From an uncultured Acidobacteriota bacterium (GTDB lineage: Bacteria > Acidobacteriota > Thermoanaerobaculia > Gp7-AA8), in assembly GCA_963741955.1 (NCBI GenBank), contig CAVUKB010000005.1, positions 352,001-416,000 on the forward strand: a stretch of DNA of 64,000 bases, in the 5' to 3' direction. Made by a program: the position numbers and the translations under genes. The notes under the pieces were generated by a model. The model ran no database searches. It saw only the letters and a list, made by a program, of their open reading frames with translations, and was not told where the DNA came from. Of this stretch, positions 1 through 64,000 are shown piece after piece. Every line of letters begins with the position of its first letter. Position 1 is the stretch's first letter.

Positions 1-1413
1 CGCACTTCGTTTCCGACATGATCGATCAGCTTGATCTGAGTGCATTCTACGAGCGGTACAAGGGCGACGGCAGGCGGAAGCAGCCCTACGAGCCGAGGAT
101 GATGCTCAAGTTGATCACCTATTCGTACCTGACGGGAACGTTCTCCTCGCGCAAGATTGCCCGGCGGATCGATGAAGATATCGCCGTCCGGTATCTTGCA
201 GCCGGGAACTTTCCATCGCATCGGACCATCTGCGACTTTCGGCTTGAAAACGTGGACGCATTCAGCTCATTGCTGGTCCAGATCATTCGGACCGCTCAGG
301 AGGCAGGGTTAGTTACGCTCGGGAGGATCGCAATCGACGGGTCGAAGGTGCGAGCGAATGCCAGCAAGCACAAGGCGATGAGCTACGATCGGATGAAGAA
401 GGAAGAAGCGAAGCTCGAGAAGGAGATCGCGGAGATTTTGGCCACAGCGGCGGAAGAGGATGCCCGGGAGGATGCCGAGTACGGGGTTGATCGACGCGGG
501 GATGAGTTGCCCGAAGAGCTCCAGCGCCGGGAAACACGCATCCGAAAGATCAGAGATGCACGAGAGCGACTCGAACAGCGACAGCGGGAACTGGACACGA
601 AGGCTGGTCGCTCCGAAGGCGACGATGATCCGGCCAGGAAGAAGGGTAAGCCATTCAAACGGAAGTTCGGCGTACCTGAGGACAAAGCGCAAGAGAACTT
701 CACCGATTCCGAGAGCCGAATCATGAAGTCCCAGGAAGGATTTCAGCAGTGCTACAACGCGCAGATCGCAGTCGATGCCGATAACCAACTCATCGTCGGA
801 TTCGAGATCACACAATCTGCGGCGGACAGCGGATCACTCGTGCCTTTGGTCGAGGTGGTCGAACAGAATTGCGAAACAAGCCCCGACCAGGTTGTTGCCG
901 ACACCGGTTACAAGTCGGAAAGCTCGTTCATCGAGTTGGAGGAGAAGAAGATCGATGCGTATGTTTCTCTCGGACGAGAAGGCAAAGAAACCGCAGCTGA
1001 GACGACGCTCCCCGCTACTCTGCGGATGAAGCAGAAGTTGGACTCACCTGCAGGCAAGGCGGTCTATCGCCGGCGAAAGGCGATCGTTGAGCCGGTGTTT
1101 GGCTGGGTCAAAAACGTTCTCGGCTTTCGACGATTCAGTCTCCGCGGGACGCGCAAAGTTGCCGGCGAATGGGCTCTGGTGTGCCTGGTGATCAATCTGA
1201 AGCGAATGAGCGCTCTGGTTGCGGTCGAATAGCCCCGGCAGAGCAGTATCCAACCCCGAAAAGTCCCGCCGAGCAAGTGTTTCGCGCTGCCACCTCCCCG
1301 AGAACGGCTCCATCAACCCCAAGGCGCTTCGATGGCCCGGTTCTGCCGCTCGCGAGCGGACGTCACCCGAGATCATCAGGAAGCGCCGAACTTACGTCCT
1401 ATCGCGCAGACTC
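1..1413 (+). mobile_element. IS1182-family insertion sequence, right part
   Basis: Transposase followed by the terminal sequence TCCTATCGCGCAGACTC (1397-1413) and CTAG (1414-1417); the same terminus recurs inverted at 5985-6001. Confidence 0.85.
3..1232 (+). CDS. IS1182-family transposase (5' end probably outside the window)
   Basis: PYEPRMMLK...SSRKIARR (DUF772-like), IAIDGSKV, YNAQIAVD, VADTGY, YRRRKAIVEPVFG DDE motifs; the frame is open to the window edge. Confidence 0.93.
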   Translation, partial: HFVSDMIDQLDLSAFYERYKGDGRRKQPYEPRMMLKLITYSYLTGTFSSRKIARRIDEDIAVRYLAAGNFPSHRTICDFRLENVDAFSSLLVQIIRTAQEAGLVTLGRIAIDGSKVRANASKHKAMSYDRMKKEEAKLEKEIAEILATAAEEDAREDAEYGVDRRGDELPEELQRRETRIRKIRDARERLEQRQRELDTKAGRSEGDDDPARKKGKPFKRKFGVPEDKAQENFTDSESRIMKSQEGFQQCYNAQIAVDADNQLIVGFEITQSAADSGSLVPLVEVVEQNCETSPDQVVADTGYKSESSFIELEEKKIDAYVSLGREGKETAAETTLPATLRMKQKLDSPAGKAVYRRRKAIVEPVFGWVKNVLGFRRFSLRGTRKVAGEWALVCLVINLKRMSALVAVE

Positions 1414-1417
1414 CTAG

Positions 1418-1594
1418 CCCGCATTTCTCACACCGTCTCGTCGCGAGGAGAAGGAGAGTGGCCTGGATGCAAGGCGCGCCCCGCTTCGGCGAGGAAGGCA
1501 TAGTGGTGACTATGTCGAGGAGCCGAAGGGGGGCGCAACGCAGCAGACAGGCCGCTCTCCGTCTCCGCAGCAGAGATGGTGTGAAAAATGCGGG
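1418..1594. mobile_element. MITE, family B (~177 bp)
   Basis: TIRs CCCGCATTTCTCACACCGTCTC (1418-1439) and GAGATGGTGTGAAAAATGCGGG (1573-1594), 20/22 match; flanked by CTAG and TCAG; internal ATGCAAGGCGCG...GCAACGCAGCAG. Confidence 0.8.
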
Positions 1595-1598
1595 TCAG

Positions 1599-1700
1599 CC
1601 CGCATTTCTCACACCGTCTCGTCGCGAGGAGAAGGAGAGTGGAGTGGTCGCGAGGCACGAGCATCGTCGACGTGGGAAGAGTAGCGACTATGTCGTGGGA
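1599..1700. repeat. Partial second copy of MITE B, directly adjacent
   Basis: 1597-1642 is identical to 1416-1461 (46 bp), then diverges; right end approximate. Confidence 0.75.
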
Positions 1701-1758
1701 GAAATCCGGAGCAGGTCGGACCCGAACCCGCAGGCGGTCCCGTGCTGTTCGGAATGCG

Positions 1759-2472
1759 CTACTGCCCCGAAGAGTCGGGAACGACCGGGTCGTCGGCCGC
1801 CAGCCTCTGGGTCGCGCGGCGCTTCAGGAGCATCGGAACTCCGACCGCCAGAAGCATCAGCACGAAAACGGTGACGACACGGTGCAGGAACGCATCACGG
1901 GTGAGAGTTCCGTTGAGCAGTGCGTCGGAAGAGTAGGTCATCACGAACGTGATCGGCGCAATTCCCAGTACGGTACCGAGCACGAAATGGGTGAGCCTGA
2001 GGCCTGCGAAACCCGCACCGTAGTTCAGCACTGCGAACGGGAAGATCGGGATTACCCTCAGCAGGAGAAACGACTTGAATCCTGCATGGTCCAGCTGCCG
2101 GCTGACCCGGCGCCCGTTCTCGCCCATGTGCAGAAGAATGCCGCCTCCGATGAACCGCGCCACGAGGAACGACGCCGTCGCGCCGATGGTCGCTCCCGTG
2201 AGTGCGTAGATCCCGCCGAGCTGCCAACCCCAGATCACCCCCGCGGAGAGAACGAAGACCGTGGCGGGAACCCAAAGGACACACCCGACGGCGTATGCGA
2301 CGATGAAAAGAAGAGGCGCGTACCAGAATCCGGCGATGCGCCCGGCGGTCAGGCGGATGTTTTCGACCGTGAGCATTCCCCGCCACGGCGAAAGATAGAG
2401 AGCGACAACCGCGGCCACGATCGCACCGAGGACCAGGAGACGAAGCGCGAGACGACCGTGTGCTCGGGTCAT
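1759..2472 (-). CDS. TVP38/TMEM64 (DedA superfamily) membrane protein
   Basis: GATIGATASFLVARF and LLRVIPIFPFAVLNYGAG motifs; ATG overlaps the upstream stop (TGATG). Confidence 0.88.
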   Translation of the reverse strand: MTRAHGRLALRLLVLGAIVAAVVALYLSPWRGMLTVENIRLTAGRIAGFWYAPLLFIVAYAVGCVLWVPATVFVLSAGVIWGWQLGGIYALTGATIGATASFLVARFIGGGILLHMGENGRRVSRQLDHAGFKSFLLLRVIPIFPFAVLNYGAGFAGLRLTHFVLGTVLGIAPITFVMTYSSDALLNGTLTRDAFLHRVVTVFVLMLLAVGVPMLLKRRATQRLAADDPVVPDSSGQ

Positions 2473-3035
2473 CAGCGCCGGCTCCGGTTCACCACGACTG
2501 TGGAGTTCTCGTCGATCTCCAGCGCCAGTTCCAGCGAACGAACGATCGTCCGCAGCCCGACGCTGCAAGGGACATCTTTGAAGAGAAACGTCCCTTTCCC
2601 CGAGACGTCGGGATCGATGATCAGGTTTCGAATCCCGCACTGCTGCTTCACGATCTTCATGATCTCGTGAACCTCGGCGTCCTTCACGTCGAGAGCCAGC
2701 CGCGGCTCAGACGGATCACTCACCAGAAAGGCGTTCGGAGTTTCATCCACCTTCAGGTTCGCCTCCGCCGCGATCCGCCGGAGTGCGTCGAGTGGACGGA
2801 CCGATCGGGCATGAAGAGAAATCTGCCGGTCCGCGGGAAGGAGCGATCGGATCGCCTTCCCCGTGTACAGCTCGAGGGTCGCGAGAACAGCCTCCAGCGA
2901 TCCGTTCTCGACTGCGACGTCGATCGTCTGCCGGTCGGTGGCCGACGGTGCGATGCGAACCGCATCCATCGCGCCGGCGAATGCGGCCACGCATGCCAGC
3001 GAAAGCAGAATCGACACTCCCCAGGTTCGAGTCAT
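2472..3035 (-). CDS. Exported protein with tandem secretin/TonB N-terminal (STN/N0-like) domains
   Basis: Signal peptide; LALDVKDAEVHEIMKIV...NLIIDPDVSGKGTFLFKDVP resembles the PilQ/GspD N0 domain; no secretin barrel. Confidence 0.6.
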   Translation of the reverse strand: MTRTWGVSILLSLACVAAFAGAMDAVRIAPSATDRQTIDVAVENGSLEAVLATLELYTGKAIRSLLPADRQISLHARSVRPLDALRRIAAEANLKVDETPNAFLVSDPSEPRLALDVKDAEVHEIMKIVKQQCGIRNLIIDPDVSGKGTFLFKDVPCSVGLRTIVRSLELALEIDENSTVVVNRSRR

Positions 3036-3135
3036 CAGCTCAGGGAACAACGCCCGCAGCACATTTATTTGCCTCGGTACGACGTTCCGTGCTATCCAAT
3101 TCCGAGCCATCATTCCGGAGGTGACTGGAGGAAGA

Positions 3136-4083
3136 TTGGAAAAGATTCTCGTTCCCGGGCACCTCCTCGACGCGCTGTCCGAAGCCGTGATGGGTCTCGA
3201 TCTCGACCTGGTTCCGTACGACCAGAACGGGATCCCGCTTCGGAACTCCACCGGCACGACCGCGATGTTCCGCTGGTGGCTCTCTCAGGATGATGGCGAC
3301 CGGCTGCTGATCCAGAATCCGGGAATCCGGTGGCTGCACACCGGGTCGGCGGGCGTGGACCACATTCTGACGCCGACATTCGAGCTCGTCTCCCCACTCC
3401 TTACGAATTCTCGTGGGGTCCACGCGCCTTCGATCGCCGAATGGGTCGTCGCCTGCATGCTCTACCAGTTGAAGGCTCTGAACGAGATGTCTCTCCGTCA
3501 GGCCTCGCACACGTGGGAGAAGATCGAACGACCCGAGCTCACTGACAGCCACGTGACCGTCCTCGGGGGCGGGAGTATCGCCTGTGAGATCGCAAGACGG
3601 CTCCGACCGTTCGGGTCCGTCATCACCGCGGTCCGGCGCTCGGCGCGACAGGCCAGCGAGTTCGATCGGGTCGTCGGCCCGGAAGGGCTCGAGAAGGAGG
3701 CCCACGAGGCGGATTGGTTCATCATCGCCGTCCCACTGACTCCCGAGACCCGCGGGGTGGTCGATCGAAACGTGATCGGGGCGATGTCGCCGGAGTGCAC
3801 TCTGATCAATGTCGCTCGCGGCGAGATCATCGACCAGTCTGCTCTCCGCAATGCGATCCGGGAACGGCGCATTCGTGGAGCAATTCTCGACGTTTTCGAG
3901 CACGAACCACTCCCATCCCACGACCCGCTCTGGGATTCTCCCGGCGTCCTCGTGCTTCCCCACACCACCTGGCGAAGTCCAGAGGTGAAAATGCGTCAGG
4001 TGGCGTTGTTCGCCGAGAACACCCGCCGTTTCGTCCGCGGCGACACACTCCTCAACCTTGTCGATGTAACCCGCGGGTATTGA
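3136..4083 (+). CDS. D-2-hydroxyacid dehydrogenase family protein
   Basis: SAGVDH, VLGGGSIA, INVARG, LDVFEHEPL, LPH; TTG start after GGAGG. Confidence 0.9.
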   Translation: MEKILVPGHLLDALSEAVMGLDLDLVPYDQNGIPLRNSTGTTAMFRWWLSQDDGDRLLIQNPGIRWLHTGSAGVDHILTPTFELVSPLLTNSRGVHAPSIAEWVVACMLYQLKALNEMSLRQASHTWEKIERPELTDSHVTVLGGGSIACEIARRLRPFGSVITAVRRSARQASEFDRVVGPEGLEKEAHEADWFIIAVPLTPETRGVVDRNVIGAMSPECTLINVARGEIIDQSALRNAIRERRIRGAILDVFEHEPLPSHDPLWDSPGVLVLPHTTWRSPEVKMRQVALFAENTRRFVRGDTLLNLVDVTRGY

Positions 4084-4570
4084 CCTCCCGCTCTAATCCC
4101 CACCTTTTCCGTTTTCTTCGAAACCATCAGCAGAGTCACGAAACCAGGAGCGAAATAATCTACAGTGACCTTTCTCTCGGCGCCCGACTGGCGTGAAAAC
4201 GGCCCCTCAGGATCCACAAAACTCAGGTGAGAGGTGCGGAAAGCGGAAATGCGAGCGCGAACGTGGGCTCGCCGGTGGTCCGATCCGCGTCTTCGCTCCC
4301 GTTTGCGGAATCCTGCAGCCGATTCAACAGTCGAATTGCGAGGATGAAGTCGGCGACGAGTCACGGAGCTGCTGAGCCATCCACGTCGGATCGGATCTCG
4401 CTTCTGTCCCCTCGCGGCTGGGCGGTTTCAGCAAAAATCTCTCCCGGCAGGCCGAGCACGGGGCGCGACGCATGCGGGATGATGCCTGGCGATGCCCGTG
4501 AGAAGAGCGCATTCGACGCGCGTGCAGAGCAAGAAGGGCGCGATTGCACGAGACTGACCGAACTGCGCCT

Positions 4571-4600
4571 GAAAAAGAAACGGCCCGGCGATGCCGGGCC
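4571..4600 (-). terminator. Intrinsic terminator of the thiolase gene
   Basis: GGCCCGGC-GAT-GCCGGGCC stem followed by TTTCTTTTT on the minus strand. Confidence 0.75.
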
Positions 4601-4623
4601 TCGAATTTCGGAGTTGATGATAA

Positions 4624-5805
4624 TTACGCTGCGGCGGGGTTCTCGACGATCATCGCGATTCCCTGGCCTCCCCCGATGCAGGCCGAGGCAAGACCGTAGC
4701 GCGCCCCGCGCCGTCGCAACTCGTACATGAGAGTGAGGAGAAGCCTGCTCCCGGTCGCTCCGAGTGGGTGCCCGAGGGCGATCGCTCCACCGTTGACGTT
4801 GAGCTTCGACGGATCGATACCGAGATCCTTCACCACCGCGAGGATCTGTCCCGCAAACGCCTCATTGATCTCGATCAGATCGATCTGGTCGAGAGTGAGT
4901 CCCGCTTTCTGGAGGGCGATCTTCGTCGAAGGAACCGGCCCGATCCCCATGATGTCGGGATCGCATCCGCTGATGCCCCACGAAACGATGCGGCCGAGTA
5001 GTTTCCGGCCTTTCGTTTTCGCATACTCGGCGCTGGTGACGACGAGCATCGCTGCGCCGTCGACGATCCCGCTCGCGTTTCCCGCGGTCACGAAGCCATC
5101 CTTCGCAAAAGCCGGCTTGAGTTTCGCCAGCCCCTCCATCGTCGTCTCCGGCCGCAGGTGGTCATCGCGGTCGATCTGCTCCCCTTTTCGACCGACGGTG
5201 ACAGGAACGATCTCCTCGGAGAGGCGGCCCGCCTCCCACGCCGCGCCTGCCCGACGCTGGCTTTCGAGCGCAAACGCATCCTGATCTTCGCGGCTGATGT
5301 CGTACTTCCGCGCGAGATTGTCGGAGGTCTGCGCCATATAGAGTCCGGTGTAGCTGTCGAGGAGCGCAACCATCAGCGAGTCTTCCAGAGCACCCTGCCC
5401 GAGCTTCAGCCCCTTGCGTGCACCGCGGATCACGTGCGGCGCCTGAGACATGTTCTCCATCCCGCCGGCGAGCACGGTTTCCGCCTCGCCGAGAAGAATC
5501 TGTTCGGCTCCACTGACGACGGACTGGATCCCGGAACCGCAAAGCCGATTCACGGTAAGAGCCGGAACCTGCTTCGGTACACCAGCCTTCAATCCCACGT
5601 GCCGCGCGCCGTAGATGGCATCGCCGGAAGTCTGAAGCGCGTTCCCGACGATGACGTGGTCGACCTCGTCAGGTGAAAAGCCGCTGCGCTCGAGTGCGCC
5701 TTTCGCCGCGACGACCGCGAGGTCGATCGCGCTGGTGTCACTGAAGTGGCCGTTGTACTCGGCCATCGGGGTTCTCGCACCGTCGATGATGACCAGTTCC
5801 TTCAT
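4624..5805 (-). CDS. Acetyl-CoA C-acetyltransferase (thiolase)
   Basis: [26 protein letters not shown]. Confidence 0.95.
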
Positions 5806-5947
5806 TGCTTCTCCGATCTCGAATTTGTAGTGGTCCACCGGTGAATCCCGGGAGACCCGGTGACTTCGTTCAGGAGTCTCTCAGCGTCGCTCGCCGAGAA
5901 AGGGAACGACGACTGAACCCTGTCTACTACGTTGCTCACATCCTCGC

Positions 5948-5980
5948 CTCCTCGCGTCGAGACGGTGTGAGAAATGCGAG
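5948..5980 (-). repeat. MITE B terminus, inverted copy
   Basis: Reverse complement of 1418-1450 with 2 mismatches. Confidence 0.8.
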
Positions 5981-5984
5981 CTAG

Positions 5985-6099
5985 GAGTCTGCGCGATAGG
6001 AACTGTCCTACTGCGAAAGAAGGTCAGCGGTCCAAATCCGAACGAATTTGTCCTCGCTGCTCCGCTTTCCCGCTACGGACGTTTCTACCGCGCCGACTC
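5985..6099. mobile_element. MITE, family A (115 bp), derived from the IS1182 ends
   Basis: TIRs GAGTCTGCGCGATAG and CTACCGCGCCGACTC (13/15); CTAG on both sides (5981-5984, 6100-6103); left end identical to the IS terminus. Confidence 0.85.
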
Positions 6100-6981
6100 C
6101 TAGATCCTATCAGCATCGGTGGCGGTGGCGCGCTCCCTTTTGACCAGGACCAGAAGGAAAACGACAACGGCCACGAGCTCCGCCACGGTGACGAGAACAC
6201 TCCCTTCGATGCCGAACCTCCCGCCGCTGATCCATTCCGCACCACGCGGAAGGGTAGAGAAGACGGTTGCCGCCGGTCGGTAGCCACTGACGGGATAGCC
6301 GAGAATCGGACCTGACAGAACGTTCCAGCAGAAATGGATTCCCAGCGGAAACCAGAGATCGCGGCGGAGAAGCCAGGCCAGTCCGAGGAGAACGCCAGCG
6401 AGAAAGATATTCACGAGCGAAACCGGGCCGACGGCGACGTTTCCGAGGTGCAGTGCCGCGAAGCCAGCCGCAGAGAGGAGGACCGCGGTGGGGCGATTGA
6501 AAGCCGCGAGTTTCTGGAAGGGGTATCCACGGAAGACCAACTCTTCGTGAAACACAGCGGGGAGGAACAGCAGAACGAGCTCTCTCGCGCTCGGAGATCC
6601 CTCCGCGATGTTCCGGGCGAATCCTCCCATCGCGGCGATCCCGAGATCGGCCGCGCCGACGATGGCCAGCGCCGCAACCGCGCCGAGCACGATCGAAATC
6701 CAGGCCCGACGAGGAGCAACGAAGAATCCGAGGGGCCAGCGAAAGCGGTCGGTGACTCCGGCGCCAGCGACGCTGCCGATGATGGCGGCGGCAAGAGCTG
6801 CCCATTGGAAGGCCGCCATCCGGTGCAGCGGAAGGACGGCGGCGATCGCGACGAAGGAACCGAGGTACGCAGCGAAAAAGAGGACTTCCGCCGCGAAGAC
6901 GCGCTCGAGGCGGTGAAATAGAGAGTCGCGCGAGCGGCGCGGCGTCCTCTCGTCCGCAATCTGCTCATGATCGGTGGTCAT
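6100..6981 (-). CDS. CPBP (CAAX prenyl protease-like) intramembrane metalloprotease
   Basis: EELVFRG, FAALH, HFCWN motifs; multiple TM segments. Confidence 0.92.
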   Translation of the reverse strand: MTTDHEQIADERTPRRSRDSLFHRLERVFAAEVLFFAAYLGSFVAIAAVLPLHRMAAFQWAALAAAIIGSVAGAGVTDRFRWPLGFFVAPRRAWISIVLGAVAALAIVGAADLGIAAMGGFARNIAEGSPSARELVLLFLPAVFHEELVFRGYPFQKLAAFNRPTAVLLSAAGFAALHLGNVAVGPVSLVNIFLAGVLLGLAWLLRRDLWFPLGIHFCWNVLSGPILGYPVSGYRPAATVFSTLPRGAEWISGGRFGIEGSVLVTVAELVAVVVFLLVLVKRERATATDADRI

Positions 6982-7014
6982 GTGCCAGCCCTCGGGAGTG
7001 ATCCGAACAAAACG

Positions 7015-7042
7015 AAAAAAGCACGAGCAATGCTCGTGCTTT
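7015..7042 (-). terminator. Intrinsic terminator after the exbD operon
   Basis: GCACGAGC-AAT-GCTCGTGC with A6 on the left, giving U6 on the minus strand. Confidence 0.8.
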
Positions 7043-7068
7043 CTTCAGTGTTCAGGAATCGCGCTCGA

Positions 7069-7521
7069 CTACTGTCCGGGAGTCGCGAGGCTCTGGCTCA
7101 GGGTCTGAGCCTGTGTCTCGACGTTCTCGACGATGATTCCGATGTTCTTGGCTCCGGCCGCGCGGGCGGTGTCCAGGAACTTCATCACGTCTTCGTACTT
7201 CGCATCGGAGTCGCCCGAGAAGAAGACCATCTTGCTCGAGTTCCCCTTGAGAATCTCCTGGACGCGCTGCGGGAACATGTCGGAACTGACCTGTTCCTTG
7301 TTGATGAACATGTTGCCTTCCTTCGTGAGCCGGAAGACGATCTGATCCGGGCTCGGCGGAACCACCTGACCTGGAGGTGGTTTCGGCGGCACTTTGACCA
7401 GATATCCCATCTGAACGACGGGCGTGATGACCATGAAAATGATCAGCAACACCAGGATGACGTCGATCAGGGGGGTGATGTTGATGTCAGAGCGGAGAGT
7501 TCCGCTTCCACCTACTTGCAT
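7069..7521 (-). CDS. exbD: ExbD/TolR family protein
   Basis: INITPLIDVILVLLIIFMV. Confidence 0.92.
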   Translation of the reverse strand: MQVGGSGTLRSDINITPLIDVILVLLIIFMVITPVVQMGYLVKVPPKPPPGQVVPPSPDQIVFRLTKEGNMFINKEQVSSDMFPQRVQEILKGNSSKMVFFSGDSDAKYEDVMKFLDTARAAGAKNIGIIVENVETQAQTLSQSLATPGQ

Positions 7522-7530
7522 CTGAGTCCC

Positions 7531-7989
7531 CTATGTCTCGGCGCCGGTCTGTTTGATCGGTTCAGCGATCAGTCCGACATCCTCGAATCCGACATCGCGG
7601 CACGCCTTCAACACGCGGAGGACGCGCCCGTAGTTCACGTTCTTGTCGCCTTTGACGGCGATCTCACGATCCGGAGTTCGTTCGTGAATATCCTTCAGCT
7701 GCGCTTCGAGATCTTCGTCCCGGATGATGTTCGGTCCGAGGTAGATGATCCCATCGTCCTTGACGGAGACCTGCAGCTGGGTCTGAGTGTCCGGCGTCTT
7801 CTCGGGTGCAACGGTTTTCGGGAGGACGACGGGCACGCCTTTCTGCAGCATGGGCGTGACCACCATGAAGATGATCAGAAGAACCAGACAGACGTCGACG
7901 AACGGCGTGACGTTGATATCGCTCTGCAGTCCCGCCTTCTGCAGCTTCGTAACAGAGCTATGCCACTTCCTATGGCTACTTCGCTTCAT
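7531..7989 (-). CDS. exbD: ExbD/TolR family protein
   Basis: INVTPFVDVCLVLLIIFMV; VKGDKNVNYG. Confidence 0.92.
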   Translation of the reverse strand: MKRSSHRKWHSSVTKLQKAGLQSDINVTPFVDVCLVLLIIFMVVTPMLQKGVPVVLPKTVAPEKTPDTQTQLQVSVKDDGIIYLGPNIIRDEDLEAQLKDIHERTPDREIAVKGDKNVNYGRVLRVLKACRDVGFEDVGLIAEPIKQTGAET

Positions 7990-8659
7990 TGCCTTCCGCT
8001 TCTTTGAGGAGATAAATGCTCATCTCGGAGCCGGAGTTGGACATCTCGACGGTAAAGCGGTCGACCCGGTTCTGGAAGTAGTTGTAAGCCCAGACCGCCG
8101 GGATCGCAACGAACAGACCGAATGCCGTCGACACGAGCGCTTCTGCGATACCAGCGGAGACCGACGCGATTCCGCCGCCATGGTTCGCCATGCCGACGAA
8201 CGCGTTGATGATTCCGACGACGGTTCCGAACAGTCCGACGAACGGCGCGGTGGCTCCGATGGTCGCGAGCGCCCCGAGGTTCTCCTTCAGTTCGGCGACG
8301 GTGATCATCGCGGTGCGGTCCATCCCCTGGCGGGCCGCCTCGAGGCTGACCTCGGGGTCGATGTTCCGCTTGTCACGACGGCTGGCTTCGAACTCGAGCA
8401 GACCGGCGGCGATGACTTTCGCCAGGTGGCTGCTCTTGTACTTCTTCGTGACGTCGATCGCTTCCTGATACGCGCTGCGGGTGAGCACGTTCGAGAGAGC
8501 TCCGATGAGCTTGAGCGACTGACTCTTGGCCTGGGTGAAAACGATGTAGCGCTCGACCATGACCCAGATCGAGTAGACCGACATGATGGCCATGACGAGG
8601 GCCACGCCCTTCACCACCGGGTGCATCGTGTTCCAAAGTGTTACCGGACTCAGATCCAT
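7976..8659 (-). CDS. exbB: MotA/TolQ/ExbB proton channel protein
   Basis: LATIGATAPFVGLFGTVVGI; GIAEALVSTAFGL. Confidence 0.93.
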   Translation of the reverse strand: MDLSPVTLWNTMHPVVKGVALVMAIMSVYSIWVMVERYIVFTQAKSQSLKLIGALSNVLTRSAYQEAIDVTKKYKSSHLAKVIAAGLLEFEASRRDKRNIDPEVSLEAARQGMDRTAMITVAELKENLGALATIGATAPFVGLFGTVVGIINAFVGMANHGGGIASVSAGIAEALVSTAFGLFVAIPAVWAYNYFQNRVDRFTVEMSNSGSEMSIYLLKEAEGNEAK

Positions 8660-8713
8660 TGGTTCTCCTCCATCTCTCGACGACCGTCCCCTCGGCCGGC
8701 CGCCGACAATCCG

Positions 8714-9445
8714 TTAGTTCAGTTTGAAATTCACCGTGAGGTTGAATATGACGTCCACGGGCTGGCCGTTCAAGGTACCAGGCTTGAATTTCCAACGTTT
8801 GACCGCATCCGCTGCGGCCTCACTGAGGCCGAACGGTAACCCTTTCAGTACCTTCACGTCGCGGACGTACCCCGACTTGTCGATCACCGCCTCGATGATG
8901 ACGATACCCTGAATGCGCGCCTTCCGCGCCACTTCGGGATACGTCGGCTCGATCCGGTTGATCACGGTCGGGGCTTTCACGTCGCCTCCGACACGGAGCG
9001 GGGCTTCGGGGGCCTCGGTGATCACGCCGCCGACGACTCCGCCGACGACTCCACCGACCACACCACCGGGAACGCCACCTTCGACGCCGCCTTCGACTCC
9101 CTCGTCACCGGTGTTCTGAGGAAGATCCGGAATCTTTTCCGGGACCTGAGTCGGAGCAAACTGCTCCGCATTCTGCGGTACCGGGGTCGGCTTGACCACC
9201 TCGACCGGTTTGACCGCTGCTTTCGGAGGCGGCGGAGGCGGAGGCGGAGGCGGAGGGGGTGGGGCGACAGCAGAGTACTGCGCCACCTGGGCGGGAGCAT
9301 TGATCGGAAAATCGACGTTCCAGACCCCAGCGAACACCGCGCCACCGATGGCGATGACGTGCACTGCGATCGAGACCGGAAGCGTCAGATATTTCTGAAT
9401 CCCGACCTTTCTCTTCTTGGACTCGACAACCGTCGTTTCAAACAT
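8714..9445 (-). CDS. tonB: Energy transducer TonB
   Basis: TM helix with SxxxH, poly-Pro linker, GGVVGG repeats, PTYPEVA...WKFKPG C-terminal domain. Confidence 0.92.
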   Translation of the reverse strand: MFETTVVESKKRKVGIQKYLTLPVSIAVHVIAIGGAVFAGVWNVDFPINAPAQVAQYSAVAPPPPPPPPPPPPPKAAVKPVEVVKPTPVPQNAEQFAPTQVPEKIPDLPQNTGDEGVEGGVEGGVPGGVVGGVVGGVVGGVITEAPEAPLRVGGDVKAPTVINRIEPTYPEVARKARIQGIVIIEAVIDKSGYVRDVKVLKGLPFGLSEAAADAVKRWKFKPGTLNGQPVDVIFNLTVNFKLN

Positions 9446-9479
9446 GTGTTCGGCAATCCTCAGTCGGTTTTCTTCTCAA

Positions 9480-10283
9480 TTACTTCTTGGCACTCCGCGC
9501 TTTCGCCATCGCGATGGCTTTCGCACGGACCTCGTCCGCCTGCTTGATCAGATCCTGCTGCTTCATCGGATCCGTCTCGACCTGGGCCTGTTGACGCAGC
9601 ATGAGGTTCAAATAGACGAGCGCCTCGAAATATTGCGGTTTGAGCTTGAGAGCCTGGTTCAGCGCACCAAGCCCCTCATCGATGATCTGCGCTTTTTCGG
9701 TCTGGTCGGCCGGGGGGTCCTTGGCGACCTTCTCGTACAAGACGACGCCGTACGTGTAGAACGCCTCCGGATTGTTGGAATCCAGAAGGGTGATCTTCTT
9801 GTACCAGTTCATCGACTCCTTGAAGTCGCCCGTCTTCGCGTAGAGGTTCGCGATGGAGCGAACGGTGTCGATATCCGCCGGGTGCGATGCGAGATATTCC
9901 TTGAAGTAGTCGATCGCCTGCTGGGTGCGATCGGCATTCAGGTAGAGGTTGATCAGCGCTTCGCGCGCCGTGGTGTCGTCGGGCCGCTTCTTCACGTAGC
10001 GCTTGAGCGCCTCGATTCCGCGATCCGCGTATCCCGCATTCTGCGCCGATTCCTCACCCGGCTTGAAAAGCCCGATGTACGAATAGCCGATCAGCCGGTC
10101 GAGATCGGCGAAGCTGGGATCGATCTGCCGGGCTGCCTCGTAATGCTTCAGAGCGTCCGCGTACTGCTCTTTTCCGTAGAACTCGTTCGCCTGACGGATC
10201 TCCACGCGGGCTCGGACGCCGTTGCAGCCCATCAATGAGATGGAAAGAATCAGTGCCGCGAGAAGGCACAATTTCTGCTTCAT
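9480..10283 (-). CDS. TPR-repeat lipoprotein
   Basis: Lipobox-like LMGC; TPR-like helical repeats. Confidence 0.8.
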   Translation of the reverse strand: MKQKLCLLAALILSISLMGCNGVRARVEIRQANEFYGKEQYADALKHYEAARQIDPSFADLDRLIGYSYIGLFKPGEESAQNAGYADRGIEALKRYVKKRPDDTTAREALINLYLNADRTQQAIDYFKEYLASHPADIDTVRSIANLYAKTGDFKESMNWYKKITLLDSNNPEAFYTYGVVLYEKVAKDPPADQTEKAQIIDEGLGALNQALKLKPQYFEALVYLNLMLRQQAQVETDPMKQQDLIKQADEVRAKAIAMAKARSAKK

Positions 10284-10361
10284 CAAGTCTCTGACTCCAT
10301 GATTTTCGAATCGTTCTGAATCCGGCAGCAAGCGCGGAATCGGCCCGACAACCGGCCAGCG

Positions 10362-10390
10362 AGTATAGATTTCGACTCCGGGACCGTCAA
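10362..10390 (-). promoter_or_regulatory. Sigma70-type promoter of the TPR-tonB-exbB-exbD-exbD operon
   Basis: TTGACG-17 nt-TATACT on the minus strand. Confidence 0.75.
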
Positions 10391-10631
10391 GAAGATCGAG
10401 TGTCTTTTCGGGAACAGTTGCGTCTGCCGGCGAGACGTTCGAACGCTCGGTGGTCTGGATGTCTGATCCGGTTTGCTTTTCCTGGAGCGTGCACCGGTCA
10501 AAACGTGCACCCCAGCTGCCTTATTCTGAACCCTCTCTGGTTGCCTGTTCGCGATCTGCACGAGCTCAGGACTGTTCGATCGAAGGACCGGGTGTTCGTC
10601 GAATCATCGCACGAAACCGGTCCGAACCACA

Positions 10632-11834
10632 TCACACCAGCTCGAGAATGTGCCCGAGCTTGTTCTTCTTCGTTTCCAGATACCGTCGCGTGTGTGCAGA
10701 CGGCGCGATCTCGAGAGGGATCCGTTCCACGATCTCCAGACCGAATCCTTCGATTGCGACGTACTTCGAGGGGTTGTTGGTCATCAGGCGGATCCGCCGG
10801 ACTCCGAGATCTCTCAGGATCTGGCAGCCGGTTCCGTAATCTCGGATGTCGGGCGCGAAGCCGAGCTTTCGATTTGCTTCGATCGTATCGTCTCCCTCGT
10901 CCTGGAGCTCGTACGCGCGAAGCTTGTTGACCATCCCGATGCCCCTTCCTTCCTGAAGAAGGTAGAGCACGATTCCTTTCTTCTCCTGGGAGATCAGCTC
11001 GAATGCCCGATGCAGCTGATCACCACAGTCGCACCGGCTCGACTGGAGCACGTCGCCGGTGAGGCAGGAGGAGTGGACCCGGACCAGGATGTCATCATCT
11101 TCCCGGATCTCACCCATCACGATGGCCAGATGCTCTTCTCCCGTCACGTCGCTCCGGTACGCGTGAACCCGGAACTCTCCGTACGGAGTGGGAAGCTTCG
11201 GCGCGGCGATGCACTGAACATGGTGCTCGTGACGCATTCGGTAGCGGATCAACTCCGCGACCGAGAGGATCTTCAGATCGTGGTCCTTCGCGAACTTCTC
11301 CAGATCGGGAAGGCGGCCCATCGAACCGTCTTCGTTCATGATCTCGCAGATCGCGGCTCCGGGAGCGAGACCTGCGATGGTCGCGAGATCCACCGAAGCT
11401 TCGGTGTGTCCCGCGCGCTTGAGAACTCCACCTCTTTTCGCTCGCAGCGGAAAGATGTGGCCGGGCTTCACCAGATCGCCGGGACGGGTCCGCGGGTCGA
11501 TTGCCACGCGGACCGTCTCGGCACGATCTTTAGCCGAGATTCCAGTCGTCACCTTCACCCGCGCCCCGATCGAGACGCAGAAGGCCGTACCGTATTTCGA
11601 AGTGTTGTTCTCGACCATCAGCGGAAGCTGCAGCTCATCACAACGTTCCTCCGTCATGGCGAGACAGATCAGTCCCCGTCCGTTCTTCGCCATGAAGTTG
11701 ATCGCTTCGGGCGTCACCTTCTCGGCGGCGATGCAGAGGTCTCCCTCGTTCTCGCGGTCTTCGTCGTCGACGATGACGACGAACTCACCTCTTCGAAAAC
11801 TCTCGGCAGCTTCTTCTACGGTGCAGAAAGGCAT
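10632..11834 (-). CDS. ribBA: Bifunctional DHBP synthase / GTP cyclohydrolase II
   Basis: [45 protein letters not shown]. Confidence 0.96.
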
Positions 11835-11838
11835 CAGA

Positions 11839-13359
11839 CTACTTCTCTCCCACGACCTTGAAGTCGCGTGACAGGGTGTAGGACTGCTTGGTGACCGAAT
11901 CGATCAGCTTCACGTTCATGGTGTATGTTCCGGGCTGGAATGTCCCCGGAGGAATCGAGCTTCCGACCCCGTAATGTGCGGCCACGCCCTTGAGCGGCTG
12001 CGCAGGAGCATCCATCAGCGGAGCTCCCCGCTTCACCTTCTTCTTGTCGGCAGTGGTCCCCTCGACGTCGAGCTTGACCTGCATGTGGGGCGCGCCCGCG
12101 TCGTCGAGTCCGGGATTCCGCACCTCGAAGAAATACCAGATCTCGTCCGTCGGCTTGAAAACTCCACTGCCGTTCGGAACCACCTTGATACCGCCGTACG
12201 CGAACGGATCCTTCGGTTGCTGTGCTTCGGTCAGCGGATAGATCGTGTTCGAGAGCAGAAGCGACGAGACTGACTCCGCCCCCTTGTCGAGCGGCTCGAC
12301 CTTCATCTCGTTCGAGGCGAGCGCCACGACTTTTCCATCCTGCGCGACGCCGAATTTCCCGACGTATTCTCCCGGCTGGAGCTCGATCGACTTCTCCACG
12401 AAGTGATCGCTCCCCGCCGTCGATACTTTCGCCTGGTCCTCGAACGCGAGAGCCGGAGTCCCCTCCTTCGACTGAATCACGCCGAAGAACGTGGCCGGCT
12501 TCGTCGGGTCGAGAGCGACGATTCCGTTCAGATACAGCTGAACGGGCTCGAACATCTCGCCGGCTTCCGTGATCCCCTGGTCGGCGCTCACGTAGGCGCC
12601 CGGGGTCGGGGCCGAGTACTGATCGATCGCGGCCTTCAGCTCGGGCGTCTTCAACTCCGTCACCACGACCGGAGCCGCCGGCGCAGCGGGCTGCTGCGGT
12701 GCCGCAGCCTGGTACGTCGGAACCTTGGTCATGTCCGGCGAAACGATGTAGTGTTCCGCGGCCTTTGCAAGAACCATATTCACATTCGTCTTCGGCGAAT
12801 GGCCGAGCCGGTACTCACCGCTTCCGTACTGATCGACGAAGGCGATCTCCATCTCCGGGACACCGGCCCAGGAAGGCGTGTCCTTGCTTTCGTAGATCCA
12901 CGTCTCGGTCGGAACGTTCGAATCCTTCAGCGCTCCGGTCGCGGCATCCGTGGTGAATCCTTCCTGAATGTTTGGGGTGGTCGGTCCGCCGATTCGGCGC
13001 AGCCTGGTGGGAGGTCCGAGCAGGATGTAGACCTTGCCTCGGTCGGTGAGCGCCCCGGGGATCTGGCCGTACGTGAAGTTCTTGTTCGCGACTTCGACCT
13101 TCTGGTCGAACTCGTTCTTGAACTCGTTGACTGGGGTCTGCGGCGTCGGATCGCGACGCGCCCAGAAAAGATCGATGAATTTCTGAGCATCCTCATCCGA
13201 TCTGATCGACTTCCACTGCTTCTGCTCGGCCTTCGTCATCAGCTGCTTCGCCGGCCCCTTGCCCCAATCCGTGTACTTCTCCGAAAGGGAGGCGGCGTAA
13301 GCACCACCGATGCCGACCGACACCAGCAGCACTGCGGCGAGCATCTTTTTGACATCCAT
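11839..13359 (-). CDS. GWxTD-domain exported protein
   Basis: Signal peptide; FWARRDPTP...NEF...[16 protein letters not shown]. Confidence 0.88.
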
Positions 13360-13415
13360 GTTAAGTGTTTCCTCCGTTGGTAGATTCGTGATTTCGAAAC
13401 ACCGCAGGCGCGGCG

Positions 13416-13619
13416 CTATTCCCCGTCCTCATCCTCGTCCGCCTCGCGCTCGAGCTCCTGATAAAGCTTCTCCATCTCCTGGTCGAGCTCTCCCTGCGCG
13501 ATGATTCCCTTGCGAAGCAGAATATTCACAACTGCATGCAGAAGCAGACCGTTATCGACGATCATCTGCTCGATCTGTTCTTCGTAATCCTCCGAATCGA
13601 AGTCGTCAGTGTCGCCCAT
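13416..13619 (-). CDS. Small acidic hypothetical protein
   Basis: AAAGGAG RBS upstream; in line with the flanking genes. Confidence 0.7.
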   Translation of the reverse strand: MGDTDDFDSEDYEEQIEQMIVDNGLLLHAVVNILLRKGIIAQGELDQEMEKLYQELEREADEDEDGE

Positions 13620-13715
13620 GCGATTTCTCCTTTCGGCGTCCGCCGGTCTCTCCGACGGCGCTGTATATCACGGCAGGTCCGGGACGCTTGAGTTCATCCG
13701 TCACACATGTTCGCG

Positions 13716-15206
13716 TCACCCTCGTCCCCAGCTGCCGACGAGGTCCCACACCGAGGGTGATCCTTGCACTTCAGCATCCGCCGTTGCCCTCCGCCGACCT
13801 CCTCCCCCGAGCTCGGCCAGCAGCGTCGCGACGGCGGCCGCACGCTCCCCTCCTTCTCTTTGCAAACCTTCCTGATGCTCCGGGATGAAGGCCGTAGAAA
13901 CCTCTCCCGCCCGGAACGCGGGATGGGAAAGCACCCGGTGGAGAAAGGGGATATTAGTGGCCGTCCCGAGGATGATGTACTCCTCGAGGGCACGCACCAT
14001 CCGATCGATACACCGCTCTCGATCCTCCGCCCGGACGATCAGCTTCGCCAGAAGCGGATCGTACCGAACCGTGATCAGGCTTCCCGTCTCGACGCCGCTG
14101 TCGACCCGAATCCCCGGGCCGGCGGGCTCCTCGTAGCGTTCGATCGTACCGGCTTGAGGGAGAAATCCCCGATCGGGGTCCTCGGCGTAGATACGGCATT
14201 CGATCGCATGACCGCGCTGCTGCAGCTCGTCCTGAGTCCACGGGAGCGCGGCTCCCGCAGCCACTTCGAGCTGTGCCCGGACCAGATCGACTCCGACCAC
14301 CAGCTCGGTCACCGGGTGTTCCACCTGGAGGCGGGTGTTCATCTCGAGGAAGTAGAACTCGCGCTCCGGAGTGACGATGAATTCGACCGTTCCCGCATTT
14401 CGGTACCCCACCCCTCCCGCGGCGGCGATTGCCGCCTCGGCCATCTTCTGCCGGAGAGGTTCGGGGTAATGCGGCGCCGGAGACTCTTCGATGATCTTCT
14501 GATGGCGCCGCTGCACGGAGCAATCGCGCTCGAAGAGGTGGACGATGTTCCCCTCGGAATCCCCGAAGACCTGCATCTCCACGTGCCGGGGATGCTCGAC
14601 GTATCGCTCGAGCAGCAACCGCTCGTTTCCGAACGCCTTACCGGCCTCGCGCCGCGCCGACTCCAGGGCCGCCCGCAGTTCCGACTCCTCTCGGACGATC
14701 TTCATCCCTTTCCCGCCGCCGCCAGCCGAGGCCTTGACCAGGAGGGGGAACCCGATGCCGAGCGCTTCACGCGAAAGAGTCTCGTCCGACTGATCCGTGC
14801 CGTGGTAGCCCGGGACGACGGGAACTCCGATCTTCTCCATCAGAGCACGTGAGTCGGATTTCGAACCCATCAACTCGATCGCCTCTGCGGGGGGTCCGAC
14901 GAAGACGATCCCTTGGTCCGCGCATGCGGCGGCGAGCTCGGCCCGCTCGGAAAGGAACCCGTATCCGGGATGGAGAGCATCCGCTCCGGAGCGGCGGCAC
15001 GCGTCGATCACTTTGCCGACGTCGAGGTAGGTCTCGCGAGCTTCGCCCTCTCCCAGATCGACAGCCTGGTCGAAGTTGCGGACCGCCAGGGTCGCTGCGT
15101 CCGCCGACGAATGCGCGATGACGGTGACGATGCCCATCTCACGGCACGTCCTCGCGATGCGGATCGCGATCTCGCCACGGTTCGGGACCAGGAGTTTTCG
15201 AATCAC
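13716..15206 (-). CDS. Biotin carboxylase subunit (methylcrotonyl-CoA carboxylase alpha-like, no biotin-carrier domain)
   Basis: NRGEIA, HPGYGFLSE, GGGGKGM, RDCSVQRRHQK, EMNTRLQVEHPVTE; GTG overlaps the upstream stop. Confidence 0.9.
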   Translation of the reverse strand: MIRKLLVPNRGEIAIRIARTCREMGIVTVIAHSSADAATLAVRNFDQAVDLGEGEARETYLDVGKVIDACRRSGADALHPGYGFLSERAELAAACADQGIVFVGPPAEAIELMGSKSDSRALMEKIGVPVVPGYHGTDQSDETLSREALGIGFPLLVKASAGGGGKGMKIVREESELRAALESARREAGKAFGNERLLLERYVEHPRHVEMQVFGDSEGNIVHLFERDCSVQRRHQKIIEESPAPHYPEPLRQKMAEAAIAAAGGVGYRNAGTVEFIVTPEREFYFLEMNTRLQVEHPVTELVVGVDLVRAQLEVAAGAALPWTQDELQQRGHAIECRIYAEDPDRGFLPQAGTIERYEEPAGPGIRVDSGVETGSLITVRYDPLLAKLIVRAEDRERCIDRMVRALEEYIILGTATNIPFLHRVLSHPAFRAGEVSTAFIPEHQEGLQREGGERAAAVATLLAELGGGGRRRATADAEVQGSPSVWDLVGSWGRG

Positions 15207-15991
15207 CGCGGCACCCACGGCGCCTTCTTCTTTTCGAGAAACGCGGTCATCCCTTCCTGGCCTTCGGGCGAGGTGCGCCGCTCCGAGATCGCTTCGATCG
15301 TGTAGGGGAGCAGATGGGCCGTGTCGAGAGTCTCGACTCTCGAGATCAGTTTCTTGCAGGCCCGAACCGCTTCCGGCCCCGACGAGAGAAGCTGATCGAC
15401 GGTTTCCTCGACTGCGGAGTCGATCTCCTCGGGCGTGACGACGCGGTGAACCAGACCGATGCGAAGGGCCCGATCCGCATCGAAACGCTCTCCGGTGAGA
15501 AAGAGTGCACGTGCGTGGCCGGGACCGATTTTCCGAATGACATAGGGAGAGATCACCGCCGGAAGTATTCCGAGCTTCACCTCGGAAAGACCAAACCTCG
15601 CAACCTCGCTCGCGATTGCGATATCGCAGACCGAGACCAGGCCCACTCCCCCGCCGATCGCCGCGCCCTGAATCCGGCCGACCAGCGGAATCGGGCATTC
15701 ATCGATCACCGCGAACATCTTCGCGAGAGCGGCGGAGTCCCGGATGTTCTCCTCCCGTGAGTATCGGACCATACGGGACATCCAGTTGAGGTCCGCACCG
15801 GCGCAGAAGCTTTTCCCTTCGCCGGTCAGCACGACCGCGCGAAGGTCGTCGCGACGTTCGATCTCTTCGAAAAGCCGCGTCGCCTCGGCGATCAGATCAT
15901 CATTGAAGGCGTTGTGGACTTCGGGTCGGGCGAGCGTCACGAACAGTACGGCATCGCGCTCTTCGATCCGGATCGTGGTGTAGTCGGACAT
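15203..15991 (-). CDS. Enoyl-CoA hydratase (methylglutaconyl-CoA hydratase-like)
   Basis: FCAGADLNWM, GGGVGL, LSEVKLGILPAVISPY; adjacent to the carboxylase. Confidence 0.88.
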   Translation of the reverse strand: MSDYTTIRIEERDAVLFVTLARPEVHNAFNDDLIAEATRLFEEIERRDDLRAVVLTGEGKSFCAGADLNWMSRMVRYSREENIRDSAALAKMFAVIDECPIPLVGRIQGAAIGGGVGLVSVCDIAIASEVARFGLSEVKLGILPAVISPYVIRKIGPGHARALFLTGERFDADRALRIGLVHRVVTPEEIDSAVEETVDQLLSSGPEAVRACKKLISRVETLDTAHLLPYTIEAISERRTSPEGQEGMTAFLEKKKAPWVPR

Positions 15992-16094
15992 CGATTCAGA
16001 CTGTTCTTTCCGGTTGGAATTCGCCCCCGGCAGGCGCGTGGAGCACGTTCTGCGAAAAGGCCCGCAGAGTATAGCCGATCCCTCGCGGAGCGGC

Positions 16095-18089
16095 TCACCG
16101 CACGGCCGAAGATTCGTCTTCCGTTTCCCGAACGACACTCTCGCCTCTTGGAAGCTCCACGATGAATCGGCTCCCCTCCCCGTCTCGGGAATCGACATCG
16201 ATCCGTCCGCCGTGCATCCTCACGATCTCCCTGGTGATGTAGAGCCCGAGCCCGGTCCCCTTCACCTCATGACCACTGTCTTCGATCCGGTAGAAACGCT
16301 CGAAAATCAACGGGAGCTTTTCGGGAGGGATCCCATTGCCCTGATCCTTCACCGTCAGCCGGACGCTCGCTTCGTCGTAGTCGAGTGAGATGGTGACCGG
16401 CGTCTGCTCGGGCGAGTACTTCACCGCGTTCGACACGAGGTTCTCGACGATCTGAGCCAGCCGGGTCGAATCTCCGCGAATCATAGGGAAACGTTCGGAC
16501 GTCTCCAGCCGAATCACGCGTGACGACGTGGTCCGGTAGCGCTCCGCGATCTGAGACACGATCTCCGGCAGCTGAACCTCTTCGGCTTTAAAACTGAACT
16601 TCCCCGCCGCCATTTTCGAAGCGTCGAGGAGATCCTCCGCCAGGCGGAGAATCCTCCTCGCCTCGCTCCGGATCACGGCGAGCGAATCGGCGGCTTCCTC
16701 GGTGCGACCGTTCCGCACCGCGTCTTCTGCGATCTCAGAAAACCCCCGGATCGACGTCAGGGGGTTCTTGATCTCGTGAGTCACCAGGCCGAGGAATTCG
16801 TCGCGTTCCGCTCTCGCCTGCGCTTCACTCTCGAACAGCTGCGCGTTGCGGATCGCGATCGCAGCCTGCGCGGCGATGGTCTGGAGCACCTGCATCTGGT
16901 GACCACCGTAGGCATCCGGCTGGAAACTCTGAACCGAGATGGCCCCGATCACCTCGTCGCCCACCCGCATCGGCGCGACGACCATCGAGCGCGAGCGCCG
17001 GATCCCGCGCAGTTCGTCGTCGCCGAGAGTCGTGTCGCGCTCATCCCGCTCGTAATGCACCATCTCTCCGGTCTGAATGGCCCTCCCGGTCAGACCGGCG
17101 CCGAATGGTATGGAGCGCTGAGCGAGTTGGACACCCGCACCCGAGACGAACACCAGATTCAGTTTCTCTCGATCCTGATCGCGCGTCGCGATGAAAAACG
17201 AGTCCCACTTCAACACCTGGCGGCTCTCTTTCGCCAGGAGACTGAAGAGCGACGAGAGGTCGAGAGTGGAGGTGATCATGGTGCCGATCCGGTTGATGGC
17301 CCGCAGGTCGGCGTTTCCTTCGCGAAGCCGCACGTTCAGTTTGAGGATCATCGCCAGACCGGCGAGAAAAACGAAGACGAAAAGGGTCGAGAGGACCGTT
17401 CCCGCAGTCGGTGCCAGAAGGAGGATCACCACCGCGAAAGGCCAGGCCGTTCCCACGCTGATCGCCTGCCAGAGAGTGGCGGTCGGCCAGAGCCGCGTGC
17501 GAACTTCCTGAAATCCTCCCAGTGCGTATGCGGCTGCGGAGTCGAGGAAGGCGATCATTAGGAGGTAGACGAGGGCGAAGATCGCCATCGTCGAGACCGG
17601 CTCGAAGAGGATCGGAGATCGGAGAACCGGGATCGGCGAATCGGGCTGCACCAGGATCGCCGCGACAATGACCGCCACGATCGACTGGCCGGCCCTGAAG
17701 AATCCGTAAGTCGGCGTCTGGCGGCTCCTGCCGAGAAGACGAAGTCCGGCCCAGGCGATCAGCGAACCGGCGGCTTCCACCACTGCGGCCGCGATCCCGC
17801 CGGAGAGAACGAAGTAGAGGATCACGAAAACGGGAGCCGGCGAATAGTAAGATCCCGGCCTCAGACGGACCGAGAGGAAAATCTCCGAAACGGCGATCGC
17901 CGCGACGTAGAGCCACCATAGGGTGACGCTCTCCGGGGGCACCACGAGGAGGAGAGCGATGAGGAGGGCGAATCCGAACCCGGCCACACCCCACCTGATG
18001 TACACCGCGGTCAGAGGCATCTGGGACGTCTGAAGCTTGCGTCCCAACGCCGTCGAATCACCGAGTTGGAGCTCCTCACGTGCCGACAT
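16095..18089 (-). CDS. Membrane GAF-domain sensor histidine kinase
   Basis: N-terminal TM bundle, GAF, HEIKNPL, NAVKYS, DQGNGI, GTGLGL. Confidence 0.92.
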   Translation of the reverse strand: MSAREELQLGDSTALGRKLQTSQMPLTAVYIRWGVAGFGFALLIALLLVVPPESVTLWWLYVAAIAVSEIFLSVRLRPGSYYSPAPVFVILYFVLSGGIAAAVVEAAGSLIAWAGLRLLGRSRQTPTYGFFRAGQSIVAVIVAAILVQPDSPIPVLRSPILFEPVSTMAIFALVYLLMIAFLDSAAAYALGGFQEVRTRLWPTATLWQAISVGTAWPFAVVILLLAPTAGTVLSTLFVFVFLAGLAMILKLNVRLREGNADLRAINRIGTMITSTLDLSSLFSLLAKESRQVLKWDSFFIATRDQDREKLNLVFVSGAGVQLAQRSIPFGAGLTGRAIQTGEMVHYERDERDTTLGDDELRGIRRSRSMVVAPMRVGDEVIGAISVQSFQPDAYGGHQMQVLQTIAAQAAIAIRNAQLFESEAQARAERDEFLGLVTHEIKNPLTSIRGFSEIAEDAVRNGRTEEAADSLAVIRSEARRILRLAEDLLDASKMAAGKFSFKAEEVQLPEIVSQIAERYRTTSSRVIRLETSERFPMIRGDSTRLAQIVENLVSNAVKYSPEQTPVTISLDYDEASVRLTVKDQGNGIPPEKLPLIFERFYRIEDSGHEVKGTGLGLYITREIVRMHGGRIDVDSRDGEGSRFIVELPRGESVVRETEDESSAVR

Positions 18090-18213
18090 GAACGATCGTC
18101 CCCACCGACCTCCGGTCGTTCGAGTAGCAAGCAAACCCGAGGCCGCCTTTTCGCCGATCGGATCTGCTGCCGTCGCGTACGATGTTTATTAGGACGAACC
18201 AGGAAGCGAAAGG

Positions 18214-18299
18214 TGGTGCCCGAGGTGGGATTCGAACCCACACGACCTTGCGGCCGGCGGATTTTGAGTCCGCTGCGTCTGCCGTTCCGCCACTCGGGC
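18214..18299 (-). tRNA. tRNA-Leu(CAA)
   Basis: Acceptor GCCCGAG/CTCGGGC-ACCA, anticodon arm GCGGA-CTCAAAA-TCCGC, long variable arm, GGTTCGAATCC. Confidence 0.97.
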
Positions 18300-18322
18300 A
18301 CGGAGGCGAGAGTCTAGCAGGA

Positions 18323-19606
18323 TCATCCGGCAGAAGGGAGTCTCGATTCCGAATCGGACCCTTCCCCCTCCCTTTCGCGCCATTCCCTCGCAACTGCGTG
18401 AATCTCTTCGTCCGTCAAAACTCTCTTCGAAGCCTTCGCCTTCGCGAATACTTCCTGTGCGAGCGACCGCTCCTGCGGATATCCGTGCGCTTCGAGCCAG
18501 TAGACCACGTTCGAGAGGCCGCACATCGGACCGACCTCGATCACCTGCTCCAGTCCGAACATTCCGGCCGGCACCCCCGAGTAGACCCGATCGGCAAGCC
18601 ACTCACTCCCCTTTTCCCTCGCCTTGATGATCGCTGCCGCGTGCACGCCCGTCCCGGTCCTGAATGCGTCCCGTCCGAAAACCGGATACTGGTCCGGGAG
18701 CGGAACCCCGGTCACCTCGGAGACGAACTTCACGTAGGCCGGCAACTGCGTCAGATCGTTCTCGATCCAGCCGAAAAGCTTCAGATTCACCATCAGCAGA
18801 TCCATCGGCGTGTTCCCAACCCGCTCGCCGATGCCGAGAGCGCAACCGTGCACCCGGTCCGCCCCCGCCTCGAGCGCGGCGATCGAGTTGATCACCCCCA
18901 GTCCCCGATCCGAGTGTCCGTGCCAGTCGACCTTGACTCCGGGATTGATTCGATCGACGACGGCGCGGACGAATCGAACCACGTTCCTCGCGCCCCATGG
19001 TGTCGCGTGCCCCACCGTGTCCGCCACACAGACACGCTCCGCTCCCGCGTCGATCGCTGCCGAGTAGAGTCTCTCGATGTCCTCCGGCCGCGCACGAGTG
19101 GTGTCCTCAGTGACGTACATGACCGGGAGCCCTTCGGCAACCGCGAACTGCACCGCACGCGTCGATTGCCGGATCAGCCACTCCAGGTCCCATTCCTCCG
19201 CGAACTGGCGGATCGGCGACGAGCCGATGAACGCGTCGACCTCGATCGGAATCCCGACGCGCTGCGAGATCTCCGCGATCGGCCGAATGTCATTCTCATG
19301 AGTCCGGGCTGCACACGAAGGGCGGATCTCGAGATTCTGCTCGACGATCTCCCGCGCGATGCGCTCGACCGATCTCTGCACGTGCGGTCCCGCCCCCGGA
19401 AGCCCGATGTCGGCGTTGTCCACGCCGATCGCATCCATGAAGTGAAGGATACGCAACTTCGCCTCGAGTGGGGGGTCCTGCACTGAAGGCGACTGGAGGC
19501 CATCCCTGAGCGTCTCGTCGTCGAATTCGATCCGCCGCCCGGGCCGGCGCGGCTGATCGTCTCCGACGTTCCAGTCGTGGATCAGCTCCTCGAGCTTCTC
19601 GTTCAT
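18323..19606 (-). CDS. LeuA-like DRE-TIM synthase (isopropylmalate/homocitrate synthase family) without a regulatory domain
   Basis: DETLRDGLQ, HGHSDRG, GIGERVGN, GVH. Confidence 0.85.
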   Translation of the reverse strand: MNEKLEELIHDWNVGDDQPRRPGRRIEFDDETLRDGLQSPSVQDPPLEAKLRILHFMDAIGVDNADIGLPGAGPHVQRSVERIAREIVEQNLEIRPSCAARTHENDIRPIAEISQRVGIPIEVDAFIGSSPIRQFAEEWDLEWLIRQSTRAVQFAVAEGLPVMYVTEDTTRARPEDIERLYSAAIDAGAERVCVADTVGHATPWGARNVVRFVRAVVDRINPGVKVDWHGHSDRGLGVINSIAALEAGADRVHGCALGIGERVGNTPMDLLMVNLKLFGWIENDLTQLPAYVKFVSEVTGVPLPDQYPVFGRDAFRTGTGVHAAAIIKAREKGSEWLADRVYSGVPAGMFGLEQVIEVGPMCGLSNVVYWLEAHGYPQERSLAQEVFAKAKASKRVLTDEEIHAVAREWREREGEGSDSESRLPSAG

Positions 19607-19709
19607 CGCTGCCTCCGTTGCCCCGAAAATCCCGCCGGCGGCGGATGAATCCCGCGGCCCTGCACCTGCGCAGATTTTCCCGGAACATTTGATTCTAACA
19701 GGCCATCAC

Positions 19710-19754
19710 GACTCTGCGAGACAGAAACAGGCTCGCTGCGAAAGAAGATCAGCG
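19710..19754 (+). repeat. Degenerate MITE A fragment
   Basis: 35/45 ungapped match to 5985-6029. Confidence 0.6.
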
Positions 19755-19961
19755 AGGCCGGATTCGTTGCGCCGGAGTCCCAGCTGGAACGGCGGAAGCC
19801 GCGGCGCGCTGCCGGCAGAAACAGGAGAGTCGCCGGAAAGCAGATGATGGCTTCCTGTCATGGTGGCTCATCCGCGGTCCCAATCGGTCGGGAGTCTCGG
19901 CGAGCCGTCAACGCCACGGCCGAGCACGAAGAGCGGAAGGTGGAGACAGCCAGGGGCGATC

Positions 19962-19991
19962 CGGGTGCGCCGGGACGTGCCGGCGCACCCG
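19962..19991. terminator. GC hairpin downstream of the crt-like gene
   Basis: CGGGTGCGCCGG-6 nt-CCGGCGCACCCG; no U tract. Confidence 0.5.
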
Positions 19992-20002
19992 ATCTCCCGT
20001 GA

Positions 20003-20794
20003 CTATTTTCCTTTGAAGTTCGCCGGTCGCTTTTCGATGAAAGCGGTCAGCCCCTCTTTCGTATCCTCGGTTGCGCAGAGGACGCCGAACAGCGTCGCTT
20101 CGAGCGACTGCCCGTCTCCGAGAGTCATGTCGCTCCCGTGGTTGATCGCCTCCATCGCGGCGCGAACGGCCACCGGTCCCCGGCTCATGATCTTCTTCGC
20201 CATCTCTTCGGCAGTCGTAAGAAGATCTCCGGCCGGGACGACGCGGTTGACCAGGCCGATCCGTTCGGCCTCGTCGGCCTTGACGCGATCGCCTGTGCAG
20301 ATCAGCTCGAACGCTTTCCCTTTCCCGAGAAGGCGGACCATCCGCTGCGTTCCGCCGTAGCCGGGAATGATGCCGAGCGTGACTTCGGGAAGGCCCATCT
20401 GTGCGTTCTCCGAGGCCAGACGAATGTGGCAGGCGAGCGCGAGCTCGCACCCCCCGCCGAGAGCGAACCCGTTGATGGCGGCGATGACGATCTTGGGAAA
20501 GCGCTCGATCTTCGACAGGATGTGCTGTCCGCGCTCCGAGGTCCGCTTCCCGGAAAGGGCATCGTTCCGTGCGAGTTCGTTGATGTCGGCGCCCGCGACG
20601 AATGCCTTCTCGCCGCTGCCTGTCACGATGACCGAACCGACTCCGTCGTCGAGGAGCGCCTCGTCGAAGACGCGGCCGATCTCTTCGACCGTCTGCGTGT
20701 TGAGCGCATTGAGTACCTGCGGGCGGTTGATGGTGAGATGGAGGATGCGATCCCGGATCTCGACCTTGACGTTCTCGAGCTTCTCGTATGCCAT
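20003..20794 (-). CDS. Enoyl-CoA hydratase (crotonase)
   Basis: AFVAGADI, GGGCELALACH, PEVTLGIIPGYGGTQR. Confidence 0.93.
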   Translation of the reverse strand: MAYEKLENVKVEIRDRILHLTINRPQVLNALNTQTVEEIGRVFDEALLDDGVGSVIVTGSGEKAFVAGADINELARNDALSGKRTSERGQHILSKIERFPKIVIAAINGFALGGGCELALACHIRLASENAQMGLPEVTLGIIPGYGGTQRMVRLLGKGKAFELICTGDRVKADEAERIGLVNRVVPAGDLLTTAEEMAKKIMSRGPVAVRAAMEAINHGSDMTLGDGQSLEATLFGVLCATEDTKEGLTAFIEKRPANFKGK

Positions 20795-20803
20795 CGTCTC
20801 ACC

Positions 20804-21694
20804 TCATTTTTTCGCGCGATCGAACGGAACCGGTGTGCCGCTCGCGTAGTCGTAAAAACCGGCGCCGCTCTTGCGGCCGAAGCGCCCTGCGAGGACCATC
20901 TTCCGGAGCAGCGGCGGCGCAGCGAACCGCTTCTCGTGGTACTCCTCGAACATGACTTTGGTGATGAAGTACGTGGTATCGAGTCCGACGAAATCGAGAA
21001 GAGTGAACGGCCCCATCGGATATCCGCAGCCGAGCTGCATCCCCTTGTCGATGTCTTCGACCGAACCGACTCCCTCCTCGTACGCACGGATCGCGTCGAG
21101 CAGATACGGAACCAGAAGGCGGTTGACGATGAATCCCGAGTTGTCTTTGCAGGACACCGGCTCTTTGCCGAGCGTCTTCGCGAACGTGAAGGCGGAATCG
21201 AACGTCTCGTCGCTGGTGAGGATGGTGCGGACCACCTCGACGAGCTTCATCAGCGGTACGGGATTGAAAAAGTGAAGGCCGACGAACTGACTCGGCCGGG
21301 CTGTCGCCATCGAGAGCTCGGTGATGGTCAACGACGACGTGTTGGAGGCGAAAATCGTCTCCTTCTTGCAGATCCGATCGAGATCCGCGTACACGCTCTT
21401 CTTCAGCTCGGGATTTTCGACCACCGCTTCGATCACGATGTCGCAATCGGCGAGGTCTTCGAGCTTCGTGGTGCCCTTCAGCCGGCCGACGCAGGCATCC
21501 TTCTCCTCGGCGGTCATCTTCCCCTTCTCGACGAATTTCGAGAGGCTCTTTTCGATTCCGGCGAATCCTTTGTCGAGATACGACTGCTCGACTTCTCTGA
21601 CTACGGTCTCCAGCCCGGCCCGGGACGAGATCTGGGCGATTCCCGATCCCATCAGGCCACAACCGAGAACTCCGACTTTGCGAATCTGAGGCAT
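20804..21694 (-). CDS. hbd: 3-hydroxybutyryl-CoA dehydrogenase
   Basis: GCGLMGSGIA, SNTSS, HFFNPVP, GFIVNR, YPMGP. Confidence 0.93.
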   Translation of the reverse strand: MPQIRKVGVLGCGLMGSGIAQISSRAGLETVVREVEQSYLDKGFAGIEKSLSKFVEKGKMTAEEKDACVGRLKGTTKLEDLADCDIVIEAVVENPELKKSVYADLDRICKKETIFASNTSSLTITELSMATARPSQFVGLHFFNPVPLMKLVEVVRTILTSDETFDSAFTFAKTLGKEPVSCKDNSGFIVNRLLVPYLLDAIRAYEEGVGSVEDIDKGMQLGCGYPMGPFTLLDFVGLDTTYFITKVMFEEYHEKRFAAPPLLRKMVLAGRFGRKSGAGFYDYASGTPVPFDRAKK

Positions 21695-21950
21695 TGAACG
21701 GCTCCTTTCGCGAGATGCGGGGCCATTCTATGTGCAGAGCGGATCTTTTCAACTCCGTTCGTTGGAGACTGGGGATCTCGGAGGTCGAGAGTTCGGGGAT
21801 CGGCGATCAGGGGCGGGGGTCGGGGAAGATTGGCTCGGGAGCGTCGAGTCCTTCGGAGATTCGCGGGAAAGCGCAAGCTGCGCAGGGCACTCGAGGGCAC
21901 GCCGATGGGAGCGGATGGTTCCCATCATGGCAGAATAGCGAATCTTGCGT

Positions 21951-23144
21951 ATGAAACGTCCGGCGGTCCTCCGCAACATCGCACCTCAGGTCGTGCTTCT
22001 CGGCCTCGCCGCGCTTCTCAATGACGTTTCGAGCGACATCATCTATCCGCTCCTTCCGATCTTTCTCACCACCACGGTCGGCGCCACTCCGGTGATCCTG
22101 GGGATGATCGAAGGTTCGGCAGAGGCCCTCTCCGCGTTCCTGAAGCTCGGTTCCGGTCTCCTCTCGGATCGTCTTCCCAGACGGAAACCGTTCATCGCCG
22201 GCGGTTACCTCGTGGCCGGACTCTCGCGGGCCCTGATCGCGGTTGCCGCTTTCTGGCCGGCCGTCTTCACCGCACGTCTGCTCGACCGGACGGGGAAAGG
22301 AATCCGCTCGGCTCCACGCGATGCGATGATCTGCGACGTCACACCGGAGTCGGACCGCGGCCGCGCCTTCGGACTGCATCGTGCTTTCGACCACGCCGGA
22401 GCGGTGGTGGGACCACTCCTCGCTGCGCTGATGCTCGGAGTGATTCACCTGAAGATCCGGACCATCTTCTTCCTCGCCGTGATCCCGGCACTTCTCGCGG
22501 TCATACTTCTCGTCTTCTTCCTGAAGGAGACCAGGAGAGTCATCGCATCCCCGACGAGCGGAGCGGTGCCCGGCCGAAGACTTCCGAGCACGTTCTGGAT
22601 CCCGATCGGCTCGATCGCTCTCTTCTATTTCGCAAATTCGAGCGACGTCTTCCTGATCCTGAAGGCTTACGACGCTGGAGTGAGGGAGGCCTGGATCCCG
22701 GTCCTATGGGCGGCACACCATCTGGTCAAGGCGCTCTTCTCCACGCATGCCGGAGCGTGGTCCGACCGGATCGACCGGAGAAACCTCCTCATCGCGGGAT
22801 GGCTGATCTACGCGCTGATCTATTTTCTCTTTCCGATGAGCCGCTCTCTGATCGTCTTCCTGATTCTCTTCGTCGTCTACGCGATTCCGTTCACGCTGAC
22901 GGAAGGAGTCGAACGGGCGTGGATCGGTTCGAAAGTCGAGAAGAGACTTCTCGGGAAGGCATTCGGCGTCTACTACCTGGTGATGGGGATCTTCACGCTG
23001 GGAGGGACCGCCCTTTTCGGCTGGCTCTACGAGCACGTGAATCCTGCCACGGCATTCACGGTCGGAGCGATCACCGCCACGGTCGCGGCGGCATCGGTCG
23101 CCGTGCAGAAAGTGTTTCATCTGGGAGAGAAAGTCTCGGGGTAG
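21951..23144 (+). CDS. MFS transporter
   Basis: GLLSDRLPRRK, DRTGKGIRSAPRDA, GAWSDRIDRR. Confidence 0.92.
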   Translation: MKRPAVLRNIAPQVVLLGLAALLNDVSSDIIYPLLPIFLTTTVGATPVILGMIEGSAEALSAFLKLGSGLLSDRLPRRKPFIAGGYLVAGLSRALIAVAAFWPAVFTARLLDRTGKGIRSAPRDAMICDVTPESDRGRAFGLHRAFDHAGAVVGPLLAALMLGVIHLKIRTIFFLAVIPALLAVILLVFFLKETRRVIASPTSGAVPGRRLPSTFWIPIGSIALFYFANSSDVFLILKAYDAGVREAWIPVLWAAHHLVKALFSTHAGAWSDRIDRRNLLIAGWLIYALIYFLFPMSRSLIVFLILFVVYAIPFTLTEGVERAWIGSKVEKRLLGKAFGVYYLVMGIFTLGGTALFGWLYEHVNPATAFTVGAITATVAAASVAVQKVFHLGEKVSG

Positions 23145-23357
23145 AAAAAAAGCCCGAAGCGGCCTCACCACGCCGGCTCAGGTGCGAACCGGGGTCGATC
23201 CGACGAACTCTTCCGACTCCGGATGCTCTCGCCTCGTCCGGATTTCCGAAAGCCAGGCTTTCGGATCAGCAGCTCGGACGGAACTGTACGGCACGCCCCG
23301 TCACGTGTGAGGAGCCTCGCGTCTCCTCCGTCGAATCTCGAGGGCCACTTCGGGCAG
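23145..23357 (-). ncRNA. Candidate structured non-coding RNA, family unknown
   Basis: 13-bp closing stem 23152-23164/23343-23355, several inner helices, U7 tail, sigma54-type promoter directly upstream. Confidence 0.65.
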
Positions 23358-23367
23358 TTGACCAAGA

Positions 23368-23383
23368 AGCAAATCGCGCGCCA
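23368..23383 (-). promoter_or_regulatory. Sigma54 (-24/-12) promoter
   Basis: TGGCGCGCGATTTGCT versus consensus TGGCACG-N4-TTGCW; GG-N10-GC spacing. Confidence 0.7.
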
Positions 23384-23533
23384 CCGCCGGTCGGGAAACG
23401 CGCGAATCGGGATTCCAGGCTCCGGCTCTCCCCAGGTATCTCCCGACCCGTTCCCTGGCGAGCTCGAAATTCGCGCTCGCCCGAGCGAGTTTCGGCATCA
23501 GAACGACTCGCCGCAGGAAAGGAAAAGCTCCCA

Positions 23534-24610
23534 GTGAAGAAGCTACTCGCATCGATGTCTCTCGCTCTGACCTTCGTGGCTGCGGTAGCGGCCGCCCAGG
23601 CCAAGCCCGCCGCCAATGCCTCGCTCGATCAGCGATTCAAAGAACTTCTTCCGGTCTGCCAGACGGCTCCGAAAATCAGCGTGCATCCTTTCGAAGGAAA
23701 GCTCCCGGACGGGATGAAGGGAGATCTGGTCGACGTTCAGGGCGATTCCGTCTACTGCCAGGGCGAATACATGGCCATCACGACGCGGAGTGGCAGCTAC
23801 TTCCTGGGAGCTCCCTGGCCGATCGAAGGCGTGAGCGGATCGGTCGAACAGAAGATCGCACAGTTCGCCTACGACAGAATGGGAGGCGAGATCTTCTCCG
23901 CCACCGTCGGAAAGACGCCCACTCCCGAGGGTCTCCTTCCGGTCAACCTGGTCCATACCACCGACTATGGCAATGTCCCGATGGAGGCGTGGATCGACCC
24001 GGCCGGCAACATGCTCTTTCTCGCGCCGTTCTACCGTCCGGGAACCGACGCACTCGCGGACAGGATCTCCCGGATCGAAAAGGTCGCTGCACATTCGCCG
24101 ACACTCGGACCGGCCGATGCACCGGTCAGGATCTATGAATTTTCTGATTTCGAATGTCCCTCGTGTAAGCACGCCGATCCGTTCATCCGTCCCCTGATCG
24201 ACAAGTACAAGGGACAGGTGCGCTTCACCCGGATCGACTTCCCGCTCATCTCGAGCCATCCCTGGGCCTTCCCCGCGGCGATGATGGCGCGCGCGATCTT
24301 CCACCAGAGCCCCGATGCCTTCTGGGCCTTCGAGAAAGAGGTCTACGAGAAGCAGGCCGACCTGAACATTTTCGTACTGGAAGACTTCGCGAAGGGATTC
24401 GTCTCCGATCACGGCCTGGACGTCGCGAAGTTCAACCAGGACCGCAACTCCGAGGCCACCAGGAACGAGATCCTCGAAGGGGTGGGACTCGGCTATGCGA
24501 TCCAGCTGGCAGGAACGCCGACGTTCGTCGTCAACGGCAAATTCGTGGTCGCGGGAAAAGAGGGGGACAATCTCGATCGCTACGTGGGAGACCTTCTCGC
24601 GAAGAAGTAA
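23534..24610 (+). CDS. DsbA/thioredoxin-fold exported protein
   Basis: Signal peptide; EFSDFECPSC, FPLISSHPWA, GTPTFVVNG. Confidence 0.88.
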   Translation: MKKLLASMSLALTFVAAVAAAQAKPAANASLDQRFKELLPVCQTAPKISVHPFEGKLPDGMKGDLVDVQGDSVYCQGEYMAITTRSGSYFLGAPWPIEGVSGSVEQKIAQFAYDRMGGEIFSATVGKTPTPEGLLPVNLVHTTDYGNVPMEAWIDPAGNMLFLAPFYRPGTDALADRISRIEKVAAHSPTLGPADAPVRIYEFSDFECPSCKHADPFIRPLIDKYKGQVRFTRIDFPLISSHPWAFPAAMMARAIFHQSPDAFWAFEKEVYEKQADLNIFVLEDFAKGFVSDHGLDVAKFNQDRNSEATRNEILEGVGLGYAIQLAGTPTFVVNGKFVVAGKEGDNLDRYVGDLLAKK

Positions 24611-24670
24611 CGATGCCGCGCGCTGTGGTGGGCTCGCTCCGCGTGCGAGTTCACGCTTCGCCGTTCGAGC

Positions 24671-25237
24671 TCACGATCGCTCGAGCCTGCAGAACCGCAC
24701 GAATCTCGCCAGCGCCTCATCGAAGCTCCTCCCCGGAGAATGCTCCAGAATGATGTCGACGTCGGTGTAGGTGGCGCCGTACCGATGCACGTATGCGGCA
24801 ACTGCCTGAGGTGATGCGGCGACCCCCACGTCCGCCAGATGTCGTTCGATTTTGGCCCGGGAGCGATCCGTCCGGAATCCTGCAGTCCTGACCCCCATGG
24901 CGGCGCTCCGGAACCAGCCGAGGGAAAGATGGGTGGCGACGAGGACGGTTGCCCCCCGCCAGAGGCAACGGGTGACCAGCGGCAGATCGCGCACATCGAC
25001 GATCTCGTCGATGGCGATCAGCGATGCTCGCGGGCCGGATCCGAAGGGCGGTCCTTCGACCCAGACGTGCTCCCGTCCCGCGAACCTCGGGTGCTCCCGG
25101 AGGAGGTGGGCGATGGCGGTCGATTTCCCGCTGCCGCTCTCGCCGGAAAAGACGATCAGCCGCTCCCGCTCGAACGGGAGGTCGTCGAGGCGGAGGAAAT
25201 CGTCGAACTTCGCAGGAAGTGCCGGAGCCTCGCTCAT
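24671..25237 (-). CDS. Small P-loop NTPase, function unknown
   Basis: GESGSGKST Walker A; LIAIDE Walker B; ATGA overlap with the upstream gene. Confidence 0.75.
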   Translation of the reverse strand: MSEAPALPAKFDDFLRLDDLPFERERLIVFSGESGSGKSTAIAHLLREHPRFAGREHVWVEGPPFGSGPRASLIAIDEIVDVRDLPLVTRCLWRGATVLVATHLSLGWFRSAAMGVRTAGFRTDRSRAKIERHLADVGVAASPQAVAAYVHRYGATYTDVDIILEHSPGRSFDEALARFVRFCRLERS

Positions 25238-26346
25238 GCCTCGAGAAAATCCTCCCACTTGAAGCAGTCGCTCGAGCCAACCACTTCCTGATCGACGAAG
25301 ACGTCCGAGAGGAGCTGAACTTCCCAGTGCACCGTCAGCCCGTGCGTCGACGAAGTCTGCTGCGGCGGGTAGAGCACCCGAAACATCGGCTCGAACGAAA
25401 CCGGACCGTCGAGGTACTGCTCGACCGGAATGTTGGCGGGGATCATGGTGAACGTTCGCTCGTAGAGAATCACCGCCCTCACCGGCTCGGTGAACGAGAC
25501 CGTTCTCTCCTTCGTTCCCGAGCCTCGCTTGTACTGCCCTTTCTCCATGTTGCACGCCGCCACGCGGATGGTGACGTTCTCGAGCGGCACCCGCGATCGT
25601 CCGATCACCAGCTTCGAAGCGGGAATCGAATCAGTCCGTCCGATCTGACCCGGAACGGCGCAGAGATCGAAACTCATGTACTTTCTCAGTTGACGCCGGA
25701 TGGCGAACCAGACCGCCGCGCCTGCCGCGCCGCTACCCATCAGCGATTTCTGCAGCGGCGGAGACGATTCCCCTTTCGAATTGTGCTGGCTGTAGAACCA
25801 GGTCATCGGTTCCGGAACCCACTGGTCGTGCCATCCCACCCAGCTGTTGAAGGCGATCACGACCGCCCCCACGACCATCAGCCAGGAAACGATCATCCGG
25901 TTCTTCGGCGGGATGGCCTTGAAGTTCTCGATGAAATTGAAAACGTCCTTCGGTTCGACGATCTCTTTCGCGTCCGTCGAGACTTCCGGCTTCAACCCGA
26001 TCGAGACCATTTCCTCCCGGGAAATCTTCGTGTCGAACAGCAGCGCGTCGTCGACCTCGATCTCCGTCCGGATCGCGATGTCGATCTTTGTCCCGTGGTA
26101 CGTGAAAAACTGCGAGCCCGACGGAATCACGATCTCGTTCCGGCTTTCGAGCGAAGGAATCTTCGTCTCGAATACAGTGTCGGATTCATTGACCGCGCGC
26201 GAGTCGTGTACCTCCACCTTCCGGCAGATCCTGAGGGTTGCAGCGCGCCCCAGCGCCGCCGGGTCGTCGACGCCGATCGTGCAGCGGATCGATTCACCGA
26301 CTCGCGAATATCGGACCGTCATCGCTTCGGCGCGGATCTTCGCCAT
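25234..26346 (-). CDS. Hypothetical membrane protein (two central TM helices, beta-rich flanks)
   Basis: 370-aa ORF with an AGGAGG RBS and two hydrophobic segments. Confidence 0.75.
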   Translation of the reverse strand: MAKIRAEAMTVRYSRVGESIRCTIGVDDPAALGRAATLRICRKVEVHDSRAVNESDTVFETKIPSLESRNEIVIPSGSQFFTYHGTKIDIAIRTEIEVDDALLFDTKISREEMVSIGLKPEVSTDAKEIVEPKDVFNFIENFKAIPPKNRMIVSWLMVVGAVVIAFNSWVGWHDQWVPEPMTWFYSQHNSKGESSPPLQKSLMGSGAAGAAVWFAIRRQLRKYMSFDLCAVPGQIGRTDSIPASKLVIGRSRVPLENVTIRVAACNMEKGQYKRGSGTKERTVSFTEPVRAVILYERTFTMIPANIPVEQYLDGPVSFEPMFRVLYPPQQTSSTHGLTVHWEVQLLSDVFVDQEVVGSSDCFKWEDFLEA

Positions 26347-26439
26347 TCGATTCCTCCTGGACTGGAAGACGGTATTTTAGCGCCGACACAGCGGAGCCGA
26401 AAGATCAGGACTTCTCTGATTCCAGAAGCTCGCCTTTCG

Positions 26440-27717
26440 TCACTTCGCGCAGGTCCGGAAACCTGCGAGCACGTCGTTCCGGTGGGGCTCGTAGAAGTTC
26501 CGCCAGGTGTTTCGCAACAGCCGCCCACGAGTGGTCCAGGCGCCCCCTCGAAGGGCTCGATGCGGTGACGCGAACCACGGTTCCGAATAGTCGCGGTACG
26601 GATCGGCGGCGAATCCGGGATACGGAAGAAACCGCGAGGACGTCCACTCCCAGACATTTCCGATCATCTGCCGCACTCCGTCGACCGTGTCACCCGCCGC
26701 AAATGCGCCGACATCCACCGGGCCGCCGGCGCTGCAGTCGACGTTGGCCCGGCTGGCGTCGGGCATCTCGTCGCCCCACGGCATCCGCCTCTTCTCTCCC
26801 CCGTTACCGCGCGACGCAGCGAGCTCCCACTCCGCCTCGGTCGGGAGCCGTCTTCCCTTCCATGCGCAGTACGCCTCCGCCTCGAATGCGTTCACGTGAA
26901 TGATCGGCCGGTGCTCCCGCACCGTTTCCCAGCGATCCCATCGTCTCTCCTCCCAGGAGCCATCGTGACCGTGACGCCAGTAAACCGGATGTCGCGCCGC
27001 CGCCGCGTCACGCCACACCCGTCCGTCCTCCGACCAATACGCATCGTTCGCATAGCCTCGCGCTTCGACGAATTCCGCGAACTCTCCGTTCGTGACCGCC
27101 GCACGCGCGATCCGGAATGCCGGAACGCTCACCCGATGCGCCCACTTCTCGTTGTCGAAGACGAATGACTCGCCGAGTGAGGCGCCGAGCATGAACTCCC
27201 CTCCCGGAATTTCGGCGTTTCCCGTCAACGGACCTGCATCCGCAACGGACGTCACCTCGAAGGGAGACGGAAGCCCGAGCGTCTGGCGCGTGTAGACGAA
27301 GGCTTCGTCGTGCATGTCTTCGTGGAAGAGAGCGAGCAGATGGAAGTAGCGGAGCTCGTCCGTCGGCTCTCGTATCTGCAGTTCGCTGATCACTCCGTCC
27401 AGAATGACCTGCAGATCCTCTAGCGTTTCCCCCAGGCCCGGCAGCGGAAGGCACCAGCGAGTGTCGTGAGGAATCGCCGACGAATCATACAGCTGGTCGG
27501 CGTTCGTTCGATGCGGTGGCCGGCCCCGGAGATTTCGGAGTGTCCACTTCTCCTGGAACCATCCCACATGACCGAGCTCCCACAACGGCGGGTTGACGAT
27601 GGGGATGCAGGGGACGTCGAGACTCTCCCGGCTCAGCGAGTGCGCCAGCCGGAGTGTCAGGCTCCGCGCATCACGCAGCGCGTCGATCAGATTCGAAGAA
27701 TCGACTTTCGAGATCAC
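26440..27717 (-). CDS. senA: Selenoneine synthase SenA (EgtB-like DinB + FGE-sulfatase)
   Basis: NPPLWELGHVGWFQE, LYDSSAIPHDTRW, HEDMH, GNVWEW, YRDYSEPWF, WRNFY; adjacent to senB. Confidence 0.82.
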   Translation of the reverse strand: MISKVDSSNLIDALRDARSLTLRLAHSLSRESLDVPCIPIVNPPLWELGHVGWFQEKWTLRNLRGRPPHRTNADQLYDSSAIPHDTRWCLPLPGLGETLEDLQVILDGVISELQIREPTDELRYFHLLALFHEDMHDEAFVYTRQTLGLPSPFEVTSVADAGPLTGNAEIPGGEFMLGASLGESFVFDNEKWAHRVSVPAFRIARAAVTNGEFAEFVEARGYANDAYWSEDGRVWRDAAAARHPVYWRHGHDGSWEERRWDRWETVREHRPIIHVNAFEAEAYCAWKGRRLPTEAEWELAASRGNGGEKRRMPWGDEMPDASRANVDCSAGGPVDVGAFAAGDTVDGVRQMIGNVWEWTSSRFLPYPGFAADPYRDYSEPWFASPHRALRGGAWTTRGRLLRNTWRNFYEPHRNDVLAGFRTCAK

Positions 27718-27739
27718 GATGCGGCTATTCTATGTCCAG

Positions 27740-28693
27740 ATGCGGATCGTGATGACCTGTCCGGCGCCGCCGGGCTCCCGTCTCGGAAACCGGATCACCG
27801 CTTCCCGGTGGAGAGGGATTCTCCGCAGCCTCGGTCACGACGTCCGCATCGTCGACCAGTTCCGGCGCGGTCCGGCGGACCTCCTCATCGCGCTCCACGC
27901 GCGGCGGAGCGCTCCCTCGGTCGAGCGATTCGCGGAACGAATGCCGGGCAAGCCGATCGTCGTCGCGCTCACCGGCACCGATCTTTACCGCGACATCCAC
28001 ACGGATGCGTCGGCGCAACGTTCCCTCCAGCTTGCCGATGCTCTCGTCGTCCTCCAGCCTGCCGGCATCGAAGCGCTTCCGCCCTCGGTGCGCCCGAAGA
28101 GCCGGGTGATTCGCCAGTCGGCAAAGCTCGCGCACGAACGCCGTCGCTCGACCAGGAATCATCTCGACTTCGCGTTCGCCGCGCACGTACGCCCGGAGAA
28201 GGATCCTCTCACACTGATCCGCGCCCTCTCGCTCCTTCCGACAGAATCGAAGATCCGGGTCCTCCACGCGGGCCGCTCGCTCGACGACCAGCTGATGCAG
28301 CAGCTCATCGCCGCGGAGTCGTCCCGCTATGTCTGGCTCGGCGAGCTGTCGCAGTGGAAGAGCCGGCGACTGATCGCGAGCTGCCACGGCCTGGTGCTCA
28401 CTTCGTTGATGGAAGGTGGTGCCAACGTGCTCTCCGAAGCAATCGTGGCGAAGACTCCGATTCTCTCTTCACGCATCGACAGCTCGGTCGCGATCCTGGG
28501 ACGCGACTATCCGGGGTTCTTCGAAGTACGCGATGCGGAGGGCTTGAAAAACGCTTTACTGCGGTTCGAGATGGAGCCGGAGTACCGCGCGAGACTGGAA
28601 ACGCACGTCGAGAAGCTCGCCCCCGAAGTCCGGCCGCAGCGTGAAGCCGAGAGCTGGAGAGAGCTGCTCGCGACGTTGACGGACTCGCTCTGA
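27740..28693 (+). CDS. senB: Selenosugar synthase SenB (TIGR04348-type glycosyltransferase)
   Basis: GNRITASRW, IALHARRS, LTGTDLY, RPEKDP, EGGANV. Confidence 0.87.
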   Translation: MRIVMTCPAPPGSRLGNRITASRWRGILRSLGHDVRIVDQFRRGPADLLIALHARRSAPSVERFAERMPGKPIVVALTGTDLYRDIHTDASAQRSLQLADALVVLQPAGIEALPPSVRPKSRVIRQSAKLAHERRRSTRNHLDFAFAAHVRPEKDPLTLIRALSLLPTESKIRVLHAGRSLDDQLMQQLIAAESSRYVWLGELSQWKSRRLIASCHGLVLTSLMEGGANVLSEAIVAKTPILSSRIDSSVAILGRDYPGFFEVRDAEGLKNALLRFEMEPEYRARLETHVEKLAPEVRPQREAESWRELLATLTDSL

Positions 28694-28732
28694 TCGTGCC
28701 CGTGAATACGGGCTCGGGTCCGGTGCGATGGA

Positions 28733-30079
28733 TCAATACCGCGCCACCAGCGAGATCGAGGCCGTATCGACCGAGCGCGACGTGTCGTATGCCGCATCGA
28801 TCTGGAAGTGATCCATCGCGACTCCCAGGCCCACCGAGTAATGGTTCTCGGAGTCTGCACCCGGAAACAGAATCTTCGCTGCGACATTGTGCGGCGTCGT
28901 GAGCGGCCCGTTGAACGCGATGGAGTGGGCCGGATCGTGCCACCATCCCGCGCGAACCGCCACCGGAGTCGAAGTCGGGAGGAAGTACTCCGCGCCGAAG
29001 CGGATCTCGGTGCCGTCTTTCACACCGTATCCTCGAACCGCTTCGATCGCTCCCGGTTCGTCGGTCGCATATTCGATGACCGATACGAACTGGTCGGTGA
29101 GGTTCGAATACTTCACTCTGACCACGTCGGCATTCAACGTCAGCACGTCTACCGGACGCCAGGAAACTCCCACGCCCGCGGTGTCCGGGACATGAAACCG
29201 GGTGACCTTCACCAGGTCGAGCTGCACGTTCGACGGATCCGTCACCAGCGTCGCGAATACCGGCGCGGAGAAACTCGCGCCACGACGGTATATCGCACCC
29301 GCGCTGAGCTCACGGGAGAGGTCGACCTTCGCCCCCAGCATGAAAGTGACATCGGCGTTCTTGCGGTCGCCGGACATTCTCCCGCCGTTCATCTGAGCCA
29401 CGATGAATGTCGGTTGTCCCTCGACGTCCAGATCGGTGCGGTACGTGTACGCAATCTCACTCAACTGGTTGTAAGCGACACTTCCACCTAACGAGAGCCT
29501 TTCGGAGCGCCAGGCCGCACTCACCCCGAATGTTCGAAGATCGAGGTCGACTGCGGTGGAGTACGGATAAATACGGTAGGCCTGACATCCGGGGTCGTTC
29601 GCACACGCGTCCGCGGACACTGGACCGGATTCGCCGAGGTAGAACGAAGGCGTTCCGAAACGGTTGCTGAGATCGACGGAGTGAGAGAAATGGAGGGGAC
29701 GGTGGAAGTAGACGCCGTAAGCGGCGTTGCCGGCGGGAATCACCAGGCTGGCGAACGACAGGTCACGGCCGCGAGCCGGGAAATCCGCACTCGTGACGTA
29801 GGGAAATGTCCCACCGGTACGGAAACTCTGCGAGATGGACGTATCGCGCGCCTCGATCGAGATCTCCGGCTTGCGCAGCGCCGTGAGACCGGCCGGATTT
29901 CCCACCGCGGCAGAGGCGTCGTCGGCGCGGCCGATGAACGCTCCTCCCATGGCGAGCGCACGTGCTCCGGGATTGGCGAAGCTGAACTGGAGTCCGGCCA
30001 GAGCTTCGATGTCGTTGTTCTGCGCGAAGACGACCGGAGAGAGAGCCAGACAGGCGACGAATACCAGCGTTCTCTTCAT
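28733..30079 (-). CDS. FadL/Toluene_X-like outer membrane protein
   Basis: Signal peptide; NPGARALAMGGAF...DDASAAVGNPAGL; terminal aromatic residue. Confidence 0.82.
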   Translation of the reverse strand: MKRTLVFVACLALSPVVFAQNNDIEALAGLQFSFANPGARALAMGGAFIGRADDASAAVGNPAGLTALRKPEISIEARDTSISQSFRTGGTFPYVTSADFPARGRDLSFASLVIPAGNAAYGVYFHRPLHFSHSVDLSNRFGTPSFYLGESGPVSADACANDPGCQAYRIYPYSTAVDLDLRTFGVSAAWRSERLSLGGSVAYNQLSEIAYTYRTDLDVEGQPTFIVAQMNGGRMSGDRKNADVTFMLGAKVDLSRELSAGAIYRRGASFSAPVFATLVTDPSNVQLDLVKVTRFHVPDTAGVGVSWRPVDVLTLNADVVRVKYSNLTDQFVSVIEYATDEPGAIEAVRGYGVKDGTEIRFGAEYFLPTSTPVAVRAGWWHDPAHSIAFNGPLTTPHNVAAKILFPGADSENHYSVGLGVAMDHFQIDAAYDTSRSVDTASISLVARY

Positions 30080-30406
30080 CTCACGACTCCTCCGTTCTGA
30101 GAAAGAGTAGCGAGACCGTGCCGGTGGGATCTGTGACGAAAGGCCGGTGCCGGTGTGACCCCCTCCGCGCTCCAGTATCGGAAGGATACGACGCTCGCGC
30201 GCCGGCCGATCCGAATCGCCTGATCGGATGGGGATGGGTGGTCGCGTCGATGCGCAACTTCGAAAGCCAGTTCGATGACCAATGGCTCGCCGCGGTCGGC
30301 GCAACACCCCTGGAAGAAAGGTTCGTCTGGTATGCGCGCGATGTGGATGCGCTGGCGATCAGCTTCGATCCGTGCCGCTGAGCACCCACATCTCGCGCCT
30401 GCCTGC

Positions 30407-31636
30407 TCAGCGCCCGCGCCGGCGATTCTCGCGCTGCGGCCGGCGTGGCCGCGGGGGGGCGGCAGGACGCCGGAACGGAACGACCACCGAGGTCGATGAC
30501 GGGGCCGAAGGACGAACCATGATCCCTGCGACTACCTTCTTCGGAATTCCGCGCCTGAGGAACTTCTCGAGCGTGCGGAGATTCTCTTCGTCATCAGCGG
30601 TGACGAAGCTCAGCGCATCACCGATGGCGTGCGCCCGGCCGGTACGACCGATGCGATGGACGTAGTCCTCCGGCTGCGGCGGAAAGTCGTAGTTGACTAC
30701 ATGCGAGATGCCGTCGACGTCGATTCCACGCGCCGCGATGTCCGTCGCCACGAGGACGCGGACCGCACCGGAACGAAACTTCTTCAGGGCCTGCAGGCGC
30801 TGACCCTGGGTGCGGTTCGAATGGAGCGTCGCCGTGGTGATTCGGGCCTGCTCGAGCTTCCGCGCGATCTTGTCGGCGCCATGCTTGGTCCGCGAGAAAA
30901 CCAGGACCATCTCCAGCGCTTCATCGCGGAGAAGGTGGATCAGCATCTCGATCTTCTGCTCCTTCGAAACGTGGATCACGTGCTGGCTCACCGCCTCGGC
31001 GGGCGTGGAGCGGCGGCCGATCTCGACCGTCACCGGATTGTGGACGAACTCCGCGGCGATGCTCTCGATCTCTTTCGACATCGTGGCGGAGAAGAGAAGG
31101 CCCTGTCGCTTCTTCGGGAGCGCCTGAACGATCCTGCGGATCGGCGGAAGAAAGCCCATGTCGAGCATCCGGTCCGCTTCGTCGAGCACGACGAACTGCA
31201 GGTCGGCAAACGAGACGTGACCCTGCTGCATCAGGTCGATCAGCCGGCCCGGCGTTGCGACCACCAGGTCGACTCCGCGCCGGAGGGCAGCGATCTGCGG
31301 ACGCTCGCCGACGCCGCCGTAGACGGTGGCGAAGCGGAGCGATAGATGGCGCGCATAGTTCCGGACGTTCTCGTCGATCTGGGTGACCAGCTCGCGCGTC
31401 GGCGCGATGACCAGCGCGCGCATTCCGCGGCGCGATGGCGTACGGGAGAGGTGTTCGAGCATCGGGAGGACGAACGCGGCCGTCTTTCCGGTGCCGGTCT
31501 GGGCGACTCCGACGACGTCACGTCCTTCGAGAATGGGGGGAATGGCTTTCGCCTGGATCGGCGTCGGTTCGACGTATCCGGCGTCCTGGACTGCGCGGAT
31601 GAGTTTCGGCCCGAGGCCGAGCGATTGAAATGGCAT
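30407..31636 (-). CDS. DEAD-box RNA helicase (RhlE-like)
   Basis: PTPIQ, GTGKT, PTREL, DEAD, SAT, HRIGRTGRA. Confidence 0.95.
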   Translation of the reverse strand: MPFQSLGLGPKLIRAVQDAGYVEPTPIQAKAIPPILEGRDVVGVAQTGTGKTAAFVLPMLEHLSRTPSRRGMRALVIAPTRELVTQIDENVRNYARHLSLRFATVYGGVGERPQIAALRRGVDLVVATPGRLIDLMQQGHVSFADLQFVVLDEADRMLDMGFLPPIRRIVQALPKKRQGLLFSATMSKEIESIAAEFVHNPVTVEIGRRSTPAEAVSQHVIHVSKEQKIEMLIHLLRDEALEMVLVFSRTKHGADKIARKLEQARITTATLHSNRTQGQRLQALKKFRSGAVRVLVATDIAARGIDVDGISHVVNYDFPPQPEDYVHRIGRTGRAHAIGDALSFVTADDEENLRTLEKFLRRGIPKKVVAGIMVRPSAPSSTSVVVPFRRPAAPPRPRRPQRENRRRGR

Positions 31637-31829
31637 TGCAGAGCTCCTGTCTTTTGATATGGATCAACTCTGCAGCGGATTTCAGTGGCCGCGAGCTGTG
31701 CGGCCCGGCGGGCTAACAGCAGAACAGAGGTGAGACGAAGGTGGGAACGCGGGCCGCCCCTGATTTATTCGCGCCCCTCCCCTCGGCGGCCCCTGTTGCT
31801 GCTCTGCAGCCGATTCGAGGCCCGGCCGG

Positions 31830-33290
31830 TCAGATGTCGCGGATCCGATCGAGCGTGACCGGGCGGACATAGGAGCCGAGAAGCGTGCGGATCCACCACG
31901 CGCCGCTCTCCTTCTTTTCCTCCCGGGTCGTGAAACGGTATTCGTAATAGAGCGCGCGCACGTGTCGCGGCGGCGTCCCCTCGAATGGATCGTGACGGAT
32001 CAGAGCCAGCGCCGCGCGGTCTCCTTCGAGCAATTTCCGGAGGAAGCGTACGAACCAGACCTCGTGGGCGGGAACCGCGATCCCGCCCGGGGTCACGGTA
32101 ACCGAGAACGGAAGAAACCACATCAACCAGTCGAGGCGGAGGTGCCACGGAGCGAACTGCGGCGGCATCCGCTGCGGGTCGCCCGGCTTCGCTTTGAATT
32201 CGTACTCGCGCCACTCCGTCCGCTCGGTGATCTCCTGGTCCAGCGTCCCCTCGACCACCACCTCGTAGCGCTTCTTCGTCACCGTCCCGAACGCGCCGTA
32301 CGTGTTCACCAGATGAAGCGGATTGAAACTCGAATTCATCCGCTGGTAGCGCGAGAAAATGTTCACCACCGGCTGAATGCTGAGCAGAAGAGTCACGCCC
32401 GCAAGAACGTACAGAACCACATCGAAGGCGAGACCTCGGGGCTGAGTCATCGGAATGGCTCCGCCGAAGATCGCCAGGAAAACCTGGTCACTGAACGCGG
32501 TGACTCCCAGAAGCACGGTGAGCCAGTTGAGCCACGAGTAGTTGCCGCTGACGATCAGCAGGAGCTGGTGGAGCACGATCAGCGCTCCGGCGATCGACGC
32601 ATAGGGCTGCGGGGCGAAAAGAGCGAACGGCACGACGATCTGGACGAAATGGCTGAAGAGAACCGAAAAGCGCTGCATCGGCCACGGGATGTGGTGGAAG
32701 GCGCGGCTCAATGGATTCGGGAGTGGCTGGGTCTCGTAGTGATAGTAGAGGCAGGTCAGGTCGCGCCAGCAACGGTCGCCTCTCATCTTGATCAGCCCGG
32801 CGCCCACCTCCGTGCGGAACAGCATCCACCGCAGAATCAGCACGGGGATCAGCGGCGCCGCCATCCACCCCGGTCCCATGAAGATGGTGAAGAATCCCGC
32901 CTCCAGGAGCATCGTCTCCCACCCGAACGCATAGAACGTCTGGCCCACGTTGACGATCGACAGATACAGCACCCACAGGAGAATCCAGGGCACGAACGAG
33001 AGCCACGCCGGCCCGAGCGACGAGATGCCGCTGAGAACGACGATCGACAGAACGACACCCGCGAGAGCGACGGCACGAAGAAAGCGATCGGAGTAGTGCC
33101 AGAGGAAGATGCTCGGCGTGTCCCGAAAACGCACCCGGCTCGCGAATCGCGGCACCGGGAGGAGACCTCGTTCTCCCAGAAGCGGAGGGAATTGAAACAG
33201 CGCGGCCAGGAACGCGATCAGATAGAGCGCCCCGAGACCACGCTCGAAGAGCAGACACACGAGCCAGACGCTGCCGAAGTACCAATCCAT
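31830..33290 (-). CDS. Lipase maturation factor family protein
   Basis: FGWETMLLEAGF, HYETQPLPNP, GNYSWLNWL, TYGAFG, RLDWLMWF. Confidence 0.92.
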   Translation of the reverse strand: MDWYFGSVWLVCLLFERGLGALYLIAFLAALFQFPPLLGERGLLPVPRFASRVRFRDTPSIFLWHYSDRFLRAVALAGVVLSIVVLSGISSLGPAWLSFVPWILLWVLYLSIVNVGQTFYAFGWETMLLEAGFFTIFMGPGWMAAPLIPVLILRWMLFRTEVGAGLIKMRGDRCWRDLTCLYYHYETQPLPNPLSRAFHHIPWPMQRFSVLFSHFVQIVVPFALFAPQPYASIAGALIVLHQLLLIVSGNYSWLNWLTVLLGVTAFSDQVFLAIFGGAIPMTQPRGLAFDVVLYVLAGVTLLLSIQPVVNIFSRYQRMNSSFNPLHLVNTYGAFGTVTKKRYEVVVEGTLDQEITERTEWREYEFKAKPGDPQRMPPQFAPWHLRLDWLMWFLPFSVTVTPGGIAVPAHEVWFVRFLRKLLEGDRAALALIRHDPFEGTPPRHVRALYYEYRFTTREEKKESGAWWIRTLLGSYVRPVTLDRIRDI

Positions 33291-33394
33291 CACAATCGCT
33301 CCACTCCGTGCACGAGATGCACGAGCCGTGCGGGGCTGCAGCGATCAGAATCGCCTCCCGGGAGCTGGCCGGTCAATGCTCCTGCGCTTCGCTC

Positions 33395-34177
33395 TCAGGC
33401 TTCGCTCATCGGATGGACTCTCCCCCACAGCCCGGCAAGACCTCTCCGTCCGAGGAACAGCGAAACGCCGATGATGCTCTGGACCACGGTAACGGTCGCG
33501 GTGCGGAGGAACGTCTCGCTGTGAAGAAGCCCGGTCGACCGGAGAGAGTACGCCTCCCCCCACGACTGGCGGACCAGTTCAACGACCAGCGCAGTGGCAT
33601 TGGGGACGGCCGACAGGACGAACCAGACTCCCATCAGACCGAGAGCGAGGCCCATGAAAGCGCTCGATCCATCGTCTCGATCGCCCGGCGTGAACATCCG
33701 TTCGGAGATGCTCCGACTCCGGCTGATGAGAATCAATGCCGCGAGGAACAGCAAGGCGTCCGGGACGACTCCGGAGAGGAGGGGGCCATAGTGCGCCAGC
33801 ACCGAGTCGGCGCGTGGCGCCGAAGAGAAACTTCGCAGTCGCATCAACAATCCGAAGGCGCTCAGAAGGACGAAGAGACCGAGTATTTTCACCGCGAGGT
33901 CGGCAAACGTCGCGGTGGAGACGATCTGATCGGGATCTCCGTCGAAGAGGAACGAAGCCACCCGTTTGCGCCGAAATGCGAGAAACAACCCCACCGCGAC
34001 GATGAAGGCGAACGGCAGAATCGCGACCGCCACTATCCAGACACCGTTGCGCGATCCCTCTGCGGACGCAGCCGAGATGACGAAGCTCATCATGGCAGAG
34101 ATCCAGACGATTCCGCGGAAGGTGAGAAAACAGGCCGCGAGCCAGACGACGAGCTCGTACATTTCGCGTCGGGTCAT
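33395..34177 (-). CDS. Hypothetical multi-pass membrane protein
   Basis: About 6 TM segments; start codon uncertain. Confidence 0.65.
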   Translation of the reverse strand: MTRREMYELVVWLAACFLTFRGIVWISAMMSFVISAASAEGSRNGVWIVAVAILPFAFIVAVGLFLAFRRKRVASFLFDGDPDQIVSTATFADLAVKILGLFVLLSAFGLLMRLRSFSSAPRADSVLAHYGPLLSGVVPDALLFLAALILISRSRSISERMFTPGDRDDGSSAFMGLALGLMGVWFVLSAVPNATALVVELVRQSWGEAYSLRSTGLLHSETFLRTATVTVVQSIIGVSLFLGRRGLAGLWGRVHPMSEA

Positions 34178-34271
34178 CTTCAATACCCCCCCTTCGCCAT
34201 TCTAGCCCCCATGGCCCGAACTCAAGGGGCACTGTGGGTGTTCACAGAGACGCTGCGCGGAGTTACTGCGC

Positions 34272-34322
34272 ATGCAAGGCGCGCCCGGCTTCGGCAACGA
34301 AGGCATAGTGGTGACGATGTCG
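34272..34322 (+). repeat. Internal fragment of MITE B
   Basis: 47/51 match to 1467-1517. Confidence 0.8.
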
Positions 34323-34438
34323 CGAGTGAAGAATCGTTCCCGGCGAGCGATCCACGGTAGCGGATCCCGAAGCAGCAATCTCTTTCGCTGAATCCGGACC
34401 CACTCACGAGACTCTGGACCATATGATGGTTGAGAATC

Positions 34439-34618
34439 TCACATCCCAGGAGAGGGGCCGTACATCAGGAGGATCATCAGGATGATCGCGATGCCGAACG
34501 CGACGCCGAAGACGAGCCTGCTGGTGATGGCGGTCGTGCGCGAGACCCGGCCGAGGCCGGTCATGCCGGCTACGAGTGCGACGAGAAGGGCGAGCATCGC
34601 GCCCCATAGAAGTGTCAT
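34439..34618 (-). CDS. 59-aa membrane protein, DUF1328/UPF0391-like (not in the ORF track)
   Basis: MTLLWGAMLALLVALVAGMTGLGRVSRTTAITSRLVFGVAFGIAIILMILLMYGPSPGM. Confidence 0.6.
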   Translation of the reverse strand: MTLLWGAMLALLVALVAGMTGLGRVSRTTAITSRLVFGVAFGIAIILMILLMYGPSPGM

Positions 34619-34630
34619 GGAATCAGTCTG

Positions 34631-34646
34631 AGCAAGTTGCGATCCA
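34631..34646 (-). promoter_or_regulatory. Possible sigma54 promoter
   Basis: TGGATCGCAACTTGCT (GG-N10-GC). Confidence 0.45.
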
Positions 34647-34709
34647 GGATGCCGGACGAGACGGATGCGCCTCGTCCGGCATCGGGTGTGATTGCGTTAC
34701 CTCGAGTGG

Positions 34710-34961
34710 CTACCGGCCGCGATTGCGTTCGTCGCGCTCTTCCCGCGACTCACCCGCGATCTCTTCTCTCTGCTCGCGATCGCGGTTCAGAGAACCGGAG
34801 GGGTCTCCGCCCCATCCGACGCGCGACGAGTCGGGTGTCTTCCGCAGCGTTTCGCGCGTTTCGCGGTCGGGACTGCGGTCGTGCTCGCGTGCGAGCTCTT
34901 CGGAACGGCGTTCCGCATCGGTTCGCTGTGAATCATCTTTCGATCGATTGGATCGGTGCAT
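34710..34961 (-). CDS. 83-aa highly charged hypothetical protein
   Basis: AAGGAGG RBS before the ATG; R/E/D/S-rich. Confidence 0.65.
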   Translation of the reverse strand: MHRSNRSKDDSQRTDAERRSEELAREHDRSPDRETRETLRKTPDSSRVGWGGDPSGSLNRDREQREEIAGESREERDERNRGR

Positions 34962-35001
34962 TGCATCCTCCTTCCAGGTGTGTGATGCAGAAATAGTTAT
35001 T

Positions 35002-35017
35002 TGCAATTATTGAACCA
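35002..35017 (-). promoter_or_regulatory. Possible sigma54 promoter
   Basis: TGGTTCAATAATTGCA (GG-N10-GC). Confidence 0.45.
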
Positions 35018-35115
35018 GAAAGAGGGGCATCAGAAGGCGGAAATCGCGAGCTCGACTGGAAGGTGGTTCGGGGACCGAATCCGAGGATCCGGTCCCCTCT
35101 CGAAGTTCGAGATCC

Positions 35116-37137
35116 TTACGGATGGTAGTCCGCGTACTCCTTCGTCCCACCCATGATCCAGCGGTCGAACCACCAGAGGTTCCGGCGCGCCGCATCGATT
35201 CGGAGAAGCGGCTCCTGCGGGGTGTGCGGCGATCGCGGATACATCACCATCACAGTCGGCACACCCAGATCCTGAAGAGCGCGATGGAGCATCTCTGCCT
35301 GGTTCGGAGGGACCCGGATGTCGTTCGTCCCCTGCTGGATCAGCGAAGGCGTCTTCGCATGCGCAATGTGCCACATGGGGCTGTGCGCCTGCATCAGCTC
35401 GGGTGCGAAGTACGGGAGGGTTCCGAAGTAACTGGGGATGAAGCCGGGAATGTCGGTCGTACCGTGGAAGCTGAGGAGATCGACGACCGGCGCGCCGATG
35501 CTCGCCGCGACGAAACGATCGGTCTGCGTGATCGTCCACGCGCTCATGAAACCGCCGTAGCTCCATCCCATGATGCCGAGACGTTTCGGGTCGGCGATTC
35601 CTTCGCGGATGAGCTCATCGACTCCCGACTGGATGTCGAGGTAATCCATTCCGCCCCAGTCCGCCTGATTCCCCTTCCGGTACGCGAGAGGGTACGAGCC
35701 CGTCCCGCGCGGGTTCGGCCGGAAGACCGCGTAGCCCTTCGACGCGAAGATCTGCGGGACGTAGATATAGGAGAGATAGCCGAGAAACTCCTGGTCGAAA
35801 TGACTGGCGGGACCGCCGTGCGCGAAGGTGAGAAGAGGAACCTTCTCCCCTTTCACGTACCCGATCGGAAGGGTGAGCAGCCCTTCGATGGTGAGTCCGT
35901 CCTTCGGATTCTTCCAGTGGATGAGCCGCGTCTCGCCGAGTGCTCGATCGCGGTACGCCGCGTTGTGATCGGTGAGGCGGCGCGGTGAGTACTTCGAGAG
36001 CGAAGAGACATAGAGCTCGGGAGGAGTGGTCAGAGTCTGGTACGTGAATGCGGTGAGATCGTGCCTCGAATCGAACGCCGCCGCGTCGACCACGCCCTGT
36101 ACGTCGGTCAGCGGATGGAAGCCGGTGCCGTCCGCGCGGACGGAGAAGATCTGCCCGGTCGTCCCTTCTGCTCCGTCGAACCAGATGGAACGGCTGTCGC
36201 TGCTCCAGGCGAAATGGCCGGCGTTGCGCTCGAAGTCTCGAGTGACGACCCGCGGCTCGCCGCCGCTGATCGGAACGACGGCCAGGAGCGCGGGGGCGTT
36301 CCACTCCATCGCGCCGGATCCGGTGACGAATGCGACCAGCCGGCCATCGGGGGAGACTCTCGGAGCGGCGTCGATCCCGCTCCGCACCACCAGCGGGGTC
36401 ACGTCTCCACCTGAAACATCGACGGTGAAGAGATCGGTGTGGAAGTACCCTTCGAGCCCCGAGTCGGCACGGCTGATCACGAACCTCTTCCCGTCGGGCG
36501 TCCAGTCGTAACTGCTGATCGCGAACTCCCCGGTCGTGACCTGTCGCGCCTCCCCACTCTTCACGTTCACCACCCATAGGTGCTGCCGGTGCGGCTGGTC
36601 GTAGAGGTACGCGTCGTCACGTTTCTTCTCCCGATCCCTCTCGGCCGGGCTCTTCGGCTCTCTCATCAGGAACGCGATCGACGATCCGTCCGGCGACCAC
36701 GTCGGGTCGCTGACCGCGGCTGGTTGAGACGTCAGTTTCCACGCCTCGCCGCCGGCGGGATGGATCAGCCACACCTGCGTCGAGCCGTCACGGTCGGAGA
36801 GGAAGGCGATCGTCTTTCCGTCGGGCGACCACTGCGGGTTGGTGTCGTGTGCAGGGTTGCGAACCAGATGGACGTCATTTCCGCTCGCCACGCCGACAAC
36901 CCAGATGTCTTCGTCATAGACGCTCCGCTCGAGATCTGCGGTTCGAAGAACGTACGCCACGGTGCGGCCATCCGGCGAGATCGACGTCGAGGAGAACACC
37001 GGCATGGTGACGTAGTCCTCGACCGTCAGAGGGGCGGCGCCGAAGAGCGGCAGCGCGAGGAGGAGAAGCAGAGGCGAGAGACGAGAGGCGAGAGACGAGA
37101 GGCGAGAGGGGAACCAGGTTCGGGTCGTGATGTTCAT
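35116..37137 (-). CDS. S9 family peptidase (beta-propeller + hydrolase), exported
   Basis: WSPDG repeats, HGGP, NPRGTG, GWSYGG, DIRVP, SPH. Confidence 0.92.
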   Translation of the reverse strand: MNITTRTWFPSRLSSLASRLSPLLLLLALPLFGAAPLTVEDYVTMPVFSSTSISPDGRTVAYVLRTADLERSVYDEDIWVVGVASGNDVHLVRNPAHDTNPQWSPDGKTIAFLSDRDGSTQVWLIHPAGGEAWKLTSQPAAVSDPTWSPDGSSIAFLMREPKSPAERDREKKRDDAYLYDQPHRQHLWVVNVKSGEARQVTTGEFAISSYDWTPDGKRFVISRADSGLEGYFHTDLFTVDVSGGDVTPLVVRSGIDAAPRVSPDGRLVAFVTGSGAMEWNAPALLAVVPISGGEPRVVTRDFERNAGHFAWSSDSRSIWFDGAEGTTGQIFSVRADGTGFHPLTDVQGVVDAAAFDSRHDLTAFTYQTLTTPPELYVSSLSKYSPRRLTDHNAAYRDRALGETRLIHWKNPKDGLTIEGLLTLPIGYVKGEKVPLLTFAHGGPASHFDQEFLGYLSYIYVPQIFASKGYAVFRPNPRGTGSYPLAYRKGNQADWGGMDYLDIQSGVDELIREGIADPKRLGIMGWSYGGFMSAWTITQTDRFVAASIGAPVVDLLSFHGTTDIPGFIPSYFGTLPYFAPELMQAHSPMWHIAHAKTPSLIQQGTNDIRVPPNQAEMLHRALQDLGVPTVMVMYPRSPHTPQEPLLRIDAARRNLWWFDRWIMGGTKEYADYHP

Positions 37138-37200
37138 GCGCGGAAGTCTATCAAGAGAGGCGAGAGGCGAGAGGATTGTTCTCTCAGCAGGATCACGCCA

Positions 37201-37254
37201 CTTGTCGGACCTGTCGGACCTGTCAGACCTGTCAGACCTGTCAGACCTGTCGGA
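37201..37254. repeat. 9-mer tandem repeat (CCTGTCRGA)x6
   Basis: Read directly from the sequence; first unit is CTTGTCGGA. Confidence 0.95.
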
Positions 37255-37268
37255 CGGTACGCCGAGTG

Positions 37269-37345
37269 CTCGCCTCTCGCCCCTCGCCTCTCGCCCCTCG
37301 CCCCTCGCCTCTCGCCTCTCGCCCCTCGCCTCTCGCCCCTCGCCT
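37269..37345. repeat. 7-mer tandem repeat (CTCGCCY)x11
   Basis: Read directly; inverted copies at 37071-37108 and 37156-37172. Confidence 0.95.
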
Positions 37346-37346
37346 C

Positions 37347-37925
37347 TCACAACACCCGGTGCACCACATCCATCATCGCCTTCACCATCCTTCCGGTGAG
37401 GCCCCAGATCTCCAGATCTCCGTGCACGTAGAAATAGCTCGGGTATTTGCGGGCCTGGTATTCGACGTAGCGGATCTCCGGATTCGGAGGCGACAGGAGA
37501 ACCGAGATCGGTACCTCGTACGTCTCGACGACTTCGCTCTCCTGCAGGACGTACTCGAGATCGGGTGGGATGATGCCGATGAAGGGCGCGACGATGAATC
37601 CCGTCCTTGCGTGGAGATCGTCCAGCCGCCCGATCAGACGGATCGCATCGCGAGGAATGCCGACCTCCTCTTCCGTCTCCCGCACCGCCGTCTCTTCCAG
37701 CGTTTCGCCGGCCTCGGCGGCACCACCGGGAAATGCCACCTGCCCGCGGTGAAGAGCGAGCGACTCGGAGCGGCGCACGAAGAGAAGTGACCATCCGTCG
37801 CGCCGCGGGATCAGCGGAGCGACCACGCATGCGCGGCGGAGCTTTCCGACGCTCATCTCGTCCGCGGGACGGGTTGCGAGGAGAGCCTCCAGACGCTCAG
37901 CGGTGTCGTCGTCGAAGCGGATCAC
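37347..37925 (-). CDS. Nudix hydrolase, CoA pyrophosphatase type
   Basis: HRGQVAFPGG...AVRETEEEVG; IWGLTG. Confidence 0.92.
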   Translation of the reverse strand: MIRFDDDTAERLEALLATRPADEMSVGKLRRACVVAPLIPRRDGWSLLFVRRSESLALHRGQVAFPGGAAEAGETLEETAVRETEEEVGIPRDAIRLIGRLDDLHARTGFIVAPFIGIIPPDLEYVLQESEVVETYEVPISVLLSPPNPEIRYVEYQARKYPSYFYVHGDLEIWGLTGRMVKAMMDVVHRVL

Positions 37926-39460
37926 CGCGGGATCTCCAGTCGGGCGAATGGCGGGGCCGGCGCTGTCGGGATTCCTTCCAGCGCGTGCTCGAGCGTCAGC
38001 AGTTCGGCCTCGAGCGGGATCGAGAGCTCGAGCTCGGCAACCGAATCCGGCGCGAGGTCGCCCGGGAGGGCGATCCAACGGTCGAACAGCACGGTCTCTC
38101 CCGAAAGAGCCTTCAGAACCAATCTGTATCCCGGCTCTCCCCAGAGCGCGGAGCGCACCGACGCGTTCCCCTCGTTTCGCACCGAGATCCGCACGACACG
38201 CCCGTCCAACCCCGCCACCGCTTCGATGAGATTCACTGCGATGTGCGGGAAGAGCGCCCAGCCACCGCCGGCCGGCCGGCTCCGTCCGACCGGACCGTCC
38301 GTCGCGTCCCGGATGATCCGGGTGTAGTCGTCCACCGCCCGCTCGAGCGATGCGTTCAGTTCCACCCACTTCCGGCGTGCCGCCCGCGCCTCGTCCCGAT
38401 CTTCATCGTCGAGCATGAACTCCACGAGCGACGGGATCTCTCCCTCACCGAAGGGAATCCTGCTCACCACGGCACGCGGGAGCTCACCGAACTGCGCGTA
38501 GTCGCTCACTGCCACCGGCTTGCCGGCAGCGAGAATCTTGATCAGAGGCCCCGACGTCTCTCCTGCGGTCGGATACCGGAGGTTCACGATCCGGTCGACC
38601 GCGGCGAGGCTCTCGACGAATTCGAGGTCGGACACGTAGCCGGTGACGTTCCACACGTCTGGTGCCAGGCCTGCAGAATGGGCGATCCTCTGGAGATCGA
38701 TATTCGGCGAGGGCTCGCCGACGACCAGAAGCCGAAGGTTCGCGTCTTTCGCATGCGCCCGTGCGAACGCCTCGAATACCACCTCCGGCCGCTTGGCCGC
38801 AGTGACGAAGCCGAACATCCCGACCCACCGCTCGTCGTCGCGGGCCCCGAGGGCTCGCCGGACTTCCTCGCGACTCCTTCCCCCCTCCAGCGGGAGATGC
38901 GGGTGACCGATGACGTGAATCGGCGCTCGAACGCCGTACTCCTCGAGACGCTCCGCGGCCCAGCGATTGTGAACGATCACCGCCTGCGACGACGCCGCGA
39001 GCTCGATCGACGAGGGGAAGAGGAAGTTCCCGAGCTCCTCGTGGATCCCCGCGACGCGCGACGCCGCCCACGCCCGTCCCGCCGCGCCGTGGTTCCGCTC
39101 GAGGATGTCCATGTACCCTTCCGCATCACCGCGTGCGAGAGTCATTTCGACGATCAGGTGCTGGAGCACGAAATCGTGGAGGACGACGATCGATGGACGC
39201 GCGATCGCATACCGGTAGACGAATTCGTGGTACGGGTTGTTGCCCATCTGGCAGACGACCCGATCGAAGCCGCCGGGCTCGAACTCCTCGATCGGGATCA
39301 CCCTCGCTGCGACCTCGTCGACCCTCGGCTGGTTCACCACGCAGGTCAGATCGAAGCGGGCTGCTAGCCCCGGCAGCAGCATCGCCGTGTAATCGGCGAT
39401 GCCGCTTCGCGCGGGAGGAAGCGGAGAGAGGAGCGCGAGGGAAAGCATCTGGAGATCCAT
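37922..39460 (-). CDS. Glycosyltransferase family 4
   Basis: SPLPPARSGIADY, GNNPYH, LHD, LRYPTAGETSG. Confidence 0.88.
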   Translation of the reverse strand: MDLQMLSLALLSPLPPARSGIADYTAMLLPGLAARFDLTCVVNQPRVDEVAARVIPIEEFEPGGFDRVVCQMGNNPYHEFVYRYAIARPSIVVLHDFVLQHLIVEMTLARGDAEGYMDILERNHGAAGRAWAASRVAGIHEELGNFLFPSSIELAASSQAVIVHNRWAAERLEEYGVRAPIHVIGHPHLPLEGGRSREEVRRALGARDDERWVGMFGFVTAAKRPEVVFEAFARAHAKDANLRLLVVGEPSPNIDLQRIAHSAGLAPDVWNVTGYVSDLEFVESLAAVDRIVNLRYPTAGETSGPLIKILAAGKPVAVSDYAQFGELPRAVVSRIPFGEGEIPSLVEFMLDDEDRDEARAARRKWVELNASLERAVDDYTRIIRDATDGPVGRSRPAGGGWALFPHIAVNLIEAVAGLDGRVVRISVRNEGNASVRSALWGEPGYRLVLKALSGETVLFDRWIALPGDLAPDSVAELELSIPLEAELLTLEHALEGIPTAPAPPFARLEIPR

Positions 39461-39533
39461 TATCTATGATCTGCCAAATCTGCTGTCCGGGATCCGCGGT
39501 CCGGACCGCCCCCGTGGCATCAGAGACCAGAGC

Positions 39534-40644
39534 TCAGATGCCCTCCGCGCTTTTCTTCGCGTTGGTGGCGAGGTACGACTCGATCAGCGGATCGATGTCG
39601 CCGTCGAGGACGCGCTGGATGTCGCCGATCTCATAGCCGGTGCGGAGGTCCTTGACCATCTGGTACGGCTGGAGGACGTAGGACCGGATCTGGCTTCCGA
39701 ACCCGATCTCCCGCTTCTCGCCTGCCAGCTTCGCGTGCTCGTCGTCACGCTTGTCGAGCTCGATCTGGTAGAGGCGCGCCTTGAGGATCTTCATCGCCGT
39801 CTCGCGATTCCGTCCCTGACTCCGCTCGTTCTGGCAGGTGACCACGATGTTCGTTGGGAGATGGGTGATCCGTACCGCCGAATCGGTGACGTTGACGTGT
39901 TGGCCGCCGGCTCCCGATGAGCGGTAGGTATCGATCCGGAGATCCTTGTCCAGCACTTCGATCTCGATCTCCTCGTCGATGTCCGGATAGACGTAGACGG
40001 ATGCGAAGGAGGTGTGTCTCCGCTTCGCCGCGTCGAACGGAGAGATCCGGACCAGCCGGTGCACTCCGTGCTCGGATTTCAGATACCCATACGCGTAGTC
40101 GCCGCGGACCATGAACGTCACGCTCTTGATCCCCGCTTCGTCGCCGGCCTGGTAGTCGACCATTTCGGTCGGGAAGCCGCGCCGTTCGCAGAACCGGAGG
40201 TACATCCTGAGGAGCATGTCCGCCCAGTCCTGCGATTCCGTTCCCCCCGCGCCGGGGTGAATGGAGACGATCGCGTCCCGATCGTCGTGCGGACCGGAAA
40301 GCTTCATGGTCATTTCGACCTGATCGACTTCCTGCTCCAGCTGGGAGACGAGGGATTCGATGTCGGCGGAAACGTCCTCCCCTTCCTTCTCCAGTTCGGC
40401 GAGAACGTCGACCTCTTCGGCTTTGGTCTCCAGCGACGTCGCCGTCTCCAGACGCTTTTCCACCAGGCGACGTTTGCGGTTCAGCTCCTGTGCACGATTC
40501 TGGTCGTTCCAGAACCCTTCGCCCGACATTTCCTTCTCGATCTCGTCGATCGATCTCTGTGCGGCAACGGGGTCAAAGATAACCTCGAATCGCCTGGAGT
40601 CGCTCCCGAAGCTCTTCTACTTTCGCGGCTGTCTGTTCCTTCAT
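39534..40644 (-). CDS. prfB: Peptide chain release factor 2, +1 programmed frameshift
   Basis: MKEQ...RGYL then CTT-TGA-C (40578-40572) with upstream GAGG; SPF and GGQ motifs; 369 aa after the shift. Confidence 0.96.
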
Positions 40645-42242
40645 CTGATGACCCTTCTCCGTACGACGGCCGCTGCAACAGCGAGGACGGCCGCGAGAAT
40701 TGCAAACCAGTCGCCGAATCTGACGTAGGCGGTGAGACGGTGCCGCGGAGCGAAGGTTGCCATGATGGTTCCCTTCCTTCCGACCGGCAACTCCTGCACG
40801 ATCTTTCCGGTCGGATCGACCACCGCCGAGATTCCGGACGTCGCCGCCCGCAGCAGGTAGCGGTTGTCTTCGATCGCGCGGAGTCGCGCGTTGTTCAGGT
40901 GCTGGCGCGGCGCCGCTGTCTCCCCAAACCACCCGTCGTTGGTGATGGTCACCAGGACGTCGGCACCGTTGCGGACCTGCTGCGCCGTGATCTGCGGGTA
41001 AACCACCTCGTAGCAGATCGCCGGACCATAGCTGAACTTCCCTTTGAGGGGACGGTCATTGCTTCCGAACTGGAAATTGCCGACCGCGTGAACGAGCTTC
41101 CGTGCAAAGAAGAGCATCTTCCGGAGAGGCACGTACTCACCGAACGGCACCAGCCGGATCTTGTCGTAACGGCCCCTGGTCGTCCCCACCGTCACGATGT
41201 AAGCCGAGTTCCAGAGCTTGTCCGGATCGCGCGGGTCTTCCGCGACCGACCCGAGGATCACATCGATTCCTTCCAGACGGGAGATCGATTCGACGTAGTC
41301 CCGAAGCATCGGTGTGGTCATGTAGACCACCGGCACCGTGGACTCCGGCCAGATGATGACGTCGGGCTTCGGTTTCGCTTTCGCCGCGGCGTCCGTCATC
41401 TCGGTCATGGTCATGAAGATCGAGAGCGTCTGCCCCTCGTCCCACTTCATCGTCTCGGGAATGTTCGGCTGGAGCAGTGCCGCGGTGTAGGTCTTCTCGT
41501 CGAGAATGCGGAAGTTCTCCCGATCGATGAGAACGATACCGGTGGTCCACCAGAGAAGACCGAAGACGAGCAGTCCGCCGATCACCACGATCTTCTTACC
41601 ACCAGGGGCGGAGACGAGAACTATCCAAGCCAGGAGCGTGGAGAAGAGAACGATCATCGCGCCGATGCCGTAGGGACCGAAGACCGGCGCGACCTGGACG
41701 ATCGGCCGGAGATCGACCGCGGCAGCGGCGATCAGATTCCACGGAAAACCGGTCAGAAGAAACGTCCGGCCGAACTCCACCGCCGCCCAGACGAACGGGA
41801 TCACGAACCACCAGCGGATCGCTTCCCCGGGCCGGATCAGGTGCACGAAGAGTGTGAAAAGGCCGCCGTAGAGCCCCAGGACGATCGACATCGCAACGAA
41901 CAGAGCCACTCCGGTCGGATACGGAAGGCCGCCGTACTTCGACATCACCGTGATCACCCAGGGAACGTTGATCAGCCAGGTGACGGTGTAGCCGGCGCTG
42001 CCGAGGAAAAAGGCCTCGAGCTTTCCACTCGCGGTCACCGCGGCGAGGATCAGCGGGACGAACGCGACGAAGATCAGCGGGGCGAGATTGTAGTCCGGAA
42101 AGCTGACCGCGATCAGCACGCCGCCGAGCATCGCCGAAAGAAACCGCACCCACCGTGCGGCGAGCCATCGGCGGACCATCGTGGTGGCCGGGCCGTCCGT
42201 GGAGAGCGAGGTCTGGGAATCGGTAGTCGTCAATGCCGTCAT
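40641..42242 (-). CDS. lnt: Apolipoprotein N-acyltransferase
   Basis: GFPW, QPNI, WPES, KIRLVPFGEY, ICYE, TNDGWFG. Confidence 0.95.
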   Translation of the reverse strand: MTALTTTDSQTSLSTDGPATTMVRRWLAARWVRFLSAMLGGVLIAVSFPDYNLAPLIFVAFVPLILAAVTASGKLEAFFLGSAGYTVTWLINVPWVITVMSKYGGLPYPTGVALFVAMSIVLGLYGGLFTLFVHLIRPGEAIRWWFVIPFVWAAVEFGRTFLLTGFPWNLIAAAAVDLRPIVQVAPVFGPYGIGAMIVLFSTLLAWIVLVSAPGGKKIVVIGGLLVFGLLWWTTGIVLIDRENFRILDEKTYTAALLQPNIPETMKWDEGQTLSIFMTMTEMTDAAAKAKPKPDVIIWPESTVPVVYMTTPMLRDYVESISRLEGIDVILGSVAEDPRDPDKLWNSAYIVTVGTTRGRYDKIRLVPFGEYVPLRKMLFFARKLVHAVGNFQFGSNDRPLKGKFSYGPAICYEVVYPQITAQQVRNGADVLVTITNDGWFGETAAPRQHLNNARLRAIEDNRYLLRAATSGISAVVDPTGKIVQELPVGRKGTIMATFAPRHRLTAYVRFGDWFAILAAVLAVAAAVVRRRVIR

Positions 42243-42372
42243 AAACGCATCCGCGATCTGGAATCTCTCATCGTCGATCTCGGGAATCCGTCACGGGGTG
42301 AGAAGTCCGGGGTGCGCAGTAGCAACTGAGAGGAACATACGTGGCGGCCGGAATGCGATCCGGCACAGCTGC

Positions 42373-42867
42373 TCACTTCTTGAAGAGATTTTCGAACGCT
42401 CTCCGTGCGTCGTCGGCGGAACGGATGTTTCCGCCATGGCCACCGTTGCCGCCGTTGCCGTTGGTTCCGGGCCCCTTGTCCGCGGTCAGATCACGGATGA
42501 TCTTCGGATCGAAGAGTCCGCACTGATTCGCTTTGTCCTTCGGTGCAACCCGGGCCGGGATGGTCGCCTTGCACTCCCACTGGGTGGAGGTGTCGAAAAA
42601 CTTGCAGTTGGTGCAGGTGTGGAGGTCCGCGCCGCATTTGCACGCGAGGTCGGATTCGAGCTCTCCGGTCAGGATCTGCTTCTGGCCGCAACGACTGCAC
42701 TTGAAGACTTCCGGACCTGGCGCGCCGGCCGAACGCCCGCGTGGGGCACCTTCGATGCGCGTGCGAGGCGGCTCCGGACGGGGAGCCGAACCGCCGGACG
42801 AACCGCCCGCGGGCTTTTCGGTTCCGCTGTCCATGTATCCGCGGTGTCTGTATTTTCGATCGCTCAA
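42373..42867 (-). CDS. Cys-rich (Zn-ribbon-like) hypothetical protein
   Basis: CSRC, CKC, CTNC plus two further Cys; TTG start after GAGG. Confidence 0.75.
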   Translation of the reverse strand: MSDRKYRHRGYMDSGTEKPAGGSSGGSAPRPEPPRTRIEGAPRGRSAGAPGPEVFKCSRCGQKQILTGELESDLACKCGADLHTCTNCKFFDTSTQWECKATIPARVAPKDKANQCGLFDPKIIRDLTADKGPGTNGNGGNGGHGGNIRSADDARRAFENLFKK

Positions 42868-42871
42868 GGGG

Positions 42872-43012
42872 TTACCTCAAATATGCAAAATAGAGCACGA
42901 CTGCGATCACGACGATGACCAGCAGCGTGAAGAGCCTCAGCGCGAAACGCGCGACTCTGAAGGCGAACCATGCAAGGAAAATGATCAGAAAGACCAGTAC
43001 CAGCTTTTCCAT
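42872..43012 (-). CDS. 46-aa two-helix membrane protein (not in the ORF track)
   Basis: MEKLVLVFLIIFLAWFAFRVARFALRLFTLLVIVVIAVVLYFAYLR. Confidence 0.65.
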   Translation of the reverse strand: MEKLVLVFLIIFLAWFAFRVARFALRLFTLLVIVVIAVVLYFAYLR

Positions 43013-43104
43013 CAGGGACGCGCTTCAGTGTACCAGAGTCGGGGAGAAACGCCGGGAGAGCCGGTGGCGCATTTGCGGTCCCTCGCGTCTTCCGCACATG
43101 ACCA

Positions 43105-44391
43105 TCAAAGCACGAGTCGTACCGGCTGTTCGAGATATTGCTTCAGAGTGCGCAAAAATTCCGCACCGGTCGCCCCGTCGATGACACGATGGTCGCACGA
43201 CATCGTCATTTTCATCATCTCACGAACCACAACCCGCCGCTCGCGCACGACTGGCTTCGGTCCCGCCGCCCCCACGGCCAGGATGGCCGAATTCGGTGGA
43301 TTGATGATCGCGGTGAACTCCTCGATCCCGAACATCCCCAGATTCGAGATGGTGAACGTGCTTCCCTGATATTCGTCCGGCCGCAACCTCCGGCTTCTCG
43401 CCCTTTCGGCCAGATCCCTCCCCACGGCGGAGATCTCCATCACGCTTTTCCCGTCCGTGTTGCGGATGACCGGCGTGATCAGCCCTTCCGGAGTCGCCAC
43501 TGCGATCCCGACGTGGACGTCTCCGTGCTGATGGATCGCCTCCGGAGTAAAACTCGAATTCACCGCCGGATGCCGCAGCAGCGAGAGCGCAGCTGCCCGG
43601 ACGACGTAATCGTTCACGCTGGTCTTCACCCCTTCGATCTCGTTGATCTGCGCCCGCAGCGACATCAGCTCCGTCACATCCGCCTCGACGGTCAGGAAGA
43701 AATGAGGAACGGGTCCGATCGATTCGACCAGACGCCGGGCGATCGTCCGGCGCATCGCGGAGAGGGGAATCTGCTTCTCTTCGAGCGAGGGTTGCGGCAT
43801 CCGCTGCACCGGCGCTTTCGTCGCGGAAGGCGGTTGCGACTTCGACGCCGGGCCCGATTCGGCCGCACGGCTGACGTCCGACGCGACGACGCGCCCCGCC
43901 GGACCGCTTCCCTGGACCGAACCGATGTCGACACCGAGCTCGCGCGCCATCCGGCGAGCCAGCGGTGACGAGCGCACGAAGCCGCCCGGCGGCGGCTCCG
44001 GAATCACGGGAGGGGTCATTTCGGGCGGAGCACCCGCCTCTGCAGGCGCGGCCTGCGCCTCTCCCTTCGCGGCCGGTTCCCGCTCCGGGGCAACGGGTTT
44101 CTGCGGCGCTTCCTTCGTGCTCCCCTTCGCCGCCTTCTTCTTCGGGGCTTCTTCCCCTGGTCGCTGCACTCGCGAGAGCACCGCGCCGACTTGAGCAGTC
44201 TCCCCTTCTGCCACTTCGATCTCGCCGAGAACGCCGTCGTCTTCGGCTTCGAGATCGAGGTTCACCTTGTCCGTCTCGATCTCCAGCAGGGGCTCGCCGC
44301 GTTTCACCGCGTCGCCCGGTTTCCTGTACCAACGGACGACCTTTCCTTCGGTCATCGCGTCGCCCATCTTCGGCATGATGATCTCGGACAT
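43105..44391 (-). CDS. pdhC: Dihydrolipoamide acetyltransferase (E2)
   Basis: ETDKV lipoyl site, SPLARR, SNLGMFG, DHRVIDG. Confidence 0.93.
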   Translation of the reverse strand: MSEIIMPKMGDAMTEGKVVRWYRKPGDAVKRGEPLLEIETDKVNLDLEAEDDGVLGEIEVAEGETAQVGAVLSRVQRPGEEAPKKKAAKGSTKEAPQKPVAPEREPAAKGEAQAAPAEAGAPPEMTPPVIPEPPPGGFVRSSPLARRMARELGVDIGSVQGSGPAGRVVASDVSRAAESGPASKSQPPSATKAPVQRMPQPSLEEKQIPLSAMRRTIARRLVESIGPVPHFFLTVEADVTELMSLRAQINEIEGVKTSVNDYVVRAAALSLLRHPAVNSSFTPEAIHQHGDVHVGIAVATPEGLITPVIRNTDGKSVMEISAVGRDLAERARSRRLRPDEYQGSTFTISNLGMFGIEEFTAIINPPNSAILAVGAAGPKPVVRERRVVVREMMKMTMSCDHRVIDGATGAEFLRTLKQYLEQPVRLVL

Positions 44392-44434
44392 AGTTACTTC
44401 CCACCCTGCATCGATTCGACCGTTCCCGGTGCGT

Positions 44435-45421
44435 TCAGCCCCGGTACATCACGCCCCGCACAGCCCGGATCACGTCCTGCTCGTGCGGAACGGCGAGCAG
44501 CTCGAGGTTTCGCGCGTACGGCATCGGCACGTCCTCGCCGGTCACGCGGGCGACCGGCGCGTCGAGCTCGTCGAAGACCGTCTCGGATATGCTCGCGGCG
44601 ATCTCCGCCGCCGCACCGAACGGCTTCCACTGCTCCTGGACCACCACTGCCCGATGCGTACGGCGTACCGACTGATAGACCGGGTCGAGGTCGAGCGGAC
44701 GGAGCGTGCGGAGGTCGATCACCTCCGCTTCGATCCCATCTTCCGCCGCGAGCTTCTCCGCCGCTGCAAGCGAGAGCTGCAGCATTCTGCTGTATGAGAC
44801 GATCGTCACGTCGTCGCCCTCGCGCGCAATCCGCGATTTGCCGAACGGAACCAGAGCGTCGGGATCGTCCGGCACTTCGCCTTTGATTCCGTACAGCGCC
44901 GCGTTCTCGAGGAAGATCACCGGATCCTTCCCCCGGATCGCGGTCTTGAGCATTCCCTTCACATCGGCCGGCGTTCCAGGCGCGACGACCTTCAGTCCCG
45001 GGAAGTGACCGTAGAACGACTCGAAGGACTGCGAGTGCTGCGCCGACAACTGAACACCTGCCCCCTGGGGGCCGCGGATCACGATCGGGACGTCGACCTG
45101 ACCACCAGAGAAGTAGCGGATCTTCGCCGCGTGGTTCAGGATCTGGTCTGCGGCGACGATGGCGAAATTGAAGGTCATCATCTCCACGATCGGATGAAGG
45201 CCCATCATCGCCATTCCGATCGCGGTTCCGACCATTCCGGCTTCTGCGATCGGAGTGTCGACCACGCGCCTGGGGCCGTACTTCTTCAGCAGACCGGCGG
45301 TGATGCGGAACGTCCCTTCGTACACTCCGATGTCTTCGCCCAGGAGGAGCACCGAGCCGTCGCGGTCCATCTCCTCGACCAGCGCATCGTGAATCGCGTC
45401 ACGATAGGTGCGCTCAGCCAC
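44435..45421 (-). CDS. pdhB: Pyruvate dehydrogenase E1 beta
   Basis: GEDIG, DTPIAE, AQHSQ, DLRTLRPLD. Confidence 0.93.
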   Translation of the reverse strand: MAERTYRDAIHDALVEEMDRDGSVLLLGEDIGVYEGTFRITAGLLKKYGPRRVVDTPIAEAGMVGTAIGMAMMGLHPIVEMMTFNFAIVAADQILNHAAKIRYFSGGQVDVPIVIRGPQGAGVQLSAQHSQSFESFYGHFPGLKVVAPGTPADVKGMLKTAIRGKDPVIFLENAALYGIKGEVPDDPDALVPFGKSRIAREGDDVTIVSYSRMLQLSLAAAEKLAAEDGIEAEVIDLRTLRPLDLDPVYQSVRRTHRAVVVQEQWKPFGAAAEIAASISETVFDELDAPVARVTGEDVPMPYARNLELLAVPHEQDVIRAVRGVMYRG

Positions 45422-46451
45422 GCGGCATCTCCTTCCCCTCGTCGGAAGTGATGTCGGTGAAGAGCTCCGCGTCGTCGGGCTGAGGACTGTTCTCCGCGAA
45501 CTCGAGAGCCTTCGCGGCATCCTCTCCCGCCCGTGCTTCCATGGCGGCGATGTCGTCGTCGGTGAGCCCGCAGATCTCCTTGAGGCGGTTCGAGAGGATG
45601 GTGATCGGATCGCGGTGGCGATGCTTCTCGACCTCTTCCTTCGTCCGGTACGGCTGGAGGATGTCCGCCGCTCCGTGACCCGAGAATCGATAGGTGATCG
45701 CTTCGATGCAGTAGGGCCGCCCCGTCTCGCGTACCTGCCGGACGACCCGGTCCGCAACTCCGCGGATGGCGAAAACGTCCTGCCCGTCCACCTTCTCCGA
45801 AGGGATCTCGTATGCGTTCATGCGAGCCGAGAGATCGGTCAGAGCGGAATGCCGTTCGATCGACGTACCCATCGCGTAGCCGTTGTTCTCGATGATGTAG
45901 ATCGCCGGGCACATCCCCTGTTTGCCCCAGAGGCCGGCCATGTTCAGCGCTTCGTGGAACGAGCCGATATTCATCGCACCATCGCCGAAGAAACAGAGCG
46001 CGAGACGGTCGGTCTGCTGGTAGCGGAAGGCATAGGCCGCTCCGGTCGCAAGGGTCAGGTGTCCACCGACGATGCCGTAGCCGCCGTAAAACCCGTGCTC
46101 CGCGTCGAACAGGTGCATCGAGCCGCCCTTGCCGTGGGAGACGCCGGTCGCCTTGCCGAGCAGCTCGGCCATCACTGCGCCGGGGTCACTCCCGAGCATC
46201 AGGGCATGGGCGTGGTCGCGGTAGCCGGCGAAGACGGCGTCATCGGGGCGGATCGCGGTGAGGATCCCCGCTACGACCGCTTCCTGCCCGCTGTAGACGT
46301 GAAGATAGCCGCCGATCTTTCCCCGCCGGAATTGTCCCTCCGTCGTCTCTTCGAAGCGACGAATGAAGATCATTTTTCGCAGCAGCTCCGTCCACTCCGG
46401 GGCGCACACTTCCTCCTCGACGGGTGTCTGCTTTTCCTTTTTTCGAGCCAT
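45414..46451 (-). CDS. pdhA: Pyruvate dehydrogenase E1 alpha
   Basis: YRDH, GKGGSMH, GDGA...ENN, YRFSGH. Confidence 0.93.
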   Translation of the reverse strand: MARKKEKQTPVEEEVCAPEWTELLRKMIFIRRFEETTEGQFRRGKIGGYLHVYSGQEAVVAGILTAIRPDDAVFAGYRDHAHALMLGSDPGAVMAELLGKATGVSHGKGGSMHLFDAEHGFYGGYGIVGGHLTLATGAAYAFRYQQTDRLALCFFGDGAMNIGSFHEALNMAGLWGKQGMCPAIYIIENNGYAMGTSIERHSALTDLSARMNAYEIPSEKVDGQDVFAIRGVADRVVRQVRETGRPYCIEAITYRFSGHGAADILQPYRTKEEVEKHRHRDPITILSNRLKEICGLTDDDIAAMEARAGEDAAKALEFAENSPQPDDAELFTDITSDEGKEMPRG

Positions 46452-46597
46452 CAGAGTTGTACTCACTGCAATTCCTTCGCGCCTCCTCCTGCGAAGGCGG
46501 AACGCGAGATTCTAGTTGGAAACGCGAAAATATTACAGACCGGGGGCCTCCGTCTTCACACGCTTTGCAAAAACGTGACCCTTCGTTCCCCCACTTC

Positions 46598-47896
46598 CTA
46601 CAGTTCACGGATGCGATTCCGGCGCATCAGAAACAGCGCAGAGATCACACCGAGCGCCACCGCGTTCGCGCCCAGGGCCAGCGAAACCGAGGCACGATCG
46701 GCGACCCATCCCGCGGTCAGGTTCCCCAGCGGCATGCCGCCGCGGAACGAGAGCATGAATATGGACATCACCCTCCCCCGCATCTCTTCGGTCGTCGCGA
46801 GCTGCACGAGTGAGCTCACGGTAGTGATGATCCCGAGCAGCGATGCGCCCGCGAAGAATACCGCGATCAGACTGATCCAGAGCGTTCCCGACGACGCGAA
46901 GATCAGGAGAAAGACCGCGAAGCCGAGCTGATACACGAGAGCGCTCCGCCCGCGGCCGGTGCGGTGCGACCGTGCGGCGACGAACAGTGCTCCTGCGACC
47001 GATCCCGCTCCCGAGGCAGTCATCATCCAGCTGTATCCCGTCGCACCGAATCCGAACACCGATTTCGCCACCACCGGAAGCATGGTCACCAGAGGGATTC
47101 CGAAAAACGTGCTCACGAATGCGAGGAGTGTCAGCTGGCGTATTGCGGGGCGCTGCTGCAGAAACGAGAATCCGGCGCGGATGTCGCCGAAGATGCTGCG
47201 CGTCTTCGCGACGACGGGTTGGAACGACGCACGGATCGCGAGGAGGCTGAGCATCACCGGAATGAACGAAACGCCGTTCAGTGCGAAGCACGCCGCCGGG
47301 CCGAGCGCCGCCAGTGCCAGTCCCGCGAGAACCGGACCGATCATCCGGGCCAGGTTGAACTGCATCGAGTTGAGTGCAATCGCGTTCGGCATGTCCTCGC
47401 GCGGTACGAGCAGCGGCAGGAGGGCCTGATAGGCAGGTCCGCCGAAAGCCTGGGCCGTTCCGGTGGCGAACGAGAGTGCGAAGATGTGCCAGACCTCCAC
47501 TTTCCCGCTGTAGATCAGCGCTGCGAGGATGAACGCAAGCGTCATCTGCGCCACCTGTGAGACGAGAAGGATCCGGCGGCGCTCCACCCGGTCGGCGACG
47601 ACTCCTCCGAAAAGTGAGAAGAGAATCATCGGTGCGGTGGCGAGAAATGCATCGACGCCCAGCAGGAATGCCGACTTCGTCATGGAGAGGACGACCCAGC
47701 TCTGGGCGACCGTCTGCATCCAGGTCCCGGTGGTGGAGGTGAACGCGCCGATCCAGAGGATGCGGAAGTCGCGCGAGCGGAACGCCTGAAATGCGCGGAG
47801 GGAGAGCTTCGCCCGAACCGATTCCGGCCCGTCGGCACCACGATCGCCTTCCGGGGAGCGCGAAGCGTCGTCGATGATCGACTCCTTGCATTCCAC
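46598..47896 (-). CDS. MFS transporter (MFS_3-like)
   Basis: GTWMQTVA, GVVADRVERR, NLARMIGP, MRGRVMS; start uncertain. Confidence 0.9.
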   Translation of the reverse strand: MECKESIIDDASRSPEGDRGADGPESVRAKLSLRAFQAFRSRDFRILWIGAFTSTTGTWMQTVAQSWVVLSMTKSAFLLGVDAFLATAPMILFSLFGGVVADRVERRRILLVSQVAQMTLAFILAALIYSGKVEVWHIFALSFATGTAQAFGGPAYQALLPLLVPREDMPNAIALNSMQFNLARMIGPVLAGLALAALGPAACFALNGVSFIPVMLSLLAIRASFQPVVAKTRSIFGDIRAGFSFLQQRPAIRQLTLLAFVSTFFGIPLVTMLPVVAKSVFGFGATGYSWMMTASGAGSVAGALFVAARSHRTGRGRSALVYQLGFAVFLLIFASSGTLWISLIAVFFAGASLLGIITTVSSLVQLATTEEMRGRVMSIFMLSFRGGMPLGNLTAGWVADRASVSLALGANAVALGVISALFLMRRNRIREL

Positions 47897-47984
47897 GCAC
47901 TCCTGCAGCACGTGGAGGTGTTCGTACGAGACGGGGCTCTTCTCCGGGAGGATCGTCCCACCCTCACCGGGGTGAAGATCCCGG

Positions 47985-48482
47985 TTACTGCAAACGGATC
48001 CGGCCGGCGGGCCGCACGCTGTGGGCGTGACAGATCGCGACCGCCAGCGCATCGGCGGCGTCCACGGACATTTTCAGCTCGCGCGCTCCGCGGACCAGGA
48101 GCTGAACCATGCTGCCAACCTGCGACTTCTCCGCCCCACCATATCCGACCACCGCACTCTTGACCGATCGCGGCGAATACTCGAAGACTTCGAGGCCTGC
48201 GTTGCACGCGGCGAGGAGAATCACTCCTCTGGCGTGCGCGAGCTGGATCAGGCTCTTCGGATTGAGTCCCGCGAACGGCGATTCCACGGCCATCGCGTCC
48301 GGAGAAGTGCGCGCGATGACTCCCGTCAGTTCCTCGTAGATTCTCCGCAGGCGCTCGGGGAACTGCTCGCCCCGTCGCGTCCGGACCTCTCCCTGTTCGA
48401 TGATCGACAGCTGACCCCGGCCGGAATCGATCACCCCATAGCCGGTGACGATGGAACCGGGATCGACGCCGAGAATCCTCAT
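47985..48482 (-). CDS. ruvC: Holliday junction resolvase
   Basis: ILGVDPG, AVE, KSAVVGYG, DAADALAVAICH. Confidence 0.96.
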   Translation of the reverse strand: MRILGVDPGSIVTGYGVIDSGRGQLSIIEQGEVRTRRGEQFPERLRRIYEELTGVIARTSPDAMAVESPFAGLNPKSLIQLAHARGVILLAACNAGLEVFEYSPRSVKSAVVGYGGAEKSQVGSMVQLLVRGARELKMSVDAADALAVAICHAHSVRPAGRIRLQ

Positions 48483-48486
48483 CGGA

Positions 48487-49230
48487 TCACTCGGCCATCA
48501 GCTCGTCAGGGATGTCGAAGTTCGTCCAGACGTTCTGCGTATCGTCGTGGTCGTCGAGCATCTCGATCAGCTTCATGGCCTGACGCCCCTTCGAGTCGTC
48601 GAGCTCGGTGTAGGTCGTGGGAATCTCGCCGATCTTCGCCTCCAGCGTCGGAATACCCGCCTTATCCACGGCTTCGCGAAGACTCTCGAAATTCGCCGGG
48701 TCGACGTAGATCTCGAACGCCTCCGGATCGTCGGTATTGAGGTCGTCCGCCCCCGCTTCGAGGGCGATCTCCATCAGCCGGTCCTCCGACGCCGCGCTCT
48801 TCTCGATTGCGATGTATCCCTTTCGCTCGAAAAGGTACTTCACCGATCCGGGCGTCCCCATGTTCCCGCCGTATTTCTCGAAGATGTGCCGGATCTCGGG
48901 GGTGGTGCGGTTGGTGTTGTCGGTGAACGCCTCGACCAGGATGGCCACGCCTCCGGGGCCGTACCCCTCGTACGTCACCTCTTCGTAGGTGCTCCCTTCG
49001 ATCTCTCCCGTTCCCCTCTTGATCGCCCGGTCGATGTTGTCTTTCGGCATGTTGCTGGCCTTGGCCTCGGCGACTGCCGCTCGAAGGCGGGGATTCGCTT
49101 CCGGATCACCGCCGCCGAGACGTGCGGCAACGGTCATTTCCTTGATGATCCGGGTGAAGACCTTACCGCGCTTGGCGTCGGCCGCACCCTTCTTGTGCTT
49201 GATCGTGCTCCATTTGCTGTGACCCGACAT
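48487..49230 (-). CDS. yebC: YebC/PmpR family protein
   Basis: [29 protein letters not shown]. Confidence 0.96.
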
Positions 49231-49335
49231 ACAGAATCCGTTCTCCTTGAATCGCGTCCCGCTCGAAAGAGAGGACAAATCGGAAGGTCAACTATAAATT
49301 GAAGAATAGCACCGTTCTTTTCAGCGGAGGAACCC

Positions 49336-49557
49336 GTGATTCAGTCCGTCATCACGATTCCGCAGTTTCCCATCGCCATCGTTTTCGAGGATGGAGACTG
49401 CCAGATCTACGACAGCCCCGACGACCTCCAGAACCGGCTCGACTGTATCGACACCACGCTCGCCGACAACCGGATCTGGATCCGCGACAACATGGGACGA
49501 GCCGTCCTCCTCCGGATGATCGGCGGCGAAATCTATCATTTCGAAGCCGCCGAGTAA
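49336..49557 (+). CDS. 73-aa hypothetical protein
   Basis: GGAGG RBS and GTG start; GC3-biased codons. Confidence 0.6.
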   Translation: MIQSVITIPQFPIAIVFEDGDCQIYDSPDDLQNRLDCIDTTLADNRIWIRDNMGRAVLLRMIGGEIYHFEAAE

Positions 49558-49623
49558 AAGCCCCGGATCATGGACCGGACCTCGTGGATCTGACGCCACG
49601 ACCGTGCGTCTTCGGCGCCGGTC

Positions 49624-49875
49624 GGATCCTCGTTCATCTCAGATCATCGTCTCCGATCCCCGGTGCCTCTCAGATCCTCGTTCCTCGATCTCAGATCCTC
49701 GTTCCCCGGTGCCGCTCAGATCCTCGATCCTCGATCTCCGATCCCCGGTGCCTTTCAGATCCTCGATTCTCGATCCCCGATCCTCGATGCCTCTCAGATC
49801 CTCGATCCCCGATCCTCGATGCCTCTCAGATCCTCGATCCCAGATACTAGATCCTAGATGCCTCTCCGATGCCTT
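49624..49875. repeat. Degenerate (GATCCTC)n array punctuated by GRTGCCTCTCA
   Basis: Read directly from the sequence; ends approximate. Confidence 0.9.
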
Positions 49876-51210
49876 TCAGTTGCCTTTCATTCCTTTCCGC
49901 CCGCGGATCACCAGATGGACCGGTGTTCCGACGAGAGAGAGTGCATCTCGAAACTGATTTTCGAGAAACCGCCGGTAGGAGAAGTGGAGCGGGTCTTCCA
50001 TGTTGGAAAAGATGGCGATCGTCGGAGGTTGAGCCTTCAGCTGCGTCGCGTAGTAGAAGCGCCGCTGCCGGCCGCGCACCGCCGGGGGATGGTGCAGCGC
50101 CACCGCACGCTCCAGGATCTTGTTCAGGTCGGAGGTCCTGAACTTCGAGCGGTATGATTCGGCAATCTGGTCGATGGTCGGGAAGAGCTTCTCCACTCGC
50201 CGTCCGTACTTCGCAGAGATGAATTCCAGCGGAGCGTACGGGAGAAACTTCAGCTTCCGCCGCACCCGGTCTTCGTACTCCCGCGTCAGAGTCGGAGTCC
50301 GTTCGACCGCATCCCACTTGTTCACCAGGATCAGCGCGGCCTTTCCGGCCTCCTCGGCGTAGCCCGCCACCGTCGCATCCTGAGCCGCGATCTCCTCGGT
50401 TCCATCGACCACCAGCAGCGCGATGTCGCATCGCTGGATCGCCTTGCGCGCGGAGATCACCGAAAGCTTCTCCGCCTCATCGGTCGTCTTTCCTTTGCGA
50501 CGGATTCCGGCGGTGTCGATGATCAGATATTCGCGGCCGTCGCGTTCGATCAGTTCGTCGATCGCATCACGCGTCGTCCCCGAGATCTCCGAAACGACGG
50601 CGCGTTCTGCGTTGGTGAGGCGGTTGAGGAGGGAAGACTTCCCGACGTTCGGACGCCCGATGATCGCGAGCCGCAGAGGCTCGCTCTCGGCCGCTTCCGG
50701 TTCTTCTTCCACCGGAACGACTTCGCGAATCGCCTCGAGGAGATCCTCCGTGTTGATTCCATGCTCCGCGGAGACTGCGATCAGTCGCTCGAAACCGAGA
50801 CCGTAGAATTCCGACTGATTCTCCTGAGCCACTCGGGTGTCGATCTTGTTCACGACCACGATCACCCGTCGCGACCCGGAGCGAAGCTGCTCGGCAATGT
50901 CTTCGTCCTCGGGGAGAATGCCGGTCGTCCCGTCCACGACGAAGAGGATCAGGTCGCCGCTCTCGATCGCCTGCGCGGCCTGGATCCGGATCTCGTCGGC
51001 GAACGCGGACATCGGACTGTCGCCGTATTCGAGTCCGCCGGTATCGGTCAGCTCGAACCGCTCACCGGAATCGAGCTGCACCTCGTCGGAGAGCCGGTCG
51101 CGCGTCATTCCGGGAAGATTGTGGATCAGCGCACGCCGCCGCCCCGCAATTCGATTGAAGAGCGTGGACTTGCCGACATTCGGCCGGCCGACGATGACGA
51201 TTCTTTTCAT
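49876..51210 (-). CDS. der: Ribosome biogenesis GTPase Der (EngA)
   Basis: Two GRPNVGKS GTPase domains followed by a KH-like domain. Confidence 0.96.
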   Translation of the reverse strand: MKRIVIVGRPNVGKSTLFNRIAGRRRALIHNLPGMTRDRLSDEVQLDSGERFELTDTGGLEYGDSPMSAFADEIRIQAAQAIESGDLILFVVDGTTGILPEDEDIAEQLRSGSRRVIVVVNKIDTRVAQENQSEFYGLGFERLIAVSAEHGINTEDLLEAIREVVPVEEEPEAAESEPLRLAIIGRPNVGKSSLLNRLTNAERAVVSEISGTTRDAIDELIERDGREYLIIDTAGIRRKGKTTDEAEKLSVISARKAIQRCDIALLVVDGTEEIAAQDATVAGYAEEAGKAALILVNKWDAVERTPTLTREYEDRVRRKLKFLPYAPLEFISAKYGRRVEKLFPTIDQIAESYRSKFRTSDLNKILERAVALHHPPAVRGRQRRFYYATQLKAQPPTIAIFSNMEDPLHFSYRRFLENQFRDALSLVGTPVHLVIRGRKGMKGN

Positions 51211-51234
51211 CAGACACCGATTCCAATCGCAGAA

Positions 51235-52656
51235 CTACCGGAACGCCAGAACCAGCGCGATCGCGATCGCAGCGCCGATCGCGGTATTGAGGAAGTTGAG
51301 CGCGCCGTTGGGAACCGCGCGGCTGCGCTTCCGATTCCAGCTCCCGACCACGCTCTCGATCCACGATCCTGCGGCCGCGGAGATCACGACGACGCCGACG
51401 ACGCTCCAGAACGAGAGGCCGGCTGATTCCCCCGCCCGGGGTACGAACATCGCTCCCCTCCCGCCACCTCCCTCCACGAACCCGCCGAACGAGGCGGCGG
51501 CGACGGCGAAGACGGAGACGATCAGGGCGGCTGTCCATCCGGCAACGGTTCCTTCGAGAGAGATCGCCCCTTCCGTTCCCGGCGCCACCCGCCGGAAGCT
51601 CAGGGGAAGAAAGGCGTGCTCGCCGAGGAGCTGACCGATCTCCGAGCCGGCGGTGTCGGCGGCCGCGGTCGCGAGTGACGCGACCGCCGCGATCCAGAGG
51701 AGATGCGGATCGAAAGAGGACGTCGTCATCAGGAGAGCGAGGATGGCTGCGACGCCGACGTTCGCGAACGCATGCGCGAATCCGCGGCGTCCCCCCTTCT
51801 CCTGAGCCAGACCCTTCTGCCCTTTCCGCTGGTATCCGAGCTTCGTCGCTCCGCTGCCGATGACGAAGAAAACGAGGAGCGCGACGTAGAGCGCCCATCC
51901 GCCGAAGACGATGATGATCGTCCCGAGAAGCCACCCTCCGATCATTCCGGAGAGGTCGACGCTCCGGAGGATCCAGCCGGTGAGCGCGAGAAGCGTGTTC
52001 ACCCCGATCCAGAGGTAAAGGCCGCGGTCGAACGGCTGCATCGTGAGCGACTGGATGTGCGTGAGCCCCCACAGAACGAGAGCGCCGGTCAGCGGGACGG
52101 TGATGTTGTCGTTGACCTCGAGCGCGAGCGTCTCCACCAGAGCGCAGGCGAGGGTCGTCACCAGGATCACGATGGCCGGAGGAATGATGGAAGGCGGCGG
52201 ACCGAGGAAGAGGTATATCGCCAGAGCCGAAGGAAAACCGACCTCGAAGAAGCCCAGAATGCCTCCCAGAGACTTCTCCCGATTCCAGGGGAGACGGAAG
52301 ATCGGGAGATTGCGACCGATGAGAGTCGCGGCGCCGTCTCCGAACGCGAGGATCACCCAGATGGCACCTGCCATTGCCGGATGACGCGCAAAAACGAGGA
52401 TCAGAGCGAGGACGGCGAGGGGGTAATAGAGAATGCCGGGATCATGGCCCCGCTCGTGGCGCGCGATTCGATCTCCGAGGAGCCGCGGGAGGAGCAGCCA
52501 GTTGAAGAAGAAGGCTGCGAGAGCGGCGGCCGCCGCTTCCCACACATTCAGCCACGCGAGCGTGACGGCGAAGAATCCGACGCCGATGTGGATCAGCTTC
52601 CGAAGCGATTCCGACCGGGAATGAGGGGGGCTCGAAATCTCGCTGGTGCTCTCCAT
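51235..52656 (-). CDS. Fusion of a phytol/dolichol kinase-like domain and DUF92
   Basis: [26 protein letters not shown], then [35 protein letters not shown]. Confidence 0.8.
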
Positions 52657-52747
52657 GTTCCGTCTTGCGTTTTCCTTTGTGGGACCGGGACTGATTTTCA
52701 CTAGAGTACAATACTGCCCGTCCCGTGACTCACTCACTTCTGATTCC

Positions 52748-54220
52748 ATGAGCCAGCCCATGAGCGAGACCCGACCTGAACCTCTGCTCAGTGTCGTCAT
52801 TCCCTGTTACAACGAACGGGCGACCGTGCGTGAGCTTCTGCGTCGCGTACGCGCAGTTCCGATCCAGAAAGAGATCATCGTCGTCGACGACTGCTCGACC
52901 GACGGATCGCGCGACATCGTCGCCCGGATCGCCCTCGAGGCGCCGGAGATTCGCCACATCATCCAACCGGTGAACATGGGTAAGGGCGCAGCGCTCCGCA
53001 GGGGAATCGAGGAAGCCCGTGGCGAGATCGTGGTCATCCAGGATGCGGACCTGGAGTACGAGCCCGAAGAGTACCCACGACTGATCCAGCCGATTCTCGA
53101 CGGTGTGGCGGACGTGGTCTATGGGTCGCGCTTCGAAGGCTACCCGCGGCGGGTGATGATGTACTGGCACACGGTGGGGAACAAGTTTCTGACCTTCCTC
53201 TCGAACGCCACCACGAACCTCAACCTGACCGACATGGAGACCTGCTACAAGGTCTTCCGGCGGGAGATCATTCAGTCGATCCCACTCCGCTCGAACCGCT
53301 TCGGGTTCGAACCGGAGATCACCGCGAAGGTTTCGCGCCGGGGATACCGGGTGTACGAAGTCCCGATCTCCTATCACGGGCGCGACTACTGGGAAGGAAA
53401 GAAGATCAACTGGAAGGACGGGGTCTCCGCGATCTGGACGATTCTCAAGTACGGCCTCTTCTCGTCCGACGGCCACGAAGACCGCGCGTACTCCACATTG
53501 CGGCGGATGTCGCTCCTCAGCCGATACAACCGCTGGATCTGGGACAGCATCCGCCCGTACATCGGTGAGCGCGTCCTCGAAGTCGGCGCGGGAACCGGAA
53601 ACATGACCCGCTTCCTCTACGGGAAGGAGATCGTGGTCGCGACCGACGCAGACGAGACGTATCTGTGGCTGCTCCGGAATCAGTTCCGCCGCCATCCCGG
53701 AGTGATCGTCGAGAAGCTCGTGCTCGGGGACGACCTGTCGGGATTTGCCCACTACCACTTCGACACGGTGGTCTGCCTGAACGTTCTCGAGCACGTCGAG
53801 AACGATGTCGAAGCTCTCCTTCGTCTGCGGGAGATCCTTCCGCCGGGCGGGCGGCTCGTCCTCTACGTTCCCGCGGGCCCGCAGATCTTCGGGAAGCTCG
53901 ACGAGGCGGTCGGACATCACCGGCGTTACACCCGCGAGGAGTTGACGTCGAAAATCGAAGACGCAGGCTTCGAGGTCGAGAAGACGGTGTTCCGTAACCG
54001 GATCGGACGTATCGGCTGGTGGCTCAACGGACGAATACTCGGACGCGCCGAAGTTCCTTCCGTGCAGTCGAGGATCTTCGACCGGCTGGTCCCGCTTTTC
54101 CGCGCGATGGAAGGAGACGACCCGCCGGACGGACTCGGGCTGATCGCGGTCTGCCGGAATCCCGAGCCGAAGCCGGAGAGCGCGTCCCCTGCCGGCCGGC
54201 TGGCGGGGACGTCCGCATGA
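52748..54220 (+). CDS. GT2 (DPM1-like) glycosyltransferase fused to a class I SAM methyltransferase
   Basis: [29 protein letters not shown]; [15 protein letters not shown]. Confidence 0.9.
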
Positions 54221-55260
54221 CGCGGAGCGGGACGACAGTTCTGATTCTCGCCGGTGGCGCCGGCACCCGGCTGTGGCCTCTGAGCACGGACGAACGCCCC
54301 AAGCAGTTTCTCCGGATCTTCGCAGGGCGATCGCTCCTCGAGCTGACCTGGTCGCGACTCGCCCCGCTCGCCGCATCACCGTCGCATCTGTTCGTCGCGA
54401 CGAACGAACGATACCGTCCGCTGGTGCGCGAGCAGATCCCCGAGCTGCCGGAGGAGAACATCCTGGTCGAGCCGGCCCGGCGCAACACCGCTCCGGCCAT
54501 CGCGGCATGCTGCCGGGTGATCGCGCGCCGCCACCCCGACGCGGTGGTGGCGATCTTCCCTTCCGACCACGCGATCGAGGATCGTGACGCGGACGACGGA
54601 TCGTTCGCAGCCGTCGCGTCGACGGCGATCGATTTCGCGGCGTCGCACGACGCGCTGGTCACCATCGGAATCCGTCCCACCGAGCCGAACACCGGCTTCG
54701 GGTACCTCGAGCTCGGAGAGGAGCTCGCGACCGGCGTCGTCGGTGTCCGCCGCTTCGTGGAGAAACCGGATCTCGTGACTGCGCAGCAGTACGTCGACTC
54801 GCAACGCTTTCTCTGGAACGGCGGGATGTTCGTCTGGCGTCTTTCCTCCTTCTTCGAGATTCTCGAAAAGGTCGCTCCGGAGATCGCACGCGGGAGTCTC
54901 CGCTTCGTGGAAGCGGATGATGAGCAGCGGCGATCTCTGTACGAGGCGATGCCGTCGATCTCGATCGACTATGCGGTGATGGAGAAGGCAGCAGGCGTCG
55001 CCACGGTGTCGGCGCGGTTCGAATGGTCGGACGTCGGCAGCTGGAAGGCGGTGGCGAGGTTCGCCGGGGCCTCGATTCCAGACAACGTATTCGTCGAAGA
55101 CTCCTCCCGCCTCTTCGTCCGCTCCGATCGCACCCGCCCCGTCGGGGTCGTCGGTCTCGACAACGTCGCGGTGATCGAGACCGAGGAAGGACTCCTGGTG
55201 CTGAACCTCGAGAAGTCCGAGTTGCTCAGCGCTCTCGTGAAGCGGATGGGAGGCATCTAG
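54217..55260 (+). CDS. manC: Mannose-1-phosphate guanylyltransferase
   Basis: [48 protein letters not shown]. Confidence 0.93.
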
Positions 55261-55383
55261 GATCGAGGATCGAGGATCGAGGATCGAGGATCGAGGATCG
55301 AGGATCGAGGATCGAGGATCGAGGATCGAGGCATCGAGGATCGAGGCATCGAGGCATCGAGGCATCGAGGATCGAAGATCGAG
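55261..55383. repeat. (GATCGAG)x10 perfect, then 7 mixed GCATCGAG/GATCGAG units
   Basis: Read directly; begins immediately after the manC stop. Confidence 0.97.
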
Positions 55384-55446
55384 GCCAAACCCGTCGGACC
55401 TGTCGGCCCTGTCCGACAAGTCTGACGCCGAGCTTCGACGGCAGTC

Positions 55447-56280
55447 CTACCCGAAGAGCGCCGCTGCGTTCTCCCACAGGATCTTCTGCTCCATCGCTTC
55501 GCCGAGCCCGAGCGACCGGAGCTCGTCCACGTTCGCCGACATCGAGGTCACGCCGGGCGATGGCCAGTCGGTGCCCCACAGGACCTTCTCCGCGACGTCG
55601 CCGATCCTCGGGAGATACCGAAGGAGCGCCCGAGGAGGGATACCGGAGACGTCGATCCTGACGTTGGGATGCCTCCGGGTGAGGAAGAACGCTGTCTCCC
55701 CGTAGAGAGGGCGCCCCGCGTGGGCGAGGATGATCGGCAACCGCGGGAAATCGACTGCGACGTCGTCCACCGGCATCGGGTCGGCGTAGACGTTGCGCGC
55801 TCCCGGAAAGACCGACGTCCCGGTGTGGAACATCACCGGAACCGAGCGTGCCTCGCACTCGCGATAGATCTCCGCGAGCGCTGGAAGCTCGTCACGGTAC
55901 GCGTTCGCCGCATACAGCTGGTGCGGCGGGTGGATCTTAATCATCCGCATCCCGCCGTCCAGGATCCGCCGGACTTCACCTCCGACGTCGGGCTGCAGGC
56001 GCGCGTGGACCGAGCCGACGGGGAGGAGCCGGTCGCGATGGCCGCGCGTGAAGTCGAGAATCCAGTCGTTCACTTCGGGGGTGAATCCCGTCACTTCCGG
56101 CGAGACGTAGTTGATGCAGCAGATCCGCTCGATTCCGTTCGCGTCGAGGTGCCGGAGCATCGCGTCCGCGCTGGAGAGTGCCTCTTTCGCGTCGGCGTGT
56201 CCCGGATCGTCGATCATCGCGAGCACTTCCGGCCGCACCATCTGCCACGGCTGAACGTGAACGTGGACGTCGAAGATCAT
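55447..56280 (-). CDS. Amidohydrolase family protein
   Basis: DVHVH, KIHP, FHTG, AHAG, WGTDWP. Confidence 0.9.
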   Translation of the reverse strand: MIFDVHVHVQPWQMVRPEVLAMIDDPGHADAKEALSSADAMLRHLDANGIERICCINYVSPEVTGFTPEVNDWILDFTRGHRDRLLPVGSVHARLQPDVGGEVRRILDGGMRMIKIHPPHQLYAANAYRDELPALAEIYRECEARSVPVMFHTGTSVFPGARNVYADPMPVDDVAVDFPRLPIILAHAGRPLYGETAFFLTRRHPNVRIDVSGIPPRALLRYLPRIGDVAEKVLWGTDWPSPGVTSMSANVDELRSLGLGEAMEQKILWENAAALFG

Positions 56281-56293
56281 CGCGGAAAGACGC

Positions 56294-56743
56294 TCAGCTC
56301 ATCACCAGGCGCATGCAGGTGGCACTCTCCGGGCAGGCGCCCTGCAGCTGTGACGACGAGAGGAGCTGCGGATGGATCTGATCGCGGTCGATCACCTTGA
56401 ACCCGCGCTTCCGGAAGAACTCTTCGGCCCCTTCGGTGAGGAGATAGAACTCGCGCAGCCCGCGCGAGGAGAGCCGGTCGAGAAGCTCCCGCACGATCCT
56501 TCGCCCGAGTCCCATCCCGCGGTACTCGGGATCGACCGCGATCGACCGCAGGAGTGCGGCGAACTGGTAGGCTTCGGCTCCTCCGCACGCCACGGCCACC
56601 GCTCCGTCGCGCGCGATGACGAAGTTCCTAAGATGCGCCTCCACGTCGGAGGTCATCAGCTGGTTCCGCTCGAGGAGGGAGAGGACCTCCGGGAGGTCGT
56701 CGGGTAAGGCCGGAGTGATCCGGAGATCGGCAAGAGTCTTCAT
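56294..56743 (-). CDS. GNAT N-acetyltransferase, ArsN2-like
   Basis: LLRSIAV, RGMGLG, YLLT, C-terminal CPESATCM. Confidence 0.8.
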   Translation of the reverse strand: MKTLADLRITPALPDDLPEVLSLLERNQLMTSDVEAHLRNFVIARDGAVAVACGGAEAYQFAALLRSIAVDPEYRGMGLGRRIVRELLDRLSSRGLREFYLLTEGAEEFFRKRGFKVIDRDQIHPQLLSSSQLQGACPESATCMRLVMS

Positions 56744-56896
56744 CTCCCCCCTCTGCTGAATCGGAATTCGTACGACGGATGAAGATATGTGATGAGGCCG
56801 TATCGCGCAAGCGATCGGAAGGAACGGAGAGAAGAGCGACCCCGGATCCGCTCGCGGCTCGCTTTGCGGAGCGCTTCGCGCGGGCCGCTCGATCCG

Positions 56897-57625
56897 TCAG
56901 CGCAGTTCGAACGTCACGTCGACATGGAACTCCATCTCCAGGGTTCCCTCCTCCACCGGTACGCTCGAAGCTGCAACTCGCGACTCCATCGCCATGGCCA
57001 TGGGTCGGGGAGGTGGCGGAGTCATTCCTTCTTCGGAGATCACGATCGCGCGTCCCAACGTCCTGCCGGCCGCTTCGGCGAGCGCCTGCGCGCTGCTCTT
57101 CGCATTCTCGTACGCCTGGCGCAGCCCCGTTCTTCGGGCAGCTTCGGGGTCGGCGATGCTCATGTTGAGCCCGGAGGCATTGTTTGCTCCCGCATCGACG
57201 GCGGCCTGGAGCAGCTTCCCTGCGGTCGTGGCTTTCGACGTCGTCACCACCACCGAGTTGTTCACCTGGTAGCCGGTGAGTCGCGGCGCCTCTCCCTGCT
57301 GGTAGACCTGCTGCGGATAGACCGAAAAATTGGTGGTGCGAATCTGATCCGGAGTCGCCCCCGCCTTCTTCAGTGCGTCGACCACTCCGGAAACGCGGGT
57401 GTTGTTCTGACGGACCGCGTCATCGACCGTCGGAGCCGTCGTCTGCACCCCGATGGTGAACGTCACCCGGTCGGGAGTGAGCGAGAGCCTCGCGTTTCCA
57501 CGTACCGTGACGGTGTCCGCGAGAGTTCCCGCAGGTGCCATCTCCGCGGCGAGCAGACGCGCCGCAGGAAGAAGAAAAAGGAGCATCACAGCTCCGGTGA
57601 TCTGAACCACAAAACGCTGTCGCAT
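56897..57625 (-). CDS. SIMPL (DUF541) domain exported protein
   Basis: Signal peptide; TVRGNA...PD, GYQVNN, AGAN, LAEAAG. Confidence 0.9.
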   Translation of the reverse strand: MRQRFVVQITGAVMLLFLLPAARLLAAEMAPAGTLADTVTVRGNARLSLTPDRVTFTIGVQTTAPTVDDAVRQNNTRVSGVVDALKKAGATPDQIRTTNFSVYPQQVYQQGEAPRLTGYQVNNSVVVTTSKATTAGKLLQAAVDAGANNASGLNMSIADPEAARRTGLRQAYENAKSSAQALAEAAGRTLGRAIVISEEGMTPPPPRPMAMAMESRVAASSVPVEEGTLEMEFHVDVTFELR

Positions 57626-57850
57626 AACACCTCCTCGAGTGAGCTGCATCACTTACGGATTCCCGGTGCAAGCTACCATGTCTTCGAACGTGAGGCCCGG
57701 CGTTCGAGGCCCTGGGCGGCTGATCCGAGAGCGAATATACGGGCGACGAGTCTGGTTGCGGTGGTCGGGACCGGAAGGCAAGTCCGATCTCAATAGCGGC
57801 CATCGCCGGCAACCGGTCATGCGGCGGCCGGAATCCAGGAGAGGGAAGAA

Positions 57851-58084
57851 ATGGCAGATCCGAATGACAAAGTTCCCGGGCAGGATCCAGGTGCGTACTA
57901 CGTCGACAGTCAGTGCATCGACTGCGACCTTTGCCGGGAGACTGCGCCCGACAACTTCACCCGCAACGACGAGGAAGGCTTCACGTACGTGTGCAAACAG
58001 CCCGCGGGCGCGGATGAAGAAAACCTGGTGAAGGACGCCATGGCGAACTGCCCCGTCGAGGCGATCGGCGCCGACGGCGTTTAG
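57851..58084 (+). CDS. Ferredoxin
   Basis: CIDCDLC...CPVEAIG; RBS upstream. Confidence 0.92.
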   Translation: MADPNDKVPGQDPGAYYVDSQCIDCDLCRETAPDNFTRNDEEGFTYVCKQPAGADEENLVKDAMANCPVEAIGADGV

Positions 58085-58091
58085 TCTCTTC

Positions 58092-58125
58092 CGGAGGGGC
58101 CGGCGCCGTCCGGCGCCCCCCTCCG
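58092..58125. terminator. Hairpin between convergent genes
   Basis: CGGAGGGG...CCCCTCCG with an inner GGCGCC pair. Confidence 0.5.
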
Positions 58126-58545
58126 TCAATGCATGATGCTGTCGGAGCTGACTTCCTCCGCCCAGTTGTCCGCCAGCAGCACCTCGATCAACTCCTGCAG
58201 CTCCTCCATGTGAAACGGCTTGGTCAGGGCAGCGGTCAGGTTGTTGCCTTTCGTGATGGTGAGGATGTCGCCCTTTCCGGACGCGACGATGACCGGCACC
58301 CGCCGTCCCTGCTGGAGATACCAGCTGATCCATTCCTCCCCCGTCATTCCGGGCATGTTGAGATCGAGCAGAATCAACCGCGTATCGGGATTCCGCCGGA
58401 ACATGCTCATCCCTTCTTCGGCACCCTTCGCGGAGAGGACATCGTAACCTTTCCGCTGCAGGAACGAGACGTACAACTGCAGTACGTCCGGATCATCTTC
58501 GATCGCGAGAATCTTTTGTCCGTTCGTAGTATCAGCAGATTGCAT
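58126..58545 (-). CDS. Single-domain response regulator (CheY-like)
   Basis: IEDD, LLDLNMP, SG, KPF. Confidence 0.9.
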   Translation of the reverse strand: MQSADTTNGQKILAIEDDPDVLQLYVSFLQRKGYDVLSAKGAEEGMSMFRRNPDTRLILLDLNMPGMTGEEWISWYLQQGRRVPVIVASGKGDILTITKGNNLTAALTKPFHMEELQELIEVLLADNWAEEVSSDSIMH

Positions 58546-58667
58546 GACGAAACGACAATTTGCGAACTGCATACCACTCCTCCGCGGAGCGCATGTCGTT
58601 TATACAAAGAACTTTTCGACCCCCACCTTCATCTCCGGTTCGGCTACCGGTGGGATAATGAGCTCCC

Positions 58668-58925
58668 ATGGGAATCGCGACCTGGTGCATCGCCGGACTC
58701 CTCGCCTTCGCCATCGCGCGTGCCATTCCGTTGCAGCGCCGCCGGAACCGCGCCTCTGAGCTCTTCGCCGCCCTCGTGATGGCTCTTCTGGGCGGCGTCG
58801 CCGCCACGGTCATGGACTTCGGCGGATGGCGCGTCATCGACGTGCGTGCGGTCATCTTCGCTCTCGCCTGGTCTCTCGCGGCCATCGCCATCCTCCGGAT
58901 CGTCAACGCTACAATGGCGCGGTGA
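58668..58925 (+). CDS. Small membrane protein (GlsB/YeaQ/YmgE-like)
   Basis: Three hydrophobic helices; stop overlaps the helicase GTG. Confidence 0.6.
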   Translation: MGIATWCIAGLLAFAIARAIPLQRRRNRASELFAALVMALLGGVAATVMDFGGWRVIDVRAVIFALAWSLAAIAILRIVNATMAR

Positions 58926-61048
58926 CGAAGATCCGGCGGTACAAGCTCGAGTCCCCCGCGCGAACCAGGAACTACCGCGTCCGCTACGAGGATCAGCTCA
59001 ACAGCGAACAGCTCGAGGTGGTGATGGCGGGAGACGGGCCGATGCTGGTCATCGCCGGCGCCGGCACCGGGAAGACCCGTACTCTCACCTACCGCGTCTC
59101 ACGGCTGATCGAAGACGGAGTCGATCCTTCTTCCATTCTCCTCGTCACGTTCACCAACAAAGCAGCCCGCGAGATGCTCGGCCGCGTCGAGGAGCTCGTC
59201 GCAATCGATACCCGCAGTATCTCCGGCGGAACGTTCCACTCGGTCGGAAACCGCCTCCTCCGCCAACACGCCGAGCGACTCGGTTACCGCTCGAATTTCT
59301 CCATCCTCGACTCCGAGGATTCGAAGGAGATGATGGAGACGGCGATCACCGCCGCCGGGATTCCGACGCTCGAGAAACGATTCCCGAAAGGGGACGTCCT
59401 CCTCGAGATCCATTCGTTCGTCGCCAACACCGCGACCCCGCTCGAGGCACATCTCGAAGAGAACTACCCGCACTTCGCTACCTGGCTCTCGGAGATCCGG
59501 AGCGTCTTCGCGCAGTATGCGCATCGCAAGCTCGAGGCGAACGTGATGGACTTCGACGATCTCCTCCTCAACTGGAAGCGTCTCCTCGACGAGCATCCGG
59601 AGGCCGCGGAAGTACTCCGGATCCGCTACCGCCATCTTCTGGTCGACGAGTATCAGGACACGAACCGGCTCCAGGCGGAGATCATCGACTCCATGGCTGC
59701 GCACCACCGCAACGTGATGGTCGTCGGGGATGATGCACAGTCGATCTACTCGTTCCGTGGTGCATCGTTCGAGAACATCATCACGTTTCCGCAGCGCTTT
59801 CCCGACGCGCGCGTGTTCAAGCTGGAGACGAACTACCGCTCGTCGCCCCAGATCCTCTCCCTCGCCAACGCCGCGATCGCACACAACCGCTTCCAGTTTC
59901 CGAAGCAGCTTCACGCCGTCCGCGGCTCCGGACCCGATCCGGCGATGGTCGGCGTCGACGACGTCTACGAGCAGGCGTCCTTCGTCGCTCAGCGCATCCT
60001 CGAGCTCCGCGACGAAGGAGAATCGCTCGACGAGATCGCCATCCTCTACCGCTCCCACTACCAGTCTCTGGAACTGCAGATGGAGCTCTCCCGACGGATG
60101 ATCCCCTACGAGATCCGCTCCGGCGTCCGCTTCTTCGAACAGGCCCACATCAAAGACGTCCTCGGGTACCTGAAGATCATCACCAATCCGACCGATGAGC
60201 TCTCCTGGAAACGAACGCTGAAGCTCTATCCGAAGATCGGCACCCGCACTGCGTCCGAGATCTGGAGCGAGCTCTCCCGATCCCGCGACCCTCTCGGCAC
60301 TTTCCTCGCCGGAAGGATCCAGATCCGCAGCCGCGGAGCGGGAGAGAGCGTTCGGAGTCTCCGACACACCCTCGAGACTCTCAGCCGTGATGCGATGAAG
60401 CGCAGCCCGTCCGAAGCGATCCGGCTCATCCTGACGGAAGGGTACGGTGATTACGTCCGGGCGAAGTTTCCGAACTCCGACGCGCGTCTCGACGACCTCG
60501 AGCAGCTGTCGAATTACGCACTTAGGTACGACGACGTCGACGCGTTTCTGAACGAGCTCGCCCTGTCGAACCCTCTCAGCGGCGAGGACGTCGCCGCTCT
60601 CGCATCCGAAGACGAGAGAGTGATCCTCTCGTCGGTGCACCAGGCGAAAGGGCTGGAGTGGAGGACCGTGTTCGTCATCTGGCTCGCCGACGGACGCTTC
60701 CCCTCGGTGCGGGCGATGCGCGGAACGGGCGCCATCATCCGGATCAGGAAAAACGCGCCGCCGATCCCCGAAGTGCCGGTGGAGAAGCTCCTCACCGGAA
60801 ATGCGGAAGGTGGAGATGAGCCGGTGTACGCGACGGTCGATCGCGGCGAGGAGATCGAACTCTCCATTCCCGGTGAAGAGGAGGAACGGCGGCTGTTCTA
60901 CGTCGCGCTCACCCGAGCGATGAACGAGGTCTACCTCGTCTACCCGGTGATGGCCCGCGACCGGATGCAGATGGACGTGCTGATGGAGCCGTCCCGATTC
61001 GTGCGCGAGCTCCCCGGCGATCTGTACGAGAAGTGGGTGATCGGCTAA
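58922..61048 (+). CDS. UvrD/PcrA-like SF1 DNA helicase
   Basis: AGAGTGKT, TFTNKAA, DEYQD, GDDAQSIY, NYRS, HQAKGLE, EERRLFYVALTRA. Confidence 0.94.
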   Translation: MTKIRRYKLESPARTRNYRVRYEDQLNSEQLEVVMAGDGPMLVIAGAGTGKTRTLTYRVSRLIEDGVDPSSILLVTFTNKAAREMLGRVEELVAIDTRSISGGTFHSVGNRLLRQHAERLGYRSNFSILDSEDSKEMMETAITAAGIPTLEKRFPKGDVLLEIHSFVANTATPLEAHLEENYPHFATWLSEIRSVFAQYAHRKLEANVMDFDDLLLNWKRLLDEHPEAAEVLRIRYRHLLVDEYQDTNRLQAEIIDSMAAHHRNVMVVGDDAQSIYSFRGASFENIITFPQRFPDARVFKLETNYRSSPQILSLANAAIAHNRFQFPKQLHAVRGSGPDPAMVGVDDVYEQASFVAQRILELRDEGESLDEIAILYRSHYQSLELQMELSRRMIPYEIRSGVRFFEQAHIKDVLGYLKIITNPTDELSWKRTLKLYPKIGTRTASEIWSELSRSRDPLGTFLAGRIQIRSRGAGESVRSLRHTLETLSRDAMKRSPSEAIRLILTEGYGDYVRAKFPNSDARLDDLEQLSNYALRYDDVDAFLNELALSNPLSGEDVAALASEDERVILSSVHQAKGLEWRTVFVIWLADGRFPSVRAMRGTGAIIRIRKNAPPIPEVPVEKLLTGNAEGGDEPVYATVDRGEEIELSIPGEEEERRLFYVALTRAMNEVYLVYPVMARDRMQMDVLMEPSRFVRELPGDLYEKWVIG

Positions 61049-61069
61049 CCCGCATTATTCACGGGACTT

Positions 61070-61106
61070 CTACTGCGAAAACGGATCAGCGGTCGCGATC
61101 CGACCG
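61070..61106 (+). repeat. Degenerate MITE A internal fragment
   Basis: 29/37 match to 6008-6044. Confidence 0.5.
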
Positions 61107-61139
61107 CCATCTCCGCCGGCTCGTGACGCGCGTCCCGCG

Positions 61140-63629
61140 TCAGAACTGCACCAGCAGCCTCGCTGCGCGCAGCACGTCCTCCTCACTCGGAAGGAACGCC
61201 TCCTCCAGCGGCGGTGAGTACGGCACCGGAGTATCGACCGAGCCGACGATCCGCACCGGTGCGTCGAGATATTCGAACGCCTCTTCCTGGATGATCGCAG
61301 CGAGGCTCTCACCGATTCCACCGGTGCGCGTGTCCTCGTGCACGATCAGCACGCGGTTGCAGTGCCGCGCGAGGGCCAGGAGTGCAGTTCGGTCGAGTGG
61401 GGCGAGAGATCGGAGATCGAGAACCGCGGCCTCCACCCCCTCTGCCGACAACGTCCCCGCCACGCGCATCGCCACGTGGACGTACGCGCCGTAGGAGACG
61501 ATGGCGAGATCGGACCCTTCCCGCCGCAAGGCGGCTCTCCCGATCGGAAGTGCCGGAGCGCTCTCTTCGCCGAGGATCTGCCGGATCCGCGGATCTCGAT
61601 AGAGCGCGATGTGTTCGTAGTAGAGGACCGGATCGGGATCCGCCACTGCGCTCGCCATCAGGGAGCGCGCGTCTTCCGGCGTCGAGGGACAGACGATCTT
61701 CAGACCGGGCGTCCGGTAGAACCAGGCTTCGGTGTTCTGGCTGTGGTACGGACCCGCGTGACGCAGTCCGCCCCACGGCATCCGCACCACCATCGGCACT
61801 TCGCCGCCCCAGCGGTACCGGATCTTCGCCGCGTTGTTCACCAATTGATTGAATCCGGTCGCCACGAAGTCGTTGAACTGGATCTCGCCGATCGGCCGCC
61901 GTCCCGCGAGAGCGGCGCCGACGCACACCCCGAGCACTCCCCCTTCGGCCAACGGAGAATTCACGATCCGGTCACCGAACTCCTGCAGCAGCGGACGGAG
62001 CAGGAGAAACGCGTTCCCGTATTTTCCGCCCACGTCCTCCCCGTAGATGAAGACCCGGTCGTCGGTACGCAGCGCGTCGCCGACTCCCATCATCACCGCT
62101 TCGAGGAACGTCTTCCCTTTCGGGTCGAACGGCCGTCCGGCATCGAGCTCCGGCATCTGCAGGTCTGACCCCGCCTGCCTCCGCTCTTCTTCGAGGACCT
62201 CCACCTTCACCCTGGGCTTTTCGCCGCCGAACACTCCTCGACCTGCGAGCGAAGGCTCCGGCCATGGTGCATCGATCACGGCACGCGCTTCCCGTTCCAC
62301 GATCCCGGTCGCCTCGCGCTTCCACTCGTCCACTTCGTCCGCCGTGACCACCCCCTCCCGTTCGAGACGTGCAGTGTACGTGCGGATCGGATCGCGAACG
62401 GACCAGAAATCCCATAGCTCCTTCTCGACATACCCTCCCTCCGAGGGCGCCGGATACTCCCAGCCGCCGGCGGGGTCTTTCCCCAGATAGAGCATGTCGT
62501 CGTGATGAGCGTGGCCGCACATCCGCATCGCCACCAGCTCGATCAGGGTCGGTCCCTCGCCCGCTCTTGCGCGCTCCACGGCCCAGGCGAACGCCGCCGC
62601 CACCGCGTCTGCGTCCGTTCCGTCGATGGTGACGCCCGGGACGCCGTACCCCGCCGCCTTCTCCGCGAAGACGCGTGCTGCCGACTGGTCGGAGACGGGG
62701 GTCGAGAGCGCGGTCTGGTTGTTCTGCAGACAGAAGATAGCCGGCAGCTTCCGAGCCGCAGAGAGATTGATCGCCTCGTGCCATTCGCCGAGAGACGATC
62801 CCCCCTCGCCTATGAACGAGAGCGCCACCCGGCCGGAGCCCTCGAGATGGAACGCCATCGCGAGCCCCGCCACGGTCAACGTGGGGATCGCGAGCGGTGC
62901 CGATGCCGGAAGCACTCCCCAACCGAAATCGCCGACGTGGAGGTCCTTCCCGTTCATCGGTGGGCCCGCTTTCCCCATCTGCGCGCTCAGGACCATCCGG
63001 ACCGCTTCCGGGTCGTTGCGCATCGAGAGGACCACCCCGAGGTCCCGGATCACCGGCGCCACGACATCGCCGCGCCACGTCTCACCTTCCCGGAAATCCC
63101 GGCCGCGGCGCAGTCGGATTCCGGCGGCGTAGATCGCCTCCTGTCCGAGAGAGCGGAATCCCTTCCCCTGGAATGAAGCGCTTCCCCAACGGACTTCGCC
63201 GCCGGTGAAAAAGCTTTTCAGTCGATTGTCGACCGCTCGGGTGAGAATCATCCCCCGGAGTATTTCCCGTCGCTCGTCCGCTGCGAGTGATGCGGCGATC
63301 GCCTCGCGCACCAGAAATCCATCGCATCCTTTGATCAGTTCTTGCGTCGCCTGATCCAGCCGATCACTCCCCGAGACGCCGGGCGTGGTCTCGTCGAGCT
63401 GTCCCGGTGGCCGGAACGAGAGTGAATGGCGGAGCGCCCGGTGAAGCGGTTCGCGCAGATCCTGGATGGCCACCGGATCTCGATCCGGCTCGCGTCCCCC
63501 GCGCGCCGCTTCGAATGCTTCCAGAGCTGCGCGCAGCGCGAAGGGATACTGCTCAGCGACGAATGCTCCGAACCGAGAGCCGAGGCTCTGCGTCCGCGAA
63601 TCCGCGACGACCGACTCGATTTCTGCCAT
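61140..63629 (-). CDS. 2-oxoacid dehydrogenase E1 alpha/beta fusion (branched-chain type)
   Basis: GQEA, GEGG...QNN, RMCGH; GEDV, SPLAE, GPYHSQ, DLRSLAPLD. Confidence 0.88.
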   Translation of the reverse strand: MAEIESVVADSRTQSLGSRFGAFVAEQYPFALRAALEAFEAARGGREPDRDPVAIQDLREPLHRALRHSLSFRPPGQLDETTPGVSGSDRLDQATQELIKGCDGFLVREAIAASLAADERREILRGMILTRAVDNRLKSFFTGGEVRWGSASFQGKGFRSLGQEAIYAAGIRLRRGRDFREGETWRGDVVAPVIRDLGVVLSMRNDPEAVRMVLSAQMGKAGPPMNGKDLHVGDFGWGVLPASAPLAIPTLTVAGLAMAFHLEGSGRVALSFIGEGGSSLGEWHEAINLSAARKLPAIFCLQNNQTALSTPVSDQSAARVFAEKAAGYGVPGVTIDGTDADAVAAAFAWAVERARAGEGPTLIELVAMRMCGHAHHDDMLYLGKDPAGGWEYPAPSEGGYVEKELWDFWSVRDPIRTYTARLEREGVVTADEVDEWKREATGIVEREARAVIDAPWPEPSLAGRGVFGGEKPRVKVEVLEEERRQAGSDLQMPELDAGRPFDPKGKTFLEAVMMGVGDALRTDDRVFIYGEDVGGKYGNAFLLLRPLLQEFGDRIVNSPLAEGGVLGVCVGAALAGRRPIGEIQFNDFVATGFNQLVNNAAKIRYRWGGEVPMVVRMPWGGLRHAGPYHSQNTEAWFYRTPGLKIVCPSTPEDARSLMASAVADPDPVLYYEHIALYRDPRIRQILGEESAPALPIGRAALRREGSDLAIVSYGAYVHVAMRVAGTLSAEGVEAAVLDLRSLAPLDRTALLALARHCNRVLIVHEDTRTGGIGESLAAIIQEEAFEYLDAPVRIVGSVDTPVPYSPPLEEAFLPSEEDVLRAARLLVQF

Positions 63630-63725
63630 GGAACGAATCGTACGACAGCGAGCGCGATCGCGGAAGTGGAGAACGCCGAAGACGAACCGTGGTGCAGCGT
63701 TTCATGTGGCCTTACCCCACATTTC

Positions 63726-64000
63726 TCACACCGCCTCCCTGAGTGGAATTCTCTCTCTCAACCCGCCGAAACCGAGCTCGCCTGTGACCCGTGCCACTTC
63801 GTCCGGATTTCCTCCTCGGTACTCGAGATCGTTCAGCTTCACCGCAATCGGCGCGTCGGTAGAAACCGTCGCGAGCCGCTGCGAAAGAAACGCGATCTCG
63901 CGGCACGATTCGAGCTTCTTTCGGATCGAACCCGCACCCCGCACCGGCAGCTCCGCGACCTCGTCCACTCTCTCGTAGATCGCATCGAGGGTCCCGAAGG
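63726..64000 (-). CDS. Stand-alone 5'-3' exonuclease, 3' part (start outside the window)
   Basis: FGTLDAIYERVDE...AFLSQRLATV; stops before any polymerase domain. Confidence 0.8.
   Translation of the reverse strand, partial: FGTLDAIYERVDEVAELPVRGAGSIRKKLESCREIAFLSQRLATVSTDAPIAVKLNDLEYRGGNPDEVARVTGELGFGGLRERIPLREAV

What the first reader, a model, noticed from the sequence alone, without database searches (positions are those of the whole stretch)
23145..23494. Stand-alone ~205-nt structured RNA with a sigma54 promoter
Seen in the sequence, on the minus strand between the MFS and DsbA-like genes: the promoter TGGCGCG-CGAT-TTGCT (23383-23368) predicts +1 near 23357, 2 nt before a 13-bp closing stem (GCCCGAAGUGGCC/GGCCGCUUCGGGC) that is followed immediately by U7. 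Inside are an 11-bp helix GAUUCGACGGA/UUCGUCGGAUC, side hairpins GAGGAG/CUCCUC and CCGGUUC/GAGCCGG, a GUCCG/CGGAC helix, and a perfect 9-bp apical hairpin UCCGAAAGC-CUG-GCUUUCGGA near the centre. Four positions that are C-A mismatches on the plus strand are G-U pairs on the minus strand, agreeing with the promoter and U-tail orientation. An inverted repeat CGAAATTCGC...GCGAGTTTCG (23465-23494) lies ~110-135 bp upstream, where enhancer-binding sites usually sit. There is no credible ORF. Established: sigma54-driven sRNAs exist (GlmY, CrcZ, Qrr, Pxr), but I do not recognise this one. Inference: a new regulatory RNA, possibly a 6S/Ms1-like polymerase decoy or a protein sponge.
Basis: partly seen in the sequence, partly recalled or inferred. 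Interest (0 to 1): 0.88.

Follow-up and report, generated by a model that had tools for sequence, protein, structure and literature searches.

The report
Conserved structured small RNA beside DsbA-like gene
The folded stretch is real and is an enlarged copy of a previously undescribed small structured RNA shared by a few related soil Acidobacteriota, here apparently placed under a sigma-54 promoter; what it does is still unknown.

Summary
On the minus strand, 23357 to 23145 folds into a multi-branched RNA closed by a 13-15 bp stem that joins its two ends. A U7 run follows the stem. A sigma-54 -24/-12 match with one mismatch puts the start 2 nt before the stem. There is no AUG, no Rfam match, and only one copy in the genome.

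A covariance model built from this sequence alone found shorter relatives (114-128 nt) in four other genomes of three other genera. All sit at the same place, upstream of and divergent from the orthologous DsbA-like gene. The helices keep pairing through compensatory changes: 17 of 41 pairs, 95% of cells paired against about 40% in slid controls.

So this is a conserved RNA family, not a chance fold. The window copy carries an extra ~100-nt two-arm insert. It is also the only copy with a sigma-54-type promoter; the relatives have weak sigma-70-like boxes in the same register.

The 6S-like decoy idea is not supported, because a canonical 6S RNA lies elsewhere in the genome. No Hfq, CsrA, ProQ or Ro gene was found. 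No expression data exist and the function is unknown.

Verdict: a new sRNA family, narrow in range, of moderate interest.

The parts
23145..23357 (-). Whole candidate RNA, about 206-213 nt, from the predicted +1 (23357) to the end of the U7 run
   Evidence: Fold; single copy in the genome; homologs found
23368..23383 (-). Sigma-54-type -24/-12 promoter match, TGGCGCG-CGAT-TTGCT (1 mismatch to the recalled consensus TGGCACG-N4-TTGCW)
   Evidence: One of 16 genome-wide matches with at most 1 mismatch, and the only one examined that is followed by a structured region plus T-run rather than an ORF
23343..23355 (-). P1, 5' strand of the closing stem (GCCCGAAGUGGCC)
   Evidence: Conserved, with compensatory changes in homologs
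23152..23164 (-). P1, 3' strand of the closing stem (GGCCGCUUCGGGC), directly followed by U7
23145..23151 (-). U7 run; with P1 it gives an intrinsic-terminator-like end, 1 nt beyond the stop codon of the convergent MFS gene
   Evidence: G046 has U6 and G001 has UUUUGUCUU at the same place
23197..23337 (-). P2 helix (23337-23329 with 23205-23197), which encloses P3 and the insert
   Evidence: In the 4-row alignment that includes this copy, 5 of 9 pairs have changes on both sides
23309..23328 (-). P3 hairpin (GAGGAG...CUCCUC). Present in all five members with different sequences
23206..23305 (-). Insert of about 100 nt specific to this genome: two extra arms, including the apical hairpin (23264-23246; 8 bp in the MFE fold). 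It contains 6 G-U pairs
   Evidence: There are no comparative data for these 38 pairs
23167..23195 (-). P6 hairpin with its outer 3-bp stem; the most sequence-conserved part of the family (CCCCGG...CCRGCG.GG)
23465..23494 (.). Inverted repeat, 10-nt arms with 1 mismatch, centred about 98 bp upstream of the -24 element. Either a candidate enhancer-binding site or part of the DsbA-like leader
   Evidence: only; not conserved in relatives
23534..24610 (+). DsbA-like secreted thioredoxin-fold gene; the divergent neighbour in all five genomes
21945..23144 (+). MFS transporter gene, convergent with the RNA (also in G046)

Best explanation
This is a separately transcribed, non-coding, highly structured small RNA on the minus strand. 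It belongs to a previously undescribed family confined, among the genomes searched, to one subclade of a Thermoanaerobaculia-like family of Acidobacteriota.

Family core (shown):
- a long closing helix P1 that pairs the 5' and 3' ends;
- helix P2, which encloses a variable hairpin P3 and a purine-rich single strand;
- a sequence-conserved hairpin P6.

The window copy adds a two-arm insert of about 100 nt.

Transcription (inferred): it starts at about 23357 from a sigma-54 promoter that needs an enhancer-binding activator, so the RNA level would respond to a signal. It stops where P1 closes in front of the U7 run, so the whole RNA body acts as its own terminator hairpin, just before the convergent MFS gene.

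Mechanism (inferred, low confidence): the RNA acts in trans. Its conserved P2/junction/P6 core would be the recognition site for a protein or small ligand. No Hfq, CsrA or ProQ gene was found, which argues against chaperone-assisted seed pairing. Its back-to-back placement with the promoter of a secreted DsbA-like oxidoreductase suggests a role in a cell-envelope or oxidative-folding response.
For: Structure:
- 79 pairs, minus strand -103.2 kcal/mol against -90.8 for the plus strand, 9 G-U pairs.

Homology:
- Model R1, built from this sequence alone, hit 3 loci at the syntenic site and in the same orientation (20.9, 20.6 and 17.2 bits; E 6.5e-4 to 5.9e-3 in 135.8 kb, alignments).
- Model R2, built from the G001 copy, scored G055 57.1, G072 56.6 and G046 37.4 bits.

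Covariation:
- Alignment A5 (4 rows): 95.4% of cells paired, 17 of 41 pairs changed on both sides, 0 of 500 shuffles as high, slid controls 38-44% paired.
- Alignment A2, which includes the window copy: 14 pairs with double changes, in P1, P2, P3 and P6.

Descent:
- On a tree of 30 DsbA-like orthologs, the five RNA-bearing genomes plus G005 form one group. The label needs 2 changes; 0 of 500 shuffles are as low. Branches are 0.65-0.89 changes per site. The RNA has therefore survived divergence that erased the rest of the spacer.

Ends:
- U7 here, U6 in G046 and UUUUGUCUU in G001 directly follow P1. The two genomes with a convergent MFS gene have the strongest U-runs.
- The relatives have -35/-10-like boxes with 17-nt spacing that end 2-4 nt before P1 (read by eye).

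Promoter:
- One mismatch to the consensus.
- 13 of the 16 genome-wide matches lie in the 20% of DNA not masked as coding.
- At least 8 of those 13 precede an ORF start within about 150 nt (6 flagged by script, 2 more by eye).
- RpoN and 16 activator genes are present.

Non-coding and non-mobile:
- No AUG.
- One copy in the genome.
- No match in phage or plasmid collections.
Against: - No expression data of any kind. Only DNA runs hold the stretch.
- Fold stability is unremarkable against genome background: 271 of 2894 GC-matched windows are as stable.
- The family is tiny: 5 members, of which G055 and G072 are near-identical. The alignments were fitted by the models, which biases pair counts towards the structure.
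- Strand evidence in the homologs is weak: 9 G-U against 4 A-C cells, and similar MFE on both strands.
- The sigma-54 promoter is unique to this genome. No homolog has a match with at most 2 mismatches, and the simple sigma-70 scan called nothing in three relatives.
- G072 has no U-run and G055 has only U3.
- A closing stem that encloses about 180 nt is an unusual intrinsic terminator, and the only local hairpin before U7 is weak (6 pairs).
- In 3 of 5 genomes a co-oriented 3-hydroxyacyl-CoA dehydrogenase operon follows 230-440 nt downstream, which would also fit a cis-acting leader.
- Reciprocal model scores for the window copy are low (20.4 bits with R2, 15.8 with R3, both misaligned across the insert).
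- No binding partner or target was identified.
Confidence: 0.6

Rival explanations
1. Cis-acting leader, riboswitch-like or attenuator-like, of the 3-hydroxyacyl-CoA dehydrogenase / enoyl-CoA hydratase operon. In the ancestral arrangement the element sits upstream of and co-oriented with that operon. In this genome and in G046 an MFS gene came to lie between them, leaving the element cut off and terminated.
For: - In G001, G055 and G072 the next gene on the RNA strand is the 3HCDH gene, followed in G055 by an ORF that looks like an enoyl-CoA hydratase by eye (not run against Pfam).
- The same pair lies just beyond the MFS gene in the window (20804-21694 and 20003-20794).
- G055 and G072 have a weak or absent U-run, which would allow read-through.
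- The conserved junction and P6 resemble an aptamer core.
Against: - The distance to the 3HCDH start is 230-440 nt, with no recognisable expression platform.
- The element is retained, with a strong terminator, in the two genomes where it can no longer lead into the operon.
- The constant neighbour in 5 of 5 genomes is the DsbA-like gene, not 3HCDH.
Confidence: 0.15
2. The structure functions on the plus strand, as part of the DsbA-like mRNA: a 5' leader in the relatives, and an MFS-DsbA intercistronic stabiliser or processing element here. On this reading the sigma-54 match and the U-run are coincidental.
For: - The DsbA-like gene is the invariant neighbour.
- MFS and the DsbA-like gene are co-oriented here, in G046 and in G005.
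- Homolog folds are about equally stable on both strands, and 4 A-C cells would be G-U on the other strand.
Against: - In the window copy 9 G-U pairs would become A-C mismatches, and the plus strand folds 12.4 kcal/mol worse.
- U-runs follow P1 only on the minus-sense strand in 3 of 5 members.
- In the four relatives a conserved TGGAATC...GATTGTT box lies between the element and the DsbA-like start. If that box is the DsbA-like promoter, the element is outside that mRNA.
- G005 keeps the MFS-DsbA arrangement without the element.
Confidence: 0.1
3. The RNA is real, but the sigma-54 match is fortuitous. Transcription would start from another, unrecognised promoter, and the inverted repeat at 23465-23494 would belong to the DsbA-like gene.
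For: - The promoter type is not conserved in the family.
- By base composition, tens of matches with at most 1 mismatch would be expected genome-wide (my own estimate; 16 were observed).
- 2 of the 13 non-masked matches look intragenic by eye.
- No activator gene lies in the window.
Against: - Matches with at most 1 mismatch are about 17-fold denser outside the gene mask than inside it (13 in 20% against 3 in 80%).
- The predicted +1 falls 2 nt before P1, in the same register as the promoter-like boxes of the relatives.
- No sigma-70-like site was found in 22800-23800.
Confidence: 0.3
4. There is no RNA function. The element would be a DNA-level palindrome, a remnant of a mobile element, or a chance fold in GC-rich spacer DNA.
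For: - MFE is within the genome background.
- The stems are near-perfect.
- There is no transcript evidence.
Against: - One copy in the genome.
- No phage or plasmid match.
- The element is conserved at one syntenic site across lineages whose DsbA-like proteins are only 42-46% identical to the window's, with compensatory rather than identical stems.
- G-U pairs are tolerated, which a DNA cruciform would not explain.
Confidence: 0.05

Closest known systems
GlmY/GlmZ (enterobacterial sigma-54-dependent sRNAs; GlmY is a protein decoy)
   Same: Stand-alone structured sRNA genes. In some species they are transcribed from sigma-54 promoters with upstream activator sites, and they act partly by binding a protein rather than by seed pairing. 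Source: PMC3045617 and PMC7073468, title and start of abstract only.
   Different: No sequence or Rfam match. Different phylum and different fold: here the two ends pair into one closing stem. No RapZ or GlmS link was examined.
Qrr, CrcZ and Pxr (other sRNAs with sigma-54-type promoters)
   Same: Signal-dependent sRNAs whose transcription needs RpoN plus an enhancer-binding protein. Sources: Qrr1, PMC10162802, title and start of abstract. CrcZ/CbrB, PMC6296734, listing. Pxr, PMC5684412, start of abstract; its sigma-54 dependence is recalled, not read.
   Different: Qrr and CrcZ work with Hfq, and no Hfq gene was found here. Those RNAs are series of stem-loops, not a closed multi-branch junction. 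There is no Rfam match.
6S RNA (RF00013)
   Same: Size of about 200 nt, and the ends pair into a closing stem.
   Different: The genome has a canonical 6S RNA elsewhere (C4:555271-555468, 92.5 bits). This element gives no 6S match even at E up to 10. It is branched, with no central bubble.
Bacterial Y RNA (YrlA/YrlB; recalled to lie in the sigma-54-dependent rsr-rtc operon of Salmonella)
   Same: The ends pair into a long stem, there is a link to sigma-54, and there are internal branched modules.
   Different: No Ro/TROVE gene in the genome, no Rfam match, and no adjacent RtcB, RtcR or Ro gene.
Orphan structured-RNA motifs found by comparative genomics (CMfinder-type candidates)
   Same: A clade-restricted intergenic motif of unknown function, defined by covariation and fixed gene neighbourhood. 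Source: PMC1950547, title and start of abstract.
   Different: Not among Rfam 15 families. Here one member has swapped its promoter type and gained an insert.

Membership tests
Any Rfam 15 family | Covariance-model score at or near the gathering threshold | tested here: not met
   Whole window at gathering thresholds: only one tRNA, at 18217-18299. Region 23000-23650 at E up to 10: four chance-level hits, none over the RNA body. Homolog loci L006, L007 and L023 at E up to 1: one unrelated miRNA-model hit.
6S RNA | Match to RF00013; a rod with a central bubble; usually one per genome | tested here: not met
   A canonical 6S RNA lies elsewhere (92.5 bits). No match at this locus. The fold is multi-branched.
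Sigma-54-dependent promoter | -24 GG and -12 GC with the flanking consensus and exact spacing; RpoN encoded | tested here: met
   TGGCGCG-N4-TTGCT has 1 mismatch. RpoN is at C5:147633-148109. The consensus itself is recalled from the literature, not from a call.
Sigma-54-dependent promoter | A cognate enhancer-binding protein and its upstream binding site | tested here: inconclusive
   There are 16 strong PF00158 matches in the genome, none in the window. An inverted repeat lies about 98 bp upstream of the -24 element, but it is also 40-70 nt from the DsbA-like start and has no counterpart in relatives.
Sigma-54-dependent promoter | RpoN-dependent transcription | not testable with these tools
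   No RNA run holds the stretch.
Intrinsic (Rho-independent) terminator | A GC-rich hairpin directly followed by a U-run | tested here: inconclusive
   U7 directly follows the 13-15 bp stem P1, but P1 encloses about 180 nt. The scan flagged only a weak 6-pair local hairpin.
MITE / dispersed repeat | Many copies; target-site duplications | tested here: not met
   1 match in the own genome. 0 blastn matches in 40 relatives. No phage or plasmid match.
CsrB/RsmZ-type sponge | A CsrA/RsmA partner and repeated GGA loops | tested here: not met
   No CsrA domain in the genome, which is 99.1% complete. GGA motifs were counted by eye only (about 7, close to what composition predicts) and most lie inside stems.
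Hfq- or ProQ-dependent sRNA | The chaperone is encoded | tested here: not met
   No Hfq match and no ProQ match.
Y RNA | A Ro (TROVE) partner and a Ro-binding stem | tested here: not met
   No TROVE match and no Rfam Y-RNA match.
Conserved structured RNA (general criterion) | Homologs with compensatory base changes in the proposed helices | tested here: met
   17 of 41 pairs changed on both sides; 95.4% of cells paired against 38-44% when the partner is slid; 0 of 500 shuffles as high. With the window copy included: 14 pairs. Caveats: 4 rows, two of them near-identical, and the alignments were fitted by the models.

The most novel reading that the evidence does not exclude
A new class of sensor RNA. 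The conserved P2/junction/P6 core would bind a metabolite or protein. The closing helix that joins the two ends doubles as the terminator, so that folding of the whole body decides where transcription ends. The unit is modular enough to have swapped a sigma-70-type promoter for an enhancer-dependent sigma-54 one and to have gained a two-arm insert of about 100 nt in one genus. It would be tied to envelope or oxidative-folding control through its fixed back-to-back pairing with a secreted DsbA-like gene.
Probability: 0.15. Interest if true: 0.7.

Novelty: new member of a known kind. Interest (0 to 1): 0.55.

Why it matters
Almost nothing is known about regulatory RNAs in Acidobacteriota, an abundant and largely uncultured soil phylum. 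Two literature searches listed no paper on RNAs of this class.

This locus gives a concrete, testable RNA family:
- a defined core;
- a fixed gene neighbour, a secreted disulfide oxidoreductase;
- a natural experiment in promoter replacement (sigma-70-like to sigma-54) and domain insertion.

It lies in a genome where no Hfq, CsrA or ProQ gene was found, so whatever it binds would be outside the textbook sRNA partners. The narrow range (5 of 124 family genomes) and the lack of any expression data limit its present weight.

Tried and rejected
- **Rfam.** Searches at gathering and at permissive thresholds found nothing relevant.
- **blastn of the RNA.** It matched only itself in the own genome and nothing in 40 relatives.
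- **Sensitive blastn against 30 DsbA-upstream regions.** Only short chance matches. Sequence search alone misses the homologs.
- **Whole-genome model scans of the family were lossy.**
  - R1 found 0 convincing matches in 123 genomes. The two weak ones (E 0.17 and 0.72) are not syntenic.
  - R2 found 3 true copies plus one doubtful hit. It missed G046 and the window copy.
  - The doubtful hit (G137, 31.2 bits) sits behind a thiolase gene and lacks P2 and P6. I rejected it.
  - R3 on 5 genomes missed the window copy. It gave weak hits matching on both strands in G005:C463 and G046:C71, which I rejected because they lack the P6 consensus.
- **Pattern search for the P2'-P6 motif.**
  - 12 matches in 124 family genomes against 0 for the reversed control.
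  - 5 are the true copies. The other 7 lie mostly in coding-looking sequence, and R2 did not recognise them.
  - In 401 genomes of the class there were many more chance matches. R3 found 0 hits in the 29 loci tested.
- **Public collection scans.**
  - A metagenome scan with the DsbA-like protein gave no close relative (best 42% identity).
  - A genome-contig scan with the apical-hairpin pattern gave 0 hits.
  - A genome-contig scan with the DsbA-like protein gave only the name of the class-level relative, a Thermoanaerobaculia MAG at 40% identity.
- **Sequencing runs.** No RNA holder is listed. One DNA run holds the stretch and may be its source. Read laying was not used, because only contigs of a DNA run were on offer.
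- **Target search.** RNAduplex of the whole RNA against translation-initiation regions was uninformative. The DsbA-like, MFS, 3HCDH and ECH regions ranked at the 66th-94th percentile of 250 random genes, that is, weaker than the median.
- **Comparison with the C4:554885 promoter.** The shared 16-nt core scores 33, against a shuffle maximum of 35, so it is not significant alone.
- **Sigma-70 scans.** The simple scan called no promoter in G055, G001 or G046. The -35/-10 boxes I describe there are read by eye.
- **Small ORF 23365-23165.** Rejected as coding. Its TTG start lies upstream of the predicted start site, it has no ribosome-binding site and no internal start codon, and the five members share no reading frame.
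- **Papers.** I saw only search listings and the starts of abstracts. Supplements were not opened.
Full report
**What is there**

Read on the minus strand, the 388-bp spacer lies between the stop codon of an MFS transporter gene and the start of a DsbA-like gene.
- The MFS gene is 21945-23144, plus strand, Pfam MFS_1 at 6e-40.
- The DsbA-like gene is 23534-24610, plus strand, with a signal peptide and Thioredoxin_4 at 6.4e-21.

From 5' to 3', the spacer holds:
- an inverted repeat (23494-23465);
- a GGAATC-CC-GATTC palindrome (23416-23404);
- the motif TGGCGCG-CGAT-TTGCT (23383-23368);
- ten bases later, a 208-nt stretch whose ends pair;
- a U7 run (23151-23145).

It is on the plus strand, so the RNA and this gene diverge. 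The long minus-strand ORF over it is a spurious high-GC frame.

**Fold**

- Minus strand: -103.2 kcal/mol, z -3.33 against dinucleotide shuffles.
- Plus strand: -90.8 kcal/mol, z -2.36.
- The MFE structure has 79 pairs, 9 of them G-U.
- The RNA has no AUG.
- The one ORF that spans it starts upstream of the predicted start site.

As a caution, 271 of 2894 GC-matched windows from the non-gene-masked part of this genome fold at least as stably. Stability alone proves nothing here.

**Promoter**

The loose pattern TGGC-N8-TGC is at chance level in the window: 4 found, 5.7 expected. The stricter consensus TGGCACG-N4-TTGCW (recalled from the literature) behaves differently.
- With at most one mismatch and fixed GG/GC, it occurs 16 times in 5.44 Mb on both strands.
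- Against a crude gene mask covering 80% of the genome, 13 of the 16 fall in the unmasked 20%.
- At least 8 of those 13 are followed within about 150 nt by a ribosome-binding site and an ORF (six flagged by script, two more by eye).
- Two look intragenic by eye.
- The site at 23383-23368 is the only one followed by a structured, ORF-free stretch and a T-run.
- RpoN is encoded (226 bits), as are 16 strong sigma-54 activator domains, none of them inside the window.

Counting 12 nt from the -12 GC puts +1 at 23357, two bases before the closing stem. I rate sigma-54 control of this copy as likely, at about two in three, but unproven.

**It is not an orphan**

Plain searches found nothing:
- one copy in the own genome;
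- no blastn match in 40 relatives;
- no Rfam family.

The DsbA-like gene has orthologs in 119 of 120 other genomes of the family (this tally includes four unpublished genomes). I scanned 34 loci with covariance model R1, built from the window sequence alone. These were 29 stored ortholog loci of family genomes plus 5 loci from the collection scans.

The three best hits lay in G072, G055 and G001 (20.9, 20.6 and 17.2 bits). Each is 125-240 nt upstream of the DsbA-like gene and on the opposite strand, exactly as in the window (alignments).

A second model, built from the G001 copy, confirmed them at 57.1 and 56.6 bits. It added G046 at 37.4 bits in the same position.

The five members share:
- a closing stem P1;
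- a short extension P1b;
- helix P2;
- hairpin P3;
- a purine-rich single strand (GAARAG...);
- hairpin P6 with an outer 3-bp stem.

P1 is 11 of 11 identical between the window and G055/G072. It differs at two compensated positions in G001 and is entirely different, yet still paired, in G046. P3 has a different sequence in every lineage.

Pair counts:
- On the four short members, 95.4% of cells pair, 17 of 41 pairs show changes on both sides, 0 of 500 shuffles reach this, and slid controls pair at 38-44%.
- On the alignment that includes the window copy, 14 pairs show double changes, spread over P1, P2, P3 and P6.

Caveats: there are few rows, two of them near-identical, and both alignments were fitted by the models.

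The window copy differs by an insert of about 100 nt between P3 and the purine-rich strand (23305-23206; 38 pairs, no comparative data).

**Range and descent**

A pattern for the P2'-P6 core matched 12 times in 124 family genomes, against 0 for the reversed control. Five matches are the true copies. The other seven were not recognised by R2 and look coding. Matches elsewhere in the class are chance-like: 0 of 29 loci were recognised by R3.

On a tree of 30 DsbA-like orthologs the five RNA-bearing genomes plus G005 form one group. The label needs 2 changes, 0 of 500 shuffles are as low, and branches are 0.65-0.89 changes per site. G005, sister to the window genome, keeps the MFS-DsbA order, but its spacer is filled with 7-nt tandem repeats and has no RNA.

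The RNA is therefore old relative to the divergence of these genera, inherited with its neighbour, and lost at least once. The organism is known only by relatives. The best named hit for the DsbA-like protein is a Thermoanaerobaculia MAG at 40% identity.

**Strand and ends**

In the window copy the G-U count and the 12 kcal/mol gap between strands favour the minus strand. In the homologs the evidence is weak: 9 G-U against 4 A-C cells, and equal MFE on both strands.

Independent cues agree with the minus-sense strand:
- U7 (window), U6 (G046) and UUUUGUCUU (G001) directly follow P1.
- The two genomes with a convergent MFS gene behind the RNA have the strongest U-runs. The three where a co-oriented 3HCDH operon follows have weaker ones or none.
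- In the four relatives, -35/-10-like boxes with 17-nt spacing end 2-4 nt before P1. This is read by eye; the simple scan did not call them.
- A conserved TGGAATC...GATTGTT box lies between the RNA and the DsbA-like start in the relatives. If it is the DsbA-like promoter, which is my inference (an ECF-like look, recalled), the element lies outside that mRNA.

**What it is not**

- Not 6S RNA: a canonical one is at C4:555271-555468.
- Not a Y RNA: no Ro gene.
- Not a CsrA sponge or an Hfq/ProQ client: none of these proteins was found in a genome that is 99.1% complete.
- Not mobile.

**Mechanism**

Shown: a conserved fold, a fixed neighbour, a promoter-like site, and a terminator-like end.

Inferred: it is a discrete trans-acting RNA whose conserved junction/P6 core is bound by a protein or ligand. 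In this genus its synthesis has been put under an enhancer-dependent promoter.

[quoted passage not shown] That fits the DsbA-like neighbour but is only suggestive.

A crude duplex search gave no target. No RNA-seq run holds the locus.

**Verdict**

- The RNA-gene interpretation is strengthened by homologs.
- The sigma-54 claim is plausible for this copy only.
- The 6S-like idea is rejected.
- Function is open.

This is a new RNA family of a known kind, narrowly distributed. Interest 0.55.

Noticed in passing
G000:C4:554885-554900 (minus strand), outside the window: A second sigma-54-type site shares 20 of 21 bases of the promoter core with the one at 23383-23368, as read. It also has the same 8-mer, AATTTCGA, 85 nt upstream of the GG (89 nt in the window). 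It precedes a gene that looks NuoB-like by eye, 188 nt downstream, and lies about 370 bp from the canonical 6S RNA gene, divergently. The two promoters may share an activator. The similarity is not significant on its own.
   Followed up: partly
Loci L006, L007, L009 and L023, between the RNA and the DsbA-like start: A conserved box, TGGAATC-N11-14-GATTGTT, lies about 30-60 nt upstream of the DsbA-like start codon in the four relatives. It may be an ECF-type promoter or an operator. The window has a GGAATC-CC-GATTC palindrome instead, at 23416-23404.
   Followed up: partly
Loci L018, L022, L026, L032 and L033, and G000:C5:224357-224372: In several other genera, a small gene (146-165 aa) that looks like a CBS-domain protein by eye sits upstream of the DsbA-like gene and carries its own sigma-54-type promoter. 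In the window genome a similar-looking gene with such a promoter lies elsewhere on contig C5.
   Followed up: partly
L008 (G005), the spacer between the MFS and DsbA-like genes: The spacer syntenic with the RNA locus holds tandem 7-nt repeats, (GCTTCTA)x7 then (GCTAATA)x3, and no RNA.
   Followed up: no
L102 1501-1867 (G046:C71, about 9834-10200): Three palindromic units of about 100 nt, spaced about 133 nt apart, match the RNA model weakly on both strands. They look like an unrelated tandem or REP-like repeat.
   Followed up: no
Window 24444-24458 (minus strand): A further loose TGGC-N8-TGC match (TGGCCTCGGAGTTGC) lies inside the DsbA-like coding region on the opposite strand. It is probably chance.
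   Followed up: no
G000:C6:345454-345469 (minus strand): A sigma-54 consensus match with 1 mismatch is followed by a hairpin-rich stretch, no convincing ORF and a T5 run about 140 nt downstream. This could be another sigma-54-driven small transcript.
   Followed up: no
Window 23543-24412 (minus strand) and 22706-24610 (plus strand): Long ORFs in the mechanical ORF list over this region are artefacts of high GC content. The real gene is 23534-24610 on the plus strand.
   Followed up: yes
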